Shown: in pieces, positions 1-44,875 of the stretch | Position numbering within the stretch: position 1 is the first letter of the stretch | Layout: every line of letters begins with the position of its first letter | DNA from: a bacterium | GTDB lineage: Bacteria; Patescibacteriota; Minisyncoccia; Phycocordibacterales; GWA1-40-21 | Length of the DNA: 44,875 bases | NCBI GenBank assembly: GCA_041308645.1 | Contig: JBFZBC010000005.1 | Span: forward strand, 1-44,875 | Direction: 5' to 3' | Position numbers and translations under genes: made by a program | Notes under the pieces: generated by a model | Seen by the model: the letters and a program-made list of their open reading frames with translations, nothing else | Told to the model about the DNA's origin: nothing | Databases searched by the model: none

Positions 1-111
1 AAAACGAATGCATCTTCAGCGTCCATTTCAATTAAATCACCAAATCTTTTATGATGTATAGTTTTATATCCAAGTCCAGCTAGAATATTTATTATTTCAG
101 GTTTAGTCATT
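1..111 (-). CDS. hypothetical protein, N-terminal fragment (gene runs off the window start)
   Basis: ATG at 111 (minus strand) opens the frame MTKPEIINILAGLGYKTIHHKRFGDLIEMDAEDAFV..., which continues past position 1. No family recognised. Confidence 0.35.
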
Positions 112-328
112 ATTTTTAATCATAGCATGTTTAAAAAAGGTTTGGAATCCGTTTATTTGTTTACTAGAAATAATAATCAACAAAGTTTGTATGTTGCAAA
201 AATTATACTTCTTATGTTAGCCCTGAATAGTGATATTTACATTTATCCAATCATACTATTTCTCGAAGAGGTGAGGTTTTGATGCTCAAAAGTTGGCTTA
301 ATATGAGCCTTCTCGTGCTAGCTCTAAT

Positions 329-403
329 TGGTGACCTTACCGGGAGTCGAACCCGGCTTCTTGCCTTGAAAAGGCAATGTCCTAACCGATAGACGATAAG
401 GCC
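329..403 (-). tRNA. tRNA-Glu (anticodon UUC), CCA encoded
   Basis: Reverse complement is GGCCTTATCGTCTATCGGTTAGGACATTGCCTTTTCAAGGCAAGAAGCCGGGTTCGACTCCCGGTAAGGTCACCA. Cloverleaf folds by hand: acceptor GGCCTTA/TAAGGTC, anticodon stem TTGCC/GGCAA with loop TTTTCAA, T arm CCGGG-TTCGACT-CCCGG. Confidence 0.9.
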
Positions 404-448
404 AATATTTAATTTTTAAACTCAAGTCTACTTTAATTTTAGTGAATT

Positions 449-568
449 GCAATGTCCTAGTCACAAGTCAAAATTTGCTAATTTTGCTTCTGACCACCTC
501 TCGCGCCGTCGCGCTCCGATCTTGCGATTTGTGTCCCTATCCCAAATCTCACGATAGACGATAAGGCC
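449..568 (-). pseudogene. decayed 5'-half copy of tRNA-Glu, interrupted by a ~91-nt insertion in the D-loop region
   Basis: 552-571 (cgatagacgataaggccaat) is identical to 387-406 at the 5' end of the intact gene. 449-459 (gcaatgtccta) is identical to 374-384. The two blocks are 2 nt apart in the gene but 91 nt apart here. No anticodon loop, T arm or 3' acceptor follows. Confidence 0.5.
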
Positions 569-595
569 AATAATATTCAATTTTACTCTTTTAAA

Positions 596-625
596 GGCAT
601 GTCAAACCTAATGAACGATAAGGCC
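596..625 (-). pseudogene. second, more degenerate 5'-half fragment of tRNA-Glu
   Basis: ggcatgtcaaacctaatgaacgataaggcc aligns without gaps to 374-403 of the intact gene. About 20 of 30 positions match, including the terminal 11-mer acgataaggcc. Confidence 0.4.
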
Positions 626-700
626 AGAATGGCAAGGCTAAATATAACATTTTTTGTAAAAAAAGCAAAAAAGTGTTAGTGTTTACAGACTAGATAATAG

Positions 701-787
701 GGAGGAGTGGCTGAGTGGTTGAAGGCACCGGTTTCGAAAACCGGCAGGGGCGAAAGTCTCTCGTGAGTTCAAATCTCACCTCCTCCG
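701..787 (+). tRNA. tRNA-Ser (anticodon CGA), class II with long variable arm
   Basis: Acceptor GGAGGAG/CTCCTCC with discriminator G. Anticodon stem CCGGT/ACCGG with loop TTCGAAA. Long variable arm. T arm GTGAG-TTCAAAT-CTCAC. No encoded CCA. Confidence 0.9.
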
Positions 788-852
788 CAAAATAATGAGC
801 CTTCGCGAATATATTTTGCGAGAGGATAGGAAGTAAATGATTTTACTTCCGG

Positions 853-946
853 GGAGGATTTGAAACCTGTTTGAGATTTTTTAGAGTTTCTGAATGAATA
901 AAAAATCCAAACATAGGTACTGAAACTGTAGGTTTCAAATCCTTCC
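853..946. repeat. ~94-nt long imperfect hairpin (candidate small structured RNA or MITE-like inverted repeat) between tRNA-Ser and tRNA-Val
   Basis: ggaggatttgaaacc (853-867) pairs with ggtttcaaatccttcc (931-946). tgtttgagatttttt (868-882) pairs with aaaaaatccaaaca (900-913). There is a 17-nt apical loop and a 17-nt 3'-side bulge. Confidence 0.4.
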
Positions 947-1007
947 GCTTCCTCAATTTTCATTTGAATACAAATTATAATTGTGATAGATTATAAAAGT
1001 TGCTAAT

Positions 1008-1080
1008 GGGCGGTTAGCTCAGTTGGTAGAGCGCAGGATTGACGTTCTTGATGTCGTGGGTTCGAGTCCCTCACCGCCCA
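1008..1080 (+). tRNA. tRNA-Val (anticodon GAC)
   Basis: Acceptor GGGCGGT/ACCGCCC, D arm GCTCAGTTGGTAGAGC, anticodon stem CAGGA/TCTTG with loop TTGACGT, T loop TTCGAGT. One T-T mismatch in the T stem. Confidence 0.85.
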
Positions 1081-1084
1081 CAAA

Positions 1085-2011
1085 TTAGTTTTTTAGGAAT
1101 TTATAAATATCTTCCATGGCTTTGATGGCATCACCAACAGCGATATTATTTTGACGATATAGCCCATCTGTACAGTCACCAGCTGACCAGATACCAGCTG
1201 TATTAGTTTTCTGAGTTTTTGGGTCCACAATTATTTCACTTTTCTCGTTTAATTTTACTAAACCGTGCTCAATGAAATCGATTGCTGGGTTGGAGCCAAT
1301 TTCCACAAATATCCCTTGGACGGGGAGTTCTACAGTCTCTCCCTTCTTATTTTTGTAGATAATTGCTTTAACAAATTTATCACCCTTGATTTCAAGTAAA
1401 TCAACATTAGTCACCGCTTTTACCTTTGGATTAGTAAGTATTTTTTCCATAATGGTTGGTTCAGCCCTAAATTCACTTCTTTGAATTATAGTAATATTTT
1501 TAGCATAGGCTAAAAGTTGGCTAACTGCTTCAAAGGCGCTGTTACCACCACCAATCACCACTACGTCCATACCACCAAACATTGGAGCATCACAGGTGGC
1601 ACAATAGGTAATCCCTCTACCCTCAAATTCCTCAGCCCCTTTTATTATTAATTTCCTTCTTATATTTCCAGTCGATATTAGAACAGTCTTAGCTTCATAC
1701 TTACCCTTATTTGTTTCAATTTTAAAGGAATTAGTACTCTTAATAATATTTTTAACTGTTTCCTTTTCTTTTATTACAATGTCCTTTGAGTAGTGTTTTA
1801 AATGTTTTTCTAGACGCTTATGAAGAATATCTCCGGACAGAGAAATATCTCCAATCCAGTTTTGAATCTCACCCGAGACAGCACTTTGGCCACGGAAATT
1901 CTCAGTTATTAAAACAGTATTTATTTTTTTTCGAGCAGCATAAACACCAGCCGACACTCCTGCTGGTCCACCGCCAATAATTGCTAAATCATAAATTGTT
2001 TCATTTGTCAT
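1085..2011 (-). CDS. trxB: thioredoxin-disulfide reductase
   Basis: 308 aa. N-terminal FAD motif IIGGGPAG, redox-active CATCDAP motif, second dinucleotide motif VIGGGNSA. Confidence 0.9.
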   Translation of the reverse strand: MTNETIYDLAIIGGGPAGVSAGVYAARKKINTVLITENFRGQSAVSGEIQNWIGDISLSGDILHKRLEKHLKHYSKDIVIKEKETVKNIIKSTNSFKIETNKGKYEAKTVLISTGNIRRKLIIKGAEEFEGRGITYCATCDAPMFGGMDVVVIGGGNSAFEAVSQLLAYAKNITIIQRSEFRAEPTIMEKILTNPKVKAVTNVDLLEIKGDKFVKAIIYKNKKGETVELPVQGIFVEIGSNPAIDFIEHGLVKLNEKSEIIVDPKTQKTNTAGIWSAGDCTDGLYRQNNIAVGDAIKAMEDIYKFLKN

Positions 2012-2040
2012 GATTTTATTTTACTATATTATTTGATATT

Positions 2041-2128
2041 AAAATAGGGTGGTTTTTTTCTTCTCTACCCACTCAATTTTCTACTGAAAATATCAGTCTG
2101 TGAGGCACGAAAAAAACCACCCTATTTT
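2041..2128. repeat. 19-bp perfect inverted repeat enclosing 50 nt (complex terminator or MITE-like element) between ftsZ and trxB
   Basis: aaaatagggtggttttttt (2041-2059) is the exact reverse complement of aaaaaaaccaccctatttt (2110-2128). Confidence 0.5.
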
Positions 2129-2131
2129 TCC

Positions 2132-3343
2132 TTATTTCTTCTGTCTTCTCAAGAAGGCCGGAACGGCACCCCATTCACTATCATCATCAAAATCATTTTT
2201 TGCTTGTTTTTTTTCCTCAGTTGGCGCTTTATTTATTTGAACCTCATTTTTATTTTCTTTTTTAGAGTTATCATCACTACTAGAACCTCCAAAAAATTTA
2301 TTCTTTTTTTCCTCTTCTTTATTTGAATTAATATTTTGGAAAAGAGATTTTTTGTTTGTAATATCAGAAAAACCTGAGGCAATAACAGTTATTTTAACTT
2401 CATTTTTCTTTAAGCGACTGTCTTGGACGGTACCAAAAATAACTTTAGCATTTGGATCGATCGACTCGGTAATAAGTTTGGCGGCATCCTGTATCTCAAA
2501 CATTGTTAGGTCATCTCCACCGGCTATTGAGAATAGCACTCCTTTTGCACCAGCAATTGAAAGTTCTAAGAGTGGGGAACTAATAGCTGATTTAGCAGCC
2601 TCAATGGCCCTATTTTCACCACCAGCAACACCTATGCCCATAAGAGCAGATCCAGCATTTTCCATAATCGCTCGAATATCAGCAAAATCAGTATTTATAA
2701 TTCCAGGCATTGTTATCAAATCAGAAATACCTTCAACGGCTTGTTTTAGTATATCATCACAGACGGCGAAGGCTTGTATAGCAGTTGTTTCTCTTGAGAT
2801 AGTGGAGAGTAATCTATCATTTGGTATAACGATAAGGGCATCGACACCATTTCTAAGTTCTTCTAGGCTTTGTTCAGCAATTTTCATTCTTTGTATTCCT
2901 TCAAAGAAAAAAGGTTTTGTAATTACACCAACGGTTAGTATACCCATTTCTTTTGCCATTTTGGAAATGGTTGGTCCTGCGCCAGAACCAGTTCCGCCAC
3001 CAGCACCGTAGGCAATAAAAACCATATCAGAACCTTTTAGGGCTTCTTGAATTTCCTCTTTTGTTTCTTCAGCTGCTCTTTTACCAAGTTCTGGATTCAT
3101 CCCAGTACCAAGTCCACGGGTAAGATTCTTACCAATATGTATTTTTTTTGTAGCTTGGGAATTATGAAGATCTTGAGCGTCAGTGTTTATTACAATAAAC
3201 TCCACCCCCTTTACTTTAGAGTTTATCATGTGATTCACAGCATTTTTGCCTGATCCACCGATTCCGATAACTTTAATCCTTGCAAAAGCTTCAACGTCTG
3301 GTTTTATTTGTGGCATAAAAATATAGCTGATTTTTTTCAGCAA
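2132..3343 (-). CDS. ftsZ: cell division GTPase FtsZ
   Basis: 403 aa. Tubulin signature GGGTGSGAGP, NTDAQ motif, charged linker and conserved C-terminal peptide. The start could instead be the internal Met at aa 10. Confidence 0.95.
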   Translation of the reverse strand: MLKKISYIFMPQIKPDVEAFARIKVIGIGGSGKNAVNHMINSKVKGVEFIVINTDAQDLHNSQATKKIHIGKNLTRGLGTGMNPELGKRAAEETKEEIQEALKGSDMVFIAYGAGGGTGSGAGPTISKMAKEMGILTVGVITKPFFFEGIQRMKIAEQSLEELRNGVDALIVIPNDRLLSTISRETTAIQAFAVCDDILKQAVEGISDLITMPGIINTDFADIRAIMENAGSALMGIGVAGGENRAIEAAKSAISSPLLELSIAGAKGVLFSIAGGDDLTMFEIQDAAKLITESIDPNAKVIFGTVQDSRLKKNEVKITVIASGFSDITNKKSLFQNINSNKEEEKKNKFFGGSSSDDNSKKENKNEVQINKAPTEEKKQAKNDFDDDSEWGAVPAFLRRQKK

Positions 3344-3398
3344 ATTAAAACTAATAAATTATTAAGCAACCTGTTTTAATAGTAGCAAAAATGTATGG

Positions 3399-4583
3399 CT
3401 AAGGCAAGAACTGTTTAAACCAAGAAAAAACCTTTGCCCCAGGCCTGTTATTCAGTATTGGCGCCCCAAAAGATATTTCTTCACCTTTTGATAAAACCCA
3501 AACACAAAGACCATATGACACTGACCAAGAGGAATCTTTTGTTTGCAAATTTTTCAAATCAGAAATAAAATTTATTGAGCCAACCTTTGAGGGTAGTTTT
3601 AGAGTAGCTCGAGCTAGATCCTCTATTGTGGAGATACCAGATGTTCCACCTGTAATAATAATTCCTGCTGGTAAAAGACCACTCCGTCCAAGTTTTTTTA
3701 AGTGTGATTCAATTATTTCAAAAATATCAGAAAGACGAGCTAAAATTATTTCTTCTAATCTTTTTTTAGGATAGTCTCTTTCTCCTTTAGTGTTTATTTT
3801 TATTTCCTCTGCTTCTTCAATTGGGATTTTCAAACCCAAAGCAATATCATTTGTTATATCTGTTCCACCAATCGGGAAAACCTCAAGTGAGATCGGAATA
3901 TTGTTTTCAAAAATAACAACTGAAACCGTTTCTGAACCTATATTTGCTAGAACACATCCAGCAATTTTCTGAGTTTTGGTCAGTGTAACCATACTTCCAG
4001 CCAATGGTGAGGCCATAATATTTACTACATCAATTCCTAAATCTTCAACTATATTAATCAAATCATCTAAATGATGTTCAAGACAAGTCACAAATAAGAC
4101 TTTGGCCTCAAATTTTATACCCTTCATACCAATTGGCCTGCCTAAAACAATTTTGCCGTCAATTTTATAGGATATAGGAATAGTATGAATAATCTTTTTA
4201 TTAATGGATACATTTGCTGGTATTTCATTTTCTGCCACTGATAATACATTTTTTACATCAATTTCTGTAATTTCAGAATCAGCTCGCGGAATAATTATGG
4301 AACCATGGGAAACCACACTTCCAACACCAATACCGCCGATAGATAAGAAAACTTTTCTAATTTTAATGCCAGATGTTTTTTCTGCCTGAGCAATGGCAAT
4401 ACGGAGACTGTTTGTAGTGTCACCAGAATTAATAATATAGCCATGACGAAGACCTTTAGATTCAGCAAAACCAGTACCAATTATTTTATATGAAATATTC
4501 CCATCTTCATTTTTGGCTTCAACCACAGAAATTTTGATTTGGTATGTACCTATGTCTATTCCGACTGCAATATTTTTTGCCAT
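3399..4583 (-). CDS. ftsA: cell division protein FtsA (actin-like ATPase)
   Basis: 394 aa. N-terminal phosphate-1 motif GIDIGT, ITGGTS motif. Sits directly upstream of ftsZ in the canonical order. Confidence 0.9.
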   Translation of the reverse strand: MAKNIAVGIDIGTYQIKISVVEAKNEDGNISYKIIGTGFAESKGLRHGYIINSGDTTNSLRIAIAQAEKTSGIKIRKVFLSIGGIGVGSVVSHGSIIIPRADSEITEIDVKNVLSVAENEIPANVSINKKIIHTIPISYKIDGKIVLGRPIGMKGIKFEAKVLFVTCLEHHLDDLINIVEDLGIDVVNIMASPLAGSMVTLTKTQKIAGCVLANIGSETVSVVIFENNIPISLEVFPIGGTDITNDIALGLKIPIEEAEEIKINTKGERDYPKKRLEEIILARLSDIFEIIESHLKKLGRSGLLPAGIIITGGTSGISTIEDLARATLKLPSKVGSINFISDLKNLQTKDSSWSVSYGLCVWVLSKGEEISFGAPILNNRPGAKVFSWFKQFLP

Positions 4584-4619
4584 ATTTACATCTATTATAT
4601 AACAAAAAGAAAATTGAAG

Positions 4620-5003
4620 CTAGATATCAAACTTACCTCTGAATTTGATTTCCATTTTTTCCATTTTTTCGCCATGATCATAGCCTTTAAGGTGGACAAG
4701 ACCGTGGATAAATAAGTAGGTTAAAAAGTTTTTATAAGTTCGATTGAACTTAATCATTTCTCTTTTAGTCTCATTAGGACAAATAAATATCTCTCCTGAT
4801 TTTTTTGAGAGGGGGAAACTTAATATATCTGTTGGTTTATTTAAATTTCTGTAGTTTTTGTTTATTTTTTTTATTTCTTGAGCGGTAATAAAAACCAAAC
4901 TAAGTTCGTACCCAAGTCCAAGCACGGTATTTTTTATATGTTCAAAAGGCAAGCTTGGTAGCCTGCCTTTGGTTTTATTTGATATTGATAGATTTTCTGT
5001 CAT
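4620..5003 (-). CDS. ybeY: rRNA maturation endoribonuclease YbeY
   Basis: 127 aa with the metal-binding motif HGLVHLKGYDH. Confidence 0.85.
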   Translation of the reverse strand: MTENLSISNKTKGRLPSLPFEHIKNTVLGLGYELSLVFITAQEIKKINKNYRNLNKPTDILSFPLSKKSGEIFICPNETKREMIKFNRTYKNFLTYLFIHGLVHLKGYDHGEKMEKMEIKFRGKFDI

Positions 5004-5004
5004 C

Positions 5005-5271
5005 TTAATTCTTCTTTCCTTTTGAACCTTTAAATTGACCCTCTGTTCGGTCGGCCATTTTACCCATTTTTATAAGCTCCATGATCTCAGCTTTTCTTTT
5101 TAGATTTTTTAAGGTATTTTTCTTTTTTTTATAAAAAGACAAATCTCTTAGGCTGTACCTTTTTGACCTGACTTTTGGTAAAATACCAGAACCTTGAACC
5201 TTTTTAGTAAATCTCCTAATAATCCCTAGATTATTTTCATTGGCGTTCTTTGTAACTTCTACGTTTATCAT
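5005..5271 (-). CDS. rpsU: 30S ribosomal protein S21
   Basis: 88 aa, very basic. IRRFTKKVQGSGILPKVRSKRY resembles the S21 core. Stop codon lies 1 nt from the ybeY start. Confidence 0.7.
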   Translation of the reverse strand: MINVEVTKNANENNLGIIRRFTKKVQGSGILPKVRSKRYSLRDLSFYKKKKNTLKNLKRKAEIMELIKMGKMADRTEGQFKGSKGKKN

Positions 5272-5369
5272 GGGGTGTAATTTAGCATAGATAAGGTTTT
5301 TTTACAAGGGAAGAGGTTGCAAAATTAACGGTTTTATATTATACTCTTCTTTGTTAACCAAATGCATAT

Positions 5370-5528
5370 ATGTCACAAGATCAATTAATCAAACTGAATT
5401 GTAAGACCTGCAAAAGGACCAACTATTATTCCAGAAAGAATAAGAAGAAGGTTGAGCGTAAAATAGAACTCAAAAAGTTCTGTAAATGGTGTAAGAAGAA
5501 TACCATTCATAAGGAATCTAAAAAATAA
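5370..5528 (+). CDS. rpmG: 50S ribosomal protein L33
   Basis: Translated by hand; below the ORF-track size cutoff. MSQDQLIKLNCKTCKRTNYYSRKNKKKVERKIELKKFCKWCKKNTIHKESKK has the L33 CxxC...CxxC pattern and the HKE C-terminus. Confidence 0.85.
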   Translation: MSQDQLIKLNCKTCKRTNYYSRKNKKKVERKIELKKFCKWCKKNTIHKESKK

Positions 5529-5535
5529 TCAAAAT

Positions 5536-5562
5536 AAAACCCCCTTAGTAGGGGTTTTTATT
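5536..5562 (+). terminator. rho-independent terminator after rpmG
   Basis: aaaaccccc-ttagta-ggggttttt stem-loop followed by a T run. Confidence 0.7.
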
Positions 5563-5592
5563 TAGCCTTTATTGTGCTATATTTTCCAGGTT

Positions 5593-5663
5593 GGGAGATT
5601 AGTTAAATGGTATAACATTCCTCTCCAAAAGGAATATTAGGGGTTCGATTCCTCTATCTCCCG
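5593..5663 (+). tRNA. tRNA-Trp (anticodon CCA)
   Basis: Acceptor GGGAGAT/ATCTCCC, anticodon stem TTCCT/AGGAA with loop CTCCAAA, T loop TTCGATT. 71 nt by hand fold. Confidence 0.9.
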
Positions 5664-5668
5664 CTAAA

Positions 5669-6574
5669 CTATAATTTTACCTCCAGATCTCTAATAATTT
5701 TTTGAGTGGTCTTTGGACCAATCTGGTACCATTGTATATCTTTGTTTCTTTTAAACCAAGTTTTTTGACGGCGGGCGTATTGCCAGATTTTGGAATTGAG
5801 CTGCTCAATCATTTGGTCTAAAGTTATCTGACCACTTAGATGTCTAGCCATATAACGGTACTCCAAGCCGAGATTCTCCATTCGCTTCCAGCTAATACCT
5901 TGTTTGTGTAGGTTCTGACCTTCCTTAAGCATTCCAGCCTCAATTCGCTTGATTAGGCGAGTTTTAATCCGCTCCTTAAGGACTTTATCTGGGGCAATAA
6001 GTCCAATTTGAATTGCATTATAAAGTGGTTCGGATTTTATTGGTGGAACTTTCCCAAGTGCCTTGGCTATCTCAATGGCACGGATGATTTTGACTTTATT
6101 TTTGGAATCAATTGTTTTGGTGATATTTTTATCCAATCTGCTTAGGATTAGCATTAACTGTTCGCAGGTTTTTGGTTCAAGTTTTTTCCTTAATTCAGGA
6201 TACGGTAAGACTTCTGGTAGTGTAGTATTGTTCACTACCGCATCAATATAGAAACCTGTTCCGCCACAAATGATTGGGAGTTTTCCACGTTTTAAAATAT
6301 CAGCAATTATTATTTGGGCTTTTATTTTATATTTGGAAACATTAAATACAGAATTTGGCTTTACAATATCCAACATATAGTGGGGTACACCCCGCATTTC
6401 TTTTTTGGTAATTTTCCCAGTACCCAAATCCATACCTTTATACACTTGTCTTGAGTCAGCCGAAATTACCTCGCCATTATATTTTTTAGCAATTTTTACC
6501 GCTAAATCACTTTTGCCAGTAGCTGTTGGTCCAAGAATGACTAGGATTTTATTTTTTTTATCCATAAAAATCAA
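5669..6574 (-). CDS. miaA: tRNA dimethylallyltransferase
   Basis: 301 aa. P-loop GPTATGKS, then DSRQVYKGMDLGTGK and ICGGTGFY motifs. The likely true start is the Met at aa 4. Confidence 0.9.
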   Translation of the reverse strand: MIFMDKKNKILVILGPTATGKSDLAVKIAKKYNGEVISADSRQVYKGMDLGTGKITKKEMRGVPHYMLDIVKPNSVFNVSKYKIKAQIIIADILKRGKLPIICGGTGFYIDAVVNNTTLPEVLPYPELRKKLEPKTCEQLMLILSRLDKNITKTIDSKNKVKIIRAIEIAKALGKVPPIKSEPLYNAIQIGLIAPDKVLKERIKTRLIKRIEAGMLKEGQNLHKQGISWKRMENLGLEYRYMARHLSGQITLDQMIEQLNSKIWQYARRQKTWFKRNKDIQWYQIGPKTTQKIIRDLEVKL

Positions 6575-6580
6575 AAAGTG

Positions 6581-7621
6581 TTATTGATTTTTGCTTTCAT
6601 TATTTAAGGTGGAATATATTTCAAGAAGAGCAAAAAGTAGACTTAAGACAAGTGGACCAAGTAAAAAACCAAAAGGACCAAAAAGGCTGATACCTCCTAA
6701 TATAGAAAGGAGAACAAGGAATGAGTGAAGTTTTGTTCTTTTACTGATTAGTTTAGGTCCCAGAAGGTTATCAACAAGACCTACAGCAAGCATCCCCCAA
6801 AATAGTAAACCTATCGAGTAAAGGATTTCCCCGTTTAGGTATAGATAGGCTATTGCTGGGATAGTAACTAGGGCCGTTCCAACTCCAGGAATTAAGGCAG
6901 CAATGGCTGCTACCGTACCAAAAAGGGTTGCATTGGGAACACCAAAAAGAGAGAAACCAATTGCCGTTAATATTCCTTGAATAAGTGCTATTGTGAGATT
7001 TCCACGAATGACCGAATTAATTGCTAAAGCAAGTTTACTAAAAATTTTTTCATCATGAATATCTTGCAAAGGACTTAGCGCGATAATAGCATTTTTAAAT
7101 TTTAAACCATCCTTAAATAGATAATAGAGGGCAATAAGAAAGACAAAGATTCCTATCAAAGTTTTTCCAACATTTGCAAATAATATACCCAGATTTTGAG
7201 TTAGCCAACCTAAACCTTGTTTAAGATAATAACTAATATCAAAGGAATAATTTATAGGTATAGTAAGGAATTTATTAAGACTCTGGATGTTTTCGTCTAT
7301 CTTATCAGTAAAATTAGTAACCACGCTACCATTAGTAATAGAAGTATAGAGCAATGTTGATTCTTGAAAAATCTGTGTACCAACAAAAGAGATAGGTATA
7401 ATTATAACTATAAGAACAGAGATAGTTGTAAGTAATGCTGCTAACCAGTCGTTATTTTTAAATACAGAAAGTATTTTTTTATGTAATGGTGAAAAAACTG
7501 TTGTAAAGATTATTGCTAAAATAAGTGAAAAAAGAAAAGGTTTGAATATAAAAAAAGCTATAATAAAGATTATAATAAGAAAAAAAAGTAAAAAATAAAG
7601 CTCTGTTTTTTTATAATTCAT
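6581..7621 (-). CDS. AI-2E family (PerM/UPF0118-like) membrane transporter
   Basis: 346 aa polytopic membrane protein. Its layout and the G-rich helix IAALIPGVGTAL are typical of this family. Confidence 0.65.
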   Translation of the reverse strand: MNYKKTELYFLLFFLIIIFIIAFFIFKPFLFSLILAIIFTTVFSPLHKKILSVFKNNDWLAALLTTISVLIVIIIPISFVGTQIFQESTLLYTSITNGSVVTNFTDKIDENIQSLNKFLTIPINYSFDISYYLKQGLGWLTQNLGILFANVGKTLIGIFVFLIALYYLFKDGLKFKNAIIALSPLQDIHDEKIFSKLALAINSVIRGNLTIALIQGILTAIGFSLFGVPNATLFGTVAAIAALIPGVGTALVTIPAIAYLYLNGEILYSIGLLFWGMLAVGLVDNLLGPKLISKRTKLHSFLVLLSILGGISLFGPFGFLLGPLVLSLLFALLEIYSTLNNESKNQ

Positions 7622-7642
7622 TTTTTTGTTTTATTGTTTTTG

Positions 7643-7723
7643 TGCCGGAGAAGAGACTTGAACTCTTACCCCTTTCGAGACACGATTTTGAGTCGTGCGC
7701 GTCTACCATTCCGCCACTCCGGC
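7643..7723 (-). tRNA. tRNA-Leu (anticodon CAA), class II
   Basis: Reverse complement is GCCGGAGTGGCGGAATGGTAGACGCGCACGACTCAAAATCGTGTCTCGAAAGGGGTAAGAGTTCAAGTCTCTTCTCCGGCA. Anticodon stem CACGA/TCGTG with loop CTCAAAA. T arm AAGAG-TTCAAGT-CTCTT. Confidence 0.9.
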
Positions 7724-7841
7724 AACTAAAAGGTATTGAACCTTTTTCTCTCTCTGACCTTTACCAGATCGGAGGCCTACTAGCTTTGCTCGGATTAAAA
7801 TCAAAGCAGTTTGATTTTTATCCACTCCGGCAATGCATTGA
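7724..7841 (-). pseudogene. tRNA-Leu-derived remnant (5' acceptor/D fragment plus T-arm-like hairpin)
   Basis: 7832-7843 (ccactccggcaa) repeats 7714-7725 at the 5' end of the intact gene. 7729-7745 reads AAGG-TTCAATA-CCTT on the minus strand, which is T-arm-like. There is no matching 3' acceptor strand. Confidence 0.35.
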
Positions 7842-7912
7842 TTCTACCTTATTTGGGAGAAAAAATAAAGTATGATAGAATTAGTGAACTAATAATTAAT
7901 TTTTAAAATATA

Positions 7913-8932
7913 ATGAGCCAATTTTTCAGCGATTCAATTTTTTGGGTAGAAATAGAAAAGATTCACCCAAATCCTTTTCAACCAAGAAAAGAATTTGAGG
8001 AATCTAAATTAAAAGATTTAGCAGATTCTATCCGCCAATATGGTATTCTTCAACCAATGGTGGTTACTAGAAAGGAGGCCTTAAGGGAAGATGGTGGTTT
8101 GACTACAGAGTATGAACTTATCTCTGGAGAAAGACGCTTACGGGCATCTAAGATAGCTGGTTTATCTCAAGTGCCGGTAATTATTCGTGATCAGGAAGAG
8201 TCTGATCAACTTAAATTAGAGCTGGCAATTATTGAGAATTTACAAAGGGAAGACTTAAATCCCGTTGATCGAGCTAAAGCTTTTCAGCAGTTAGTAGATG
8301 ATTTTCATTTTAAACATGTCGATGTTGCTAAAAAAATTGGTAAGAGTCGAGAGTATGTTTCAAATAGTTTGAGAATATTATTGTTGCCTGAACATATGCT
8401 AAAAGCTTTGTCTGAGGGTAGAATTTCTGAAGGTCATACTAGACCTTTACTTATGCTTGAGGATCGTAAGGAAGAACAAGAGGTATTGTTTAAGGAAATG
8501 ATGTACCGAAAAATGTCTGTTAGGGAAGCTGAATTGTCAGCTAGAAAAATTGCTGTTGAACGGGTGAGAAAGATTGAGAGAATACCTGATCCAGAGCTGA
8601 CTGAACTTGAAGAAAAATTGGCACAGACTTTTGGTGCCAGGGTACATATTGAAAGGGGTAATACCGGTGGTAAAATTATGATAGATTTCTTTTCTAATGA
8701 TGATTTACGCTCTATTTTGGATGCCGTAAATAATAAACAAGATCTTGGAGCAAATGCTTTATTAAATAGGCATATTAAAAAGCAAGAAATAGAAAATGTT
8801 ACTGTACCAGTTAATGATTTAGAAAAACAAAAAGAGGAAGAGATATCTTTGCTTGATGATCGGTCTGAAAAAGAGAAAGAGGAAGAAGAAAATGATAATA
8901 ATCTTTACTCAGTAGATAACTTTACCGTTTAA
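7913..8932 (+). CDS. parB: chromosome partitioning protein ParB/Spo0J
   Basis: 339 aa. ParB box ISGERRLRASKIAG, GILQP motif, HTH region, acidic C-terminal tail. No parA is adjacent. Confidence 0.9.
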   Translation: MSQFFSDSIFWVEIEKIHPNPFQPRKEFEESKLKDLADSIRQYGILQPMVVTRKEALREDGGLTTEYELISGERRLRASKIAGLSQVPVIIRDQEESDQLKLELAIIENLQREDLNPVDRAKAFQQLVDDFHFKHVDVAKKIGKSREYVSNSLRILLLPEHMLKALSEGRISEGHTRPLLMLEDRKEEQEVLFKEMMYRKMSVREAELSARKIAVERVRKIERIPDPELTELEEKLAQTFGARVHIERGNTGGKIMIDFFSNDDLRSILDAVNNKQDLGANALLNRHIKKQEIENVTVPVNDLEKQKEEEISLLDDRSEKEKEEEENDNNLYSVDNFTV

Positions 8933-8936
8933 ATTA

Positions 8937-10430
8937 TTACTCAGTTTTTATATTAAGAGCATTTTTGATAAACTTTTTAGCCATGGCTGTTTTTACATAG
9001 TCCAGCCATTTCCTGTTTGGTTTGGCGGTTTTTTTTGTTACAATTTCTACTTTATCAAAATTTTTTAGTTTGGTGTCTAATGGGGCTATTTTATTATTAA
9101 CCATTACGCTAGATATGTGATTACCGATATCCGAATGTATAGCGTAAGCAAAATCAATTACCGAGGAGCCAATAGGAAGATCAATCACATCTCCTTTAGG
9201 TGTAAAGATAAAAATTCTTTCCCCAAAGAAATCTGTCTTCAAATCTTGCATCATTTCCTTATCTGATGATGTTGTTTGTAAATCAGCTAAATCTCTTATC
9301 CAAGCTGGTGTATTTTGATTTGATGGTTGATTCTCGAAAAAAGATGTTAGTGATTTTGGTAAAAATTGACCAAACCAACTCATCTCTTTATTTTCACTGT
9401 TTTTCAGATCTTTATATGATAAATGGGAAGCGATACCAAATTCCGCTTGCTTGTGCATTTCATTAGTACGAATTTGGACTTCAACTATTGCCCCATCACC
9501 TGTAAAGACCGTAGTGTGAATACTTTTATAACCATTGGTTTTTGGTACAGCTATATAATCCTTGATTCGGCCAGGTAGAGGACGCCATTTGTTGTGGATG
9601 ATTCCTAAGACTTTATAGCAATCAGCGACATTATTAGTAAAAATTCGAAGTGCTAAAATATCATATATTTTTTCTATTTCACCGCCCTTGTTAATTATTT
9701 TTTTACTAAGACTGTACAAACCTTTTAATCGATAGTTTGTATGAAAGTCTGTCATTCCACCTTCAGCTAAAGCTTTCTTTATTGATTTCATAAATTTTTC
9801 TAATTTAGGCAAGGTTTCAATACTTGTGGATTTGATCAATTTATTTACTTCCGCATATTCCTTAGGATAGATATACGGGAAAGAAAGGTCTTCTAATTCT
9901 CGGGACAATTTTCTGATACCAAGCCTGTAGGCAAGTGGAGAAAATATTTCTAGAGTTTCTAAAGCTATCCTCTCTTGTTTATCAGGACGGACATATTGCA
10001 GAGTACGCATATTATGTAGGCGGTCAGAAAGTTTAATAATAATGACTCGAATATCTTCAGCTGAGGCCACAAATAATTTCCTTAAACTTTCTATATGTCT
10101 TTCCGCACCACGATATTTTAGTTTACCTAATTTTGTGACTCCATTTACTAAAAATAATATTTCATCACCAAAATCTTTTTTAATTTTGTCTTCCGTTAGA
10201 ACACCGTCCTCAATTGAGTCATGTAACAAACCCGCACAAATAGTGGACGGACACATTTTAAGCTCAGCTAAAATTTTTGCTGTTTCAAATACGTGGTTAA
10301 AGTATGGTTCACCTGACATTCTAAGTACACCTTTATGTGCTTCTTCCGCAGTATTATAGGCCTTGGTAATTAAAGTAATATCTTCCGGAGTCGGGGAATC
10401 CATCAAACTGATAATATCTTGTACACTCAT
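8937..10430 (-). CDS. rel: bifunctional (p)ppGpp synthetase/hydrolase, RelA/SpoT family (short form)
   Basis: 497 aa. HD hydrolase domain (LLHDSIED), RelA/SpoT synthetase core (YKSIHTTV), TGS-like C-terminal region. Confidence 0.9.
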   Translation of the reverse strand: MSVQDIISLMDSPTPEDITLITKAYNTAEEAHKGVLRMSGEPYFNHVFETAKILAELKMCPSTICAGLLHDSIEDGVLTEDKIKKDFGDEILFLVNGVTKLGKLKYRGAERHIESLRKLFVASAEDIRVIIIKLSDRLHNMRTLQYVRPDKQERIALETLEIFSPLAYRLGIRKLSRELEDLSFPYIYPKEYAEVNKLIKSTSIETLPKLEKFMKSIKKALAEGGMTDFHTNYRLKGLYSLSKKIINKGGEIEKIYDILALRIFTNNVADCYKVLGIIHNKWRPLPGRIKDYIAVPKTNGYKSIHTTVFTGDGAIVEVQIRTNEMHKQAEFGIASHLSYKDLKNSENKEMSWFGQFLPKSLTSFFENQPSNQNTPAWIRDLADLQTTSSDKEMMQDLKTDFFGERIFIFTPKGDVIDLPIGSSVIDFAYAIHSDIGNHISSVMVNNKIAPLDTKLKNFDKVEIVTKKTAKPNRKWLDYVKTAMAKKFIKNALNIKTE

Positions 10431-10464
10431 ATATTTAGTATAGACCTAGATTTGATTTTCGGCA

Positions 10465-10496
10465 AATAAAAAAGACCCTAGATTTCTCTAGGGTCC
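10465..10496 (-). terminator. rho-independent terminator after the 92-aa ORF
   Basis: gaccctaga-tttc-tctagggtc is a 9-bp stem followed by a T run on the minus strand. Confidence 0.6.
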
Positions 10497-10524
10497 CTAA
10501 CGCCATGATCGTTAGAATTAGATG

Positions 10525-10803
10525 TTATGCTGGCAGAGCTTTGATTTGCTCAGCCAATTTTTGTTGGAGTTTTTCAAAAACCTTTTGTGGAAGAGTTTGA
10601 ACTTCTAAAACATGGACCGGGTTACCTGTTTCCATAACCATTTGTAACTCCCATGACACAGAGTGAGCATAAAGGAACCTCTGAACTCCTTTAGGATCGT
10701 CGCGAATACCTTTTAGAAAATTTCGACTTGTTTCTTTGGTTACCCCTTGGAGTTGTCTTTTGATATCATTAACTACCCAATTAACCACTTCTTCATCAAT
10801 CAT
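10525..10803 (-). CDS. hypothetical protein (92 aa, orphan)
   Basis: Strong SD (aaggagggg) 7-8 nt upstream of the ATG. Has its own TTGACA-type promoter and terminator. No family recognised. Confidence 0.5.
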   Translation of the reverse strand: MIDEEVVNWVVNDIKRQLQGVTKETSRNFLKGIRDDPKGVQRFLYAHSVSWELQMVMETGNPVHVLEVQTLPQKVFEKLQQKLAEQIKALPA

Positions 10804-10937
10804 TTTCTTCCCCTCCTTATAATTTTGCTTAATCTGAATTTAGGTTAGACTTTTTATTTAATTTTGTCAAACACAACCGCCCCGGTTATCAGAATAACCA
10901 CCCCGCCTTAACTAAGGTGGGGATTGGTGGACAACAC

Positions 10938-13166
10938 TTATTTTATAGTGTTAACTTTATTCGGATAGTGATTTGGGCAGGTTTTGACAGAACAGCGTTC
11001 GGGGATAGTTTTAGTACCAAGCATCATCAGTGATTCACAAAGCTTACAGATATTACCAGTTGGTTTGGCTTTGATAGCATTTTTACATTTTGGATAATTG
11101 GAACAACTATAGAATAGGCCAAAACGTCCACGTCGCTCGGTCATCATACCTTCTTTACAAGTTGGGCAAGTCACACCAGTACTGTTTTTCTTTTCCAATT
11201 CGGCATCTTTTTTTATATACTTACATTTTGGATAATTTGAACAAGAAATAAATTGACCAAATTTTCCTTCACGTAAAACAAGCTTACCTTTTTTGCACTC
11301 CGGACATTCTTCACCAGTTTCTTTTGGGCCGGCCATTTCTTCACCGGTAATTTTACGAGCGCCAGCACAGTCCGGATATTTTGCACAACTTAAAAATTTT
11401 CCGGCTCTGCCAAGTTTTATAATCATTGTTCCACCACAAGTCGGGCAGATATGTTTTATATCTGCTTCACCAAAATTGTTCACCTTATCTATCTTGTCTT
11501 TAGATTTTACCTCTTTTAAGAAAGGCCCATAAAAATCTTTTAGGGTTTTTAGATATTGTGCTTTACCTTCAGCAATTAAGTCTAGTTTATCTTCCATCTC
11601 GGCAGTGAAAGTATCACTTATATAATTGGCAAAATTATTTTCTAGAAATGAACTAACCACATCTCCTGTGTCCGTGGGTACTAGCGCTTTATTTATTTTT
11701 TCCACATAACCACGATCTTGAATTGTCTTTATAATTGAAGCGTAAGTTGAAGGACGACCGATATCTCTTTTTTCCAATTCCTTAATGAGTCCCGCCTCAG
11801 AATAACGTCCCGGCGGTTCAGTTTGCTTAGCTTGAGAGTTTATATCAATTAGCTTTAATTCTTCACCAACCTTTACTTTTGGTAAAATAACATCATCACC
11901 CGATCCTTCCTTATCCGCTAATAACCAGCCAGGGAATAGTAGGCGAGAACCATTAGCCCAAAAATCAGGAATATCTTCATCATTTTCAACTCTGACAAAT
12001 ATTTTGGTACGCATAATCTTCGCATCGGTCATCTGTGAAGAAACAGTTCTTTGCCAAATTAAATTATAGAGTTCTTTCTGTTCATCATTCAAGCCTACAT
12101 TTATATTTGAAATATCGGTTGGACGAACAGCTTCGTGAGCCTCTTGAGCATTTTTGCTTTTAGCTGTAAAAGTATGTGGTTGTAAAAAATCTTTACCATA
12201 TTTTTTCTCAATCATATTATATATTTGCTCAAGAGCAACTTTACTTAAGTTAACACTATCTGTTCTCATATAAGTAATAAGTCCAGCCTCGTAAAGTTTC
12301 TGAGCAATACTCATAGTTCGTGACGGAGCAAAACCTAATCTAGAGCTTGCTGTTTGTTGTAAGGTTGAAGTTGTAAATGGAGCTCGTGCCAACCGCTTGG
12401 CTTCAGTTTCAGTGACGTCTTTTACAATCCATTTAGATTTTTTACCAGCCTCAAGTATTTTTTCCACAAGTTTCTCATCTCGAGGTTCCTCAGAACAAGC
12501 AATTTGTAAATCATCTTTCATCTGAGTTTGAGTGTTAGCCGTAATAACCCAAAAATTTTGAGGAATAAAAGCCCGAATTTCTCTCTCTCTTTCCATGATT
12601 ATTCGTAGGGCTGGAGATTGTACCCGTCCAGCTGAGAGGCCATATCGAACTTTTTTCCAAATCAAACCAGATAGGTCATAACCCACCAGGCGGTCTAGCA
12701 CGCGTCTAGCTTCTTGTGCTTGTTTTAAATTATCATCAATGTCGCGCGGATGTTTTATAGCTTCTTGTACTGCATCCTTTGTTATCTCATAGAAAACCAC
12801 ACGTTTTGGATTTTTTAGACCCATAGCTTCTTTTATATGCCAAGCAATGGCTTCACCTTCGCGATCTGGGTCAGTTGCTAATAGTATCTCATCAGCTTTT
12901 TTGGCTAGAGATTTTATTTCACTAACGATTTTTTCTTTACCAGGAGAAATCTCATAATGGGGAATAAAACCACCTTCTATATCAATAGCTTTTTTATTAC
13001 TTTTTGGTAAGTCACGAATATGTCCAACGCTAGCACGGACTTCATATTTTCCCTGGCCGGGCAGGCCATCTAGGTATTTAGAAATCGTTTTAGCTTTTGA
13101 CGGTGACTCGACAATTAAAAGTTTCATATGTTTGGTAGTATTGCATAAAAATAGCTTTGTGTGCAA
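10938..13166 (-). CDS. topA: DNA topoisomerase I
   Basis: Toprim N-terminus LLIVESPSKAKTI and a type IA core. Four C-terminal CxxC...CxxC zinc ribbons. The probable true start is the Met at aa 14 (about 13127). Confidence 0.95.
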   Translation of the reverse strand: MHTKLFLCNTTKHMKLLIVESPSKAKTISKYLDGLPGQGKYEVRASVGHIRDLPKSNKKAIDIEGGFIPHYEISPGKEKIVSEIKSLAKKADEILLATDPDREGEAIAWHIKEAMGLKNPKRVVFYEITKDAVQEAIKHPRDIDDNLKQAQEARRVLDRLVGYDLSGLIWKKVRYGLSAGRVQSPALRIIMEREREIRAFIPQNFWVITANTQTQMKDDLQIACSEEPRDEKLVEKILEAGKKSKWIVKDVTETEAKRLARAPFTTSTLQQTASSRLGFAPSRTMSIAQKLYEAGLITYMRTDSVNLSKVALEQIYNMIEKKYGKDFLQPHTFTAKSKNAQEAHEAVRPTDISNINVGLNDEQKELYNLIWQRTVSSQMTDAKIMRTKIFVRVENDEDIPDFWANGSRLLFPGWLLADKEGSGDDVILPKVKVGEELKLIDINSQAKQTEPPGRYSEAGLIKELEKRDIGRPSTYASIIKTIQDRGYVEKINKALVPTDTGDVVSSFLENNFANYISDTFTAEMEDKLDLIAEGKAQYLKTLKDFYGPFLKEVKSKDKIDKVNNFGEADIKHICPTCGGTMIIKLGRAGKFLSCAKYPDCAGARKITGEEMAGPKETGEECPECKKGKLVLREGKFGQFISCSNYPKCKYIKKDAELEKKNSTGVTCPTCKEGMMTERRGRFGLFYSCSNYPKCKNAIKAKPTGNICKLCESLMMLGTKTIPERCSVKTCPNHYPNKVNTIK

Positions 13167-13212
13167 ATTTTTTACTTTTTATAAATATCTCAATTGCTAT
13201 TTTATATAAAAA

Positions 13213-13238
13213 AGCGCCGACCTTTTAAGATCGGCGCT
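13213..13238 (-). terminator. rho-independent terminator after the lipoprotein gene
   Basis: agcgccga...tcggcgct is an 8-bp GC-rich stem followed by a T run on the minus strand. Confidence 0.6.
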
Positions 13239-13253
13239 AAGCATTAATTTTGT

Positions 13254-13631
13254 TTAAAATTTCTCAACAAAATTGTCATAAACATTTACATGATAGTTTG
13301 AGTAATCATCATCAAAGGACATGAGTAATATTGTTGTTTTTGTTGGATTATAAACTACAAATTTCATTCGAAATTTTTCTCTATGATACAAGTCTTTAGA
13401 AAAAGTTTCTGTTTGACCTGGTGCTATACTACCAACATAAGCATCACCAATGTAAATGTCCATCAACCAAGAGGTATAAGAAAAAATATCCACTGATATA
13501 TACCTCGGATACTCATAAGCATTGGAAGAATATGTATCATTGTTATAATTCCGCTCACTTTCACATCCTACAATTCCCAAACTACAAAGAACCAATGAAA
13601 AACTTAGGTAAAACATGAAAAATCTTTTCAT
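13254..13631 (-). CDS. putative lipoprotein (125 aa)
   Basis: Signal peptide ending in the lipobox-like LGIVGC. No family recognised. Confidence 0.55.
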   Translation of the reverse strand: MKRFFMFYLSFSLVLCSLGIVGCESERNYNNDTYSSNAYEYPRYISVDIFSYTSWLMDIYIGDAYVGSIAPGQTETFSKDLYHREKFRMKFVVYNPTKTTILLMSFDDDYSNYHVNVYDNFVEKF

Positions 13632-13695
13632 ATCACCCCCCTTTTTTAAAAGTTAGTTATTAATCAATCTAAGAATATTATACTAGTAATAAATA

Positions 13696-14589
13696 TTATG
13701 TCAAATATATTTCACCTAAATTTTCTTTGATTAATCCCTTTAGCTCCATTAAGGAAAGAATGGCGTTAGCTTCTGAGATGGGTATATCTAATACACGGAA
13801 AAGCTCATCTTTTGGCAAGGGTTCATTGAGAGCTTTGATTACTTTCTTTTCTTCTGGACTGCACTCACTATATTCTAATTCCAAATTTCTGGGGGTATCA
13901 CTTTTATTTTTGAAACCTAAAGTTTCTAAAAGTTCTTCCGATGAAGTTATTGGAGTGGCACCAAGGCGTATTAGCATATGTGGACCAGCAGAAGTTTTGG
14001 AAAAAATATTACCTGGTACTGCTAGTACATCTTTATTGTATTCTGTCGCTAGTCTCGAAGTGATCAAAGTACCAGATTTTATTTCTGCCTCGATTATGAG
14101 TACTGCGCATGATAGACCAGCACTAATTCTGTTTCGTTGAGGAAAACTCCAAGGTGTGGCCTTGAAATCTGATTCATACTCAGAAATTATGCAACCACCA
14201 CAATCTAATATTTTTTTAGCTAAACCAATATGTGCTACAGGGTGGATGGTATCAACCGCCATTCCAGAACCCAAAACAGCAATCGTTTTTAATCCAGTGT
14301 TTATAGCGGCCTGGTGGGCGATACCATCGATACCAATGGCTAAACCAGAGACAATTGTAACGTCATAACCACGAAGACCAGCAATTAATTTCTCGCAAGT
14401 CTCTTTACCATAATTTGTATAGCGACGACTCCCAACAACACATAATAGTTTTGTATTTGGTCCAGGTAATTGCCCCCGAATATAAAGTTTTTCTGGTGGT
14501 TGAGGAATCTCTAGGAGTTGGGGTGGAAATTCTTTCTTTTTTAATTCTCGGATTGGAAACTCTTGGTCTAATAAATTATTTAATTTCAT
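13696..14589 (-). CDS. dprA: DNA processing protein DprA (Smf)
   Basis: 297 aa. DprA Rossmann-like core (VVGSRR...SGLAIGIDGIAH) and a C-terminal winged-helix-like tail. Confidence 0.9.
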   Translation of the reverse strand: MKLNNLLDQEFPIRELKKKEFPPQLLEIPQPPEKLYIRGQLPGPNTKLLCVVGSRRYTNYGKETCEKLIAGLRGYDVTIVSGLAIGIDGIAHQAAINTGLKTIAVLGSGMAVDTIHPVAHIGLAKKILDCGGCIISEYESDFKATPWSFPQRNRISAGLSCAVLIIEAEIKSGTLITSRLATEYNKDVLAVPGNIFSKTSAGPHMLIRLGATPITSSEELLETLGFKNKSDTPRNLELEYSECSPEEKKVIKALNEPLPKDELFRVLDIPISEANAILSLMELKGLIKENLGEIYLT

Positions 14590-14662
14590 AATTTGTAAAT
14601 TGTACCATTAATTGATACTATTAAATAATTATAAAAATGGGGATAATTAATATTAATAATTT

Positions 14663-15925
14663 ATGTTAGATATAAAATTTATTAGAGAGAATAAAGATTT
14701 GATTGATGCGGGAGCAAAAAAGAAACATCTGATATTTGATGTGTCCGAGCTTATTTCTATTGATGATAAGAGAAAGGATCTTTTAATTCTTACAGAAAAT
14801 AAGAAAGCAGAGCAAAATAAGTTTAGTGACCAAATTGTAAAAGTGACTGATGAGAGTGAAAGAGCTAAATTAATTTTAGATATGAAGTTAGTCAAGGAAG
14901 AATTAATGAAAGGGGAAGAGAAATTAAGGGAAGTTATGAAGAAGTGGCAGTACCTCATGCTTCATGTGCCAAATATCCCAGATATGACTGTGCCAGAGGG
15001 GAATAGTGACGCCGACAATAAGGAAATCTCTACTTGGGGAGAAAAACCTAAATTTGATTTTGAACCAAAGGATCATATGGCTTTGATGACTGATTTGAAA
15101 ATGGTGGATTTCGATCGTGGGGTAAAGGTCCATGGTTTTCGTGGTTATTTTCTAATGGGTGACGGAGTCAGACTTTCTATCGCAATTTGGAATTATGCTA
15201 TGGAGTTTTTCTCTAAGAAAAATTTTATTCCTGTTTTACCGCCAATTGTCGTTAGAAAGGAAGCTTTACTTGGTACGGGTTATTTACCACAAGGCGAAGA
15301 TGATTTATACAAAACTCAAGATGGAGAATATTTAGCAGGTACAGCCGAGGTTCCGGTGATGGCATATCATTCTGGTGAAATACTGGATATCAAGGAATTG
15401 CCAAAGAGATATTTAGGTTTTTCTCCTTGTTATAGGCGGGAAGTGGGTAGTCATAGTAAAGATGTGAAAGGGCTTATTCGAGTTCATGAATTTTATAAAC
15501 TAGAGCAGATTATTATTTGTGAAGCCAGCCATACTGAATCTGTAAAATTTCATGAAGAGATGAATAGAAATACCGAGGAGTTTATTGAATCATTGGGTAT
15601 TCCTTATCACACGGTGGTAAATTGTGGTGGAGATCTTGGTCTCGGACAAGTTAAAAAGTATGATATTGAATTATGGGTACCAAAAGAAAATAAGTATCGT
15701 GAGATTTCTTCAGCTTCTTATTTCCATGATTTCCAGACCAGACGATCAAATATTAAATATCGTGATGCCTTAGGTAAAACACACTATACCCATTCTTTAA
15801 ACTGTACAGCTATTCCAACCCCTAGAATTTTAGTGTCTCTTGTGGAAAATTTTCAACAAGTTGATGGGTCAATCAAAATACCATTTGTTTTACAAAAATA
15901 TATGGGGAAGAGTGTGATTAGCTAG
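14663..15925 (+). CDS. serS: serine--tRNA ligase
   Basis: 420 aa. N-terminal coiled-coil arm and class II core motifs (FRREVGSH-like region, GTAIPTPR-like motif 3). Confidence 0.95.
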   Translation: MLDIKFIRENKDLIDAGAKKKHLIFDVSELISIDDKRKDLLILTENKKAEQNKFSDQIVKVTDESERAKLILDMKLVKEELMKGEEKLREVMKKWQYLMLHVPNIPDMTVPEGNSDADNKEISTWGEKPKFDFEPKDHMALMTDLKMVDFDRGVKVHGFRGYFLMGDGVRLSIAIWNYAMEFFSKKNFIPVLPPIVVRKEALLGTGYLPQGEDDLYKTQDGEYLAGTAEVPVMAYHSGEILDIKELPKRYLGFSPCYRREVGSHSKDVKGLIRVHEFYKLEQIIICEASHTESVKFHEEMNRNTEEFIESLGIPYHTVVNCGGDLGLGQVKKYDIELWVPKENKYREISSASYFHDFQTRRSNIKYRDALGKTHYTHSLNCTAIPTPRILVSLVENFQQVDGSIKIPFVLQKYMGKSVIS

Positions 15926-15965
15926 ACATTTTAAAATAAAATATCTTCACTTTCCTAAATAAATA

Positions 15966-16823
15966 ATGTCAGTTAGTAAAAATTTAAATCTTGCGCCGTC
16001 GCAGATGCGTCTGAAAAAGCGTAGGTTATTTTTTATTAGGCTTTACATTATATTATTTTTTCTAGTTTCTATTATTTTAGGTTTAGCTATTTTATCTAGT
16101 CATGAAAAAGTAAAAATTAATAATATAATTATTACTGGTAATGCTGTTATCTCAGATGATGATATATTTGAAACGGTTAATTTTAATCTAAAAGGGAGAT
16201 ATGCTTATTTGTTTTCTAAAAGCAATTCTCTGATTTTTCCACGATTTAAAATTAAATCCGATATTTTAATGGTTTATAAAACAATAAAAGAAGTTGATGT
16301 TTCCTGGGAAGATTGGCAGACAATATCTATTAAGGTTCAAGAAAGGAAACCACATTCTGTTTGGTGTGGGGAAGATATGAAGGCTGTAACTCAAACTTGT
16401 TATTTAGTAGATAGCGAGGGATATATTTATAATATTGCACCAACTTTTTCTGGAAGTATATATGTAAAAAATTACGGCAAGCCCAAATCAGCAATCAACG
16501 ATATTTCACAAGGTGACTATATTGGAGAATATTTTTTATCAACAGAGATATACCAACAAGTTTATTATTTGATTGGCATACTTGATCAAAATAGTTTAAA
16601 GGTAGTTTCCGTTTTTTTTGATGAAAATGATTATGTTTTTGTATTAGAATCTGGTCCGAAGATTATTTTTAATAATAAAAACACTTTTACTATACCATTT
16701 GATAATTTATTTACTGCTATTAAGACAAATAATCTTGTTCTAGACAAAGAGTTTCATCTCATTGAGTATATTGACTTAAGGTTTGACAATAAAATTATTG
16801 TAAAGCCAAAGAATATTGAGTAG
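15966..16823 (+). CDS. FtsQ/DivIB-like cell division protein (TM anchor plus POTRA-like domain)
   Basis: 285 aa. Single N-terminal TM helix followed by a POTRA-like segment (IIITGNAVISDDDIFETV). Weak family signal. Confidence 0.5.
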   Translation: MSVSKNLNLAPSQMRLKKRRLFFIRLYIILFFLVSIILGLAILSSHEKVKINNIIITGNAVISDDDIFETVNFNLKGRYAYLFSKSNSLIFPRFKIKSDILMVYKTIKEVDVSWEDWQTISIKVQERKPHSVWCGEDMKAVTQTCYLVDSEGYIYNIAPTFSGSIYVKNYGKPKSAINDISQGDYIGEYFLSTEIYQQVYYLIGILDQNSLKVVSVFFDENDYVFVLESGPKIIFNNKNTFTIPFDNLFTAIKTNNLVLDKEFHLIEYIDLRFDNKIIVKPKNIE

Positions 16824-16831
16824 TTTATATA

Positions 16832-18058
16832 TTATTTGAATAATTTTTTAAGATGAACGGCTAGGTCGGAAATTTTAACAGTTTCTTGAGCTCTGGTACT
16901 GACGTCACGAATCATAATAGTGTTATCCATTGCTTCTTTTTTTCCCATAATTAAGATATAGGGCACTTTTACCTTATCAGCCATTGCCATTTGCCCAGCC
17001 ATTTTATCACGTCCTAGGGAGTGGTTAATATAGATATTTTCTTTTCTTAAAATATCAATAACTTTTAAGCTTTTATGTTTTGCTTCATCACCTAACTGGA
17101 TAAAAAAGACTGAAGCTTTTTTGATTTTTGGGGGTTTTTTAACTGATGAATTTTTAAAATATATTTTTGCTCCGATCATTGGTACATCTTTTTTTAAACC
17201 AAGTTTTTTGCATATACCATCAGTTCTAAAACCAACGGCTAAGGATTCATCAGCAATTTTAGGATTACTAGATTTTTGTTTGATTTCAAAAACAGTGCTT
17301 GAAGCATAGCGTCTATCAGATATTAAGCAATTATTAATTCTATAAGAGATTTCTAAACTTTCTAAATATTCTAAGACTTCTTTAAAGTGCTCACGACTTT
17401 CTTCTGAGAGACAACCGATTGATTTTGGCGCTTCTTCTCTTAAGATAAAACATTTTTCATCTTGGCAGGTGAAAACTAGTAAAGGGTCTTTTTTAAATAA
17501 TTGACGGCAGTGAGACTGCATTACGTTTAAATTTTTACGGAAGTAGTTAATGGTTTCTTTTACAAATTTAGTATAAGATTCTCTGTCACCAAGGCTGTTT
17601 ATTTCAACATAAAGATCCTCAAAACCATTATCCTGTAATATTGCCAGAATTGTTTTAATTATAATTGCCTCAGAGACACTTTTAGGTGAACCAATAATCT
17701 CAAGTCCTATTTTTTGGTATTTACCACTAGAGTGGCCGGTCGAGTCATTGTCTATAAAACCATTGTAGGTAATCATTACTGGTTGGGGCATAATAGCCAT
17801 ATTAGAATTAAAATAGTTTCGTAAAATAGCAGATTTCTCTTCTGCAATATTTATAATTTTTTCATTTGAGCCAATTATTTTTATAGGCTCACCCTCCTTA
17901 AGATTTTTTGTATTTTCTTTATCTTCTTTTTCTATTTTAGGTGTTTCTATTGGCATAAAACCATAATAGACAACAGCTTCCGTGCTCTTATCAATATTTT
18001 TCAAGTCTAAAAACTTGGAGCTACTTTTATTATTTTTTATCTTCTTTATTTTTGACAT
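16832..18058 (-). CDS. hisS: histidine--tRNA ligase-like protein (HisRS/HisZ family), divergent
   Basis: 408 aa. LSEESREHFKEVLEYLESLEISYRIN aligns with the E. coli HisRS segment [26 protein letters not shown], as I recall that sequence. The C-terminal anticodon-binding domain is present (VPYILIMGKKE). Catalytic motifs look degenerate; see finding. Confidence 0.6.
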   Translation of the reverse strand: MSKIKKIKNNKSSSKFLDLKNIDKSTEAVVYYGFMPIETPKIEKEDKENTKNLKEGEPIKIIGSNEKIINIAEEKSAILRNYFNSNMAIMPQPVMITYNGFIDNDSTGHSSGKYQKIGLEIIGSPKSVSEAIIIKTILAILQDNGFEDLYVEINSLGDRESYTKFVKETINYFRKNLNVMQSHCRQLFKKDPLLVFTCQDEKCFILREEAPKSIGCLSEESREHFKEVLEYLESLEISYRINNCLISDRRYASSTVFEIKQKSSNPKIADESLAVGFRTDGICKKLGLKKDVPMIGAKIYFKNSSVKKPPKIKKASVFFIQLGDEAKHKSLKVIDILRKENIYINHSLGRDKMAGQMAMADKVKVPYILIMGKKEAMDNTIMIRDVSTRAQETVKISDLAVHLKKLFK

Positions 18059-18085
18059 ATTTTTTATATTTGTGATTTGTTTTTT

Positions 18086-18733
18086 TTAAACTTGTCCTGG
18101 AAAAATACTTATTTGATTAAAAGGTATGAGTCTTAAAAATGGTCGGCCCATGATCAAGTCTCTTTTAACAGGCCCCCAGATACGAGAGTCAGCACTGACA
18201 GGGCGGTTGTCTCCTAATACAAAATACTCGCCATCTTTTAAAGTAACAGTAATGTCCTGCCTTGGTGCTGGTGGCGGGTTTAATTTGTTAGCTTTTTTAA
18301 TATAGGGCTCTTCAAGGACAAATTTATTTACATCAGTTTGACAATTTGGTTTACAAATAGTCACGATGCCGTCTGTGATTTGAATAGTTTCTCCTGGTAG
18401 TCCAATTATTCTCTTGATGAAATATTTTTTTATATCTAGTGGATAGTGAAAAATAATCACCTCACTACGTTTTGGGTTTCTAAATTGGTATGTAAGTTGA
18501 TCAACTATTAAGTATTGGCCATTAGCAAAAGTGTTATCCATTGACGGTCCACTGACTAAGAAAGGTTGGGCGACATAAATCCTTATAGGGATAACGATGA
18601 TAAGAGAAATAGCGACAATTTGTATCAATTCACCCCAAAAGCTTTTTCTAAATCGGGTAAATACCCCCGGTCTTTCCGTTACTTGATTTTCTTGCTCTAT
18701 TTGGTTCATAATCAACGTTATTGTATTACACAA
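18086..18733 (-). CDS. lepB: signal peptidase I
   Basis: S26 motifs SGPSM (Ser nucleophile) and GDNRPVSADSR. N-terminal TM helix. The start is probably the Met at aa 9. Confidence 0.9.
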   Translation of the reverse strand: MCNTITLIMNQIEQENQVTERPGVFTRFRKSFWGELIQIVAISLIIVIPIRIYVAQPFLVSGPSMDNTFANGQYLIVDQLTYQFRNPKRSEVIIFHYPLDIKKYFIKRIIGLPGETIQITDGIVTICKPNCQTDVNKFVLEEPYIKKANKLNPPPAPRQDITVTLKDGEYFVLGDNRPVSADSRIWGPVKRDLIMGRPFLRLIPFNQISIFPGQV

Positions 18734-18846
18734 TCATGTTTGACACAAGAGAAATATCACTGTTATAATATTTTTACTTGTCCTGTTAAAAAATCAACGG
18801 GGTATAATATAAGGACATTTTATTAAATTTAAATTTTTTAATTAGG

Positions 18847-19449
18847 ATGACAAAAAATTATATTATTGTTGGTTTAGGAAATCCTGGCGAAGAATATGAG
18901 GGTACAAGACATAATGTAGGACGTATGGTTTTAGATGCTTTTTTAAAAGTTCAAGATTTGAAAGACTGGCAGGAAGATAAGAATTTGAAAGCCTTAAAAA
19001 CAGAAGTAAAAATGGGTAAGAATAAAGCTGTGCTTTTGAAACCAGAAACTTTTATGAACAAAAGTGGAGAGTCAGTAAAATCTCTTATCAAAAGCAAGAA
19101 AGCCGCAGAAACATTGGTAGTGATTCATGATGATTTAGATTTACCATTAGGGAAAATTAAAATTTCTTTTAATAAAAGTTCTGGAGGTCATAAAGGCGTG
19201 GAGTCTGTAATGCGGGCGGTAAAGACCGAGGCCTTTATTCGTTTACGTTTAGGAATTTCTGGTGAGACAGCTAGCGGTAAAATAAAAAAGCCACAAGGGG
19301 AAGAAAAAGTTATAAAGTCTATTTTAGGGGAATTTAAGAAGGACGAGGTTTTGGAAGTAAAAAAAATAATCAAGAAAGCCGTTCTTGGTTTGGAACTTAT
19401 TATTAAAGAAGGTTGGGAAAAAGCAGCAAGTAAACTTGGTACTTTATAA
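18847..19449 (+). CDS. pth: peptidyl-tRNA hydrolase
   Basis: 200 aa. The VGLGNPGEEYEGTRHNVG signature. Confidence 0.95.
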   Translation: MTKNYIIVGLGNPGEEYEGTRHNVGRMVLDAFLKVQDLKDWQEDKNLKALKTEVKMGKNKAVLLKPETFMNKSGESVKSLIKSKKAAETLVVIHDDLDLPLGKIKISFNKSSGGHKGVESVMRAVKTEAFIRLRLGISGETASGKIKKPQGEEKVIKSILGEFKKDEVLEVKKIIKKAVLGLELIIKEGWEKAASKLGTL

Positions 19450-19452
19450 AAT

Positions 19453-19481
19453 AAAAAACCCTATTGATTTTAGGGTTTTTT
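19453..19481. terminator. bidirectional terminator between the convergent pth and surface-protein genes
   Basis: aaaaaacccta-ttgattt-tagggtttttt, with an A run and a T run on either side. Confidence 0.7.
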
Positions 19482-19485
19482 ATTA

Positions 19486-20904
19486 TTAGTTTACGTAAAC
19501 TGAACAAGTTTGACTTACTTTATAATTATCACCGTCAGTAACTGTGACAGTGGCATATTTCCAGCCACTGGAGGTATAAGTCTTAATTGGATTTTTAGAT
19601 GAGCTGTCTAAGCCGTTTGTTCCTGTCCATTTATAATCATAATCTTCATCACCACCAGAAGAATCAGCAGACCAACGTACTCGGTCCCCAGTTTCAGGAT
19701 TATTTGGACTAACAGAACAGGACACACTTAAATTATTGTAGTAGTAATTATTGTTGTAACTTATGAAATTACCATAACCATCATAATAATTACTGTTAGT
19801 CGTGTCACAATTATAAGTGAAAAAACCATTCACATAACAACCGTTATTATAACCAGTATTATAATTATAATTGGTATTATTATAATTAATATTGTAAGTT
19901 AAGTTAGTGATAGTTGAAGTAATTATGTTGTTATATTCAACACTTTCACTAACTTGATTTTGAGGATCAACATTTATTGTGATGATATTTGAATATTGAT
20001 TATTCAAATTACTGAAACCTAAAGTAAAAATAATACTTTCTCCAGGTCGTAGAGAGATTTGAGTATTTGAATTATAGGTTGGTGTAGAGAGAGAGGGGAG
20101 GACAGCAGTAAAGTTCCATGGTCCAGTTGCTGTTTCACCATCATTTCTTACCTCAAATTTTATTCCAACCATATCAGAATATCTAAATTGATTTTGGGTA
20201 GTAATAAGATTTGTTTGGCTATTTAATAAACCAACTTGAATTACTCTTATTGCTAAATCTGCTTTACCATAATATGTTGGATAAGTTACAGTCGGGCTGT
20301 AAGTATTTTGGGTACTTGTTGTGTTGTTAGAAGAAGTTGTTGTGGAAACAGCTATCACTCCAACAGAATCATTTTTTATTGTTATTCTAGCGACTCCTAC
20401 CACCTCTGATTTCTGAGTCGAATTATTTTCAAAAGAACCAGTCATAACTAACCTAACCACACTTTCATTAGTTGACGGCCTTATGGTGATTGAAGTTTCA
20501 TTATCTAAAAGATAATAAGGGGTATCACAGTTTATAGCCTTAAAACCGTTTGTTTCTACTGAGACAAGGTTAATATTTTGATTTGAATCACAACTATAAG
20601 AAACAGTGAAGAGACCGTCAGTCATATCACCCCTTTTAAAATTAATAGTAAAATCTTCACCAGAGTTTATAATATTTTTATTAATTGTTAAAGTAGCATT
20701 TTCAGCTGGGACAAATATTGAATAGAGGGCAGCAGAAAGAGAATTTGAAATCCTAGACATAACGCCAGGTATATAAGAGACAGAAACTAAAATTATTAAA
20801 ATAATAAAAGCCACTAAGATTGCACCAAGCAATCCTTTTACAGTTAGGTTTGCAAACCAATTATAGGTTTTGCTAAATATTCCTTTTTCTTCGTTTTTTT
20901 CCAT
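19486..20904 (-). CDS. membrane-anchored surface protein (CARDB-like region, N/Y-rich low-complexity segment, C-terminal PKD-like module)
   Basis: 472 aa. N-terminal TM helix. An Asn/Tyr-rich stretch at aa 335-391. The C-terminal 80 aa are closely related to the repeats of the 568-aa protein (WTGT(N/D)GLDSSS). Confidence 0.7.
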   Translation of the reverse strand: MEKNEEKGIFSKTYNWFANLTVKGLLGAILVAFIILIILVSVSYIPGVMSRISNSLSAALYSIFVPAENATLTINKNIINSGEDFTINFKRGDMTDGLFTVSYSCDSNQNINLVSVETNGFKAINCDTPYYLLDNETSITIRPSTNESVVRLVMTGSFENNSTQKSEVVGVARITIKNDSVGVIAVSTTTSSNNTTSTQNTYSPTVTYPTYYGKADLAIRVIQVGLLNSQTNLITTQNQFRYSDMVGIKFEVRNDGETATGPWNFTAVLPSLSTPTYNSNTQISLRPGESIIFTLGFSNLNNQYSNIITINVDPQNQVSESVEYNNIITSTITNLTYNINYNNTNYNYNTGYNNGCYVNGFFTYNCDTTNSNYYDGYGNFISYNNNYYYNNLSVSCSVSPNNPETGDRVRWSADSSGGDEDYDYKWTGTNGLDSSSKNPIKTYTSSGWKYATVTVTDGDNYKVSQTCSVYVN

Positions 20905-20975
20905 ATTATTTTAATGATATAATGTTAGCTACTGGTAAACTTGCACTAATTTGTACTTAGCGCTATTATACTACA

Positions 20976-21584
20976 ATGCTTACAAAAAGTCAAATTAAAT
21001 TAGTTAAATATTCTATAATCATCTTTTTAGCCTTATTTATCTTGGTGTATTCGGCTGGTTTATTACCGGGAACGGATAAGGGTGATACCATCAAAATCCT
21101 ATGGGATAAGGCTCAGCAAGGAGAGATTAATAAGCAAATTGATCAAGGATATATGGTTGCTGTAAATCCGACTCGGATTGTGATAGATCAAATTGGGGTT
21201 GATACCCTTGTTTCTAATCCTAAAACAACAAACGCCACAACCTTAGATGACTATTTAAAGCAAGGAGCGGTAAGATATTACGGTTCAGGTTTTGTTGGTA
21301 GTGGAAATATGTTTATTTTTGGTCATAGTTCTGGATGGACAGTGGTAAATAATCAAGCCTATAAAACCTTTAATGGCCTTAAAGATTTGAAGCGGGGAGA
21401 TATTATTAAAGTTTATGGTGGATCTTCAATCTATGAATATAAGGTGTCCTCGGTTGTAATGAAACTGGCGAGCGAGGTGGAAATCAACTTTGATAGCACA
21501 AAAAATATGCTGACCCTTACTACTTGTAATGTCTTTGGGGATAAAGAAGACCGTTATATAGTGGAAGCAGATTTTATCCAATAA
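20976..21584 (+). CDS. sortase family transpeptidase
   Basis: 202 aa. N-terminal TM anchor, catalytic His (IFGHSS), TLxTC motif (LTLTTC), downstream Arg (DRYIVEA). Confidence 0.75.
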   Translation: MLTKSQIKLVKYSIIIFLALFILVYSAGLLPGTDKGDTIKILWDKAQQGEINKQIDQGYMVAVNPTRIVIDQIGVDTLVSNPKTTNATTLDDYLKQGAVRYYGSGFVGSGNMFIFGHSSGWTVVNNQAYKTFNGLKDLKRGDIIKVYGGSSIYEYKVSSVVMKLASEVEINFDSTKNMLTLTTCNVFGDKEDRYIVEADFIQ

Positions 21585-21739
21585 TTATTTTTCATAGGGC
21601 TATTTTTTAATTAGCTTGACTTTTTTATTTGATTATGTTAGTATTATAAGAGATAGTTTCTCTATAACATATATCATTAATAGCAGGACTATATTTATAG
21701 TCGTGCGTGATAGAAACTGGAGAAACAAGGGGGTTTGGT

Positions 21740-22288
21740 ATGAAGAAGTACTTTGTAGTAATGATTATAGCATTGGTTGGAACAGTAGCCTTAGGGACTA
21801 ATCAGATTGAAGTCGGCACTAGTGTTATTTTCCCTTCAGGTGGTGACGTGGAGAATGGTGATATCGGTTTTGGTATTCAAGGGGTTATGCCTTTGAATGA
21901 GACATTTGACATGGAGCTGTCTATATCCAAATTTGGAGATAGTTTAGGCATCACCGAGATGTCGCTTACTCAGTTTGGAGCGACCTTGAGATGGAATCAT
22001 TCTATCTCAGATCTTTCGAAGTTCTATGTTGGTGCTGGTTTAAATTTTAACCAGTTGAAGGCGGAGATCATCAACTCAGATATCAATGTCCAAATGGAAA
22101 ATGTGGCAGGGTGCCATGGAGTCATTGGGCTTGAGAAAGTAGTTAAGGATAAGTGGGTGCTTTTCCTTGATTACCGCTACACAAAACTGGAAACCACCGC
22201 CGTTGTTTCTGGGGGTGGAATGAGTGAAGTTGTGGATGGAACATATGACCATGCCATTGTGCGGGCAGGAGTAAATTTACTCTTTTAA
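21740..22288 (+). CDS. outer-membrane-protein-like small beta-barrel protein
   Basis: The start was moved to MKKYFVV (SD aaggggg at 21727-21733). Signal peptide, alternating hydrophobic strands, C-terminal RAGVNLLF ending in Phe. GC is about 43% in a sampled line. Confidence 0.5.
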   Translation: MKKYFVVMIIALVGTVALGTNQIEVGTSVIFPSGGDVENGDIGFGIQGVMPLNETFDMELSISKFGDSLGITEMSLTQFGATLRWNHSISDLSKFYVGAGLNFNQLKAEIINSDINVQMENVAGCHGVIGLEKVVKDKWVLFLDYRYTKLETTAVVSGGGMSEVVDGTYDHAIVRAGVNLLF

Positions 22289-22298
22289 GTTTTGCACT

Positions 22299-22332
22299 AA
22301 AGGCCCAAACGTTAGACGTTTGGGCCTTTTTT
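22299..22332 (+). terminator. rho-independent terminator
   Basis: aggcccaaacgt-tag-acgtttgggcct is a perfect 12-bp stem followed by a T run. Confidence 0.8.
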
Positions 22333-22359
22333 AAAATAAATTAATTCTTCATTTATATC

Positions 22360-22387
22360 TTGACAAAAATCTTCTTTTGTGTATAAT
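22360..22387 (+). promoter_or_regulatory. sigma70-like promoter for the 568-aa surface protein
   Basis: TTGACA (22360-22365), 16-nt spacer ending in TG, TATAAT (22382-22387). Confidence 0.5.
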
Positions 22388-22478
22388 TATAAATGATCTA
22401 TAAGTTTGTATTTGAAGGTGAATATTTGATTATATTCATTTTTACTTATTTCTAGACTAAAAAACAGACACAAATAAA

Positions 22479-24185
22479 ATGAAAAATTTAAAATTAAAAT
22501 TTGATAGCAGAAGTTCATTGATGGCCAGTATTTTTATACTGTTATCTATTTTATTATTTACTTCTTTTTCTATAAACACTGAGGCCTCTAGTATTCTTCA
22601 AGCAATAAATAATGCTGCTTCAGCTCAAACTGGCGGATTATCCTCTGGATCAAATACTAGTGGTGGCAGTATTCTTCAAAATGTAAATACTTCTGCAAGT
22701 AATATCTCTTCTACAAATTCTACCCGTGGTGGAAGTATTCCTCAAAACGTAAATAGTTCAGTTAATAATATATCTTCTAATAATTCTTTTGTTTCAAGAT
22801 CTCAATCTTGTTCTATACCATATACAGCTGGTAGAATTATTGTTAATTTTTCTAATACCTCAATCCTTTCTGACAGAGGAGCAGAAAGATCTCAATTTAC
22901 TGTTAATGCTAATATTCCTGCTGGAACTTATCTCGTGACACTTTATGGTTATAATGAATATGCTAATAGGGTAAATGTCAGTCAACCAAATGAAAGATAT
23001 TATGTCAGACTTTCGAATGGTGTAACTTCAAATTCACTTTCTGATTTACCAGACCATGTTATTTTGGGTCAAAGAACCGAAGTGGTAAACAATTCTTTAG
23101 TTGTTTCTAATAATGTTACATCTGTTACCGCAGTTCATTCTGTTTACCCAGATAGCTCAAGTCCAAACAGTATTACACTTGGTTGTGCTGCTTTTGATTT
23201 AATTTCAGCCACAACCCAAACCCAAACCCAAACCCTAAATGGTTCTTGTTCAGTTAGTCCAAACAGTATTAATTCTGGTGGTTATCTAAACTGGACAGCT
23301 TCTGCTTCTGGTGGAAACAGTTCATACTCATACTCTTGGACAGGTACTGATGGTTTATATGGAAATTCTTCTTATGTTTCTAAACCATATTCTACCGCCG
23401 GTACAAAAACTGGTACTGTCACTATTACTTCTGGAACACAGAGTATTTCTCGTGATTGTAGCGCGATAGTAACTACGGTAGTAAATAATAATTTATCTGT
23501 TTCCTGTAATGTTGGACCATCAACGGCTGATGTTGATGAAGATGTTGACTGGAGTGCTTCTGCTTATGGTGGTACCGGCTCATATTCTTATGATTGGAGT
23601 GGAACTGATAGTTTAAGTGGAAGCCGATCAAATATTACTTGGAGTTATAATGATGCTGGAACTAAAAGAGGTATCGTTACAGTTACTTCTGGTGGTGAGT
23701 CAGCTAGTGCCTCTTGTACCACGAGGGTTGTTGAGGAGCAGAGTTATAATGATCTAAATGTTTCTTGTTATGCCAGTCCTTCTTATGCTCAAACTGGTAG
23801 TCGGGTAAATTGGTATGCCAATGTTTATGGTGGTGATGGAGATTACGATTATGATTGGACTGGAACTGATGGTTTAGATAGTTCAAGCCGATCACCATCA
23901 ATGACTTATTATAATATCGGTAATAAAAGAGCTACAGTTAGAGTAGAGGACGGTAGTGGCCGAAGTGAATCAACAACATGTTATGCTAATGTTAATTCTG
24001 TTTTAGCTTATACCGAAGGTTACCAACCACCAATGGCTTCTGCTGTTTACTTAAGTCAAATTCCTTATACTGGTGTTAAGGATAATCTAAGCTTGGCAAT
24101 ATTTATTGGCTTACTCTCACTGTTTAGCGTTTGGATTTCTTATATTATTATTTCTTTCAAAAGAAATAATGGGGAATTAATTTAA
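22479..24185 (+). CDS. sortase-substrate-like surface protein with three PKD-like modules
   Basis: 568 aa. Signal peptide. Duplicated GGSI(L/P)QNVN..NISS segment. Three ~80-aa Cys-bracketed modules (aa 253-331, 339-417, 426-505). C-terminal IPYTG, then a hydrophobic helix and a KRNN tail. Confidence 0.75.
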   Translation: MKNLKLKFDSRSSLMASIFILLSILLFTSFSINTEASSILQAINNAASAQTGGLSSGSNTSGGSILQNVNTSASNISSTNSTRGGSIPQNVNSSVNNISSNNSFVSRSQSCSIPYTAGRIIVNFSNTSILSDRGAERSQFTVNANIPAGTYLVTLYGYNEYANRVNVSQPNERYYVRLSNGVTSNSLSDLPDHVILGQRTEVVNNSLVVSNNVTSVTAVHSVYPDSSSPNSITLGCAAFDLISATTQTQTQTLNGSCSVSPNSINSGGYLNWTASASGGNSSYSYSWTGTDGLYGNSSYVSKPYSTAGTKTGTVTITSGTQSISRDCSAIVTTVVNNNLSVSCNVGPSTADVDEDVDWSASAYGGTGSYSYDWSGTDSLSGSRSNITWSYNDAGTKRGIVTVTSGGESASASCTTRVVEEQSYNDLNVSCYASPSYAQTGSRVNWYANVYGGDGDYDYDWTGTDGLDSSSRSPSMTYYNIGNKRATVRVEDGSGRSESTTCYANVNSVLAYTEGYQPPMASAVYLSQIPYTGVKDNLSLAIFIGLLSLFSVWISYIIISFKRNNGELI

Positions 24186-24198
24186 GAGGAAATTCCAA

Positions 24199-24255
24199 AA
24201 CTAATGTCTGAGAAAAATCCGCATAATAAATGCGGATTTTTCTCAGACATTAGTT
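24199..24255 (+). terminator. 26-bp perfect hairpin (terminator-like) after the surface protein gene
   Basis: aactaatgtctgagaaaaatccgcat (24199-24224), loop aataa, atgcggatttttctcagacattagtt (24230-24255). Confidence 0.6.
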
Positions 24256-24350
24256 CTTCTTACTTAAGTGACATTTGTCAGTAACAATAATCGCCCGTCG
24301 AAAAACTCTTCGGTTGGTTTTTATTTTTTATAATTTTCTATTATTTTCCT

Positions 24351-24378
24351 TTGTCAAAACTATGCGGGGGGGTATAAT
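24351..24378 (+). promoter_or_regulatory. sigma70-like promoter for the pilin-like gene
   Basis: TTGTCA (24351-24356), 16-nt spacer, TATAAT (24373-24378). Confidence 0.45.
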
Positions 24379-24426
24379 ACTCATTGTGTTTATTATTTAT
24401 TAACTTATCCACATAAGATAAAAAAC

Positions 24427-25296
24427 ATGTCTCACAAAAAAGGATTTACATTACTTGAAGTATTATTAGTCGTTGGTATCATCGCCATCCTCGCTGGTAT
24501 AGTGATACTTGCCATCAACCCCTCTAAACAGTTAGCCACTGTCCGTAACACCGAACGTAAATCTGACATCAAACAAATATATAGTGCTCTGACTCAATAC
24601 TACATAGATAACTTCCATTATCCTACTTCTCTCACTAGCACATTAACAGAAATCTGTGATACTGGTGCTAATGCTTCTTCTTCAGGACTAACCATCACCT
24701 GCACTAATGCCGGTCTGATCAACCTCTCTGAACTCATCCCCCCCTATCTGACAGCCATCCCTAAAGACCCTAGCGCTACCACCACTAATCATGCCGGTTA
24801 TCAAATAGTCCTCGCTAGTAACAAAATCGGTCTCTCTGCTCCAGCGGAATTAGGACAGACTATTACGATAGGGACGGTAGCTTGTGGCACAAGCGGAGAT
24901 GCTACTGATCCAGATTGTTGGTCCGATCAGGGTCCTGGTACTTATGCTTGGGGACCGATGGCTACAACAACTAATATCAATAGTCCTACTGACGGTAAGG
25001 CGAATACCCTCGTTCTCGTCGCTCTTGCTGGTAGCTATCCCGCAGCGGAATACTGTAATGCTTTAACCGAAGGCGATGTTCCCGCTGGTACTTGGTATCT
25101 ACCAGCCAAAGATCAATTATGGGCTGGTTGGGATACTGTTTGGGGTCGCTCAGGAGGTTTCCCAAGCTACGATTACTGGTCTTCTACTGAGCACTCGGCC
25201 AATCCAGAGAACGTTGCCTGGTACTTGGTCACGTACTTCGACAACATGAGCAGCAACTTTAAGGACCATCAGGGCTCCGTCCGTTGTCTTCGCTAG
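24427..25296 (+). CDS. type IV pilin-like protein with a C-terminal DUF1566 (Lcl C-terminal-like) domain
   Basis: Prepilin leader and methylation motif KKGFTLLEVLLVVGIIAILA. The C-terminus (WYLPAKDQL...YWSSTE...AWY...SVRCLR) matches the DUF1566 pattern as I remember it. GC is about 53% in a sampled line. Confidence 0.75.
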   Translation: MSHKKGFTLLEVLLVVGIIAILAGIVILAINPSKQLATVRNTERKSDIKQIYSALTQYYIDNFHYPTSLTSTLTEICDTGANASSSGLTITCTNAGLINLSELIPPYLTAIPKDPSATTTNHAGYQIVLASNKIGLSAPAELGQTITIGTVACGTSGDATDPDCWSDQGPGTYAWGPMATTTNINSPTDGKANTLVLVALAGSYPAAEYCNALTEGDVPAGTWYLPAKDQLWAGWDTVWGRSGGFPSYDYWSSTEHSANPENVAWYLVTYFDNMSSNFKDHQGSVRCLR

Positions 25297-25334
25297 CATT
25301 CTTTCAGCATTTCTTTATCTCTTTATCTCTTTAT

Positions 25335-25377
25335 CCTCTCTAAAACGGCTCTGGTACTCCAGAGCATTTTAGAGAGG
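25335..25377 (+). terminator. hairpin after the pilin-like gene
   Basis: cctctctaaaa-cg-gctctgg / ccagagc-a-ttttagagagg, preceded by a 3 x tctttatc repeat (25312-25335). No clear T run follows. Confidence 0.45.
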
Positions 25378-25403
25378 GAGTGTTTATAATTATTTAATTA
25401 TAA

Positions 25404-25427
25404 AAGCCCGCGGTAATCCGCAGGCTT
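25404..25427 (-). terminator. terminator after thrS
   Basis: aagcccgcgg-taat-ccgcaggctt with one mismatch; T-rich downstream on the minus strand. Confidence 0.5.
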
Positions 25428-25449
25428 TATGTTTGTTGTTATTAATTTT

Positions 25450-27195
25450 TTACAATCTCTCAGAAATTTCTTTTTGAAGTTTAGTTTTTAGCTTTTCTAA
25501 AGTGATTTTTTCTTGCTTGGCGCCGTCACGGATTTCCAAAGCCAGTTCGCCAAACTCAATTTCCTTGTCACCAATAACCAGCATATAAGGCACTTTGTTA
25601 ACTTTACCAGCGCGGATTTTTTTACCCATACCCTCATCCGTATTATCAAAGTCAACTCGCACGCCTTGAGCCTTTATCTCATCGGCTATTTTTTTAGCAT
25701 AGTCATTATGATTTTCACGGACAGGGATTATTTTTATTTGGACTGGTGAAAGCCAGACGGGGAAGTTTCCCGCAAAGTGTTCAATTAACAAAACAAGGAA
25801 TCTTTCATATGACCCTAAAACTGCTCGGTGCACCATAACAGGGTTTACCTCTTTTCCCATGTTATCAATATAGGTTAGATTGAATCTCTTGGGAGTAGCA
25901 AAATCTAATTGGACAGTTGGAATTTGGATTTCTTTTCCCATGGCATCTTTAAACATAAAATCTAATTTAGGTCCATATAGAGCCGCTTCACCCTCACACT
26001 TTTTAGCATTTAATCCCATCTCATCTGAAACCTCTTGTAACATTTTTTCACATAAGTCCCAATCTTTTGTGTCGCCAATATATTTTTCTGGGTGAGCATA
26101 ATCGCGGACAGAAAGAGAAACCCAGTTGTTTTTCCATAGGCCTAGAGAAGTATAAAAATCTCTAATAATGTTAACCATGTTTACTACTTCCTGTTTGACC
26201 TGATCAACTCGACAAAAAGAGTGGCCATCTTCACAGGTAATAGCATAAACTCGGTTAAGGCCACCTACTTCACCAGTTTTTTCTGCACGGTACTGGCGGT
26301 CTGATTCCATATAGCGAATCGGTAGTTCCTTATACGTTCTTATTCTTGAAGCATAAATTTGGGTTTGGGCTGGACACTGGACTGGTTTTAGAATGAACTG
26401 GTGTCCTTTTGGCGAAGTTACAGCAAAAAGCTCATCAGCAAATTTTGCAGCATGGCCAGAGGTTTCAAAAAGTATTCGTTTAGCCATGTGGGGTGTTTTA
26501 ACTTTTTCAAAGCCGTATTTTCGGCAAACAGATTCAATATATTTTTGTAGTTCATCAATAATTATTGTTCCTTTGGGAGTGTAAAGCGGTAATCCCGGAC
26601 CAACTAAATCTGAAAAGCAAAATAAATCTAATTCCTTACCAAGCCTCCTATGATCTCTTTTCTCCGCTTCTTTTTGTTGTAGTTCATAAGCAGTTAAATC
26701 CTCCTTGCTTTCAAAAGCCAAACCGTAAATACGGGTAAGCATTTTATTTTTTTCATCCCCACGCCAATAAGCGCCAGCAATTCTCTCAAGTTTGAAAGCA
26801 TCTTTAGGAATTTCCTTGGTGGAGGCTACGTGCGGTCCGGCACAAAGGTCAGTAAGGTCACCAGAGGTGTATGTTGTTGGTTTGGACCCATCTTTTTTCA
26901 AGTCAGCAATTAGTTCTAGTTTATAAGGATTTCCCGCAAACATTTTCTCAGCATCCCTAACCGTTATTTCTTTCTTCTCAAAGGTGGACCATTTCTTCAT
27001 TAGTTCTCGCATCTTCTGCTCAATTTTTTCTAAATCCTTATCACTTATTGGTGTGCTGAATTCAAAGTCATAATAAAAACCAGTATCAATAGCGGGGCCA
27101 ATCGCTAGTTTGGCATCTGGATAAAAAGATAAAACCGCACCAGCCAAAAGGTGGGAAAGGGAATGTCTGATATTATTTAAATTATCTTCATTCAT
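25450..27195 (-). CDS. thrS: threonine--tRNA ligase (no N-terminal TGS domain)
   Basis: 581 aa. Begins at the editing/second-additional-domain motif HSLSHLL...GFYYDF. Class II core and C-terminal anticodon-binding domain are present. Confidence 0.95.
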   Translation of the reverse strand: MNEDNLNNIRHSLSHLLAGAVLSFYPDAKLAIGPAIDTGFYYDFEFSTPISDKDLEKIEQKMRELMKKWSTFEKKEITVRDAEKMFAGNPYKLELIADLKKDGSKPTTYTSGDLTDLCAGPHVASTKEIPKDAFKLERIAGAYWRGDEKNKMLTRIYGLAFESKEDLTAYELQQKEAEKRDHRRLGKELDLFCFSDLVGPGLPLYTPKGTIIIDELQKYIESVCRKYGFEKVKTPHMAKRILFETSGHAAKFADELFAVTSPKGHQFILKPVQCPAQTQIYASRIRTYKELPIRYMESDRQYRAEKTGEVGGLNRVYAITCEDGHSFCRVDQVKQEVVNMVNIIRDFYTSLGLWKNNWVSLSVRDYAHPEKYIGDTKDWDLCEKMLQEVSDEMGLNAKKCEGEAALYGPKLDFMFKDAMGKEIQIPTVQLDFATPKRFNLTYIDNMGKEVNPVMVHRAVLGSYERFLVLLIEHFAGNFPVWLSPVQIKIIPVRENHNDYAKKIADEIKAQGVRVDFDNTDEGMGKKIRAGKVNKVPYMLVIGDKEIEFGELALEIRDGAKQEKITLEKLKTKLQKEISERL

Positions 27196-27225
27196 ATATA
27201 TTTAAATATAACATATAATTAACTT

Positions 27226-30200
27226 TTATATCAATTCCTTCATACTATCTATAATCAAAGTGGTTTCGCCATTACGGAGGGAAATCTTACCTTTAATAGC
27301 TACGCATTTATCCTTAACTAATATTTTTTTATTCTCGGTCATCGTGCGGGGGAAAACCACGGTTTCAATAGTGTCTGAATAATCAGATAATTTTACAAAG
27401 GCCATGCCGTCACCTTTTTTGGTGATTATTTCTCTAATGTCCTCAATAATACCCGCTACCATCACCTCATCGCCTTCTTTAGGATTCTCCTTAACATTTT
27501 TTATACTATAATTTTTTTCATCAATTATTTTTCTAAATTTATCAAGTGGGTGACCGGACAAGTATAAGCCTAGCAGTTCTCTTTCCCAAGCTAAAGTTTC
27601 AGTAGCAGTCGCTTTAGGAGCATCTATTAGTTTAAAATTATTTACATTTTCCATTCCAGCCACATATGTGCCAAATAATGAATCCTGATTTTCAGATATT
27701 TTTCCAGCCTCTTTAGAATAGGTAAGCATATTTTCCACATTACCAAGCATTTGCCCGCGTTCGCCAAATTCGTCCATCGCTCCAGCTTTGATCAGGGCTT
27801 CAAGAGACTTTTTATTTAGTAAATTTTTACCCGCCCGCCCTTCTGAAGAAGGAGGGTCTTTGATGCGGTCCAGAAAATTTGATAGGGATTTAAATTTACC
27901 ATTCTTTTTTCTTTCCTCAATAATGGTGTTGGCAATTCCTTCACCAAAGTTTTTAATAGTTGTAAGTCCAAAACGGATAGTATCTTTTTGCCCGGGAATT
28001 TTAACCACTGTAAAGTCCTGGAAGCTTTCATTTACATTTGGCGGAAGCACAGGTATATCCATACGTTTACAATCACCAATAAATTCCGCAATTTTTTCTA
28101 CATCACCAGCATCCGCGGTCAGCACACAGGCCATATAAATAGCGGGGAAGTTTGCTTTCATATAGGCTGTTTGATAAGCCACTCGGCCGTAACTAGCGGC
28201 GTGAGCTTTATTGAATCCGTAAGCAGCAAAAGGTTCTATTAGTGACCAAAGTTCATCGGCTTTTTCTTGCGTCATACCGTTTTTCAATAATCCTTCTTTG
28301 AGTTTGCTTTTTTGTGCTTCCATTTCGGCAGGAATTTTTTTACCCATCGCTTTTCTTAATTTATCAGCTTCAAGCCAAGAGTAACCACCAAGCTTGATCG
28401 CAATAAGCATAACGTCATCTTGGTAAGTAATCACTCCAAAGGATTGAGAAAGTATATCTTTCATTCTCGGATCAAGAAATCTTATAGTTTGTGAATTGTG
28501 TTTTCTTTTTATATATTCAGGAATTGATTCAAGTGGTCCTGGGCGGTATAGAGCCACCATAGCGTTGATATCATGAATTGTTGTAGGTTTTAATTCTTTT
28601 AGATATTTAGTCATTCCAGAACCGTTGAGTTGGAAAAGTCCGGTGGTCTCACCGCGAGCGAGGAGATCAAATGTTTTAGCATCATCCATTGGTATATTTT
28701 CGATATCAATATTTATGCCATCAATTTTTTTTGCAAGTGAAACAGCATTGGAAAGAATCGCCAAATTTTTAATACCTAAAAAGTCAAACTTTAAAAGACC
28801 AGCATCTTCTACAGCGTGCATATCATACTGAGTAATAATTTTTTCTTCTCCCTTAGTGTCAAATTGCAGTGGAGTAAAGTCAGTCAGGACTGTCGGCGCC
28901 ATCACCACACCGGCCGCGTGGACTGAGATGTGCCTAGCACAACCTTCCACTTTTTTAGCCATATCAATAATTATTTTAACATCATCTTCCTTATTATATA
29001 TTTCTTTTAGTTCTGATACTTCGGCTAAGGCTCGGTCAATTGTCATCGGAAAACCTTGGGCCCCTATTGGAATAAGTTTGGAAATTCTATCTCCTAAAGT
29101 ATAAGGGTAACCCATCGCTCGAGCTACATCTTTGACTGAGCCACGAGCCATCATCGTACCAAAGGTACCTATCTGAGCCACTTTATCAGCACCATATTTT
29201 TGTTTGGCATAAGCAATCACTTCATCACGTCTGTTATCAGCATAGTCCATATCAATATCAGGTGCAGATGGACGCTCAGGATTTAGAAATCTTTCAAAAG
29301 GAAGTTTATAATCTATCGGATCAACGTTTGTAATTTTAGTCAGATAGGTAGTAAGGGATCCGGCCACTGATCCTCGGATGTTGGTCAATATTTTATGCTC
29401 ATGGGCAAAGCGTAGTAGGTCAGCTACTACTAAAAAGTACGGGGCATAACCTTTATCTTTTATTACTTTTAGTTCATATTCTAGACGGTCAGTATATTCT
29501 TTTGTCTGGTTTAAATCGCGGACTTTGAAACCAGCATAGGCAAGTTTTTTTAATTCATCATCTGCTGATAATCCACTTTCCACTTTAAAATCAGGGAAGA
29601 CCCAAGAACCAAGTTTAAGATCCAAATCACACATTTCAGCAATTCTAACAGTGTTCGTTATAGCTTCTGGTGTGTCAGCAAAAAGTTCCTCGGCCTTTTC
29701 AGGAGAAATAAAAGAAAAATCTTCCTCATTGCTATCAGAATTATGATCAGAAAAATCACCAGTCGAGTTTACAAGCATCAAAGTATCTCGTGCTTTTTTA
29801 TCTTCCGGATGGAGATAATAAACATCATGAGCCGCTACTAGTGGAGTGTCTGTTTCCTTGGCTAATGAAATAATTTTTTTAATTGTCTCTTCATGACCCT
29901 CAATTTCTGGGTGGTGAGTAATTTCTAGAAAAAAGTTTTTAGTGCCATAAACATCCTTATACCAAACCACCAGTTTTTTAGCTTCCTCTATATTTCCATT
30001 TTTTAATGCTTGAGTGGTGGCGCTAGAAAAAGAGGGGGAAATGCAGATTAAACCAAATTTATATTTTTCAATCAGCTCCTTATCAATACGGGGTTTGTAA
30101 TAAAAGCCTTCAACGTTTGCCTGTGTGACTAATTTAATTAAGTTATGATAGCCATCTAAATCTTGGGCTAGTAAAATCAAACGTGAACGCCGGTTATCCA

Positions 30201-30447
30201 CCCCACCTTGTTTGTCAAAACGCGTTCTGGCTGCCACATAAAAATCTGAGCCAATAATCGGTTTGATGCCTTCTTTTTTACAGGCTTTATAAAATTCAAT
30301 CGCCCCATACATATTGGCATTATCAGTCAGAGCCAAAGCCTCCATTCCATATTTTTTGGCTTCCTTAATTAGCTCTGGAATTTTCGGTAGGGCATTAAGC
30401 AGGGAATAATGTGAGTGCGTATGTAGATGGATGAATCTGGATAACAT
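27226..30447 (-). CDS. dnaE: DNA polymerase III subunit alpha
   Basis: 1073 aa. PHP domain HLHTHSHYS, pol III alpha core, C-terminal OB fold. Confidence 0.95.
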   Translation of the reverse strand: MLSRFIHLHTHSHYSLLNALPKIPELIKEAKKYGMEALALTDNANMYGAIEFYKACKKEGIKPIIGSDFYVAARTRFDKQGGVDNRRSRLILLAQDLDGYHNLIKLVTQANVEGFYYKPRIDKELIEKYKFGLICISPSFSSATTQALKNGNIEEAKKLVVWYKDVYGTKNFFLEITHHPEIEGHEETIKKIISLAKETDTPLVAAHDVYYLHPEDKKARDTLMLVNSTGDFSDHNSDSNEEDFSFISPEKAEELFADTPEAITNTVRIAEMCDLDLKLGSWVFPDFKVESGLSADDELKKLAYAGFKVRDLNQTKEYTDRLEYELKVIKDKGYAPYFLVVADLLRFAHEHKILTNIRGSVAGSLTTYLTKITNVDPIDYKLPFERFLNPERPSAPDIDMDYADNRRDEVIAYAKQKYGADKVAQIGTFGTMMARGSVKDVARAMGYPYTLGDRISKLIPIGAQGFPMTIDRALAEVSELKEIYNKEDDVKIIIDMAKKVEGCARHISVHAAGVVMAPTVLTDFTPLQFDTKGEEKIITQYDMHAVEDAGLLKFDFLGIKNLAILSNAVSLAKKIDGINIDIENIPMDDAKTFDLLARGETTGLFQLNGSGMTKYLKELKPTTIHDINAMVALYRPGPLESIPEYIKRKHNSQTIRFLDPRMKDILSQSFGVITYQDDVMLIAIKLGGYSWLEADKLRKAMGKKIPAEMEAQKSKLKEGLLKNGMTQEKADELWSLIEPFAAYGFNKAHAASYGRVAYQTAYMKANFPAIYMACVLTADAGDVEKIAEFIGDCKRMDIPVLPPNVNESFQDFTVVKIPGQKDTIRFGLTTIKNFGEGIANTIIEERKKNGKFKSLSNFLDRIKDPPSSEGRAGKNLLNKKSLEALIKAGAMDEFGERGQMLGNVENMLTYSKEAGKISENQDSLFGTYVAGMENVNNFKLIDAPKATATETLAWERELLGLYLSGHPLDKFRKIIDEKNYSIKNVKENPKEGDEVMVAGIIEDIREIITKKGDGMAFVKLSDYSDTIETVVFPRTMTENKKILVKDKCVAIKGKISLRNGETTLIIDSMKELI

Positions 30448-30510
30448 AAATGTATTATTACATTTTTTCCTAAAAGAGTTAAGTCTACAATTTAATTACA
30501 AATCATAGAT

Positions 30511-30538
30511 CCCCAAGTGCGCCTAGGCGCACTTGGGG
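30511..30538. repeat. perfect 28-nt palindrome (left copy)
   Basis: ccccaagtgcgcctaggcgcacttgggg. The core 24-mer ccaagtgcgcctaggcgcacttgg is identical to 30983-31006. Confidence 0.9.
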
Positions 30539-30558
30539 GTTGGTGATATAATAAAAAG

Positions 30559-30951
30559 ATGAAAAAATATTTTAAATATAAAGGACTTACAGTTAATCGT
30601 TTTGGTTTACCAGTATTTAGTGCTAATGGAAATATGATTAGTAAATCTGTAAACGGAGAAAAAGGAAAAAGATATTTTCAGTATCAGTGTTTTAATCATA
30701 ATTTTAAAAATACCGCACCAAGGAATTTAATTGTAATGTATGATATTCCTAATAACAAGAAGAAGGAGAGAGATTGGTTTAGGCGTCATTTACAGAAGTT
30801 TGATTATATAATGGTTCAAAAAAGTGTTTGGGTTGGTCCATCACCTTTACCTAAGGATTTTCTTAATTATGTGAAATCTATTGGTCTTTTAAATAAATTT
30901 AAAACATTGAAATTGGCTAAACCATATTCAAGATTACAAAATAATATGTAA
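30559..30951 (+). CDS. small Cas2-fold / PaaX C-terminal-like protein
   Basis: 130 aa. LIVMYDIPNNKKKERDWFRRHLQKFDYIMVQKSVWVGP matches the beta-alpha-beta pattern (xxYDIP..kR...r..L...g...lQkSVw) shared by Cas2 and the PaaX-like proteins common in CPR genomes. An extended -10 (tgatataat) lies 6 nt before the ATG. Confidence 0.45.
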   Translation: MKKYFKYKGLTVNRFGLPVFSANGNMISKSVNGEKGKRYFQYQCFNHNFKNTAPRNLIVMYDIPNNKKKERDWFRRHLQKFDYIMVQKSVWVGPSPLPKDFLNYVKSIGLLNKFKTLKLAKPYSRLQNNM

Positions 30952-30980
30952 ATTATTATTTTGTAAATAATTTTAGTAAG

Positions 30981-31008
30981 AACCAAGTGCGCCTAGGCGC
31001 ACTTGGTT
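30981..31008. repeat. perfect 28-nt palindrome (right copy)
   Basis: aaccaagtgcgcctaggcgcacttggtt, 30 nt after the ORF stop. Confidence 0.9.
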
Positions 31009-31082
31009 TGGGGTATGATTTGTTTATATTATATTATATTATTTTAAAATAATATATATTTTTATATGCTATAATATTTTTT

Positions 31083-32762
31083 ATGACACAAGAGGAAGCG
31101 TTAGATATTTTAAAATTTGGTTATAATGTTTTTTTGACTGGACCGGCGGGAAGTGGAAAAACGCATCTTTTGAATAAATATATTAATTTTTTAAAGGAAA
31201 ATTATGTGGATGTGGGTATTACAGCGAGTACCGGTATTGCCGCCACGCATATGGGCGGTACCACTATTCATTCCTGGACAGGGATGGGGATAAAAGATTA
31301 TCTAAATAAAATTGATTTAGAGGAATTAAAATCCAGGAAATATTTGCGTGACCGCTTTGAGCGAACACAGGTGTTGGTGATAGACGAAGTGTCTATGCTT
31401 CATCACTTTAGGCTAGATTTGATTGATGAGATATGCCGTCATATGAAAAATAATGATGCGCCGTTTGGAGGAATGCAGGTTATTTTATGTGGCGATTTTT
31501 TTCAGCTACCGCCTATTGCTCGGGCGGGTGAACCGCTAGCTCAATTTGCCTATGAAGCAGAAGTTTGGAAAGGGGCAAATTTTAAAATTTGTTATTTGGA
31601 GGAACAACACCGTCAGACGGATTCAGCTTTCCTAAAAGTTTTAAATGAAATCCGGGGGAATAGATTGTCAGATGAAGGAATGAAACATTTAAAAGGTAGG
31701 CAGAATAAAAAAACCTTTCAAGGGATAGAGCCTACCCGTCTTCATACTCATAATATTGATGTGGATCTGATTAATCAAAGAGAGTTGGAAAAACTGCACG
31801 GTCAAGGGCGAGAATTTATGATGGATGGTAAGGGAAGAAAACCACTAGTGGAGGCTCTGAAAAAAAGTTGCCTAGCACCAGAAGTTTTAAAATTGAAAGT
31901 GGGAGCGAAGGTAATGTTCGTAAAAAATAATTTTGAGGAAAGTTATGTAAATGGAACATTAGGAAAGGTGGTGGCTTTTGATTCAGAAGGACCAGTGGTG
32001 CAAATCACTAATGGTAGAAATATTCATGTGAAGCCAGTAAATTGGATGATTGAGGAAGATGGTAAAGCTAAGGCCATTATCACCCAATTTCCTTTGCGTT
32101 TAGCGTGGGCGATAACTGTCCATAAAAGTCAGGGTATGAGTCTCGATGCTATTGAAGTGGATTTGTCTAAATCTTTTGAAAAAGGTATGGGTTATGTGGC
32201 CTTGTCTCGAGTGCGATCACTCGAGGGACTAATTCTTTTAGGCTTAAATGAAATTGCTACCCAAGTGCGTTGTGAGGTTTTAGATTTTGATGAAGAATTA
32301 AGGAAAATTTCTAATAAGCACTTGGCAGAGATGCAGGCCCTGAGTGATAATGAAAAAAAAGAAAGACAGAAAAAGTTTTTACAGAAAATTTCTCCGGAAA
32401 GAACGGCCAGCGGAAAAATAAAAAAGAAAAAAATTTCTACTTTGGAAGAAACACGTAAGTATTTAGAGGCAGGAATGAATTTAAATGAAATAGCTAATGC
32501 TAAGGGAACAAAAATTGGTACAGTATTTGATCATTTAGAAAAACTTCTCAGTGAGGATCCAAAATTAGATATTCGTCATTTTGAATCTGAAATCTCTGTG
32601 AATAAATTTAAAAAAATATACAAAGCCTTTAATGATATTTATGGTGATAATAGGGAATTACGCTTAACACCAATTATGAAGATTTTAGGTGGAGAAAAAA
32701 AAGGTTTTTCCTTTGAAGATCTCCGTTTAGTCCGCCTATTTTTAAAAAAGAAGGGGATGTAA
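31083..32762 (+). CDS. Pif1/RecD-family SF1B DNA helicase with C-terminal HTH domain
   Basis: 559 aa. Walker A GPAGSGKTH, motif Ia ASTGIAA, Walker B VIDEVSM, CGDFFQLPP, AITVHKSQGMSLD. C-terminal HTH-like segment LNEIANAKGTKIGTVFDHLEKL. Confidence 0.85.
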   Translation: MTQEEALDILKFGYNVFLTGPAGSGKTHLLNKYINFLKENYVDVGITASTGIAATHMGGTTIHSWTGMGIKDYLNKIDLEELKSRKYLRDRFERTQVLVIDEVSMLHHFRLDLIDEICRHMKNNDAPFGGMQVILCGDFFQLPPIARAGEPLAQFAYEAEVWKGANFKICYLEEQHRQTDSAFLKVLNEIRGNRLSDEGMKHLKGRQNKKTFQGIEPTRLHTHNIDVDLINQRELEKLHGQGREFMMDGKGRKPLVEALKKSCLAPEVLKLKVGAKVMFVKNNFEESYVNGTLGKVVAFDSEGPVVQITNGRNIHVKPVNWMIEEDGKAKAIITQFPLRLAWAITVHKSQGMSLDAIEVDLSKSFEKGMGYVALSRVRSLEGLILLGLNEIATQVRCEVLDFDEELRKISNKHLAEMQALSDNEKKERQKKFLQKISPERTASGKIKKKKISTLEETRKYLEAGMNLNEIANAKGTKIGTVFDHLEKLLSEDPKLDIRHFESEISVNKFKKIYKAFNDIYGDNRELRLTPIMKILGGEKKGFSFEDLRLVRLFLKKKGM

Positions 32763-32781
32763 TACCTCATCATAATCTGTG

Positions 32782-32809
32782 TTGACAAGTCATTTTTTAG
32801 TGATACTAT
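32782..32809 (+). promoter_or_regulatory. sigma70-like promoter for the two-gene small-protein operon
   Basis: TTGACA (32782-32787), 16-nt spacer, extended -10 TGATACTAT. Confidence 0.45.
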
Positions 32810-32844
32810 TATAGTAGATTTTGTTCTATAAAAAGGAGGTTAAT

Positions 32845-33240
32845 ATGAATGAGGAAAATGAGGTTGGACAGTTAGGAACAAGCTTGATTAGGAGGCCGAA
32901 TTTTGAATTTAGCCCCACAAGTTCATTAATGTCGATGTCAGATTTTTCTGAATCTCCACTTACAGCCTTAGCAAAAGTAGAGCCAGAAAAAGCCTATGAT
33001 ATTATGAAGGAAATTCTTGAATTTCAAAGAAGAGCTCAAGATATAGGCTTAAAAATAGCTCGTATTAATGCTATGACTTCTGTATTACACAGTGAAGCAA
33101 ATACTGCTTGTACTTGGCTACAGAATAGGCGTATGGGAGAAAAGAATATTGATATCGATTTCAATTCCAGCTCTGGATCTTCTGGGTGGTTTTCAAGCCT
33201 AGAAGGAATAAGAGCTAGTTTAAGTGTTAGGATATCTTAA
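32845..33240 (+). CDS. hypothetical protein (131 aa), paralogous C-terminus with the next ORF
   Basis: The start was moved to the ATG preceded by the SD aaaggagg. The C-terminal TWLQNRRMGEKNIDIDFNSSSG motif is shared with the downstream ORF. Confidence 0.6.
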   Translation: MNEENEVGQLGTSLIRRPNFEFSPTSSLMSMSDFSESPLTALAKVEPEKAYDIMKEILEFQRRAQDIGLKIARINAMTSVLHSEANTACTWLQNRRMGEKNIDIDFNSSSGSSGWFSSLEGIRASLSVRIS

Positions 33241-33258
33241 TCGAAAAGGGGGTGGTTT

Positions 33259-33591
33259 ATGAAAAAGAGTTCATACACTGAGCCTGATGATTCAACCGGG
33301 TGTCAAATGAAAGTCGCTTCTGTTGGGGCAGGTTTGCTTTTGTTACCATTACTTGGTCCATTTGCTTTACTTGCAGCGTCAGCTATCTATGGTTTTACAA
33401 AAACCATGGCAACTAAGGATGCCAGTAAAGAACTTGATAAAATTGAGAATGGTGAATCAGAAAAGATTGCGGATACATGGCTGAGAAATCGTCAAGATGG
33501 TGAGAGTGAAATATCAGTCACTTTTAATCCTAAATCTGGTCCAGCAGCTGGCTTTCGTCGAGTTCATACTTTTGAACGGGGAGAAGAATAG
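33259..33591 (+). CDS. hypothetical membrane protein (110 aa)
   Basis: SD aaggggg. Hydrophobic segment VASVGAGLLLLPLLGPFALLAASAIYGF. C-terminal TWLRNRQDGESEISVTFNPKSG motif. Confidence 0.6.
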   Translation: MKKSSYTEPDDSTGCQMKVASVGAGLLLLPLLGPFALLAASAIYGFTKTMATKDASKELDKIENGESEKIADTWLRNRQDGESEISVTFNPKSGPAAGFRRVHTFERGEE

Positions 33592-33620
33592 TTTATGGAA
33601 ACTTCCTGTCATAAGTAAAG

Positions 33621-33652
33621 GTGGCTTATTATTTACGATAGGCCACTTTTTT
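33621..33652 (+). terminator. rho-independent terminator after the small-protein pair
   Basis: gtggcttat / ataggccac is a 9-bp stem with an 8-nt loop, followed by tttttt. Confidence 0.55.
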
Positions 33653-33700
33653 ATTGATATATTTGGTGTTAGTATTATTATGATTTAAATAAATAATTTT

Positions 33701-33919
33701 ATGGAAAATATAAATATAAATAGTCCTGAGGATATTAAAAAAGTTGAAGAGAGTATTGGTGCTGCCAAATCAATGCTTTCTACAATGGGTAATAACGATA
33801 GTGAATTCAATAGAATTGATGAGATTGCAGAAGCTTTTAAACTAAAGCAAATAACAGCTGACACCGCTGCGCAGAGAATCATGGCTATCCCTTGGTCAAA
33901 ACAGCAAGGAGCAATGTAA
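33701..33919 (+). CDS. hypothetical small helical protein (72 aa)
   Basis: ORF ending 12 nt before the next gene. No family recognised. Confidence 0.45.
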   Translation: MENININSPEDIKKVEESIGAAKSMLSTMGNNDSEFNRIDEIAEAFKLKQITADTAAQRIMAIPWSKQQGAM

Positions 33920-33931
33920 TTTATAGTTAAA

Positions 33932-35029
33932 ATGATTCTAAATAAATTTTCAAATCTTTATAAAAAGTATGAAAAATATATTTCACCTATCGGTTTGATT
34001 TACGGATTTATCTTTACTTCACTCACGCTTACACGGGTGGATATGTTTTTGGAGAACTTTTGGATTGTGGTCCATCTTCTTATTGCTAGTTTTGGTATTA
34101 TTGCTATCACTTATTTTGAAAATCAGATATATTTAAAAAAACGTGGAGAGGAGGATAGGGAGAAATTTCATTTTTATTTAACCCTGTTGATTCAGTTTGC
34201 TTTTGGTGGTTTGTTTTCTACTTTTTTTGTTTTTTATATAAGGAGTTCATCTCTCATTGATAGTTGGTTTTTTATATTTTTGCTATTAGTTTTGCTGATC
34301 GGAAACGAGCTTTGGAAGAAACATTATCAAAGGTTGGCTTTCCAGGTCAGTATTTTTTTTATTTCCCTATATTTATTTTTTGTTTTTCTTTTACCTGTTT
34401 TATTTCACCGTTTAGGTGTTGATCTCTTTGTGTTAAGTGGAATTATTAGTTTGATAATTGTATTTTTCTTTACCAAGTTACTTCGAAAATATTCTGGAGA
34501 AAGATTTAAATTACATCATAATCCTTTAAGGATAAGTGTTCTTTCTATTTTTGTTATTATGAATTTACTATATTTTACTAATATTATCCCTCCGATTCCG
34601 TTATCTTTAAAAAATGCTGGTGTGTACCATGATGTTCTAAAAAATTATAGCGGAAATTATGAAGTAAGAGGTGAACCAGCTCTTTGGCAAGATTATTTCA
34701 ATCGATATCCAGTATTTCATAAGCAAGCAGGGGAAAACGTCTATGTTTTTAGTTCTATTTTCTCTCCAGTGAATTTTGCAACAGAAATTGTTCATCAATG
34801 GCAATATTACGATGAACCAAAAAGGGTTTGGGTAAACTCAAGTAAAATAATCTTGCCAATCAGTGGAGGTCGGGAGGAGGGTTTCCGTACTTATTCAATA
34901 AAACAATCAGCCACAGAGGGTTTTTGGCGGGTGAAAGTTATGACTTTAAGAGGACAAGTTTTGGGTAATATAAATTTTAAAGTTGAAGAAGTCTCTATCA
35001 GCCCAAATTTAATCAAAAAGATCTTTTAA
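33932..35029 (+). CDS. polytopic membrane protein with C-terminal DUF2914-like domain
   Basis: 365 aa. About 6-7 TM helices, then a soluble domain with ISGGREEGFRTYS...GFWRVKV, which resembles the DUF2914 signature as I remember it. Confidence 0.6.
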   Translation: MILNKFSNLYKKYEKYISPIGLIYGFIFTSLTLTRVDMFLENFWIVVHLLIASFGIIAITYFENQIYLKKRGEEDREKFHFYLTLLIQFAFGGLFSTFFVFYIRSSSLIDSWFFIFLLLVLLIGNELWKKHYQRLAFQVSIFFISLYLFFVFLLPVLFHRLGVDLFVLSGIISLIIVFFFTKLLRKYSGERFKLHHNPLRISVLSIFVIMNLLYFTNIIPPIPLSLKNAGVYHDVLKNYSGNYEVRGEPALWQDYFNRYPVFHKQAGENVYVFSSIFSPVNFATEIVHQWQYYDEPKRVWVNSSKIILPISGGREEGFRTYSIKQSATEGFWRVKVMTLRGQVLGNINFKVEEVSISPNLIKKIF

Positions 35030-35235
35030 TATTTGACTATTCTTTAATAATATAAATTTGTTAGTAGTTTTTTATATTTATCAACAAAAATGAATATATA
35101 TTCCAAAAATATAAGTATATGATATACTATATGTGTAGTATATTTATTAACCCTGCCTAAATTTTTATAAAATAAAAATTTAGGTGGGCGAATTTATTAA
35201 TTAATCGGAGGGATTACTCTCCAAAAAATAAAAAA

Positions 35236-35487
35236 ATGGCAGAGAAAAAAGTGTCAGCGTTTATGCAACCAAAGAAGTTGAGCCCTGAGTTAGAAGCAGT
35301 TGTTGGAAAAGGTCCAATGCCTCGTTCAGAAATTGTAAAGAAGTTGTGGGTATATATTAAGGGTAATAATCTTCAGGATGCTAAGGATAAGAGAATGATT
35401 AATTGTGATGCAAAGCTTAAGGCGATTTTTGGTGACAAGGTTCACATGATGAAAATGGCCGGCTTTATCGGCAAGCATATTTCCTAA
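35236..35487 (+). CDS. SWIB/MDM2 domain protein
   Basis: 83 aa. LSPELEAVVGKGPMPRSEIVKKLWVYIKGNNLQD...I.CDAKLKAIFG matches the SWIB consensus. Confidence 0.85.
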   Translation: MAEKKVSAFMQPKKLSPELEAVVGKGPMPRSEIVKKLWVYIKGNNLQDAKDKRMINCDAKLKAIFGDKVHMMKMAGFIGKHIS

Positions 35488-35512
35488 ATTTTAATCTAAA
35501 TAAGGTTTTGCA

Positions 35513-35548
35513 AAATCACCCTACTGTAAAAAGTGGGGTGATTTTGAT
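35513..35548 (+). terminator. rho-independent terminator after the SWIB gene
   Basis: atcaccctact / agtggggtgat stem with one G-U pair, followed by a T-rich run. Confidence 0.65.
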
Positions 35549-35647
35549 TTTATGGACAAAATTTGTTTTATTTGGTAATGTCTATTTTGGGTGTGGTTTT
35601 TTTCCACACATAACTAGATACAAAAGTACATTGAAAGGAACAGGAAG

Positions 35648-36664
35648 ATGAGTAAAAAAACGAAGGTGTTGTTGGTTGGTTTTGGCAATGTTGGACGGAG
35701 CATCATGAAAATACTTCCTCAGTATCCAGATATGGAAATGATTGGTATTGTCACACGGCGACCTGCGGATGTGAGCAAGGAGCTTAAGGGTGTTGATATT
35801 TATCGTCTCAATCAACCCAAGGCTTATCTGAGGTGTGGTGCAGATGTGGCTATTATGTGTGGTGGGTCAAAAAATGACTTACCTATGCAGACGCCATTTT
35901 TTGCCCATGACTTCAACGTGGTGGACAGCTTTGATACACATGGGCATATTGGGCCCTATGTTGATAAGGAAACTGGTCAACCAATGCTCGGTCATTTGGA
36001 AACGGTGGATATCATCTGCCGTCAGAGCAAGCATACCGGCCATATCGGTATTGGCTGGGATCCTGGAACTTTTTCCTTGATGCGCGCTTTGTTTGGGGTG
36101 GGAATGGCCGGATACAATGTGAATGCCTTTTATGGCCTTACTCCCAAGGGCGGCTTGAGTATGGGTCATACCAATGCCATCAAGGGAATTCCTGGTGTCA
36201 TTGATGCTAGGCAGTACACTCATGCCAATCTGGAGGCGATTGAGAGGATTCGTAACGGATTAAATCTTGAGCTGACTGATCGAGACATGCATTGGCGTGA
36301 ATGCAAAGTGGTGGCGCCTATGGACAATGATGTTCGTATGCGTATTGCAAATGTGATCAAGAGTATGCCGATCTATTTCGAACCTTATGACACGAAGGTT
36401 ACCTTTGTGTCTCAGGCCGAGTTGGATCTGGAAAAAGGTGATCTGTCGCATGATGGGCTGGTCATCATCTCCGGACCGACGGGATACATGGAGTTCAAGA
36501 ATGTCTGGAAGTCCAATCCTACTGGTACGGCAGGTTTCCTTCTGGCCTACGCCAGGGCAACTCATCGAGCTAATATGGCGGGGCGGTATGGTTGTTTAAC
36601 GATACTGGATACGCCAGTGGTTGATCTGCTCCCTGATCCTTCGGCAAGAGTGAGCCTGATTTAA
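35648..36664 (+). CDS. ddh: meso-diaminopimelate D-dehydrogenase
   Basis: 338 aa. N-terminal VGFGNVGRS and GIGWDPGTFS...GLSMGHTNAIKGIPGV align with the Corynebacterium Ddh sequence as I recall it (VGYGNLGRS; STGWDPGMFS...GLSQGHSDALRRIPGV). GC is about 47-53% in sampled lines. Confidence 0.85.
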   Translation: MSKKTKVLLVGFGNVGRSIMKILPQYPDMEMIGIVTRRPADVSKELKGVDIYRLNQPKAYLRCGADVAIMCGGSKNDLPMQTPFFAHDFNVVDSFDTHGHIGPYVDKETGQPMLGHLETVDIICRQSKHTGHIGIGWDPGTFSLMRALFGVGMAGYNVNAFYGLTPKGGLSMGHTNAIKGIPGVIDARQYTHANLEAIERIRNGLNLELTDRDMHWRECKVVAPMDNDVRMRIANVIKSMPIYFEPYDTKVTFVSQAELDLEKGDLSHDGLVIISGPTGYMEFKNVWKSNPTGTAGFLLAYARATHRANMAGRYGCLTILDTPVVDLLPDPSARVSLI

Positions 36665-36686
36665 TTAAGGCTCGTTTGAGAACACA

Positions 36687-36719
36687 CCGGTAGCTTAGCA
36701 ATAAGCTACCGGTTTTTTT
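36687..36719 (+). terminator. rho-independent terminator after ddh
   Basis: ccggtagctta-gcaa-taagctaccgg is a perfect 11-bp stem followed by ttttttt. Confidence 0.8.
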
Positions 36720-36781
36720 ATGTTATAATTTTATTGTGAAAATTATAGTAAAAGCAAAAACCAAGGCATAAAATATAAAAC

Positions 36782-36813
36782 AAAAAACCACGTCCTTGCG
36801 GAGGTGGTTTTTT
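36782..36813 (-). terminator. terminator after csp (bidirectional shape)
   Basis: ccacgtcc-ttgc-ggaggtgg stem flanked by an A run and a T run. Confidence 0.65.
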
Positions 36814-36849
36814 GTTTTGATAGTTATTGCAGGACGAACCTGCGAATAA

Positions 36850-37050
36850 TTATGCTTTGTTAACATTAACAGCTGCAGGACCCTTTGGGGTATCTTCAGT
36901 GTCAAATGATACAGCATCTCCTTCTCTTAGGTCAGCGAAAGCAACACCTGAAAGAGAATTGCTATGGAAGAATAAATCCTTCGCTAAGCCTTCTCCTGTG
37001 ATGAAGCCAAAACCTTTGTCAGAGACCAATTTTTTAATTGTACCGGTCAT
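36850..37050 (-). CDS. cspA: cold shock protein (CspA family)
   Basis: 66 aa. RNP1-like KGFGFI and RNP2-like region. Confidence 0.95.
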   Translation of the reverse strand: MTGTIKKLVSDKGFGFITGEGLAKDLFFHSNSLSGVAFADLREGDAVSFDTEDTPKGPAAVNVNKA

Positions 37051-37058
37051 TGATTTAC

Positions 37059-37142
37059 CCGTTAAAGTTTTAATTGATGGAAAATCAGAGATTTTCCTGG
37101 CATTAGGTTCAAAACCTAATGCGTCAGTTAAAATTTTTTCGG
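37059..37142. repeat. 84-nt three-stem structured element, copy 1 (inside the csp 5' UTR)
   Basis: P1 is 37059-37076 paired with 37125-37142. P2 is ggaaaatc-aga-gattttcc (37079-37097). P3 is g-cattaggtt-caa-aacctaatg-c (37100-37122). The second copy is at 44607-44690. Confidence 0.6.
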
Positions 37143-37229
37143 TTAATTAGTTTACTTAATAAAATACAAACGAATGTTATGTTTTAGAAAATGACTACTT
37201 TTCGAACCATACCTCTCTTTTGTAATTCA

Positions 37230-37258
37230 AGTATAGCATACTGTGTTATTCCTGTCAA
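37230..37258 (-). promoter_or_regulatory. sigma70-like promoter for csp (implies a ~170-nt 5' UTR)
   Basis: The minus strand reads TTGACA (37258-37253), 17-nt spacer, TATACT (37235-37230). Confidence 0.5.
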
Positions 37259-37280
37259 ATGGTAAAAGTGGATAAACCAC

Positions 37281-37309
37281 TTGACACTTATACTATTTTT
37301 GTTTAACAT
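37281..37309 (+). promoter_or_regulatory. possible promoter for rpoBC
   Basis: TTGACA (37281-37286), 17-nt spacer, TAACAT (37304-37309). It would give a ~280-nt leader. Confidence 0.3.
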
Positions 37310-37591
37310 AGTGTCACATTAGCAAGATTGAGTCACGGGGGAAAGATTTAGAAGTTATAATAATTTCACTTGCTTATCATAAGAAAAAGATAAATTTTAT
37401 CAAATTAAATGACGCCTTTGTCGGAGAGGTGTTTTTTGTCGTTTAGTGTGTTGATAAAGGAATAAATATAATCAAATTTTCTGCGCTTCACCCTTCCTGA
37501 GTATAGGTGGGTTCTATGCGACAAAAAATTTAACTATATTTCTTCCCTTAAAAAACAATTTATTAATTATTTTTAGAAGAAGAAAAAAGTT

Positions 37592-40500
37592 ATGAAATCA
37601 ATTATCAAAAGAGAGAAAAAATATTTTGGAAAGTTTAAGGCTCCTTTAATATCTAGTCCTAATATGGTTTCTCACCAAACAGAATCATTCAAGTGGTTAC
37701 TTGAAAAGGGTTTGGCCGAGGTTTTTAAAGAGTTTTCCCCAATTCGTGATTATGCTGAGAAAAAATTTGAGCTTTCTTTTTCTACTTTTGAGATTACTCA
37801 ACCAAAGTATGATGAACACTATGCTAAGGACAATAAAATATCCTACGAAGGTCAGTTAAAGGTTAAAGTAAAGTTAAAGAATAAGTTACTCAGCGTAGAT
37901 AAAGAGCAAGAGATTTTTTTAACTGATATTCCTCTAATAACGAATCATGGAACTTTTATTATAAATGGTATTGAAAGAGTAATTGTCCCTCAGCTAGCAC
38001 GTTCTTTCGGTATGTTTTTTACCTCAAATGAAATTAAAGGTAAAAGATATTTTGGAGCAAAAATTATACCTTCTCGAGGAGTCTGGATTGAAATTGAATC
38101 TGATGCGGATGATTTAATTTACGTTAAAATTGATAAAAAAAGAAAGTTTTCAATTACATCACTACTTAGGGTATTAGGTGCTACCGATAAGCAAATGTTG
38201 GAACATTTTAAGACCGATGAGTTATCCGCGAAAGCAATAGAAACAAATTTAGCTAAGGATCATGCTAAAACACTTGATGAATCATATATAGAAATTTATA
38301 AGAGACTTCGTGATGGTGATTTAGCTACTGCTGAAAATGCTAAAGAGTTTATCAACAGTATTTTTAATGCTGACCGTTATGATATTTCAAAGGTAGGACG
38401 TTTCCGTTTTAATAAAAGATTTGCTAAAAGTATGGACGTCAAGGAACTTGATCGTAAGACTATAAATCTAGATGACATTTTTACTATTATTTCAAAAGTA
38501 GTATCTCTTAATCATTATGAAGATGCTATTGAAGATGATATTGACCATTTAGGTTCAAGGCGTGTTCGTTTTGTCGGAGAACTTTTCCAAGCAAAAATAA
38601 GGATTGGAATGTCTCAAATGAAGAGAAATATTCAAGACAGAATGTCTACAGTGGAGCCAGATGTAACAATGCCGATTTCTTTTGTCTCTCCTCGACCACT
38701 CCAGGCTAGAATAAAGGAATTTTTTACCACCAACCAGCTATCACAGTTTATGCAGCAGGAAAATATTTTGCAGGAGATTGAACATCTTCGAACACTGTCA
38801 GCTCTAGGTCCAGGTGGTTTGACTAGAGAACGTGCTGGTTTCGAAGTTCGTGATGTACATCCATCACACTACGGCCGAGTCTGTCCGATCCACACACCTG
38901 AAGGACCAAACATTGGTTTGATCTTAAGACTTTCTGTTTACGCTAAAGTCAATGATTTTGGTATGATTGAAACTCCCTACGCTAAAGTAAAACATGGTGT
39001 TGTTACAAATGAAATAAAATATTTAAACGCTCTAGAGGAAGAAAATTTTAAAATTGCTCATGCCGCTACCCATACTGACGAGAAGAATAAAATAATTGAT
39101 GACGAGGTTGAGGTTCGTGTTAATGGGGAGCCAACTGTCGTTAAGAGTAATGAAGTGGACTTTATGGACGTGTCTACTAATCAAGCTTTTTCTATTGCAA
39201 CATCCATGATTCCGTTTCTAAATCACGATGATGCTAACCGAGCACTCATGGGTTCTAACATGCAGAAGCAGGCAGTACCATGTTTGAGACCAGAGGCACC
39301 ATTAGTGGCTACTGGTATTGAAGAGGAGGCGGCAAAGTATACTGGACGTTTGATTTATGCTGAAGAAGCGGGTGAGGTAACATACCTTGATTCAAAAAAA
39401 ATCATCATAACTAATGATAAAAATAAAGATAAAGAATATAATTTAATTCAATATTCTCGAACAAATAGTTTTACTGTTTTTCATCAAAGGCCGGTAGTTT
39501 CTTTTGGTCAGAAGGTAAAAAAGGGAGAACTTTTAGCTGATACTTCCTCATCTGATAAAGGTCAAACTTCAATCGGTCAAAATATTTTGATTGCCTTTAT
39601 GTCTTGGTCAGGTTCAAACTACGAAGATGCAATTATTCTTTCAGAGCGACTAGTAAAAGATAGCAAGTTTACCTCAATTCATATTGAAGAATTTGTTGTA
39701 AATGTTCGTGATACTAAACTTGGACCGGAAGTAACTACTCATGATATTCCAAACGTTGGTGAAGCTAAATTAAAAAACCTGGATGAAGACGGTATAATTA
39801 GGATTGGTGCTGAAGTGAGACCAGGAGATATTATTGTTGGTAAAATCACACCAAAGGGTGAGACCCAATTAACCCCAGAGGAAAGACTACTCCGATCAAT
39901 TTTTGGTGAGAAGGCACGAGATGTAAAAGATACTTCTAAGAGATTGGAAGGTGGTAAAAAAGGTAGAATAATTTCTGTTAAAGTATTTTCTCGAGAAAAG
40001 GGTGATAAGCTAGAGAGCGGTATAATAAAGAAAATTTATATTGAAGTAGCTGAACTTAGAAGTATTTCTGTTGGAGACAAGTTATCTGGACGACACGGAA
40101 ACAAGGGAGTTATTTCTAAAATATTACCAGAAGAGGATATGCCTTGTATGCCAGACGGTAGACCTGTAGATTTGATTTTAACTCCACTTGGTGTGCCTTC
40201 TCGTATGAATCTTGGACAAATTTTAGAATTACACTTAGGTTTAGCAGCCAATACTTTAGGCTATCAAGCAATTGTTCCACCGTTTGCTGGAGCAACTGAT
40301 GCGGAAATTAAAGCTGAACTTGTAAAAGCCGGTTTTAAGGAAAGTGGAAAGATGAAACTTTATGACGGACGAACAGGTGAAAAGTTTAATCAAGAGATTG
40401 CTGTTGGTTATATGTATATTTTGAAACTACACCATGAAGTAGAAGACAAAATCCATATGCGTTCTATTGGACCTTACTCACTTATTACCCAACAACCATT

Positions 40501-40810
40501 AGGAGGGCGAGCTCAAGGTGGAGGACAGAGATTTGGAGAAATGGAAGTCTGGGCTTTACTTGGTCACGGTGCCGCTTATACCCTTAGAGAAATGCTTACT
40601 ATAAAGTCTGATGATATTGTGGGACGTTCTGCGGCTTTCGATTCTATTGTGAAAGGTGAGAGAATAAAACAACCAAACATTCCAGCTTCGTTTAACGTAC
40701 TTCTCAATAACTTGAGAGGATTAGGTCTAGACGTTGAACTTTTAAAAGACCCGTCCGACCGAGCCATCCGAGCGGGTAAAAAATCTTCCCGAGAAGATGA
40801 TGAAAGATAA
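37592..40810 (+). CDS. rpoB: DNA-directed RNA polymerase subunit beta
   Basis: 1072 aa. Conserved beta-subunit blocks throughout, e.g. GRHGNKGV and the ERFGEMEVWAL-like QRFGEMEVWAL. Confidence 0.97.
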   Translation: MKSIIKREKKYFGKFKAPLISSPNMVSHQTESFKWLLEKGLAEVFKEFSPIRDYAEKKFELSFSTFEITQPKYDEHYAKDNKISYEGQLKVKVKLKNKLLSVDKEQEIFLTDIPLITNHGTFIINGIERVIVPQLARSFGMFFTSNEIKGKRYFGAKIIPSRGVWIEIESDADDLIYVKIDKKRKFSITSLLRVLGATDKQMLEHFKTDELSAKAIETNLAKDHAKTLDESYIEIYKRLRDGDLATAENAKEFINSIFNADRYDISKVGRFRFNKRFAKSMDVKELDRKTINLDDIFTIISKVVSLNHYEDAIEDDIDHLGSRRVRFVGELFQAKIRIGMSQMKRNIQDRMSTVEPDVTMPISFVSPRPLQARIKEFFTTNQLSQFMQQENILQEIEHLRTLSALGPGGLTRERAGFEVRDVHPSHYGRVCPIHTPEGPNIGLILRLSVYAKVNDFGMIETPYAKVKHGVVTNEIKYLNALEEENFKIAHAATHTDEKNKIIDDEVEVRVNGEPTVVKSNEVDFMDVSTNQAFSIATSMIPFLNHDDANRALMGSNMQKQAVPCLRPEAPLVATGIEEEAAKYTGRLIYAEEAGEVTYLDSKKIIITNDKNKDKEYNLIQYSRTNSFTVFHQRPVVSFGQKVKKGELLADTSSSDKGQTSIGQNILIAFMSWSGSNYEDAIILSERLVKDSKFTSIHIEEFVVNVRDTKLGPEVTTHDIPNVGEAKLKNLDEDGIIRIGAEVRPGDIIVGKITPKGETQLTPEERLLRSIFGEKARDVKDTSKRLEGGKKGRIISVKVFSREKGDKLESGIIKKIYIEVAELRSISVGDKLSGRHGNKGVISKILPEEDMPCMPDGRPVDLILTPLGVPSRMNLGQILELHLGLAANTLGYQAIVPPFAGATDAEIKAELVKAGFKESGKMKLYDGRTGEKFNQEIAVGYMYILKLHHEVEDKIHMRSIGPYSLITQQPLGGRAQGGGQRFGEMEVWALLGHGAAYTLREMLTIKSDDIVGRSAAFDSIVKGERIKQPNIPASFNVLLNNLRGLGLDVELLKDPSDRAIRAGKKSSREDDER

Positions 40811-40839
40811 TTAAAATCATTAACCAATAAAATAAAAAT

Positions 40840-43800
40840 ATGAATACAAAAAATAAAAATGTTGAGTTCAATGATTTTGATGCCATCTCCCTCAGAGTTG
40901 CCTCACCGGAAGTTATCAAAGGTTGGTCATATGGTGAAGTTACTAGACCAGAAACTATTAACTACAGAACTCAGAGATCTGAGAAAAGCGGTTTATTTGA
41001 TGAGAAGATTTTTGGTCCAGATAAAGATTATGAATGTTATTGTGGAAAATATAAAGGTATCCGTTATAAAGGAATTATTTGTGAAAAATGTGGAGTCGAA
41101 ATCACTCGTTCAATAGTTAGACGTGAGAGGATGGGTCATATTGAACTTGCTTCACCTGTTTCTCATATTTGGTTCTTGCGTGGTATTCCATCAAAGATCG
41201 GAACAATACTTGGTATGACCACAGCAGATTTAGAGAAAGTTATATATTTTGCTGGGTATATTATTAAAGTAACTCATGAATCAGAAAGAGAAAAAATATT
41301 GAAAGATATTGATAATGAATTTAAGCAAAAAATAAAAACAGTTCAAGATGAAAAAACTAAAGAGGCCTTAAAAGAACTTTTGATTAATGCTAAAAAAGAA
41401 GTAGAAAGTATTCGTGAAGGTGTGGTGGTGGATGAAGTCTTATATCATAAGTATTCAATGAAATATGGTTCACTTTTTGAAGCTTCAATCGGTGCGGAAG
41501 CAATATTTAGTATTTTAAAGAATTTAAAATTAGCTGATTTAGAGAAAAAAATTGAGCAACAGTTGGAGAAGGCCGGTTCGCTTGAAAGAGAAAAATTAAA
41601 TAAAAGAATTTCTCTTGTTCGTTCAATGAAAGAGGCTGGTGTTAAACCAGAATGGATGTTTCTTACTCGAGTACCAGTGATTCCGCCAGCTCTTCGACCG
41701 ATGGTGCCATTAGACGGTGGTCGTTATGCTACTTCAGATGTAAATGATCTTTATCGTAGAGTTATAAACAGAAATAATCGATTATTGAAATTAAAGGAAA
41801 TTAATGCTCCAGAGGTGATTCTTAGAAATGAAAAAAGAATCTTACAGGAAGCTGTTGATTCATTAATTGATAATTCAATTAGGAGTGGTAATGATGCTTT
41901 TTCCGCCGTCGGTAATTCACAAAAAAGAGCTCTTAAATCATTGGCAGATAACCTTAAGGGTAAACGTGGTCTTTTCCGTGCTAATCTTTTAGGAAAGCGT
42001 GTGGACTACTCAGGCCGTTCAGTGATTGTGGTTGGTCCAGAATTAAAACTTAATCAGTGTGGTTTGCCAAAAATGATGGCTTTGGAACTTTTCCGACCAT
42101 TTATTATTTCAGAATTATTAAAAAAGGAATTAGCCTTTAATATCCGTGGAGCTGGTAGATTGATTGACGATGGAATTCCAGAAGTTTGGTCAATTCTTGA
42201 AGAAATTATTGAAAATAAATATGTTCTTCTAAACCGAGCTCCAACTTTGCACCGTTTAGGTATTCAGGCTTTTAAGCCGGTCTTAATTGAGGGTTCTGCT
42301 ATTCAAGTGCACCCACTTGTTTGTACCGCTTTCAACGCTGACTTCGACGGAGATCAAATGGCGGTCCACGTTCCGCTTGGGGAAGAAGCTCAGATAGAAG
42401 CACATGAAATTATTGCAGCTGATAAAAATATTCTTAAGCCAGGAAACGGCGAGCTCACTGTGGCTTCAAAACTTTTGGATATTATCCTTGGTTGTTATTG
42501 GATGACGAAAGAAATGAAAGGTGAAATAGGTGAAGGTAAATATTTTTCTTCACCAAATAGTGCTATAACTACTTATGATTTTGGTGGTATATCTATTCGA
42601 GCAAAAATTCATGTTTTAGGTACCGATAAACCAAAGTATCAGCAATTTGAAGGGAAACCATTTGAAACAACTGTTGGTAGATTACTTTTTAACTCTACCT
42701 TACCTTCAGATTATTTATTTATTAATAAAGAAATTACTAAAAAAACTATGGCGGTTATTTTAGATGATTTAATAAATAAATACGGCATTACTAATATTCC
42801 TAAAGTTCTAGACAAGATAAAGACTTTTGGTTTTAAATATGCTACTTGTTCTGGGGTCACTTGGGGAATGGATGACTTGACTATTCCTGTTGAAAAACCA
42901 GCTGTTATTGCTGAAGCAAAGAGGAAATCATTTGAAGTATTAAATTATTTTAATGAAGGACTTTTGACCGAAGAAGAGAAACTTAGAAGGAATATTGAAA
43001 TTTGGCATGGAGCAAAAAATGATTTGGAAAAACTTATTCCAAAAACTCTTGATCCAAATGGTTCAGTTTCTGATATGTGGATGTCTGGTGCTCGTGGTTC
43101 TCTCGGTGCTGTTAATCAGATGTCTGGTATGAAGGGTTTGATTCAGAATACCGCTGGTGAGACTATTGAATTCCCGGTCATTGGTTCTATGAAGGAAGGT
43201 TTAACTCCTATCGAATATTTCATCACTACGCACGGTTCTAGAAAAGGTTTGACAGATACTGCCTTGAATACTGCAAAAGCGGGATATTTGACTCGAAGAC
43301 TTTTTGATGTCGCTCAAGATATTGTAATAACTGAAGATGATTGTAAAACTAAAGAAAGTATTTATATCAAAAATAATGGTGAGTTTGAAGCTGGAGTCTC
43401 AGTAGCAAAACATATTCGTGGAAGAATTTTAGCTAGCGATGTTGTAGATAAAGAAGGAAAAATCCTCTTTAAAAAAGGACATTTATTAAAGAAAGACGAA
43501 TCACAACAAGTAGAGATAGCTGGGGTTGGTGAGGTTTATGTTCGTTCGCCTTTGACTTGTAAAACTATCCACGGCGTCTGTGCTCAATGTTATGGATCTG
43601 ATCTTGGTCGGGGAGAATTGATTGGTCTTGGTGAAGCAGTAGGAACTGTGGCCGCTCAAGCTATTGGAGAACCAGGAACACAGCTGACAATGCGTACTTT
43701 CCACTCGGGAGGAGCAGCATCTGTTGGTGGAGACATTACTCAAGGTTTGCCTAGAGTAGAAGAAGTTTTTGAGAAGAGAAAACCGAAGAGTCCAGCTGTG

Positions 43801-44541
43801 GTTAGTAAAATTGATGGCGTTGTTACTTCCGTAAAAGATATGGGTAAGGAAAAAATAATTACTGTTTTGCCAGAAATTGAGGAGAAGAGTAAGACTTCCT
43901 CGACAAAGCTCGGAACAAGCAAGAAATCTGCTGAGGTGGAATATGAATTTAGTTCCCGCCGTATTTCTTTTGTGAAAGTCGGTGATAAAGTAAAGAAAGG
44001 GCAACTTCTAACAGATGGTTCTGCTGATATTGATGAACTCTTCAGGTATGGTGGTAAAGAAAAAACAATGAATTATGTTATTACTGAAGTTAACAAACTT
44101 TATGAACTTCAAGGAGAGGCGGTTTCAAGAAAACATATTGAAATAATCGTAAAGCAGATGTTCTCAAGAATGAAAGTAAAAAATCCTGGTGACACTTCTG
44201 TCTCAGAGGGTGATGTGATTGATGAATTAGATTATCGTTTAGAAAATGAAGAGGCTGAAGCTAAAAGTGGATTACCAATGAAAGCTGATCCTGTAGTTAT
44301 GGGTATTACGGAAGCTTCTCTTGCCAGAAGATCATTCTTGTCAGCTGCTTCTTTCCAACACACTAATCGTGTATTAATAAACAATGCTGTTCGTGGATCA
44401 GTTGATAGGCTCGTTGGTCTAAAGGAAAATGTTATTATTGGTAGACTTATTCCAGCTGGTACTGGTCATCCAGATTCTCCTAAATTTAAAATGGTAGAAG
44501 AGTTTATGAAAGAGCTAAATGCTGAAAGAGGGGAAGAGTAG
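40840..44541 (+). CDS. rpoC: DNA-directed RNA polymerase subunit beta'
   Basis: 1233 aa. Zn-binding CxC...CxxC N-terminus and catalytic NADFDGDQM. Confidence 0.97.
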   Translation: MNTKNKNVEFNDFDAISLRVASPEVIKGWSYGEVTRPETINYRTQRSEKSGLFDEKIFGPDKDYECYCGKYKGIRYKGIICEKCGVEITRSIVRRERMGHIELASPVSHIWFLRGIPSKIGTILGMTTADLEKVIYFAGYIIKVTHESEREKILKDIDNEFKQKIKTVQDEKTKEALKELLINAKKEVESIREGVVVDEVLYHKYSMKYGSLFEASIGAEAIFSILKNLKLADLEKKIEQQLEKAGSLEREKLNKRISLVRSMKEAGVKPEWMFLTRVPVIPPALRPMVPLDGGRYATSDVNDLYRRVINRNNRLLKLKEINAPEVILRNEKRILQEAVDSLIDNSIRSGNDAFSAVGNSQKRALKSLADNLKGKRGLFRANLLGKRVDYSGRSVIVVGPELKLNQCGLPKMMALELFRPFIISELLKKELAFNIRGAGRLIDDGIPEVWSILEEIIENKYVLLNRAPTLHRLGIQAFKPVLIEGSAIQVHPLVCTAFNADFDGDQMAVHVPLGEEAQIEAHEIIAADKNILKPGNGELTVASKLLDIILGCYWMTKEMKGEIGEGKYFSSPNSAITTYDFGGISIRAKIHVLGTDKPKYQQFEGKPFETTVGRLLFNSTLPSDYLFINKEITKKTMAVILDDLINKYGITNIPKVLDKIKTFGFKYATCSGVTWGMDDLTIPVEKPAVIAEAKRKSFEVLNYFNEGLLTEEEKLRRNIEIWHGAKNDLEKLIPKTLDPNGSVSDMWMSGARGSLGAVNQMSGMKGLIQNTAGETIEFPVIGSMKEGLTPIEYFITTHGSRKGLTDTALNTAKAGYLTRRLFDVAQDIVITEDDCKTKESIYIKNNGEFEAGVSVAKHIRGRILASDVVDKEGKILFKKGHLLKKDESQQVEIAGVGEVYVRSPLTCKTIHGVCAQCYGSDLGRGELIGLGEAVGTVAAQAIGEPGTQLTMRTFHSGGAASVGGDITQGLPRVEEVFEKRKPKSPAVVSKIDGVVTSVKDMGKEKIITVLPEIEEKSKTSSTKLGTSKKSAEVEYEFSSRRISFVKVGDKVKKGQLLTDGSADIDELFRYGGKEKTMNYVITEVNKLYELQGEAVSRKHIEIIVKQMFSRMKVKNPGDTSVSEGDVIDELDYRLENEEAEAKSGLPMKADPVVMGITEASLARRSFLSAASFQHTNRVLINNAVRGSVDRLVGLKENVIIGRLIPAGTGHPDSPKFKMVEEFMKELNAERGEE

Positions 44542-44590
44542 ACCACCTCGGTTTTCCTTAGTTCGTTTATTAGTTTAATCAAAAAAACGA

Positions 44591-44875
44591 ATGAAAAATA
44601 ATTCACCCGAAAAAATTTTGACCGATGGAAAATCAGAGATTTTCCAGGTACCAGTAAAAAAAACTGGTACGTCGGTCAAAACTTTAACGGGTAAAAAAGG
44701 TTTCGTCGTCCCGCTTATAATCGCCATTGTTGCTATTATAGCGATTGGTGGTGAGTATTACATAATGAAGTCTAAAGGTCCATGTGCTTATCTTCATACT
44801 GGTTACAGAAATACCGAAACTGGATTATGTGAAGATTTTGGTAGCTGTGACAGAATACCAGTAAAGTATGTCAAA
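44591..44875 (+). CDS. hypothetical membrane-anchored protein, N-terminal fragment (runs off the window end)
   Basis: The ATG at 44591 opens MKNNSPEKILTDGKSEIFQVPVKKTGTSVKTLTGKKGFVVPLIIAIVAIIAIGG..., with one TM helix then a Cys-containing segment. The first ~33 codons overlap the structured repeat, so the start is uncertain. Confidence 0.4.
   Translation, partial: MKNNSPEKILTDGKSEIFQVPVKKTGTSVKTLTGKKGFVVPLIIAIVAIIAIGGEYYIMKSKGPCAYLHTGYRNTETGLCEDFGSCDRIPVKYVK
44607..44690. repeat. 84-nt three-stem structured element, copy 2 (downstream of rpoC)
   Basis: P1 is 44607-44624 paired with 44673-44690. P2 (44627-44645) is identical to copy 1. P3 is gtaccagt-aaaaaaa-actggtac (44648-44670). Confidence 0.6.

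Follow-up and report, generated by a model that had tools for sequence, protein, structure and literature searches.

PaaX repressors, which combine a GntR-like winged helix-turn-helix (wHTH) domain with a PF20803 (PaaX_M) and a PaaX_C domain, act at a palindromic site over the regulated promoter. Cas2 and VapD proteins share a ferredoxin-like β-α-β-β-α-β fold, a YDI..R..L..Q.SVW signature and a conserved aspartate after β1. Cas2 is a dimer that lies on duplex DNA, and some Cas2 and VapD proteins are RNases. Cas2 is not known to bind DNA sequence-specifically, nor is the fold of Cas2 and of the PaaX middle domain known to read DNA sequence. In REP/REPIN-RAYT systems a single- or few-copy gene, vertically conserved in position, encodes an HUH/Y1 transposase homologue (RAYT), with copies of its cognate palindromic repeat on either side; repeat types differ from paralogue to paralogue, and REPs are imperfect hairpins dispersed at 3′ ends in tens to hundreds of copies. 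Genes bracketed by or containing sites for their own product are also known from lambda CI (OR/OL looping), Bacillus subtilis RTP (Ter beside rtp) and ParB (parS in or near parB). Rickettsia palindromic elements (RPE) are repeats of 100-150 bp, with no known cognate protein, that lie in frame within conserved genes and add or replace a short peptide.

Here we analysed a window of 44,875 nt (the whole stretch of DNA considered; 35% G+C) from an ultra-small Paceibacteria-type (CPR) bacterium. A 24-nt palindrome, CCAAGTGCGCCTAGGCGCACTTGG, occurs in it exactly twice (30513-30536 and 30983-31006) and, as a first-pass annotation of the window had described, the two copies bracket one 130-aa open reading frame, here called X (Table 1). 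The palindrome has a G+C content of 67%, shuffled sequences gave an expectation of zero matches, and no third copy was found across the 44,875 nt even when three mismatches were allowed. The downstream palindrome lies 31 nt past the stop codon of X.

Table 1. Features around ORF X in the 44,875-nt window.
Feature	Coordinates	Strand	Remarks
dnaE (DNA polymerase III alpha)	27226-30447	-	divergent from X; Pfam via 81-91% identical orthologues
dnaE promoter	30454-30482		leaderless-type (AATAAT with TG); outside the palindrome
Outer left arm, ACAAATCATA	30498-30507	none	read directly; complementary to 31014-31023
Upstream perfect zero-loop palindrome, 28 nt, CCCCAAGTGCGCCTAGGCGCACTTGGGG	30511-30538	none	putative operator; ends CCCC..GGGG
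Extended -10 box, TGATATAAT	30544-30552	+	read directly; 6 nt 5′ of ATG; predicted leaderless start
ORF X, 130 aa	30559-30951	+	Cas2-like/PaaX_M domain at residues 57-118
Downstream perfect palindrome, 28 nt, AACCAAGTGCGCCTAGGCGCACTTGGTT	30981-31008	none	putative second binding site; ends AA..TT
Outer right arm, GGGGTATGATTTGT	31010-31023	none	complementary to left-side ACAAATCATA..CCCC
Pif1-type helicase, C-terminal HTH_40 domain	31083-32762	+	Pfam via 81-91% identical orthologues

The protein begins with a YKG..FG.P β-hairpin, followed by a disordered variable loop (residues 24-33) and the Cas2-like/PaaX_M domain. The best Pfam match was PaaX_M (PF20803; residues 58-118, E = 3.9e-12, 46.5 bits against a cut-off of 24), which outscored the Cas2 models CRISPR_Cas2 (PF09827; residues 57-106, E = 2.1e-7, 31.5 bits against 23.8) and NCBIfam TIGR01573 (residues 57-93 only, 30.9 bits against 24.5). 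Neither the winged HTH PF07848 nor PaaX_C (PF08223) was reported on X at E-values up to 10, the full-length PaaX model TIGR02277 scored 12.6 bits against a cut-off of 264.55, and X contains no recognisable HTH. The ORF had been called Cas2/PaaX-C-like: the Cas2/PaaX-type fold stands, but the domain is the Cas2-like middle domain PaaX_M and not PaaX_C. An AlphaFold model (pLDDT 77) places a β-α-β-β-α-β core at residues 57-118. Its best PDB matches in Foldseek were Cas2 proteins, although weak (E 1e-2, probability 0.97-1.0), in agreement with the proposed ferredoxin fold, and VapD was among the matches. A PDB sequence search with X returned nothing relevant. The earlier statement that X lacks an HUH motif was borne out, with no Pfam match to Y1_Tnp at E-values up to 10 and neither a His-hydrophobic-His motif nor a conserved catalytic Tyr pattern in the family alignment.

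Compared with its PaaX-like relatives of 155-200 aa, which keep an HTH-like insert, X is reduced. These longer CPR relatives have different palindromes of their own on both sides of the gene, the upstream one beside a TATAAT. X shares PaaX_M with the PaaX repressors, and the architecture and covariation described below support a similar role of the upstream palindrome, as a putative operator over the promoter. It has neither a wHTH nor PaaX_C, and there are no paa genes; its sites flank the gene and also occur elsewhere in the genome, and the Cas2-like domain itself appears to do the recognising. With Cas2 and VapD it has the fold, the signature and the aspartate after β1 in common, whereas it carries an extra 55-aa N-terminal region, has no cas1 or array beside it, and would bind DNA sequence-specifically; a nuclease activity of X is putative.

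Homologues of X number more than 1000 (90%-identity clusters) in Paceibacteria-type MAGs, often with several per genome, and the wider superfamily comprises ~1900 50%-identity clusters. A full-text literature search turned up no description of the family or its palindromes. Flanking palindromes are a general feature of these genes. A zero-loop palindrome centred 33-37 nt 5′ of the ATG precedes 80 of the 82 family genes; a TATAAT-like box occupies +23 to +28 relative to the centre and the ATG follows after a further 5-8 nt, a spacing kept across 80 loci. At least 8 of 10 arm pairs were present in 105 of 107 unique genes. In the window CCCCAAGTGCGCCTAGGCGCACTTGGGG is centred ~34.5 nt 5′ of the ATG and spans roughly -48 to -21 of the predicted leaderless promoter, so that the operator-like position over the -35 region, first remarked on for this copy, is the register of the family. 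A consensus promoter scan did not list the X promoter because the scan demands a -35 match; the -10 box was read directly and checked by conservation.

A matching palindrome also lies downstream in 54 of 80 family genes. In 27 of those 54 the downstream core equals the upstream core of the same locus at all 20 positions, and the mean agreement is 18.8 of 20 positions, compared to 13.9 with other loci. Paralogues within a genome are 54-77% identical and carry different cores in all 12 multi-copy genomes. A recurrent asymmetric half-site variant (TCAGC vs TACGC) was also found.

That the protein most likely recognises its flanking palindromes, as had been suggested, is indicated by residue-base covariation. 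The core co-varies with residues 65, 68, 88 and 36-44. All 37 cases with T at position 2 (CTATAG centre) have Asp or Glu as residue 65, against none of 60 with C; the residue is non-acidic where the centre is CCATGG. By Fitch parsimony this residue switched ~14 times independently. Residue 68 is Arg with A at position 4 (9/10) and Lys with G (92/94), with ~7 switches, and Q88 pairs with A at position 2 (3/3). The palindromes of two paralogues in JAVHRR01 differ only at position 4, in both half-sites, and their proteins carry K68 and R68. Among the centres, CCATGG was seen 40 times, CTATAG 15 times and hybrids rarely; the window combines N65 with a unique centre, CCTAGG. The pairs H65-C:G, D/E65-T:A, K68-G:C and R68-A:T, with their many independent switches, constitute a testable recognition code. 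Judging from the AlphaFold secondary structure and the established fold topology, residues 65, 68 and 88 would lie together at one end of the ferredoxin-like fold, which we take to be the end that carries the Cas2 dimer-axis Asp. The symmetry of the palindromes runs through the very centre, which suits duplex DNA bound by a symmetric dimer better than it suits a hairpin loop. Recognition of an extruded DNA hairpin would also be compatible with the covariation.

From the conserved architecture, the cognate pairing of gene and palindrome, and this covariation, we infer that X probably binds DNA as a homodimer and in a sequence-specific manner, as a reduced PaaX-like regulator of its own gene. 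The 20-28-bp perfect palindrome on either side of the gene would be its recognition site. The loop after β1 and the start of helix α1 (residues 65 and 68) together with the β2-β3 turn (residue 88) may recognise the base pairs nearest the dyad, and residues 36-44 the outer positions. The upstream palindrome overlies the -35 region of the X promoter, which has an extended -10 and a presumably leaderless start, and X would thus most likely repress itself. Two thirds of the family also have the downstream site, which may be a second operator and could loop ~450 bp to the upstream one; alternatively, protein bound there could form a roadblock and shield the genes beyond it, a role proposed because no U-tract terminator follows the downstream palindrome. 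Such a regulator would resemble CI, RTP and ParB as a site-specific dimer with high-affinity palindromes of its own at its gene and a few further perfect sites elsewhere, some of them in coding regions (as with parS). Their folds are unrelated to X, however, and X has several paralogues of different specificity per genome; no evidence for a role in lysogeny, replication termination or segregation was found for X. Orthogonal pairs of protein and 20-bp site could serve as compact synthetic regulators, and the model offers a likely function for a large, highly conserved Paceibacteria protein family. Autoregulation alone does not explain the scatter of palindromes at 3′ ends and within ORFs, nor the perfect symmetry of the locus-specific outer arms.

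This scatter is substantial. Among 109 confidently classified copies, 47 lie beside X and 62 (~57%) are solo, mostly after stop codons, with some in ORFs; solo intergenic copies are found in 19 convergent and 2 divergent regions. Dispersed copies share identical 20-nt cores. Solo density is ~1 per 75 kb in gene-centred loci, from which ~10-20 copies per genome is a rough extrapolation. Occurrence after many unrelated genes would suggest a generic repeat, and the solo copies go part of the way towards this; the enrichment next to the X family is nevertheless enormous, so the link between palindrome and ORF stands. Solo sites were considered as operators of other genes and this was rejected, since distances to downstream starts show no 33-37-nt peak. 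As the solo sites lie outside the promoter register, a simple regulon is not supported. Single cases, such as a P-loop kinase gene in L082, are exceptions.

An account of these copies that is possible, although clearly less probable than autoregulation, takes the palindromes as miniature mobile or self-propagating repeats, with X as their cognate processing protein, either a Cas2-fold enzyme that cleaves or nicks at the dyad or a factor that copies or homogenises them. The copies flanking X would then be "home" copies. Consistent with this, cognate repeats flank the gene, the repeat type is particular to each paralogue, the cores are dispersed mostly after stop codons and gene positions are vertically conserved, as in REP/REPIN-RAYT systems. 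Moreover, four housekeeping genes unrelated to one another (ComFC, DHFR, TsaD and UvrC-like) contain in-frame copies. DHFR orthologues of equal length do not have the palindrome, which indicates that 20 nt were replaced and did not drift in. The intragenic sites in ComFC differ symmetrically between orthologues (ATAT.. vs ATCT..), and in L017, L018 and L020 a copy lies within the variable loop of X itself. These in-frame copies, with the short peptide LRHGVD, recall the RPE, which are far longer than the 20-28-bp core seen here, where a reader protein is also predicted. The Cas2-type Asp (D62) is nearly invariant in the family. Finally, the outer arms, which are specific to each locus, keep perfect symmetry over as much as 44-48 nt. 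Protein contacts do not account for such symmetry, which points to intrastrand pairing or templated repair and suggests hairpin-templated processes.

Several observations speak against a propagating repeat. RAYTs are HUH/Y1 transposase homologues and X is not: it has neither motif and no Pfam transposase match, and catalysis is only putative. REPs are imperfect and numerous, whereas the repeats of X are perfect zero-loop palindromes at low copy number, with no solo copy in the 45-kb window. The upstream copy is locked to the promoter, a register that suits an operator and not a REP, and the relatives of X in the PaaX family are regulators. No solo-palindrome insertion polymorphism was captured between near-identical genomes. 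The two readings overlap, since a propagating factor bound to the upstream copy would control its own gene as well. It is possible, though not probable, that X both reads its 20-28-bp palindrome through a simple residue-base code, by means of a Cas2 fold, and serves as the maintenance, copying or nicking partner of a so far undescribed class of miniature palindromic CPR repeats, a "REPtron" independent of RAYTs. If this were true, Cas2-like proteins would recognise palindromic repeats sequence-specifically outside CRISPR, which would bear on how Cas2 met palindromic CRISPR repeats. In either reading, streamlined CPR genomes harbour dispersed perfect palindromes that co-evolve with their probable reader, and the X system is a tractable case for the co-diversification of palindromic repeats and binding proteins.

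It is unlikely that the 526-bp unit bounded by the outer arms is a transposable or site-specific cassette (IS-like with terminal inverted repeats, or integron-cassette-like) that entered the dnaE-pif1 spacer by recombining with a long palindrome already present there. The inverted outer termini, ACAAATCATA and its partner TATGATTTGT at 31014-31023, are present as the first-pass annotation had claimed. They match over 10 nt, as if one long palindrome had been split, and runs of at least 8 nt arise by chance in 0.6% of mismatched locus pairs. Both arms adjoin a CCCC/GGGG run, with a 3-nt indel in each. Across the family, however, outer-outer complementarity of at least 8 nt is exceptional (4/54 loci); more commonly every palindrome extends symmetrically by itself. 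The ACAAATCATA termini were accordingly rejected as general element ends, and the 526-bp unit is not a family feature.

The dnaE-pif1 site is variable in close relatives. The spacer is empty in L211 and L212 (63 nt) and in L216 (56 nt), holds other X types in L207, L209 and L215, and holds other genes in L213; X adjoins the Pif1-type helicase family in 9 of 82 loci. Across these genomes X is 65-70% identical, compared to 86-91% for the helicase, and the closest relative of the window X (79%) is a copy at the topA-dprA site of another genome. These data support mobility of the X module only indirectly. Empty sites contain no solo palindrome, and the AT-rich flanks of occupied and empty spacers proved too diverged in alignment to define clean ends. 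Genomes hold no near-identical copies, no transposase or recombinase domain was matched on X in Pfam, and a scan of viral contigs found no homologues. Synteny of several paralogue groups is kept across genera (topA-X-dprA, rpsG-X-fusA, SMC-X), and old paralogues in conserved syntenic positions argue that X is not an active IS-like transposon. For the mobile or regulatory module considered earlier, active transposition and an IS200/IS605 nature are not supported.

Equally improbable is a function at the RNA level, in which the palindromes would be RNA hairpins (terminators, 3′-end stabilisers or processing sites) and X a VapD/Cas2-type RNA-binding protein or RNase. The window palindromes are predicted to form very stable hairpins (-30.8 and -34.6 kcal/mol, z-scores -6 and -8), and the solo copies, mostly just past stop codons and between convergent genes, would suit such a role, as would the Foldseek match to VapD. 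Yet T-runs are not enriched at sites downstream of X (5/54 against a background of 11%), and the left copy lies between divergent starts; a plain intrinsic terminator was rejected, as had been argued from the left copy. If the start is leaderless, the X mRNA would not include the upstream copy. A centre that changes symmetrically is not required of a hairpin loop, and base-specific covariation at stem position 4 favours reading of a B-DNA groove over A-form RNA. Rfam 15 gave only chance matches far below threshold at the hairpins, and only tRNAs across the whole window. A subset of palindromes has A-run and T-run flanks, like bidirectional terminators, which the RNA reading would accommodate. 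Only one terminator-like call was made in this region, on a sub-stem that is out of register. In L054 a distant paralogue is followed by a palindrome like the Neisseria DUS, which was taken as coincidence.

That X is an orphan part of CRISPR adaptation, a true Cas2 left after loss of cas1 and the array, is very improbable: CRISPR_Cas2 and TIGR01573 exceed their cut-offs, but PaaX_M scores better, the N-terminal region is conserved and its own, and genomes carry several paralogues with cognate palindromes. The window contains no array-like repeats and no cas1, as stated at the outset, and the same held for the annotated related loci, among whose called genes no Cas1 family was present; no Cas1-like neighbour cluster stood out in the 82 loci, where clusters were identified by reading sequences and not by Pfam. 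Some database records name homologues of X Cas2, and others are unannotated or misnamed PaaX.

The first-pass annotation of 30498-31023 described a pair of 24-nt palindromes around a single Cas2-like ORF (X), located between dnaE and pif1, and both this arrangement and the mutual complementarity of the outer arms were confirmed in the window sequence. Both copies enlarge to 28-nt perfect palindromes. The palindrome is 67% G+C compared with 35% for the window, and searching the whole window with up to 3 mismatches revealed no third copy of the 24-mer (shuffle expectation, 0 matches).

Features of the window and of fetched loci from related genomes or metagenome contigs (L-numbers)
Feature	Location	Detail
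24-nt palindrome CCAAGTGCGCCTAGGCGCACTTGG, copy 1	30513-30536	
24-nt palindrome CCAAGTGCGCCTAGGCGCACTTGG, copy 2	30983-31006	
X ORF, 130 aa	30559-30951	sole ORF enclosed by both palindrome copies
Left outer arm ACAAATCATA..CCCC	30498-30514	complementary to right outer arm
Right outer arm GGGG..TATGATTTGT	31010-31023	complementary to left outer arm
-10 box TGATATAAT	6 nt 5′ of X ATG	
dnaE, X, pif1	L209/L210	X 69% identical, other palindromes
Third X type (core AAGTTCGCAGGTG)	L207, L215, L011	5′ of pif1
dnaE-pif1 gap, 63 nt	L211/L212	without X or palindrome
dnaE-pif1 gap, 56 nt	L216	without X or palindrome
dnaE-pif1 site taken by other genes	L213	
Same palindrome also enclosing X's neighbour (pal-X-pal-gene-pal)	L074 7983-9047; L082 2737-3737; L007, L013, L022	
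Cognate palindrome within X's disordered variable loop	L017 ~5606; L018 ~8089; L020 ~7411	peptide SEVRHGEL
ComFC-like genes with in-frame palindrome	L090, L115, L136, L157, L191, L205	
DHFR genes with in-frame palindrome	L047, L111, L149, L174, L188	
TsaD gene with in-frame palindrome	L148	
UvrC-like genes with in-frame palindrome	L098, L183	
Longer relatives with own flanking palindromes	L216 5478-6047; L099 953-1498; L133 7753-8331; L104 530-1024	upstream palindrome adjoins TATAAT box; second copy 3′ of stop

More than 1000 X homologues (58-86% identity, almost all ~128 aa) were found in MAGs of Paceibacteria, Nomurabacteria and Taylorbacteria type; species-representative genomes, when scanned, contained 344 confirmed copies, with two or three in many genomes. 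Palindromes around the homologues were tabulated, as the first-pass annotation had proposed, at 82 loci where the X gene could be placed and both flanks searched. Of the 82 genes, 80 have an upstream zero-loop palindrome in which 8 or more of the 10 arm pairs match; with few exceptions its centre is 33-37 nt 5′ of the start codon. Measured from this centre, a TATAAT-like box occupies +23 to +28, and only 5-8 nt separate the box from the ATG, leaving no space for a Shine-Dalgarno sequence. The same layout was observed in an enlarged set of 107 unique X genes. With this fixed register, the core (the central 20 nt, read as two half-sites) covers the promoter of X from roughly -44 to -25. In the window (30454-30482, 31069-31082) and in related loci, dnaE and pif1 likewise have a -10 box 6-8 nt ahead of the start codon and lack a Shine-Dalgarno sequence, such that leaderless initiation seems to be common among first genes of this organism.

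A matching palindrome is present 3′ of the stop codon in 54 of these 80 genes; relative to the stop, its centre falls between -14 and +61 nt with one exception (+135). In 27 of the 54, the upstream and downstream cores of the gene are identical over all 20 positions, and mean identity of the downstream core is 18.8/20 to the own upstream core versus 13.9 to cores of other loci. Nearly every centre reads CCATGG (40 cases) or CTATAG (15), with CCTAGG found in the palindrome of the window alone. In 12/12 multi-copy genomes, paralogues (54-77% identical) have different cores.

Protein alignment columns were compared with half-site positions, with switches counted by Fitch on a NJ tree. Asp or Glu at residue 65 (YDIP-x, the loop after β1) occurs with T at DNA position 2 in at least one half-site in 37/37 cases (both halves in 34, G/T in 3; ~14 switches) and with C in 0/60, C being mostly paired with His. 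At residue 68, in the first turn of α1, Arg accompanies A at position 4 in 9/10 cases and Lys accompanies G in 92/94 (~7 switches); two paralogues of JAVHRR01, whose sites are unlike only at position 4 of both half-sites, carry K68 and R68. Gln88, in the β2-β3 turn, occurs with A at position 2 (3/3), and residues 39, 41 and 44 follow the outer bases at positions 8-9. In a ferredoxin-like fold the β1-α1 loop and β2-β3 turn lie at one end of the sheet, the end that in Cas2 dimers bears a conserved Asp near the dimer axis. An arrangement in which residues 65, 68 and 88 read the centre and 36-44 the outer bases therefore makes geometric sense if a dimer sits on the dyad. Taken together, these patterns suggest that X recognises the palindrome. 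The centre is symmetric and changes symmetrically, which fits a symmetric dimer on duplex DNA better than it fits a hairpin loop, although recognition of an extruded DNA hairpin is still conceivable.

In Pfam, X matches PaaX_M (PF20803, "central Cas2-like domain of PaaX"; 3.9e-12); its match to CRISPR_Cas2 is weaker. It passes the NCBIfam cas2 model over residues 57-93 only and falls far short of the PaaX equivalog. In an AlphaFold2 model built with 103 homologues (mean pLDDT 77), residues 5-12 form an N-terminal β-hairpin, 24-33 a disordered loop and 57-118 a βαββαβ core. The Foldseek comparison suggested by the first-pass annotation ranked Cas2 proteins top in the PDB, followed by VapD, with weak E-values and high probability. 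An exhaustive profile search (E up to 1e-3, clustering at 50% identity) yielded a superfamily of 1879 clusters, of which the 128-aa X family occupies a few and most others are 155-200 aa. The longer proteins share a YKG..VN.FGLP motif and the Cas2-like domain with X; motif and domain are separated by ~35 aa of HTH-like sequence (approximate consensus L.K.GYL....v.LT.KG), where X has only the disordered loop. Among the fetched loci, chance finds of longer PaaX_M relatives (164-192 aa, with the HTH-like region) have their own, very different palindromes on both sides, for instance one of 44 nt in length behind the L216 gene. Having a regulator gene enclosed by the regulator's own site thus looks like a trait of the superfamily, of which X would be the minimal form. 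A 121-aa distant paralogue (L054 4981-5343) carries in its 3′ flank ACCACTTTCAGACGGCCGTCTGAAAGTGGT, in which the 10-mer GCCGTCTGAA of Neisseria DNA uptake occurs as two inverted copies; this is probably a coincidence.

The best-supported model, drawn from comparative sequence evidence, is that X is a dimeric sequence-specific DNA-binding protein that uses the upstream palindrome to control the leaderless promoter of its own gene. With the site over the -35 region, the outcome would most likely be repression; the downstream copy could act as a roadblock or as another operator, with ~450 bp looped out between the two sites. X would group with PaaX-like autoregulators, with an unexpected reader domain and unexplained repeat biology. 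A full-text literature search found no description of the X family or its palindromic repeats.

The palindromes also occur away from X. Within 1.05 Mb of gene-centred loci, 107 of 190 G+C-containing 20-nt palindromes sit in two small intervals beside X, and ~14 more family-type copies lie elsewhere, some also enclosing a neighbouring gene. A palindrome-centred scan of metagenome contigs with ATMTACGCYATRGCGTAKAT recovered at least 120 loci and at least 140 distinct sites. Among the matches listed, 27 sites occupy the register typical of the palindrome upstream of X, 20 are just 3′ of an X gene, 31 are too close to a contig end for classification and 62 are solo, with flanks long enough to exclude X. 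These 62 comprise 19 convergent, 2 divergent and 22 tandem intergenic sites (the tandem ones usually 10-40 nt past the upstream gene's stop), 12 inside ORFs and 7 where no gene of 100 aa or more was called on one side. In L082, a palindrome lies 36 nt before the ATG, the X-type promoter register, of the P-loop kinase gene preceding X.

Intragenic copies are in frame, encoding LRHGVD or, in the other open frame, STPWRR. ComFC linkers contain one or two copies, some decayed, and orthologous ComFC sites change symmetrically (ATAT.. versus ATCT..). Palindrome-free DHFR orthologues are equally long at this position (FKKEGAEV versus YLRHGVDV), indicating that 20 nt were replaced, not inserted. In the copies within X's own loop the outermost base pair co-varies from locus to locus (C-G versus T-A), and L017 has four copies around one gene. 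Moreover, locus-specific outer arms are perfectly symmetric in many copies, giving palindromes of up to 44-48 nt. Arms of the two copies are complementary over at least 8 nt in 4/54 loci, compared with 0.6% of mismatched pairs, and arms around a single upstream copy are symmetric over at least 8 nt in 10/54; the complementary outer arms of the window belong to this phenomenon. Protein contacts cannot explain such symmetry; it points either to long stems being selected for or to intrastrand pairing coupled to templated correction or extension.

Dispersal, in-frame copies and symmetric arms show that the palindromes also lead an existence independent of the gene. A serious rival, which overlaps the autoregulatory model, is a relation of REP/RAYT type, with X processing or propagating the palindromes. 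The first-pass annotation had likened the locus to both REP/RAYT and IS200/IS605; the latter part did not hold, an IS200/IS605-type element failing its defining tests, as did a CRISPR remnant. A plain terminator, already doubted in that annotation, likewise failed, T-runs not being enriched beside solo sites.

Neighbour clustering identified paralogue groups whose synteny is conserved across genera (topA-X-dprA, rpsL-rpsG-X-fusA, SMC-X and folD-(P-loop kinase)-X), and X adjoins a Pif1-type helicase in 9 loci. No near-identical X copies were found inside one genome; X is therefore not an active transposon. A comparison of the dnaE-pif1 region in close relatives, also proposed at first pass, nevertheless showed this site to vary, and to be empty in L211/L212 and L216. 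Across relatives with compared sites, identity is 86-91% for the helicase and 81-89% for DnaE, but only 65-70% for X; the closest to the window's X (79%) is at the topA-dprA site of another genome. Either the whole module has been gained, lost or replaced here, or X has undergone episodic fast divergence. The AT-rich flanks are too diverged to define exact insertion ends. In the closest relative by helicase (91%; L207/L208 1-609), reverse-transcriptase (RVT_1) and VWA-domain genes replace dnaE upstream of X-pif1, and the site has been rearranged.

The window holds other repeats. A perfect hairpin at 24199-24255 (26-nt arms AACTAATGTCTGAGAAAAATCCGCAT / ATGCGGATTTTTCTCAGACATTAGTT, 5-nt loop) is unrelated in sequence to the X palindrome. 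A 94-nt element without a match in Rfam is present as two direct copies. One (37053-37146) separates a minus-strand cold-shock gene (36850-37050) from rpoB and the other (44601-44694) lies ~60 nt past the rpoC stop, so that the pair encloses rpoBC. Its nested inverted repeats form an outer stem and two inner hairpins, the second of which differs in sequence between copies with pairing kept. A tRNA-Glu, tRNA-Ser and tRNA-Val cluster (329-1081) contains short direct repeats (387-626), including CGATAGACGATAAGGCCAATA at 387-407 and 552-572; the first copy overlaps the 5′ part of the minus-strand tRNA-Glu, and the repeat may therefore be a duplicated tRNA fragment.

What the first reader, a model, noticed from the sequence alone, without database searches (positions are those of the whole stretch)
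37054..37146. Conserved 84-nt three-stem element with covariation, embedded in the cold-shock gene 5' UTR next to its start codon
Positions 37059-37142 fold by hand into three stems. P1 is an 18-position closing stem (37059-37076 with 37125-37142) with a 2x2 internal mismatch. P2 is an 8-bp hairpin ggaaaatc-aga-gattttcc. P3 is a 10-bp hairpin g-cattaggtt-caa-aacctaatg-c. A second copy of exactly the same length lies 7.5 kb away at 44607-44690. The 22-mer gatggaaaatcagagattttcc is identical in both copies. P3 has a completely different sequence in copy 2 (gtaccagt-aaaaaaa-actggtac) but is again a perfect hairpin. The inner 5 bp of P1 change in a compensatory way (aattg/cagtt versus gaccg/cggtc). 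Structure kept while sequence changes is the classic signature of selection on a fold. This copy lies in the predicted ~170-nt csp 5' UTR (promoter 37230-37258), and P1 ends 8 nt from the csp ATG. No Shine-Dalgarno sequence is visible there. The fold could therefore gate translation initiation; temperature-sensing 5' UTRs are established for E. coli cspA.
Basis: partly seen in the sequence, partly recalled or inferred. Interest (0 to 1): 0.6.

Follow-up and report, generated by a model that had tools for sequence, protein, structure and literature searches.

The report
Mobile DNA hairpin inserted before csp
The three-stem fold in front of the cold-shock gene is real, but it is a recently inserted copy of a small mobile DNA hairpin, which in these ultra-small bacteria also sits after stop codons and in frame inside genes and shares its arms with a tiny nuclease gene; it is not a purpose-built temperature switch.

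Summary
Both copies exist as described and fold into the same three-way junction (z about -8). Across 71 copies from 18 genomes the pairing is kept through many compensatory changes (25 of 36 pairs; 0 of 500 shuffles reach this).

The interpretation as a csp thermosensor does not hold.
- The element is precisely absent from the same csp leader in 11 of 11 sister species that I aligned.
- Copy 2 lies inside the first codons of the gene after rpoC, as an in-frame 93-nt insert. Other copies follow the tuf and clpP stop codons.
- 13 of 71 relatives are read through in frame inside housekeeping genes, like Rickettsia palindromic elements.
- The interior flips in place between the arms.
- The same arms close 13-15 hairpins in this 614-kb genome. 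One of them encloses an 89-aa GIY-YIG nuclease gene. 17 of 18 close homologues of that gene carry the same arms.

RNA-library contigs do show the element within a csp leader that ends at the predicted start site. An incidental effect on csp is therefore possible but untested.

The closest published system is the Ssn nuclease family with its hairpin repeats (2025). This scan has noted the same kind of GIY-YIG hairpin element before, on other genomes.

The parts
37054..37146 (-). Copy 1 of the three-stem hairpin element, about 92 nt. The arms read A-end to B-end on the csp-sense (minus) strand. The interior (P2 and P3) is inverted relative to the arms compared with the other copies in this genome.
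   Evidence: Folds. CM score 96.5 bits. Precisely absent in 11 of 11 aligned congeneric loci. Covered by RNA-library contigs 36918/36920-37223.
44600..44695 (+). Copy 2 of the element. It is inserted in frame (+93 nt, +31 aa) after codon 3 of the gene downstream of rpoC.
   Evidence: CM score 109.3 bits. Sister species G014, G004, G015 and G003 have the uninterrupted gene start.
36850..37050 (-). csp gene (66 aa, cold-shock domain).
   Evidence: ORF list. Pfam CSD match, E 1.1e-19.
37230..37258 (-). Promoter-like site of csp (TTGACA, 17 nt, TATACT, with TG before the -10). It implies a start near 37223 and a leader of about 173 nt, which would be about 80 nt without the element.
   Evidence: 11 of 12 matches. 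RNA-library contigs of two runs both end at 37223. The region is conserved in sister species.
44591..44875 (+). Start of a membrane-anchored, Cys-rich protein gene that carries copy 2 in its N-terminal tail. The gene continues on contig C25, which overlaps by 121 nt.

Best explanation
The element is a gene-less (non-autonomous) copy of a small mobile DNA hairpin.

Shown:
- It is a dispersed family. A conserved closing stem (A-end CACCCGAAAAAATTTT, B-end AAAACTTTAACGGGTAAA) encloses interchangeable interiors.
- Copies are insertions, because orthologous sites in sister species are empty.
- The family lands at gene boundaries and, in one reading frame, inside genes.
- The same arms enclose a small GIY-YIG nuclease gene.
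- The interior can flip in place between the arms.
- The csp copy is present in RNA libraries together with the csp leader.

Inferred:
- The hairpin is recognised as folded single-stranded DNA by the GIY-YIG nuclease, by analogy with the Ssn nucleases, which cut single-stranded DNA next to their hairpin repeats. Copies that keep the hairpin stay mobile. This gives covariation without any host function.
- In the csp mRNA the stem (about -27 kcal/mol, ending 7-8 nt before the ATG) is a passenger. It may incidentally change translation or be cut by the genome's RNase III, as happens with Correia elements.
For: Family in this genome:
- Pattern and fold scans find 13 hairpins with both arms, plus 2 with a degenerate 5' arm, in 614 kb. 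They range from 35 to 299 nt and have five kinds of interior.
- The covariance model R1 finds 5 full three-stem copies (96-111 bits) and the arm-only copies at weaker scores.

Insertion (empty orthologous sites):
- csp leader: 11 of 11 aligned.
- Gene after rpoC: 4 of 4.
- After clpP: 4 of 4 lack it. After tuf: 4 of 5 are empty, and the fifth holds a different palindrome.
- All four resolved sites have a host TAA at the left end and ...CGGGTAA at the right end.

Patchy spread:
- 12 of 41 relatives have a match at E<=0.01, all in one family. 0 of 16 other families of the order have one.
- 20 of 53 family genomes match at E<=1e-8, but only 1 of 15 other genomes of the same genus.

In-frame copies:
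- 13 of 71 copies are read through inside long ORFs, always as ..SPEKIL(P/T)DGKS.IF..KTL.G... The genes include LeuRS-, Fpg-, RluD- and TypA-like genes.

Flip in place:
- One orthologous insertion in a flavoprotein gene has the interior in one sense in G062 and G059 and in the opposite sense in G054. The arms are unchanged.

Nuclease link:
- C23:5464-5762 holds an 89-aa ORF (Pfam GIY-YIG, E 3.4e-15) between the same arms. The last codons and the stop codon lie in the B-end.
- C12:17717-17846 is a deletion derivative of that cassette.
- 17 of 18 close homologues in 12 genomes are bracketed by the arm family. The inverted-repeat score is 12-16, against 6-7 for shuffled controls.
- G018's variant arms (CCCT...AGGG) are shared by its nuclease gene and its three-stem copies.
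- 11 of 12 genomes with the close nuclease have model hits, against 9 of 41 without it. Related genomes are not independent samples.

Transcription. RNase III gene present.
Against: - No transposition event or intermediate was observed. Mobility is inferred from empty sites and patchiness alone.
- GIY-YIG enzymes are nucleases, not known transposases, and no joining activity is identified.
- 9 genomes carry hairpins without a close nuclease gene. G022, for example, has about 12 near-identical copies and only C-terminal gene remnants.
- The target site is unclear. TAA flanks all four resolved sites, but in-gene copies have no TAA, so a target duplication cannot be called.
- The three-stem interior shares only the arms with the nuclease cassette.
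- Very strong conservation of P2 and of the base of P3 across five genera could reflect a function beyond mobility.
- RNA-library contigs cannot exclude DNA carry-over and give no strand.
Confidence: 0.8

Rival explanations
1. One reading: an evolved cis-regulatory RNA in the csp leader that gates translation initiation, perhaps as a thermosensor.
For: - It lies in the leader 7-8 nt from the ATG and is stably folded.
- It is present in RNA libraries together with the leader.
- The structure is conserved with covariation.
Against: - It is absent from the same, otherwise conserved, leader in 11 of 11 aligned sister species.
- The same element occurs in coding sequence and after stop codons.
- The csp-sense strand is the weaker fold (-26.6 against -37.4 kcal/mol) and carries the interior in antisense relative to most copies.
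- The start codon is not inside the fold.
- Absence of a Shine-Dalgarno sequence is genome-wide.
Confidence: 0.04
2. Host-kept target sites. The hairpins are cleavage or binding sites of an Ssn-like single-strand nuclease and serve the cell, for example by modulating DNA uptake or recombination as NTS repeats do in Neisseria. They would spread by recombination, not by transposition.
For: - Nuclease gene and hairpin co-occur, and their arms co-vary per genome.
- Published precedent: I read the abstract, sections 6, 7 and 10, and search passages of PMC11893778.
- P2 is strongly conserved.
Against: - Copy numbers are low (0 to about 12 per genome) and very patchy, even within a genus.
- Copies disrupt leaders and sit inside essential genes.
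- Hairpins persist where the nuclease gene is decayed or not found.
Confidence: 0.1
3. An RNA-level module, such as an RNase III processing or stabilising hairpin between genes, that has been copied around because it is useful in transcripts.
For: - Many copies sit exactly between a stop and a start codon.
- The closing helix is about 19-20 bp long.
- An RNase III gene is present.
- The csp copy is transcribed.
Against: - The interior occurs in both senses relative to arms and genes, even at one orthologous site.
- Copies are tolerated as peptide inserts in proteins.
- G-U and A-C departures show no strand preference outside two fixed positions.
- The arms enclose a nuclease gene.
Confidence: 0.05
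4. REPIN-like repeats moved by one of the genome's RAYT-like Y1 transposases.
For: Four Y1_Tnp-family genes of about 230 aa exist in the genome.
Against: Each of the four is flanked by its own, different palindrome. None (0 of 4) has the CCCG-type arms within 400 nt.
Confidence: 0.02

Closest known systems
Ssn single-strand-specific GIY-YIG nucleases with NTS/SRM hairpin repeats (Chenal et al. 2025, Nat Commun, PMC11893778; I read the abstract, sections 6, 7 and 10, and search passages)
   Same: - A single-domain GIY-YIG protein of about 90 aa.
- Its gene is flanked by hairpin-forming repeats that are also dispersed through the genome.
- Repeat variants go with the nuclease variant.
- The authors themselves note that the repeat-gene-repeat layout looks like an insertion sequence.
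   Different: - Here the two flanks are the two halves of one long hairpin that closes over the gene, and the 3' half encodes the last codons and the stop.
- The repeat sequence is different.
- Copy numbers are tens, not hundreds.
- Gene-less copies carry structured interiors (the three-way junction) and insert in frame in genes.
- The paper's text does not mention Patescibacteria (0 occurrences).
- Membership of the cd10448 clade could not be tested. The nearest solved relatives are UPF0213 proteins, at a weak E of about 1e-4.
Rickettsia palindromic elements (as summarised in the MITE review PMC10969869; passages read)
   Same: - Palindromic repeats of about 100-150 bp.
- They are inserted in frame in unrelated housekeeping genes and encode a conserved peptide.
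   Different: - Unrelated sequence and host.
- Here the family is tied to a nuclease gene and also occupies leaders and stop/start junctions.
Correia repeat-enclosed elements of Neisseria (review PMC10969869, passages)
   Same: - A MITE with terminal inverted repeats next to genes.
- It is co-transcribed, its stem is cut by RNase III, and it is reported to invert in place.
   Different: - Correia elements have 26-bp repeats, a TA duplication, promoters and an IHF site.
- None of these were shown here, and there is no sequence relation.
REPINs mobilised by RAYT (Y1/HUH) transposases
   Same: - Hairpin-forming repeat doublets are dispersed in intergenic DNA.
- The same repeats flank the gene of the enzyme thought to move them.
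- Recognition is by structure, which gives covariation.
   Different: - The associated gene is a GIY-YIG nuclease, not a Y1 transposase.
- The genome's four Y1 genes have other palindromes.
E. coli cspA 5' UTR thermosensor (recalled, not looked up here)
   Same: A long structured leader in front of a cold-shock gene.
   Different: - The cspA leader is an intrinsic, conserved part of the gene.
- This element is a lineage-specific insertion shared with unrelated genes.

Membership tests
csp-leader RNA thermosensor / cis-regulatory leader | Conserved in the orthologous leader of related species | tested here: not met
   Absent in 11 of 11 aligned congeneric csp leaders, while both flanks are 74-95% identical.
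csp-leader RNA thermosensor / cis-regulatory leader | Specific to the regulated gene | tested here: not met
   There are 5 copies in this genome: in the csp leader, inside a coding sequence, after tuf, after clpP, and on C44.
csp-leader RNA thermosensor / cis-regulatory leader | Temperature-dependent refolding that exposes or hides the start region | not testable with these tools
   The fold ends 7-8 nt before the ATG and does not include it. No probing was possible.
MITE (non-autonomous inverted-repeat element) | Small, non-coding, with terminal inverted repeats, in several copies | tested here: met
   About 92 nt with 19-20-bp arms. There are 5 three-stem copies and 13-15 arm-sharing hairpins in 614 kb.
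MITE (non-autonomous inverted-repeat element) | Presence/absence at orthologous sites | tested here: met
   Four loci have empty sites in sister species.
MITE (non-autonomous inverted-repeat element) | Target-site duplication | tested here: inconclusive
   TAA lies at both borders in 4 of 4 resolved sites, but the right-hand TAA is also the conserved element end. In-gene copies lack TAA.
MITE (non-autonomous inverted-repeat element) | Ends shared with an autonomous element that encodes the mobilising enzyme | tested here: inconclusive
   The ends are shared with the GIY-YIG cassette (17 of 18 close homologues). Whether that nuclease mobilises anything is unknown.
Ssn nuclease / SRM repeat system | Single-domain GIY-YIG protein of about 90-100 aa | tested here: met
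   89 aa, with PF01541 covering residues 2-71 (E 3.4e-15).
Ssn nuclease / SRM repeat system | [quoted passage not shown] | not testable with these tools
   No CDD library is available here. NCBIfam gives only a sub-threshold intron-endonuclease hit. The best PDB matches are UPF0213 proteins, E 2e-4 and 7e-4.
Ssn nuclease / SRM repeat system | Complete hairpin repeats on both sides of the gene, and many copies elsewhere | tested here: inconclusive
   The repeat halves flank the gene but pair with each other across it. The number of dispersed copies is modest.
Ssn nuclease / SRM repeat system | Site-specific cutting of single-stranded DNA next to the hairpin | not testable with these tools
   This needs a biochemical assay.
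REPIN/RAYT | Repeats flank a Y1 (HUH) transposase gene | tested here: not met
   0 of 4 Y1_Tnp genes have these arms nearby. Each has another palindrome.
Rfam families | Match to a curated covariance model | tested here: not met
   No hit on the element at gathering score over the whole window, nor at E<=1 over 36800-37600.

The most novel reading that the evidence does not exclude
The three-stem hairpin is the passive partner of an undescribed class of minimal mobile element in ultra-small bacteria. The class is driven by an ~89-aa GIY-YIG nuclease that recognises a folded single-stranded DNA hairpin. That would make it a hairpin-guided mobility system distinct from the HUH-type systems (IS200/IS605, RAYT). 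Its gene-less copies are shaped so that one frame stays open, which lets them live inside essential genes, and their interiors flip in place.
Probability: 0.4. Interest if true: 0.75.

Novelty: new variant of a known kind. Interest (0 to 1): 0.5.

Why it matters
- It corrects a tempting misreading. Strong covariation next to a start codon looks like a riboswitch or thermometer, yet here it is the signature of a selfish DNA hairpin.
- If the nuclease link is functional, these tiny genomes host a very small mobile element (one 89-codon gene inside one hairpin). Its passive copies reshape leaders, operon junctions and even protein sequences of essential genes.
- That bears on how streamlined genomes still gain variation. 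It also extends the newly described Ssn-type nucleases to a new architecture and lineage.
- The csp copy gives a natural test case, with and without the element in sister species, for what such an insertion does to expression.

Tried and rejected
- Rfam: no family matches the element.
- Integron attC reading: considered because of the GTTAAAG/CTTTAAC-like boxes. Dropped because the copies are scattered among core genes and not in an array. I did not search for an integrase.
- Shine-Dalgarno reading of the B-end (GGGT): dropped. The genome hardly uses such motifs (20 of 319 long ORFs, GGGT in 3, crude ORF set). I could not find the usual 16S 3' tail by short recalled motifs, so the anti-SD sequence remains unknown.
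- Orientation of copies relative to flanking genes: my arm-type classifier was unreliable for diverged copies (30 AB, 14 BA, 27 unclassed under strict rules). I make no claim of orientation bias.
- Gene starts within 45 nt of an end were seen for 33 of 71 copies. In such compact genomes this is expected for any intergenic insert, and I ran no control.
- Strand preference from G-U versus A-C departures: none outside two fixed positions.
- RAYT link: rejected.
- P2 as an independent repeat: only the three-stem copies carry it.
- Literature searches for this element in print found nothing that describes it: 'GIY-YIG' with 'miniature inverted-repeat', 'GIY-YIG' with 'Patescibacteria', and 'Candidate Phyla Radiation' with palindromic/repeat/intergenic/mobile. 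I read only the listings and abstract starts of those hits.
- Parts of the laid stretch without RNA cover (for example csp 36850-36917) are not interpreted.

Full report

Yes.
- Both copies fold into a three-way junction. Copy 1 reaches -37.4 kcal/mol on the + strand (z -8.1) and -26.6 on the csp-sense strand (z -6.0). Copy 2 reaches -41.4 (z -8.8) and -48.6 (z -10.8). None of 200 shuffles folds as well in any of these.
- The 22-mer around P2 is identical in the two copies. P3 differs but is perfect in both. The inner P1 pairs change in a compensatory way.
- The P2 pattern occurs twice in the window against 0.02 expected.
- Rfam has no family for it, at gathering score over the whole window or at E<=1 over 36800-37600.

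**2. The element is not specific to csp.**

A pattern search of the window's own genome (614 kb, 45 contigs) found a third copy after clpP. A scan for the two outer arms then showed a family.
- 13 loci have the A-end (CACCCGAAAAAATTTT) and the B-end (AAAACTTTAACGGGTAAA) paired as the closing stem of a hairpin. Two more have a degenerate 5' arm.
- The interior between the arms varies. It ranges from a 3-7-nt loop (35-44-nt hairpins on C13, C18, C20, C21), through the three-stem interior (5 copies: the two in the window, C28, C42, C44) and other 110-130-nt interiors, to 299 nt.
- The minimal hairpins show an A-U to C-G exchange in the arm.
- A covariance model built from the five three-stem copies scores them at 96-111 bits. 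It finds the arm-only members at weaker scores.

**3. The copies are insertions.**

I searched the 15 other genomes of the genus with the flanks of four copies.
- *csp leader.* csp and the upstream leader are 74-95% identical in the relatives, and the two blocks abut. All 11 loci that I aligned lack the ~92 nt exactly. The relatives read ...TAATCTA|AAATCAATG. The window reads ...AAACTAA[TTAACCG...AACGGG]TAAATCAATG.
- *Copy 2.* The gene after rpoC starts ATGAAAAATCAAAAAGGTTTCGTC in G014 (MKNQKGFVIPL..., then a membrane helix). In the window the element sits after codon 3 and is read through in frame. It adds 93 nt, or 31 aa. G014, G004, G015 and G003 have the uninterrupted form.
- *After clpP.* G015, G013, G004 and G010 lack the element.
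- *After tuf.* G003, G014, G008 and G004 are empty. G010 has a different palindromic insert at the same spot.
- *Target site.* In all four resolved sites a host TAA lies at the left border and ...CGGGTAA at the right. This fits either a 3-bp duplication or insertion just 3' of TAA. It cannot be decided, and in-gene copies have no TAA.

**4. Spread is patchy.**
- The model finds matches (E<=0.01) in 12 of 41 genomes of the order, counting the own genome. All are in one family. 0 of 16 other families have a match.
- In 53 genomes of that family, 20 have matches at E<=1e-8. By genus, without the own genome: 1 of 15, 13 of 26, 2 of 3, 1 of 2, 2 of 2 and 0 of 4.
- Copy number runs from none to about a dozen.

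**5. The fold is truly conserved.**

I fetched all best-strand matches of 50 bits or more, giving 71 distinct copies from 18 genomes.
- On a MAFFT alignment not fitted to any structure, counted with a structure I wrote from the fold, 92.5% of cells pair, against 82.4 +/- 0.4 in shuffles.
- 25 of 36 pairs show changes on both sides, against 17.0 +/- 1.6.
- The covariation score is 0.308, against 0.133 in shuffles and 0.053-0.077 with slid partners. 0 of 500 shuffles reach any observed value.
- P3 varies at all 9 pairs. P2 and the base of P3 are the most conserved in sequence.
- The model-fitted alignment gives the same picture: 93.8% paired and 24 of 34 pairs with double changes.
- These controls do not fully remove relatedness. 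A phylogeny-aware test remains to be done.

**6. Copies live inside genes.**

13 of the 71 copies are read through in frame within long open frames (at least 30 codons open on each side).
- They always use the same element frame, giving ..SPEKIL(P/T)DGKS.IF..(9-11 aa)..KTL.G...
- From motifs that I recognise (no domain search was run), the hosts look like leucyl-tRNA synthetase, a TypA/EF-like GTPase, an RluD-like pseudouridine synthase, Fpg and an HI0933-like flavoprotein.
- Copy 2 of the window is a 14th case.
- This is the behaviour described for Rickettsia palindromic elements (review PMC10969869, passages).

**7. The interior flips in place.**
- In the window's csp copy the arms read A to B on the csp-sense strand, but P2 and P3 lie in the opposite sense to the other four copies of the genome.
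- With strict arm patterns, 30 of 71 copies have one arrangement, 14 the other, and 27 are too diverged to call.
- The same orthologous insertion in the flavoprotein gene has the interior in one sense in G062 and G059 and inverted in G054, with identical arm orientation. The inversion therefore happens after insertion, most simply by recombination between the ~20-bp arms.
- In-place inversion is also reported for Correia elements.
- This argues against a strand-specific RNA role for the interior.

**8. The link to a nuclease gene.**
- The 299-nt member on C23 encloses an 89-aa ORF with a GIY-YIG domain (Pfam E 3.4e-15). The start codon lies 12 nt inside the 5' arm. The last codons and the TAA stop are written in the B-end.
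- The 130-nt member on C12 is a deletion derivative that keeps the last 51 codons.
- Close homologues (E<=1e-25) occur in 12 of 53 genomes of the family. 17 of the 18 genes are bracketed by the same arm family, with an inverted-repeat score of 12-16 against 6-7 for shuffled tails. In 11 of 18 the ...GGGTAA is followed at once by the ATG of the next gene.
- More distant paralogues mostly carry their own complementary 5'/3' arms. By eye this holds for about 14 of the 20 loci printed.
- Arm variants go together within a genome. G018's CCCT...AGGG form is found both around its (broken) nuclease gene and in its three-stem copies.
- 11 of the 12 genomes with the close nuclease have model hits, against 9 of the 41 without. 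Kin are not independent, so I give no P value.
- Nine genomes have hairpins but no close nuclease gene. This is expected for passive copies but is also a gap in the argument.

**9. What is known.**
- The published system closest to this is the Ssn family (PMC11893778; I read the abstract, sections 6, 7 and 10, and search passages). These are single-domain GIY-YIG proteins of about 94 aa that cut single-stranded DNA next to hairpin repeats. The repeats flank their own gene and are dispersed in the genome. The authors remark that the repeat-gene-repeat layout resembles an insertion sequence.
- The differences here are these:
  - One hairpin closes over the whole gene.
  - The 3' arm is coding.
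  - The repeat is different.
  - The passive copies carry structured interiors and enter genes in frame.
- I could not test membership of the cd10448 clade. NCBIfam gives only a sub-threshold hit, and the nearest solved structures are UPF0213 proteins at weak E-values.
- The genome also has four RAYT-like Y1 transposase genes. Each is flanked by its own different palindrome, and none has these arms.
- My three literature searches found no description of this element in candidate-phyla bacteria (listings only).
- Earlier notes of this scan describe the same kind of hairpin-bounded GIY-YIG cassette with gene-less copies in other genomes. I had reached the nuclease link independently. I took from those notes the pointer to the Ssn paper, which I then read.

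**10. What it does at csp.**
- Contigs from two metatranscriptome runs of one study cover 36920-37223 and 36918-37223. That is the first ~44 codons of csp, the whole element and the leader. Both stop at 37223, 7 nt after the -10 box, while DNA runs continue.
- Contigs give no strand, and DNA carry-over cannot be excluded. I read this as moderate support that the element is part of a ~173-nt csp leader, which would be about 80 nt in the sister species.
- The csp-sense fold (-26.6 kcal/mol) ends 7-8 nt before the ATG and does not include it.
- The genome makes little use of Shine-Dalgarno motifs (20 of 319 long ORFs, with A-rich upstream regions, crude ORF set). The sister leaders lack one too. 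The missing motif is therefore not a clue.
- An RNase III gene is present, so cutting of the ~20-bp stem, as in Correia-bearing transcripts, is possible.
- All effects on csp remain untested. An evolved thermosensor is very unlikely given sections 2-7.

**11. Verdict.**
- The functional reading is replaced. This is a passive copy of a mobile DNA hairpin of the GIY-YIG-associated kind, newly inserted in the csp leader, with a sister copy inserted in frame in the next operon's first gene.
- Shown: family, insertion, patchiness, in-frame tolerance, in-place inversion, shared arms with the nuclease cassette, and presence in RNA libraries.
- Inferred: mobilisation by the nuclease through single-stranded hairpins, and any effect on csp.

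Noticed in passing
window 37449-37569: A second, unrelated long hairpin lies between the csp promoter region and rpoB. The minus strand folds at -43 kcal/mol (z -8.5). It is single-copy in this genome, but 56-110-nt stretches of it match about ten loci each in sister genomes G011 and G004. It gives weak miRNA-precursor-like Rfam hits only. An RNA-library contig covers 37419-37569. It looks like another mobile palindrome family.
   Followed up: partly
G000 C30:1298-1990, C2:369-638, C10:9625-10320, C9:4209-4358: Four RAYT-like Y1 transposase genes of about 230 aa. Each is flanked on both sides by its own perfect palindrome, and the palindromes differ from each other and from the arms studied here.
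   Followed up: partly
L197 (G010:C2, just after the tuf stop codon): At the very site where this genome carries a three-stem copy after tuf, sister genome G010 carries a different ~125-nt inverted-repeat insert. The site seems to attract hairpin insertions.
   Followed up: no
window 44755-44875 with G000:C25:1-121; G000:C28:1-121 with C21:1-121 (reverse strand): Contig ends overlap by 121 identical bases. C5 therefore continues into C25, and C28 joins C21.
   Followed up: partly
G000 genome-wide; 16S gene at C3:10890-12410: Start codons are preceded by A-rich, G-poor sequence. Only 20 of 319 long ORFs have an SD-like 4-mer. Short recalled motifs of the usual 16S 3' tail were not found near the end of the 16S match.
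   Followed up: partly
G000 C43:5266-5475, C34:5048-5266, C39:8674-8754: Further small GIY-YIG reading frames exist in the genome. One has a TGA inside and one a TAG inside. Their flanks were not examined for arms.
   Followed up: no
window 37212-37348: One RNA-library contig of run X3 covers 37212-37348 with a 14-letter loose end at 37212. It overlaps the csp promoter, and a + strand promoter-like site lies at 37281-37309. This is possibly a divergent or antisense transcript.
   Followed up: no
L018, L121, L128, L131, L133, L153 and others (relatives): Orthologous in-frame insertions of the element are kept in the same housekeeping gene across several genomes of genus g2. The peptide insert has therefore been tolerated over speciation.
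   Followed up: partly
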